Source of the DNA: an uncultured archaeon
GTDB taxonomy: Archaea > Asgardarchaeota > Jordiarchaeia > Jordiarchaeales > Jordiarchaeaceae
Direction of reading: 5' to 3'
DNA length: 11,538 nt
Assembly: GCA_964510585.1 (NCBI GenBank)
Contig: CAZECW010000100.1
Span: 1-11,538, forward strand
This document shows positions 1-11,538 of this stretch, piece by piece. Position numbers and translations under genes: made by a program. Numbering within the stretch: the stretch's first letter is position 1; every line of letters begins with the position of its first letter. The notes under the pieces are model-generated. The model saw only the letters and a list, made by a program, of their open reading frames with translations, was not told where the DNA came from and ran no database searches.

Positions 1-220
1 TACACGCCCAAAACATGCCGCTCAGCCCATAAAAAAACATAATTATTACATCATGCCTTTACAATAAATGATAATCTTTAAATAAGGGGAGCAAACATAT
101 ACTTCAAAATTAGTTGGTGTACTATCTACGTATTACAAACCTATTTGGGGAGCCTAACACAAAATAATACATTTAAAAGGTTACCCTACCCAATATAAGA
201 GGTTTATAGAAAAAAGAGTC

Positions 221-790
221 TTGGTGGAGGATGTCGCGTTGGTTGGTAGGGAAGATGTGGAGAGAATGAAGAGGACTCTTGACGAGATGCTTGAAAGAAT
301 CAATGATAGTAAGGCAATGGACAACAAGTTTGAGACCATACACCAGAAAATCACAAGACTCGATGAGCGAGTAAGGAACATCGAAACACTCATGGAAACT
401 GCGGTTAGACTGATTCAGGAATTAATATTTATATCCTCAGGCGGAAACTTCGAAGTGAAAGAAGAACATGCTACTGTTAAACAGAGAGAGGAAGAAAAGA
501 AGTTCGGTGAGGAGGACCTCCCCAAAAAAATTAATAGGGTCAAAGTAAGAGAAGAGGGGGAGGTTACCGGTGGCGGTTCTTGGAGTCTTCTTAGTCAGAG
601 GCCTAAGGTCTCACTACACGATTTGGAGCGGGAGCTGGAAAGACTGTTCAGCAGGATGGCAGAACTGGAAATTGCCCGGGAGGAAAAAAGAATCACCAAC
701 AGTGAGTATCAAATGGTTATTGAGGCTTTGAGGGAGAAAAAGGAAAAAATAACCAAAGACTTGGACAGTTTATTCAACATAACCCAGTAG
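221..790 (+). CDS. Hypothetical coiled-coil protein (N-terminal heptad helix, charged linker, C-terminal helical hairpin)
   Basis: 189-codon ORF rich in E/K/R with heptad-like segments and G/A-rich coding composition. The track start is TTG 221. GGTGGAGG (223-230) lies 8 nt before an in-frame TTG at 239, a plausible true start. No family recognised. Confidence 0.8.
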   Translation: MVEDVALVGREDVERMKRTLDEMLERINDSKAMDNKFETIHQKITRLDERVRNIETLMETAVRLIQELIFISSGGNFEVKEEHATVKQREEEKKFGEEDLPKKINRVKVREEGEVTGGGSWSLLSQRPKVSLHDLERELERLFSRMAELEIAREEKRITNSEYQMVIEALREKKEKITKDLDSLFNITQ

Positions 791-815
791 GGTAACAAAA
801 ATAATGGAATTGGTT

Positions 816-1331
816 TCATGTCTTAATGATTTTTTTGTAGTTTTGAGCCAGTTGTGAGTAACTTTCAGCACTGAATTTTATGGCAGCAAGGTGGGCTTCA
901 CTAATTTGTTTTACCACTTTGCCTGGGTTGCCGACAACTAAACTGCCTGAGGGAATTTTGGTGTTTGAGGTGACAACTGCTCCGGCACCAATAATGCAGT
1001 TATCCCCTATCTCGGCACCATCAAGTATGGTTGAATTAATTCCCACTATTACGTAGTTACCAATTTTTGCTCCATGAATCACAGCTCCATGGCCCACTGT
1101 CACGTTGTCCCCTATGATTGCTGGCGTCGTCGCTGCGTGAACTGAACAGCAGTCCTGTACATTGGAATTTTTGCCAATCTTTATGGTTGAGAAGTCGCCT
1201 CTAACAACGGCATAATCAAAAATTGCTCCCATCTCGTCGACTTCTACACCACCAGATACGAAGGCATTCGGACTAACATAGGCTGTGGGGTGAATCTTTG
1301 GAACCTTACCAAGGTATTCCACAATTGGCAA
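816..1331 (-). CDS. Gamma-carbonic anhydrase-like hexapeptide-repeat protein (YrdA/PaaY/CaiE family)
   Basis: Left-handed beta-helix hexapeptide repeats, RGD and NVQD motifs, and three candidate Zn-ligand His (SVHA, VGHG, VIHG). The TTG start is preceded by a strong AAGGAGG SD on the minus strand. Confidence 0.92.
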   Translation of the reverse strand: MPIVEYLGKVPKIHPTAYVSPNAFVSGGVEVDEMGAIFDYAVVRGDFSTIKIGKNSNVQDCCSVHAATTPAIIGDNVTVGHGAVIHGAKIGNYVIVGINSTILDGAEIGDNCIIGAGAVVTSNTKIPSGSLVVGNPGKVVKQISEAHLAAIKFSAESYSQLAQNYKKIIKT

Positions 1332-1635
1332 TAACTTAACCTCCTTAGATAAAAATTAAATACACTATAAGTTGAAACCATTTATTTTTTTACCGCTAAA
1401 TATTATAACTATTTCCAATGGCGGGGATGAGAAATTGTTCTATTTCCCCTCCAAAAGGAGCGTTTATAAGGCTTCTTTTTCGATTTAGAACCAAAAAATG
1501 GCGAATAGAACTAAACATTTCTACACTGCCTAGTGGTTGCCTATTGCATAACATATTTCTACTCGTAAGTTCACTAATTAGCCTAAATATGTTAGACAAT
1601 TTAATTGCTAATTCTAGTATTGCGGAGAATTTTCT

Positions 1636-3174
1636 ATGTTTAAAACATCTTTCGACCTTATATTGGATAGAAAAACTACTAAAGAGGATTTGCCCTACGT
1701 AGCCTCCTTATCTTTTGAGGAGTTGGGAAAGCCCAAAGAAGTGATTGTGGGAAAGCCTATTCAGTGTCAGAGATGTGGCGGTGTTTTAACCGATCCCCAA
1801 AGCATTAAAAAGGATCCCAAAATTGGAACACATTTTGTGTGCGCCTTCTGTGGCACATTAAACTTGGTTGACCCCAAAGATTTACCCAGCCACCTAATGG
1901 ACGATGTAGACTTCATCATTGAAGAAGCTATGGAAGTTAAGACCACTAAACCCGAAGTGAAGGGGGAAAATATTGTAGCAGTGATAGATATTTCAGGCTC
2001 TATGGCTGGAGGAAAACTGGAAGCAGTTAAGAGAAGTTTGACAGAAACCATCAAAGACCTTAAGGTCAACGCTCCACAAACCAAATTCGGATTAATCGCT
2101 TTTGAATCCCAAGTATACCTAATCAACTTTAAAGGTGGAAAAGCCCTATCAGTGTCAGGTGATGACCTACACTCACAGGAAAAAGTGGCAGAAAAGTTCA
2201 GTCGAGCAAAGTATGACTTTTTAGCCGTAGAAAAAACAGCAGACAAATGGATAGAAACAGTGTCCAAACTTGAACCAATGGATATGACCGCCCTGGGACC
2301 TGGACTCCTTGGAGGGTACACTCTCCTCAAAATGAGGGGAGGTGGACGCCTACTCCTACTTACAGATGGCTTGGCAAACACGGGATTCGGAAGCCTTGAG
2401 AGCCCAAGCACCACGGGAAAGAATTTTTACAAGGAGGTTGCGGGAAGCTGCAAGTACAGTAACATAATAGTGGACGTGGTGGGAGTACGTGAGGAAGCAG
2501 CTGAGAGCAGATTGGCATTAAAAACCTTAGGAGACTTGGCTCTGGAAACCGGTGGAGACATCTACTACGTAACCATGCAGGAAATTGAGAGAACATTTGC
2601 CGAAATCCGAGGAAAGGGCTACATAGCCCGAGAAGTGGAGGTAAAGATGCTTACTCCACCAAGCCTAAAAATTGTAGATGTAACCGGAACAGCTTATGAA
2701 ATACCGAAACCAGAGGAGCCCATCCGACTAGGAGGGGTGACAGAGGATAGAGAGATTTACTTCGAAATGCAAACCTCCAAAGAATTGAAGGAGGAAGAGG
2801 TTCCAATCCAAGCACAAATCCAGTATGTAGACCCCCAAGGAAGAAGACACCTGAGAGTAGTTACAAAAAAAGTCAAAAAAACTGGAGACGAGAAGCAGTT
2901 TGCAAAAACTTACAATCCCAAAATTGCGGGAGCAATGAGGGTGCAGCAGGCAGGAAGAGCCGCTTACCAAGGCAAAGCAGAAAAAGTCAAGGAAATACTA
3001 GGAGGGTTCCAGAGACAGATAGCGGCAGCCCCCATGGCACCAGAAGCTGGGAATGTCTCCAATGTTCTACAAAGGGAGCTTAACGAATTAGTGGCAAAAG
3101 CTAAATCTGAGGACGAAGCCGCTGTCAAAAGCGCCAAGAAGATAAGAGTTAGCGGAAAGGAACTCTTCAAATAA
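1636..3174 (+). CDS. Sec23/Sec24-like protein: C4 zinc finger + vWA (trunk) domain + beta-sandwich + short helical tail
   Basis: PIQCQRC...FVCAFCGTLN matches the Sec23/24 zinc finger pattern (PxxCxxC-x21-CxxCxxxN). The vWA domain has DISGS, TALGPGL and LLLLTDG. QAQIQYVDPQGRRHLRVVT resembles the Sec23/24 beta-sandwich strand QFxTxYxxxxGxRRxRVxT. The Sec23/24 assignment comes from motif recognition, not a search. Confidence 0.8.
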   Translation: MFKTSFDLILDRKTTKEDLPYVASLSFEELGKPKEVIVGKPIQCQRCGGVLTDPQSIKKDPKIGTHFVCAFCGTLNLVDPKDLPSHLMDDVDFIIEEAMEVKTTKPEVKGENIVAVIDISGSMAGGKLEAVKRSLTETIKDLKVNAPQTKFGLIAFESQVYLINFKGGKALSVSGDDLHSQEKVAEKFSRAKYDFLAVEKTADKWIETVSKLEPMDMTALGPGLLGGYTLLKMRGGGRLLLLTDGLANTGFGSLESPSTTGKNFYKEVAGSCKYSNIIVDVVGVREEAAESRLALKTLGDLALETGGDIYYVTMQEIERTFAEIRGKGYIAREVEVKMLTPPSLKIVDVTGTAYEIPKPEEPIRLGGVTEDREIYFEMQTSKELKEEEVPIQAQIQYVDPQGRRHLRVVTKKVKKTGDEKQFAKTYNPKIAGAMRVQQAGRAAYQGKAEKVKEILGGFQRQIAAAPMAPEAGNVSNVLQRELNELVAKAKSEDEAAVKSAKKIRVSGKELFK

Positions 3175-3202
3175 CAGAAGCGGGTCGAAGGGCGATACTC
3201 CT

Positions 3203-3219
3203 CTTTTCTTCACTTTTTT
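3203..3219 (+). terminator. Pyrimidine/T-tract terminator after the Sec23/24-like gene
   Basis: CTTTTCTTCACTTTTTT lies about 30 nt after the stop at 3174, in the convergent gap. Confidence 0.4.
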
Positions 3220-3234
3220 GGGTGGAAGGAGTGG

Positions 3235-4050
3235 TTAGTCAGTTTTCTTTTTTCTCTCAAGGAATTCTTTCACCCTTATTTTATTCTCTTCGGTCTTGAG
3301 ACACAAGCTTTGCAGTGTCATTTCATAGTCTAATGCTTGCTCCATGTTTAGGTTCAGAGACTCGTTAACAGCTTTCTTTGCAACACCCAATGCTCTGGCG
3401 GGCATTTGTGCCAACTCCTTCGCAAAGCTCATCACCGTGGATTCTAACTCTTCTGGGGGAACAACCCTGTTTACAAGGCCCAGCTGTTCCGCTTCCTTGG
3501 CATCAATTATTCGGCCCGTGAAAAAGAGTTCCTTTGCCTTGTGAATTCCCACTATTCTTGGGAGTAGGTAGCTTCCTCCTCCGTCTGGACCCAGTCCCAC
3601 CCTGATAAAAACTTCTCCGAAACGAGCATTCTCAGAAGCAATCACAATGTCACAAGCAAGAGCTATGTTGCAGGACGCCCCAGTGGCTGGACCGTTTACC
3701 GCCGCGATGATTGGTTTTTCCATGTTCCATATGGTGGAAACTATGGTTTTCACACCCTTCTGGAGTTTTCTTCGAAGCTCCAGGGGGTCAATTTTGTGGT
3801 ACACGTTCTGCATCTGGTTTATGTCTCCACCCGCACTGAAGGCTCGGCCCGCGCCAGTAATTACTATGACCTTGACACTATCATCCTGGTCCAGCTCTCT
3901 TAGTGCGGAGATAATTTCTAGATTCATGGGCTCATATAAAGCGTTTAATGTTTCGGGACGATTCATAGTTATTTTTGCTATGCCATCCATTTTTTCAACA
4001 ATGATGTGGTTGTAGCTAATTTTCTCCACCACCAAAAAGTATTGACACAA
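3235..4050 (-). CDS. Enoyl-CoA hydratase/isomerase (crotonase) family protein, PaaG-like isomerase subtype
   Basis: Crotonase motifs: ITMNRPETLNAL, TGAGRAFSAGGD, KPIIAAVNGPATG and AKELFFTGRIIDAKEAEQLGLVN. Both canonical Glu are absent and GLGPDGG carries the Asp typical of PaaG. The true start may be GTG at 4032 or 4029. Confidence 0.9.
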   Translation of the reverse strand: MCQYFLVVEKISYNHIIVEKMDGIAKITMNRPETLNALYEPMNLEIISALRELDQDDSVKVIVITGAGRAFSAGGDINQMQNVYHKIDPLELRRKLQKGVKTIVSTIWNMEKPIIAAVNGPATGASCNIALACDIVIASENARFGEVFIRVGLGPDGGGSYLLPRIVGIHKAKELFFTGRIIDAKEAEQLGLVNRVVPPEELESTVMSFAKELAQMPARALGVAKKAVNESLNLNMEQALDYEMTLQSLCLKTEENKIRVKEFLERKKKTD

Positions 4051-4084
4051 TCATTTTGAGAAATAATTGTTAAACATATTAATC

Positions 4085-4100
4085 AAACTATGCATAGTTT
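4085..4100. promoter_or_regulatory. Perfect 16-bp palindrome AAACTATGCATAGTTT, candidate transcription-factor operator
   Basis: Exact inverted repeat read from the sequence, lying in the 157-bp gap between the divergent crotonase and ThDP-enzyme genes. Confidence 0.55.
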
Positions 4101-4207
4101 ACTATTTTCAATATTTTGGAAAAGTTTTAATTGGAAATTTTTTGGCGAAGTTTTTAAAACTATAATATTCTTTATTTTAGTTTATAACGCCTTAAAGAGG
4201 TCTTTTT

Positions 4208-5896
4208 ATGGTTCAATTAAATGTGGGTAAAGCAATGGTTGAAATGTTTAAGAGACACAGTGTGGAACATGTTTTCGGACTGGTAGGGACTGCGGTTAGC
4301 AGACTGGTCTACGAGCTGGGTAAGGATGAAAGCATAGACTACATAGTCACCAGACATGAGCAAACGGCGGCAAGTATGGCTGATGGCTATGCAAGAGTTA
4401 CGGGGAAAGTTGGAGTTTGTCAAACAACCGCTGGGCCTGGAACGTTAAATGCTGTTCTAAGTGTGGCAGACGCCTATAAAGATGGATCTCCCATAATTTT
4501 GATAACTGGACAGGTTAGGTCGGACTTCATTGGTAGGGATGTTTTTGACGAAGTGGATCAAATGGCTATTTTCAAGCCTATAACAAAGTGGCAGCAGCGG
4601 ATAATGAAGATCGAGGATGTGCCTCGTATAATATGTAACGCTTTTTATTTGGCTCGAAGTGGTAGACCCGGCCCAGTATTTTTAGAGGTTCCAGAAAATC
4701 TATGGGACGATGTGGGAGAAGTAAACCTAAACTATCAAATTAAAGCCAGTCAGAGGTATGTGGCTTCAAGCATGATTGAGGAAGCTGTAGATCTTCTCCT
4801 AAAAGCGGATTCTCCCCTAATTCTAGCTGGTGCCGGCGTAATGTGGTCTGAAGCTTGGGAAGAACTCAGGATTCTAGCTGAAACTCTTGAAATACCTGTA
4901 GCAACTACGGGCAATGGGAGGGGAGTCATCCCAGAAGATCATCCACTATCAGTGGGTATGGCTGGAAGCTATGGCGGAAAAGGTGCGGCCGATTATGCAC
5001 TGACCAAGGCAGATTTGGTGCTAGCCATCGGCGCAAGTGTCTCTGTAAGCACCATGTACTTCATGAATAATCCCATTACGGGAGAGCTCGTCCACATAAA
5101 CATAGACCCCACAGTTATAGGAAAAAATTATCCTTGCAGGCTGGGAATAGTGGGAGACGCAAAACTGGTACTGTCAGAGATACTAAAGATAATAAAACAA
5201 AAAAAGTTCACCAAGAAAACCGCCCCATGGATTTCAGAGCTAGAAAATAAAAGGAAAGAATGGATGGAAAAGTGGCACACCCAAACCAAGTCAGATGCAG
5301 TGCCCATAAAGCCCCAGAGACTATTAACAGACATGCGAGAAATAATTCCAAGAGACGCCATAATCACAGTGGGTTCAGGCAACCATCACGCCTTTGCAGC
5401 AGAATATTTTCCAGTCTACCATCCCCGCACTCAGATATCAGCTTTTAACTTCGCCGCAATGGCCTTCGCCTTTCCAGCAGCCCTAGGCGCAAAAGTGGCC
5501 AAACCAGACAAACCAGTAATTTGCATAATAGGCGAAGGAGACTTCATGATGACCATTCAAGACTTAGAAACAGCAGTCAGAGAGGAACTAAACGTGGTTT
5601 CAGTAATCCTCAACAATGGATGTTACGGGACCCCCAAACTATTCCAAAAAGCAGTATACGGCGAAGCCTATGGTTGCGACTATGGCAATCCCAGTCTAGC
5701 CAAAATTGCAGAAGTTTTCGGCGCCCGCGGCTGGACTGTGGAACGCCCAAGCGAAATAAAAGACATAGTTAAAGAAGCCTTAAACTGCGGAAAACCAGCC
5801 CTAATCGACGTACCAATAGACCCAAATGAAATAATTCCCATAAACCTAGAAGCACACCTAGGACTATCCAAACTCCCCCAAAAAAGAATAGTTTAA
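4208..5896 (+). CDS. ThDP-dependent enzyme of the acetolactate synthase/decarboxylase superfamily, probably not biosynthetic AHAS
   Basis: RHEQ catalytic Glu (E51), ADGYARVTG, GPG, TGQV and RSGRPGPV motifs, a middle domain with DLVLAIG and HINIDP, and a ThDP motif as GEGD...NN. The three-domain length of 562 aa is typical. Confidence 0.9.
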   Translation: MVQLNVGKAMVEMFKRHSVEHVFGLVGTAVSRLVYELGKDESIDYIVTRHEQTAASMADGYARVTGKVGVCQTTAGPGTLNAVLSVADAYKDGSPIILITGQVRSDFIGRDVFDEVDQMAIFKPITKWQQRIMKIEDVPRIICNAFYLARSGRPGPVFLEVPENLWDDVGEVNLNYQIKASQRYVASSMIEEAVDLLLKADSPLILAGAGVMWSEAWEELRILAETLEIPVATTGNGRGVIPEDHPLSVGMAGSYGGKGAADYALTKADLVLAIGASVSVSTMYFMNNPITGELVHINIDPTVIGKNYPCRLGIVGDAKLVLSEILKIIKQKKFTKKTAPWISELENKRKEWMEKWHTQTKSDAVPIKPQRLLTDMREIIPRDAIITVGSGNHHAFAAEYFPVYHPRTQISAFNFAAMAFAFPAALGAKVAKPDKPVICIIGEGDFMMTIQDLETAVREELNVVSVILNNGCYGTPKLFQKAVYGEAYGCDYGNPSLAKIAEVFGARGWTVERPSEIKDIVKEALNCGKPALIDVPIDPNEIIPINLEAHLGLSKLPQKRIV

Positions 5897-6193
5897 CACC
5901 ATCCCCCATTTTTAACATTAGAATACCCTCCCACATCCAAGGACTCACAGATATATAAAGAGGACGCAATAAATAGGGCAAGAAAAAAATACCAAAAAAT
6001 GCCTGGGGTGGCCCCGCGTCAGAAAATCAAGCCACACTTCTAGAGGATAGGCATAATTCAGTCCCTCTTTCCCAGACAGACATAGAATTTTCATCACTCT
6101 TAGATTTCTCATTTTTCAGGAGAGGGATATAATTGTTCTATGTTTTCCTTAATTAACCCCTTTTTGCAAGTAAAAGAATAAAGGTATTAGGAT

Positions 6194-7480
6194 TTATTTT
6201 TTCTTAAGCCATTGTGTCTTTTTCTCTCTGGGTTCGCCGAAGGGATTCTCATATTTTTCCATGTTTTCGGCAACTTTGAGGTGGGCGGGGACTCCATAAC
6301 CCTGTTCTACTGCTATTGCTCTTAATCTTTCAAGCATACTCGCTACATCTATTCTTCCGGGACACAACTCAATGCAGGCTTTGCATCCAACGCACATAAA
6401 TAGTCCGTTTCTCACAGCAGCCTCAATGCCTTCGGAAAAAGCGCTACGCACAATACCTATGCCTCCCTTAACTGCCTCTGAGCCGTAGGCAAGTCCACCA
6501 GCCAAAACAGCCGTGCAAGCAAAGAAGCATGCACTACAATTTGTGCAGTATAATAGTTCTTCGAATCCAGCATTTTTAGCTCTGGTTCTCCAATCATCGA
6601 CTAGAACTACGTGGACTTCTTGGGCTCCATGCATACCCAACACGTTTATTCCTTGGAGATCTGCTGTTCTTGATGGTCCCTTTATGAAGGATGTGTAGGT
6701 TCCGGTGATTTCTAGGTATTGCTCCATGCTTTTGATGATTGTGGTTGCGCTTTCCCAGTCAGGTACAATTTTGTCTATGCCTGCAACAGCTATGTGTTTG
6801 TCGGCTAGGCGTGTTATTAGGCTGATGTTTCCCTCATTCTCTATTAATCCTATTATGCCGTCTTCGGCTCCTATGGCGTTTGCTCCTGTGAGACAGATTT
6901 TGCCCTGTAGCATTTTTTCGCGCATGTTAGCACGGGCTGCTTGGCGTATGGGTTCGAAGTCGGGCTTTACTTCGTATCCGACTTCTTTGGTGAAAACTTC
7001 TGCAACCTTGGTGAGTGGGATGTGTACTCCTGGGCCGACTGGGAGGCTTGGTTCTTCGCCGCTGAGCTGTATTATTCGGTCTCCTAGGTCGGTTTCGATT
7101 ACTTTTATTCCTTTTTCTTCTAGGGCTTTTATTATTCCGCACTCCTTAGCGGTGGTGGATTTGGATTTTGTGATTAGGTCGACACCCTCGGTTTCCTTTA
7201 ATACGTATTTTTTGGCGTCTTCTGCGGTTTTGGCGAGGAATACTTGACAGTTGTTTTTCTCAAGGTTTTCTTTGGCGATCTTTACCAGCTGGTCCAGATT
7301 TTTAATGGAGTATTCTTTTATTTGTCTGTACTTTTCGCTGAGCTTTTTTAGTTTGGGCATTTTCTTCATTATCTGCTCATACTTGAAGTTTAGTCCGAAC
7401 TCGAAGAAATCCATGACTGGCTTGTTTTGAACTGCTTTCTTTATCCTTTCTTGAACATATGTGTGGGCTTCTTTTGACAT
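6194..7480 (-). CDS. LUD-domain (LutB/LldF-like) Fe-S oxidoreductase subunit with C-terminal 2x[4Fe-4S]
   Basis: KSKS, ETDLGDRIIQL, TGAN, ENEGN and GPSRTAD..GMHG motifs, plus ferredoxin motifs CTNCSACFFACT and CVGCKACIELCP. SD GAGGTG (7492-7487) lies 6 nt before ATG 7480, favouring that start over GTG 7489. Confidence 0.88.
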   Translation of the reverse strand: MSKEAHTYVQERIKKAVQNKPVMDFFEFGLNFKYEQIMKKMPKLKKLSEKYRQIKEYSIKNLDQLVKIAKENLEKNNCQVFLAKTAEDAKKYVLKETEGVDLITKSKSTTAKECGIIKALEEKGIKVIETDLGDRIIQLSGEEPSLPVGPGVHIPLTKVAEVFTKEVGYEVKPDFEPIRQAARANMREKMLQGKICLTGANAIGAEDGIIGLIENEGNISLITRLADKHIAVAGIDKIVPDWESATTIIKSMEQYLEITGTYTSFIKGPSRTADLQGINVLGMHGAQEVHVVLVDDWRTRAKNAGFEELLYCTNCSACFFACTAVLAGGLAYGSEAVKGGIGIVRSAFSEGIEAAVRNGLFMCVGCKACIELCPGRIDVASMLERLRAIAVEQGYGVPAHLKVAENMEKYENPFGEPREKKTQWLKKK

Positions 7481-7490
7481 TTCTTGCACC

Positions 7491-8210
7491 TCAACTTATG
7501 GCTTTCCAAACTATTTCTGGCAGATCCAGGACCTCAACATCAACTTTCATTCGCTCCGCGGCGTTTGCCAAGGATAGGTTGCAGAATGGACAGGTGGTGA
7601 CCAGAATTTTTCCCTGTTGTCTTAATACGTCGCTTATCCTTTTTTCGCTTGAGCGTTCAGTGTTTTCGCGGTAAGCAGACATCACGCCTCCACCGGCTCC
7701 ACAGCACTTCGCATCTTCTCTTGAGCGAATTAAATCGAAGAACTCTATTCCTGGTATCGCCCTAATAACTTCCCGGGGCTCATCATACACTCCACAGTGC
7801 CTTGCTAGGTGGCATGGGTCATGATAAGTCACCTTCAGGGGAAGGGAGTTCTTGAAAACCAGCTTTCCTCCGTCCTTTAATTCTTTTAGAAATTGTGAAA
7901 TATGTTTTACTTCCAGGTTAAAGCTGGGCTCAATGTTGGGATAGTCACAGGTGAAAGCTCTGTAGCACCCCGGACAGAAGGTTAAAATTTTATCAACTCC
8001 CTTGGATTTGAAGTATTCCCAGTTTTTGTGCACTCTTTTTTTGGCGGCTTCTAATTGCCCGGTTCTAAAGAGGAAACCTCCACAGCAGGGCTCGTCATTC
8101 AAAATTTTGTATGCGACGCCACACTTGTCAAGAATATTTTTTGTGGTGGTAACTATGTTTGGCCTGCGATAAGGGGACATACAACCCATATAAAGAATAG
8201 TCTCTCCCAT
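7491..8210 (-). CDS. Two-CCG-domain Fe-S protein (LutA/GlcF/HdrD C-terminal-like)
   Basis: Two cysteine-rich CCG domains: GC..EPCCGG..CPGC and HDPCH..CCGAGGG..CPFC. Its stop codon overlaps the SD of the next gene, indicating an operon. Confidence 0.9.
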   Translation of the reverse strand: MGETILYMGCMSPYRRPNIVTTTKNILDKCGVAYKILNDEPCCGGFLFRTGQLEAAKKRVHKNWEYFKSKGVDKILTFCPGCYRAFTCDYPNIEPSFNLEVKHISQFLKELKDGGKLVFKNSLPLKVTYHDPCHLARHCGVYDEPREVIRAIPGIEFFDLIRSREDAKCCGAGGGVMSAYRENTERSSEKRISDVLRQQGKILVTTCPFCNLSLANAAERMKVDVEVLDLPEIVWKAIS

Positions 8211-8565
8211 ACTTATCCCGCATAAGGTTTATACCAAAATTATATTCAAGATAAATAATTTAGAATATATGTATTTCCACCAAAAAAGGGAGGATTCTGG
8301 TGGAGGTTAAATAGTCTAATATGGTATGGAGGGAGGAAATGAACGCTCTCTAAATAAATTTCATCTTGGCTGTTTTGATATTACTCCGCTGTTACGAGGA
8401 TAGCATATAAACTTAAGAAGAAAGTAAACATTAAAATGTTGGGCTTGAACTACTATAAAAATCCTTTAAAAATATTTGTTCACAGAAGTGTAAGGGTGCA
8501 TAAAGATTATAAGGGCGCGAATCAAATTTTATAGCATAAATACAAAATTATGATGAGGGCGGAAG

Positions 8566-8829
8566 ATGTTGACAAAAACCATATTTCAAAACTTAACCGA
8601 ATTGTTAAACCGCATAGACGAGGGGAAAACAGAAGACATACATAAATGTCTAGAACGTTGCTGGAAGGAATTCTACATACTGGAAAAAGATCCCGACATC
8701 CCAAGTGAAGACTTCCAAAAAATGAGAAAATTATTAGAGGAAATAACAGTAGCCATAGAAGCCTACGAGGCTGGAGCAATCACCGTAAAAGAATTCAACA
8801 GAATAAAAATCAAAGTCTTTGAAGAATAA
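8566..8829 (+). CDS. Small helical hypothetical protein with SHOCT-like C-terminus
   Basis: 87-codon ATG ORF preceded by GAGGGCGG. Amphipathic helices, ending in AYEAGAITVKEFNRIKIKVF. Confidence 0.7.
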   Translation: MLTKTIFQNLTELLNRIDEGKTEDIHKCLERCWKEFYILEKDPDIPSEDFQKMRKLLEEITVAIEAYEAGAITVKEFNRIKIKVFEE

Positions 8830-8893
8830 AAGACAGCATCCACCATACAAATCCATAAACATAAATAGCTAGTTAAAATAAAAAATAGGTGGT

Positions 8894-9976
8894 TCATTTA
8901 GTCTTGTATTTTTGTATGGCTTCCCAGTCCAATTCCACACCCAAACCCGGCTCTTGGGGTACAACAGCGTATCCGTCCTCAAGCTTTATCGGTGTTTTAA
9001 GAAGGTAGAATTCGTCGGGGTAAAAGGGAAACTCCATCCAATCTGAATTGTAACTTGAGGCAATCACGTGGATATTTGCCGCCATTATAAGTCCGAAGCC
9101 GAAAATGTGGGGGATTGCACGCACACCGAAAGCCTCGGCTAAAGCGCAGATTTTTTTCACTTGCAGTATCCCCCCGCTTCTGGTGGCGTCTGGCTGAATT
9201 ATGTCATACGCCTCAGCCTCCAGAATCTCTCTGAATCGACGTAACCCGAAATCGTTTTCTCCGCCAGCTATTTCCACATTGGATCTGGCGCGGAGTTCTG
9301 ATAGTCCTCTCAGATTATCAGAGGGTAGGGGTTCCTCCAGCCAAATAACGTCGTAGGTTTCGCAAATGTTTGCCAGCTCAGCCGCTTCTTTAACTGATTC
9401 GTAGGCAGAGTTAGCGTCGACCATGATTCCCAGGTCCGGGTATTCTTCCCTAACTGCCTTAATTATTTCTTCGTCCTTGGCGAGGCCTTCCCCGATTCTG
9501 AGTTTTACTGCTTTAAACCCCTTTTGAACCGCTGCTTTAGCCATACCCACGGCCGCTTTTGGGGCCAGGGCGAAGGCGAAACTGGCATAGGCTTTAATCT
9601 TGTCCCGGTAGCCTCCCAGCAGTTTGTAAACTGGTTTTTTTAGGCTTTTGCCAATGATGTCCCATAATGCTACCTCAACTGCACTTATGGATTGCCCCAC
9701 CCCGAACAGAATTCTCCAGCTGTTGTTGTACATTTCCCTCCAAATGTCTTCAATCATGAAGGGATCCTTACCCACAACCATTTTTGATAGTGCGCCCTCG
9801 ATGAATTTTACCTGGACCTCATCACTGAGTGAAAAGTGGCTCAAACCGTAGCCCTCAATTCCCTCATCCGTTTTAACCGTCACCAGAGTTCCCGAAGCAT
9901 TGATGCGGGGCATCGAACCGATCTTAATGCTAAAAGGAAGCTTCAACACCTCAGCTTTAACTTCTGTAACTTTCAT
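8894..9976 (-). CDS. Enolase-superfamily, mandelate racemase subgroup enzyme (probable acid-sugar dehydratase/cycloisomerase)
   Basis: N-terminal capping motif (SAVEVALWDIIGK..KPVYKLLGG), KLR at beta-2, metal ligands DAN / EEP / GGEN, Asp (QPD) / His (IPH) dyad and final Glu (MEF). SD GGAGTG upstream favours ATG 9976 over TTG 9994. Confidence 0.92.
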   Translation of the reverse strand: MKVTEVKAEVLKLPFSIKIGSMPRINASGTLVTVKTDEGIEGYGLSHFSLSDEVQVKFIEGALSKMVVGKDPFMIEDIWREMYNNSWRILFGVGQSISAVEVALWDIIGKSLKKPVYKLLGGYRDKIKAYASFAFALAPKAAVGMAKAAVQKGFKAVKLRIGEGLAKDEEIIKAVREEYPDLGIMVDANSAYESVKEAAELANICETYDVIWLEEPLPSDNLRGLSELRARSNVEIAGGENDFGLRRFREILEAEAYDIIQPDATRSGGILQVKKICALAEAFGVRAIPHIFGFGLIMAANIHVIASSYNSDWMEFPFYPDEFYLLKTPIKLEDGYAVVPQEPGLGVELDWEAIQKYKTK

Positions 9977-10022
9977 CTCAACTAACACTCCCAAGTTTTA
10001 AACATAATAAACACTCTTCCCA

Positions 10023-10030
10023 CATATAAC
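10023..10030 (-). promoter_or_regulatory. Candidate TATA box (GTTATATG) for the enolase-superfamily gene
   Basis: The minus strand reads CTAAGA-GTTATATG, a purine-rich BRE-like segment followed by a TATA-like box. It lies about 30 nt upstream of the SD, consistent with a transcript start near 10000. Confidence 0.35.
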
Positions 10031-10528
10031 TCTTAGCACACTACAACGCAACTAAATCTGCAAAAAGGTACTCAATCAACTATCAGAATTTTACTCAAAG
10101 ACAAAACACCCACGCAACATTTTAACTCAACGCTCTTTCAATAGAGTGTAAACTCATTTCGAATCATATTTCCCACGTGAAAAACGTCCAACCTAACCTA
10201 GCTTAGTATGAAGATTACACACAAAATGTATACAAAATAAGTACTAATTTCAACCAAAAATTATTTCCCCACTGATTGGGTGTTTTTAAAAATTATTTCC
10301 GTCTTTTTTGAGATTTGGGAAAAAGGCTTTTTATGACTTCTTTTCGGAAAAGAAGATTAAAAAAGGTAGATTACGCAACTACTTTTCAAACAATAATTAT
10401 TGAAAACAACAATTTTCGCCAGCAACCCTACTGAACGCGACTCTTTAATACTTTTGCATACACCAAAAAAGGTAAATGTAGTTTAACACTTCAAATGATA
10501 TTATAATAACTTCAGAAAGTGAGGAATT

Positions 10529-11287
10529 ATGAGCAACTCAATTACTGCTGGAGTTTTTGGGGCTGTAGTAGGTTTAGTGTCAACCATTGTGGGAATTTTA
10601 TGGAGCCTTCAGTACTACGCTCTCGCTTCCCTACACCAGACTGCAGTTACAATTCAGAACCTACTATACGTTTTTGGAGAATATACATTCTTTATTGGCT
10701 TTTTCCACACACTCCAACTGAACGGTGTCATAAGCGGCTTCTTGGGAGTTACGGCTGTTCTCTGTATACTATTGCTTATAACACTGATTCTGGTGGGCTT
10801 GGGACTCTATGGAATCGGCAAAATAGAAGGAAAAACCATGGGTACGGCTAGCCTGGTGATTGGAATCATTGGAGCCATCTTAACCCTACTACTATTAATT
10901 TCAGGGGTATCGGCAGGAGGCACCACACACACCCTAACCTCAATTTGGGTACTTATGAATTTAAATTGGATCATTTCTATGCCTCTTAACCCGGGAAAAA
11001 TTATGTTCCTCGTCCTTATGAGTGGCGTACCTAACGTTAGCACTTCCATCCTGTGGTTAGGTCTTCTCGTGTTGGGAATAACAATAATCATCTTTGGAGC
11101 TGCATTCATTATAATGAGGGATTCAGTGGGCAGTCCGGGACTTGCTGTGGCGGCGGGAGTACTCTACATTATCGGTGGGATATTCTTGTTCGCAGGAGTT
11201 CTAGTTCCATGGCTAGCATTCATTATCCTCTTCGTAAGCTTCATAATGTCAGCCCTAATTTTCTTCCAGTCAAGAGAACAAGCCTAA
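10529..11287 (+). CDS. Multi-pass membrane protein of unknown function (about 6-7 TM; possibly DUF973/DUF996-like)
   Basis: 252 aa, nearly all hydrophobic and Gly-rich helices. GTGAGG SD 4 nt before ATG and a downstream T-tract. The family suggestion is tentative. Confidence 0.8.
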   Translation: MSNSITAGVFGAVVGLVSTIVGILWSLQYYALASLHQTAVTIQNLLYVFGEYTFFIGFFHTLQLNGVISGFLGVTAVLCILLLITLILVGLGLYGIGKIEGKTMGTASLVIGIIGAILTLLLLISGVSAGGTTHTLTSIWVLMNLNWIISMPLNPGKIMFLVLMSGVPNVSTSILWLGLLVLGITIIIFGAAFIIMRDSVGSPGLAVAAGVLYIIGGIFLFAGVLVPWLAFIILFVSFIMSALIFFQSREQA

Positions 11288-11298
11288 AACAACTACCC

Positions 11299-11310
11299 TT
11301 TTTATTTTTT
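11299..11310 (+). terminator. Archaeal oligo-T terminator after the membrane-protein gene
   Basis: TTTTTATTTTTT begins 12 nt after the stop codon at 11287. Confidence 0.5.
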
Positions 11311-11538
11311 GACTCTTCTTTTAGTGCCCAGTTTTGTGGTTTATTTTCCTAAAAAATAGTCTATAGGATTCTGAAAAATTAAATAAGTCACCGAGATATT
11401 TGACACTTGACTATGTTTATTTTAGGGGTTTCCCATTTAGAGGATAGTGGTCGGAAAAACCCTCCGTGGGGATTTTCGGGCGCCGATTTAGGCGACCCCC
11501 ATTGACACTTCAATTTAAGGAGGGTAACCGCGCCACCC

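Follow-up and report, generated by a model that had tools for sequence, protein, structure and literature searches.

A gelsolin-less Sec23/24-like protein with its own zinc finger and a complete MIDAS in a hot-spring Asgard archaeon

Background

Sec23/24 counts among the hallmarks of secretion in eukaryotes, and Sec23 itself binds Sar1. Homologues in Thorarchaeota are said to have been first reported in 2017. According to a Nature Communications paper of 2025 (PMC11914678), Asgard archaea possess 'Sec23-like proteins lacking gelsolin' of about 510-560 residues, in which finger, trunk, sandwich and helical domains follow the Sec23 order. In the same text these proteins are described as being without the Sar1-contact residues, three of them bound an Asgard Arf in yeast weakly and independently of its nucleotide state, and the proteins are regarded as precursors of the COPII inner coat.

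Eukaryotes also possess the cpRAS-VWA ('circularly permutated Ras protein 1-like', cpRas1-like) proteins and the solo ZnF-vWA ('VWFA') proteins described by Elias & Novotny in 2008 (PMC2430557), which share a gelsolin-less module composed of a C4 finger, a MIDAS-bearing vWA domain, a sandwich and a terminal helical domain. In Sulfolobus acidocaldarius, ArnB/ArnE (PDB 8S05, 5A8J; PMC12852372) combine a MIDAS vWA domain, a sandwich and a helical bundle, again with no gelsolin domain. ArnB holds a metal ion with five MIDAS positions, and a finger supplied in trans by ArnA, which also has an FHA domain, docks on the same face, at the site of the Sec23/24 finger (PMC12852372). In the present study, a Sec23/24-like gene of an Asgard archaeon is compared with each of these systems.

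A single-copy gene in a Freyarchaeum genome

The window, meaning the whole stretch of 11,538 nucleotides that was analysed, contains a complete gene on the + strand at positions 1636-3174, stop codon included. This single open frame translates into 512 residues with zero internal stops. The choice of start codon matches the homologues, which open with MFKTSF in the family alignment, and a putative ribosome-binding site, GGAG (1624-1627, + strand), can be read 8 nt 5' of the ATG. Neither a hydrophobic segment nor a signal peptide was found in the protein, and on this basis it is predicted to be soluble and cytosolic. No tRNA or Rfam element was found in the window.

The gene is the sole copy in its own 3.78-Mb genome. 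Its best sequence match, at 93% identity, is a protein of a Freyarchaeota MAG, and the sequence is also contained in hot-spring metagenomes; the host is an Asgard archaeon from hot springs and belongs to the genus Freyarchaeum (Freyarchaeum-like). Family members across Hel-, Loki-, Thor-, Odin-, Hermod- and Hodarchaeota are 36-50% identical. The gene is single-copy and patchily distributed, being present in 71 of the 201 sampled Asgard genomes, including 3 of 41 in family f9. It is missing from all five genomes of f2, a sister family within the host's order. It is a further member of the already published Asgard Sec23-like family, with the same set of domains, and Sec23/24 likewise ranks first in Foldseek for the published proteins. 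Within that family, the present protein is a hot-spring, Freyarchaeum-genus member whose public annotation reads only 'VWA domain-containing protein', and the intact MIDAS, the cpRas1-like kinship and the Roadblock-GTPase cluster reported below are absent from the consulted passages of PMC11914678.

Domain architecture and conserved residues

According to the Pfam matches and the model fold, the protein can be divided into N-terminal strands, zinc finger, vWA trunk, beta-sandwich and helical domain, in this order. The N-terminal beta-strands (residues 1-40; 1636-1755, + strand; model strands E2-4, E8-10, E21-26 and E35-38) complete the sandwich as in Sec23/24, and P20 and F27 within them are invariant in 28 Asgard homologues. 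The C4 zinc finger follows at residues 41-79 (1756-1872, + strand), with the codons of Cys 44, 47, 69 and 72 lying within 1765-1851; in the family profile, its second Cys pair is aligned with that of yeast Sec24. A variable linker at residues 100-108 (1933-1959, + strand), whose length differs across the family, is the sole stretch with pLDDT <50. The vWA or Sec23/24 trunk (residues 109-328; 1960-2619, + strand; Pfam VWA 35.8 bits) carries an intact MIDAS on the same strand, composed of D118-x-S120-x-S122 (1987-2001), T218 (2287-2289) and D244 (2365-2367), which occupy canonical sites in the model, following strand E112-118, preceding helix H220 and following strand E237-243. The beta-sandwich (residues 329-416; 2620-2883, + strand) contains a conserved hairpin, QAQIQYVDPQGRRHLRVVT, at residues 392-410 (2809-2865, + strand), which the profile search pairs with the corresponding hairpin of Sec24. 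The helical domain at the C-terminus (residues 417-512; 2884-3171, + strand; model helices H419-510, pLDDT ~90) is basic, with a pI of 9.8, and polybasic C-terminal tails are present in some clades of the 28-homologue alignment.

D118, S120, S122, T218, D244, the four Cys, Q392, D399, G402 and R407 are invariant in the 28 diverse Asgard homologues, and therefore the finger, MIDAS and hairpin motifs are not due to chance. In 30 eukaryotic relatives, too, the four Cys and the motifs DxSGSM, TALGP and TDG..N show no variation. The original prediction had placed the finger, the vWA domain and the QAQIQYVDPQGRRHLRVVT strand in the Sec23/24 order, and this is borne out by the translation, Pfam and the model fold.

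In the Pfam search, scores of 38.3 bits for Sec23_trunk and 35.4 bits for Sec23_BS exceeded the respective cut-offs of 27 and 33.5, while zf-Sec23_Sec24 reached 13.7 bits and remained below its cut-off of 25. Trunk and sandwich were matched by 28/28 sampled family members, and the finger, at E<=0.1, by 22 of the 28. Sec23_helical or Gelsolin was matched by none of the 28, and no NCBIfam family was found for the 512-residue protein.

Full-length likeness to Sec24 and Sec23

The AlphaFold model of the protein has a pLDDT of 89 and a pTM of 0.89. In a Foldseek search of the PDB, the top 46 matches are all Sec23 or Sec24 chains (E 3e-29 to 3e-21, TMq 0.68-0.78, TM about 0.75). VIA alignments give a Z of 28.4 to Sec24B, with 477 of the 512 residues aligned, and 26.9 to Sec23A over 480 residues; both run from residue 1 to residue 512, and on Sec24B the finger and the sandwich superpose together with the rest. 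Among Sec24 and Sec23 structures (PDB 1M2V, 1M2O, 3EH1, 2NUP), the common fold and order extend from the N-terminal strands to the helical domain, with Z values of 25.6-28.4 over 477-484 residues. Likeness in sequence is weak, at 15-18% identity. The single sequence finds Sec24 in the PDB only marginally (E about 0.9), while the family profile matches yeast Sec24 at E 2.8e-13 across the finger, trunk, sandwich and helical parts, and Sec23A at E 0.003; CxxC pairs, DxSxS, ALGPAL and an RxRV hairpin are shared with Sec24 in the profile alignment. The claim of a Sec23/24-like identity is thereby upheld by Sec23_trunk, Sec23_BS, the 46 Foldseek matches and the Sec24B score.

Several differences are equally clear. 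The eukaryotic chains are covered only in part by the VIA alignments, at residues 16-617 of 765 in Sec23A and 559-1115 in Sec24B. The unaligned remainder is presumably filled by the gelsolin-like domain. Because the match stops at the helical domain, the archaeal protein has no gelsolin-like domain, in agreement with PMC11914678, and hence no GAP module and no arginine finger of the kind with which Sec23 acts as a GAP on Sar1. It is about 250-500 residues shorter than Sec23/24, it keeps a MIDAS Asp that by alignment is replaced in yeast Sec24, and it is encoded by one copy where eukaryotes have a Sec23/Sec24 pair. No longer Asgard forms were found among the family representatives. When longer or fused forms and Sec24 were sought with the Asgard and eukaryotic profiles, the only matches were two cpRas-type proteins and one that is ITIH-like; this is a weak negative, as the filter used evidently loses true relatives. 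A dimer predicted from two chains of residues 1-495 and the family alignment, run without controls, scored 0.00, which speaks neither for nor against a homodimer. Taken as a whole, the protein is, with near certainty, a gelsolin-less Asgard Sec23/24-like protein with a cis C4 finger and a complete MIDAS.

The public annotation, 'VWA domain-containing protein' or else 'Mg-chelatase subunit ChlD', would suggest an ordinary prokaryotic vWA protein of the YfbK/BatA/ChlD-like adhesion or chelatase type, whose likeness to Sec23/24 comes from the shared vWA fold only. Generic VWA models of Pfam do match, and inter-alpha-trypsin-inhibitor heavy chains match the MIDAS segment. However, the generic matches are confined to some 50 residues at the MIDAS loop, and with ITIH or BatB it is the MIDAS segment alone that matches, whereas the likeness to Sec23/24 extends to the finger, sandwich and helical domains. 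Bacterial proteins of this kind are usually exported or anchored in the membrane; here signal peptide and membrane segment are absent, and the relatives are Asgard and eukaryotic, none bacterial. This explanation is hardly credible, since fold and profile both match Sec23/24 over the full length, which contradicts identity as a bacterial YfbK/VIT/BatA-like vWA protein.

A more serious competitor is provided by ArnB (8s05_B), which is among the top structural matches (VIA Z 25.8; Foldseek E 5e-17) and is matched by the family profile at E 3.7e-10, better than Sec23A. The five MIDAS residues and the absence of the gelsolin domain are common to ArnB and the archaeal protein, and the docking site of the ArnA finger is that of the Sec23/24 finger. 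The protein could accordingly be read as an ArnB-like signalling scaffold with an ArnA-type finger fused in cis and no role in membrane traffic; partners would recognise its helical domain once phosphorylated, and motility or metabolism would be regulated in this way. Against this, the full-length match including the cis finger favours Sec24/Sec23, with 477-486 aligned residues compared to 348 for ArnB. The neighbouring genes also speak against it: no FHA, Ser/Thr kinase or phosphatase gene was found in the window or adjoining the gene in 49 relatives' loci (9 public contigs and 40 genome regions), no ArnA-like neighbour was found among the genes next to the Asgard gene, and the genes that do recur there encode Roadblock proteins and GTPases. 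The closest sequence relatives, described below, are eukaryotic GTPase-fused proteins. We consider the scaffold explanation unlikely, while giving it some weight.

Relationship to eukaryotic cpRas1-like and ZnF-vWA proteins

In phmmer, the tier that follows the Asgard sequences consists of eukaryotic proteins at E 1e-34 to 1e-23, compared to about 0.9 for Sec24, placement relative to Sec23/24 being read from similarity scores to PDB sequences. These proteins, among them 'circularly permutated Ras protein 1-like' and the VWFA proteins of Entamoeba, combine Ras, zf-Sec23_Sec24, trunk and BS domains. Alignment of the Asgard profile with the cpRas1-like/ZnF-vWA profile by hhalign gives a probability of 100 and an E of 1.8e-79 over 477 columns. 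Positions of about 22-525 of the 536 in the Asgard HMM cover the eukaryotic relatives, which likewise end past the helical domain, share identical invariant motifs and are about 27-30% identical to the archaeal protein. The resemblance to cpRas1-like proteins that the original prediction had pointed out is therefore real and strong. The best relatives are first Asgard and then eukaryotic, so that the protein does not nest among bacterial YfbK/VIT-like vWA proteins, an outcome that the original prediction had named as refuting.

The archaeal protein differs from the cpRAS-VWA type in being without the N-terminal circularly permuted Ras domain or any other such extension, and no GTPase domain was found in its 512 residues by Pfam; the solo type, e.g. 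Entamoeba VWFA, is closest in layout. In a tree of the Asgard proteins and their eukaryotic relatives, the groups are split by a branch with 100% support, and the 512-residue protein falls on the Asgard side. As judged from sequence, the nearest eukaryotic kin are the cpRas1-like and solo ZnF-vWA proteins, rather than Sec23/24. The family would then probably be the archaeal counterpart both of these gelsolin-less proteins, which are most alike, and of the more diverged Sec24/Sec23, which we hold with moderate confidence. The kinship of the Asgard family with cpRas1-like proteins was not found in the searchable literature.

Gene neighbourhoods and a candidate GTPase partner

As the original prediction had stated, the window contains neither a small GTPase nor a longin/TRAPP or beta-propeller gene. 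No GTPase or Roadblock gene was found in the window, or adjoining the gene in loci of the Freyarchaeum lineage. In the Thorarchaeota-type family f7, 24 of 25 loci (17 genera) contain a cluster in the order Sec23/24-like, Roadblock, Roadblock, GTPase, Roadblock, headed by the Sec23/24-like gene and with a divergent fourth Roadblock gene upstream; one of the 24 ends early at a contig end. Such a cluster headed by a Sec23/24-like gene was not found in the searchable literature. The gene order is kept within this family alone and may in part be caused by shared descent. Small GTPases are the sole neighbour class common to several families.

The host genome has about 24 small-GTPase matches. On its contig C60, the same Roadblock-GTPase module lies beside SMC without a Sec23/24-like gene, and the GTPase there (C60:21258-21848) is 62% identical to that of the Thorarchaeota-type cluster; the four Roadblock genes lie within C60:20853-23451. 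The cluster GTPase is near-universal, being present in 148 of the 201 genomes, compared to 71 for the Sec23/24-like gene, and as it is so much more widespread, co-occurrence of the two is uninformative. In family f9, the cluster GTPase was found in none of the 41 genomes at E<=1e-45. The near-universal GTPase, the patchy Sec23/24-like gene and its presence in f9 without the GTPase indicate that the two are not an obligate pair.

An upstream hexapeptide gene with a weak 'dynactin subunit 5' Pfam match was also weighed as a possible partner of eukaryotic type. Its product is of the gamma-carbonic-anhydrase/PaaY type and remains below the DCTN5 cut-off, and the gene is conserved in the Freyarchaeum lineage only; on these grounds it was rejected.

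A true proto-COPII coat would be a direct orthologue of the Sec23/24 ancestor that, together with an Arf/Sar-like GTPase, already forms polymers on membranes and thereby bends them or selects cargo. The Sec23/24 fold spans five of the six domains, the helical domain is basic with polybasic tails in some clades, the genome is rich in small-GTPase matches, and PMC11914678 argues for inner-coat precursors. However, the gelsolin domain and arginine finger are absent, and PMC11914678 also reports both the missing Sar1-contact residues and the weak, nucleotide-insensitive Arf binding. With one copy only, a heterodimer of the Sec23-Sec24 type is impossible. The MIDAS, which is kept here while the alignment shows it partly lost in yeast Sec24, points to another binding mode; the distribution is patchy, with none in f2; and the closest eukaryotic relatives are non-coat proteins. 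A true coat is therefore quite improbable, and 'minimal proto-coat module', as the protein was first called, is still an inference, given the absent gelsolin domain and arginine finger.

We instead propose, tentatively and with rather less than even confidence, that the protein functions as a GTPase-coupled adaptor, and probably not as a GAP, rather than as a proven coat. The proposal is based on the f7 cluster, the shared GTPase neighbours, the Ras-fused eukaryotic relatives, the binding of Sar1 by Sec23 and the module on contig C60. The zinc finger would have a structural role, a cation bound at the MIDAS would serve to capture a partner through an acidic residue, and the face formed by trunk and helical domain would be engaged by a GTP-bound small GTPase, regulated in trans by Roadblock (MglB/LAMTOR-like) proteins. 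In the host genome, the best candidate partner would be the Roadblock-GTPase module on contig C60. The weak, nucleotide-insensitive binding in yeast that PMC11914678 reports is a counterpoint, though the GTPase there was a different one.

Conclusions

As a whole, the protein is likely best explained as an Asgard Sec23/24-like protein that is probably the archaeal counterpart of the ZnF-vWA and Sec23/24 proteins and, more tentatively, would act as an adaptor coupled to a small GTPase. A more specific history, in which it is an effector or adaptor of the Asgard Roadblock-GTPase module, the cpRas1-like/ZnF-vWA proteins are its direct descendants and Sec23/24 is a diverged branch that gained gelsolin later, is considerably more doubtful. 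If it were true, the GTPase-plus-adaptor logic of COPII would be older than eukaryotes, with GAP and GEF functions provided in trans by Roadblock proteins.

The role of the Asgard relatives of Sec23/24 bears on eukaryogenesis, and with this gene the family gains a well-supported Freyarchaeum member. The analysis provides a named, probable eukaryotic sister family, the cpRas1-like/ZnF-vWA proteins, which are gelsolin-less, MIDAS-bearing and GTPase-fused. It also provides a candidate set of partners, namely four Roadblock proteins and a small GTPase of high conservation, co-clustered in 17 genera of family f7 and present in the protein's own genome. Since the binding test published in PMC11914678 used another Asgard GTPase, the question of the partner can be tested again with a defined candidate.

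Gene, Domains and Predicted Fold

The 512 residues of the Sec23/24-like protein are encoded by a single long open frame at 1636-3174 (+). Translation of this frame and checking of residue positions confirmed the coordinates and motifs of the original prediction, with Cys44, Cys47, Cys69 and Cys72 of the C4 finger at nt 1765-1851 and the strand QAQIQYVDPQGRRHLRVVT at residues 392-410 (nt 2809-2865). A GGAG lies 8 nt upstream of the ATG and homologues in the Asgard alignment share the start motif MFKTSF, indicating that the gene start is sound. No hydrophobic segment or signal peptide was found in the protein, and its helical domain is basic (pI 9.8).

Two Pfam models matched above their cut-offs, Sec23_trunk at aa 116-312 (38.3 bits against 27) and Sec23_BS at aa 333-413 (35.4 bits against 33.5), and zf-Sec23_Sec24 at aa 41-79 remained below its own (13.7 bits against 25). 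Generic VWA models matched only around the MIDAS loop. Neither Sec23_helical nor Gelsolin of Pfam, nor any NCBIfam family, matched the protein. As a single sequence searched against the PDB, it found Sec24 only marginally (E about 0.9). The profile of the 28 diverse Asgard homologues matched yeast Sec24 with its positions 62-474 (E 2.8e-13), from the second half of the finger to the helical domain; human Sec24A (7e-12) and ArnB (8S05; 3.7e-10) were also matched, and Sec23A only at 0.003. CxxC, DxSxS, ALGPAL and the RxRV hairpin are common to both sides of the Sec24 alignment. The TDG of the MIDAS is replaced in yeast Sec24 and kept in the Asgard family.

The AlphaFold2 model built with the same alignment was confident (pLDDT 89.1, pTM 0.89), residues 100-108 alone being uncertain. 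In Foldseek against the PDB, the first 46 matches were Sec23/Sec24 chains (E 3e-29 to 3e-21, TM by query 0.68-0.78), followed by ArnAB (8S05), an actinobacterial vWA protein (4FX5) and an ArnB paralogue (5A8J). An independent structure search returned Sec24B (Z 28.4, 477 residues, rmsd 4.2), Sec24C (Z 27.4), Sec23A (Z 26.9, 480 residues, chain 16-617) and ArnB (Z 25.8, 348 residues). Judging from these matches, the finger, trunk, sandwich and helical domain of the model all superpose on Sec23/24, and the predicted chain ends at the point where a gelsolin-like domain would start. The Sec23/24-like interpretation is therefore supported by the Pfam trunk and sandwich matches, the profile match to Sec24 and the full fold match. 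ArnB, which precedes Sec23A in the profile search and follows the Sec23/Sec24 chains in both structure searches, suggests a phospho-signalling scaffold as another reading, which is unlikely. A true membrane coat, to which the Sec23/24 fold might point, is less likely still.

Asgard Family and Distribution

The family has already been described, and the present gene adds a member. In PMC11914678 (Nat Commun 2025), Asgard Sec23-like proteins are given all Sec23 domains minus gelsolin and Foldseek matches to Sec23, Sar1-contact residues are missing from them, and one Asgard Arf co-precipitates with them in yeast, weakly and nucleotide-insensitively. PMC12852372 treats ArnAB as an archaeal equivalent of the Sec23/24 core, in which ArnB has the MIDAS and ArnA contributes the finger in trans. 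From these descriptions, it can be seen that the protein belongs to a known kind.

The closest relative is from a Freyarchaeota MAG (93% identity), followed by Freyarchaeum deiterrae and its kin (72-78%) and by Hel-, Loki-, Thor-, Odin-, Hermod- and Hodarchaeota (36-50%). All Asgard relatives are 510-570 aa in length, and most are annotated merely as 'VWA domain-containing protein'. The four Cys, the MIDAS set (D118, S120, S122, T218, D244) and the hairpin residues are invariant in the 28 homologues. After a conserved S-x-K-x-L-F motif, alignment columns 580-618 hold lineage-specific C-terminal tails, polybasic in the Loki/Hermod-type clade (KKRMEKKKK-type) and acidic in Thor/Odin-type clades (EDDEEE-type), which could be relevant to the binding of membranes or partners; the protein of the window terminates at KELFK. 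One Asgard-type member of 536 aa, P0129, is recorded as coming from a 'Candidatus Eremiobacterota bacterium' MAG, probably through a binning error rather than as a bacterial homologue.

The gene exists as one copy in its own genome (3.78 Mb, 96% complete), and the DNA of the window was found in several hot-spring metagenomes. Distribution across the phylum is very patchy, with 71 of the 201 sampled genomes carrying the gene. It is present in the own family (5/5), the Thorarchaeota-type family f7 (40/43), f12 (13/19) and f16 (4/5), and scarce or absent in the sister family f2 (0/5), f5 (0/21) and f9 (3/41).

Kinship with Eukaryotic Circularly Permuted Ras 1-like Proteins

An exhaustive phmmer search against 1.8 billion representatives returned about 45 proteins of Asgard type (E<1e-30) and an extensive second tier of proteins (500-1100 aa, E 1e-34 to 1e-23), many of which combine Ras, zf-Sec23_Sec24, Sec23_trunk and Sec23_BS in Pfam. 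The sources of this tier are eukaryotic: besides Entamoeba VWFA proteins, it includes a nemertean 'circularly permutated Ras protein 1-like' protein, one protein of an annelid, and transcripts of amoebozoans and choanoflagellates. The Asgard HMM aligns with these proteins over about positions 22 to 525 of its 536 (150-226 bits). Like the Asgard family, they stop directly after the helical domain, and the C4 finger and DxSxS are retained in the majority. An alignment of 30 eukaryotic cores has the same invariant signatures and aligns with the Asgard profile over 477 columns (probability 100, E 1.8e-79). The resemblance to cpRas1-like proteins that the original prediction raised is thus borne out. 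Two metagenomic relatives of this eukaryotic ZnF-vWA family, P0255 (1089 aa; vWA core, then Kelch and ankyrin repeats) and P0277 (1113 aa), were grouped as carrying extra modules.

In an unrooted maximum-likelihood tree of 95 cores, 47 from the Asgard tier and 48 from the eukaryote tier, one fully supported branch splits the two sets, most eukaryote labels being assigned by clade membership with named ones. The window protein and three close homologues from Freyarchaeota- and Lokiarchaeia-labelled MAGs form a clade of four rows with full support. Helarchaeota-type proteins are nearest to this clade by path, the wider grouping being without resolution in the tree.

Of the two profiles, the eukaryotic one gives the higher scores on the PDB sequences of Sec24A (69 against 48-53 bits) and Sec23A (32 against 20 bits), and the Asgard one on that of ArnB (42 against 21 bits). 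In sequence similarity, a gradient runs from ArnB through the Asgard family and eukaryotic ZnF-vWA proteins to Sec24/23. One Asgard-type ancestor for both eukaryotic families would fit this gradient, similarity scores not being phylogeny. The full-text literature search found no paper connecting the cpRAS-VWA or solo proteins with Asgard proteins; Elias & Novotny 2008 (PMC2430557) described the cpRAS-VWA and solo types, including the putative finger.

Gene Neighbourhoods

The neighbours in the window are ordinary metabolic genes or lack a family, and no GTPase gene occurs in its 11,538 nt, as originally stated. A gamma-carbonic-anhydrase-like hexapeptide protein is encoded upstream. Downstream are an enoyl-CoA hydratase (3235-4050, -), an acetolactate-synthase-type TPP enzyme (4208-5896, +), a LutB-like LUD/4Fe-4S protein (6194-7489, -) with a LutA-like CCG protein (7491-8210, -) directly adjoining it, and an enolase-superfamily sugar-acid dehydratase (8894-9994, -). 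This block (3235-9994) has identical gene order in one relative's locus (L018), and synteny around the gene recurs in the Freyarchaeum lineage only. Neither Pfam nor NCBIfam has a family for the ORFs at 221-790 (+, 189 aa) and 10529-11287 (+, 252 aa). Unannotated genes comparable in size (200 and 184 aa) occupy the position of the former, upstream of the hexapeptide gene, in L010 and L018 of the Freyarchaeum lineage, a positional match only.

In the Thorarchaeota-type clade f7 of the protein tree, a fixed arrangement was found in 24 of 25 loci, one of the 24 being cut by a contig end, across 17 genera (L012:7432-11721, L014:5269-9956, L050-L065, L078-L081, L084-L087). A divergent small Roadblock-like gene is followed by the Sec23/24-like gene, which heads a LAMTOR5-like Roadblock, a MAPKK1_Int/LAMTOR3-like Roadblock, a GTPase and a further Roadblock gene, making four Roadblock genes and one GTPase in all. 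From the Sec23/24-like gene onward the cluster lies on one strand, with short gaps beyond the first gene. The GTPase has a length of about 190 aa and scores 54 bits with the Arf model. The cluster was not mentioned in the literature searched, and may appear in work beyond it.

A GTPase of this type lies directly upstream of the Sec23/24-like gene in one f9 genome, Rab-like GTPases occur within two genes of it in two other lineages, and Roadblock genes flank it in two further lineages. Small GTPases are the sole neighbour class common across families in the compared loci. The own genome has, beside SMC on contig C60 (20853-23451; L093:2276-5021), the series Roadblock, GTPase, Roadblock, Roadblock and divergent Roadblock. 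This module is syntenic with the Thorarchaeota-type cluster, SMC adjacency included, but without the Sec23/24-like gene, and its GTPase is 62% identical to that of the cluster. The cluster-type GTPase is almost universal (148 of the 201 genomes), yet no f9 genome yielded it at E<=1e-45, indicating that its pairing with the Sec23/24-like gene is not exclusive.

Possible Role

The protein is cytosolic and has the Sec23/24 core fold with a C4 finger in cis; its MIDAS is intact, and a gelsolin domain is lacking. It would probably not be a GAP by the Sec23 mechanism, and its MIDAS cation may bind an acidic residue of a partner. Coupling to a small GTPase is suggested by three independent links: the putative f7 operon, the Ras-family GTPase fusion in the closest eukaryotic relatives, and COPII, where Sec23 pairs with Sar1. 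Regulation of the GTPase might be supplied by Roadblock proteins, as in MglA/MglB or Ragulator. A GTPase-coupled adaptor is accordingly put forward as a tentative model, possible but short of probable. Two concrete, testable leads are the cpRas1-like kinship of the protein and the conserved cluster of Roadblock and GTPase genes, which has a counterpart in the own genome.
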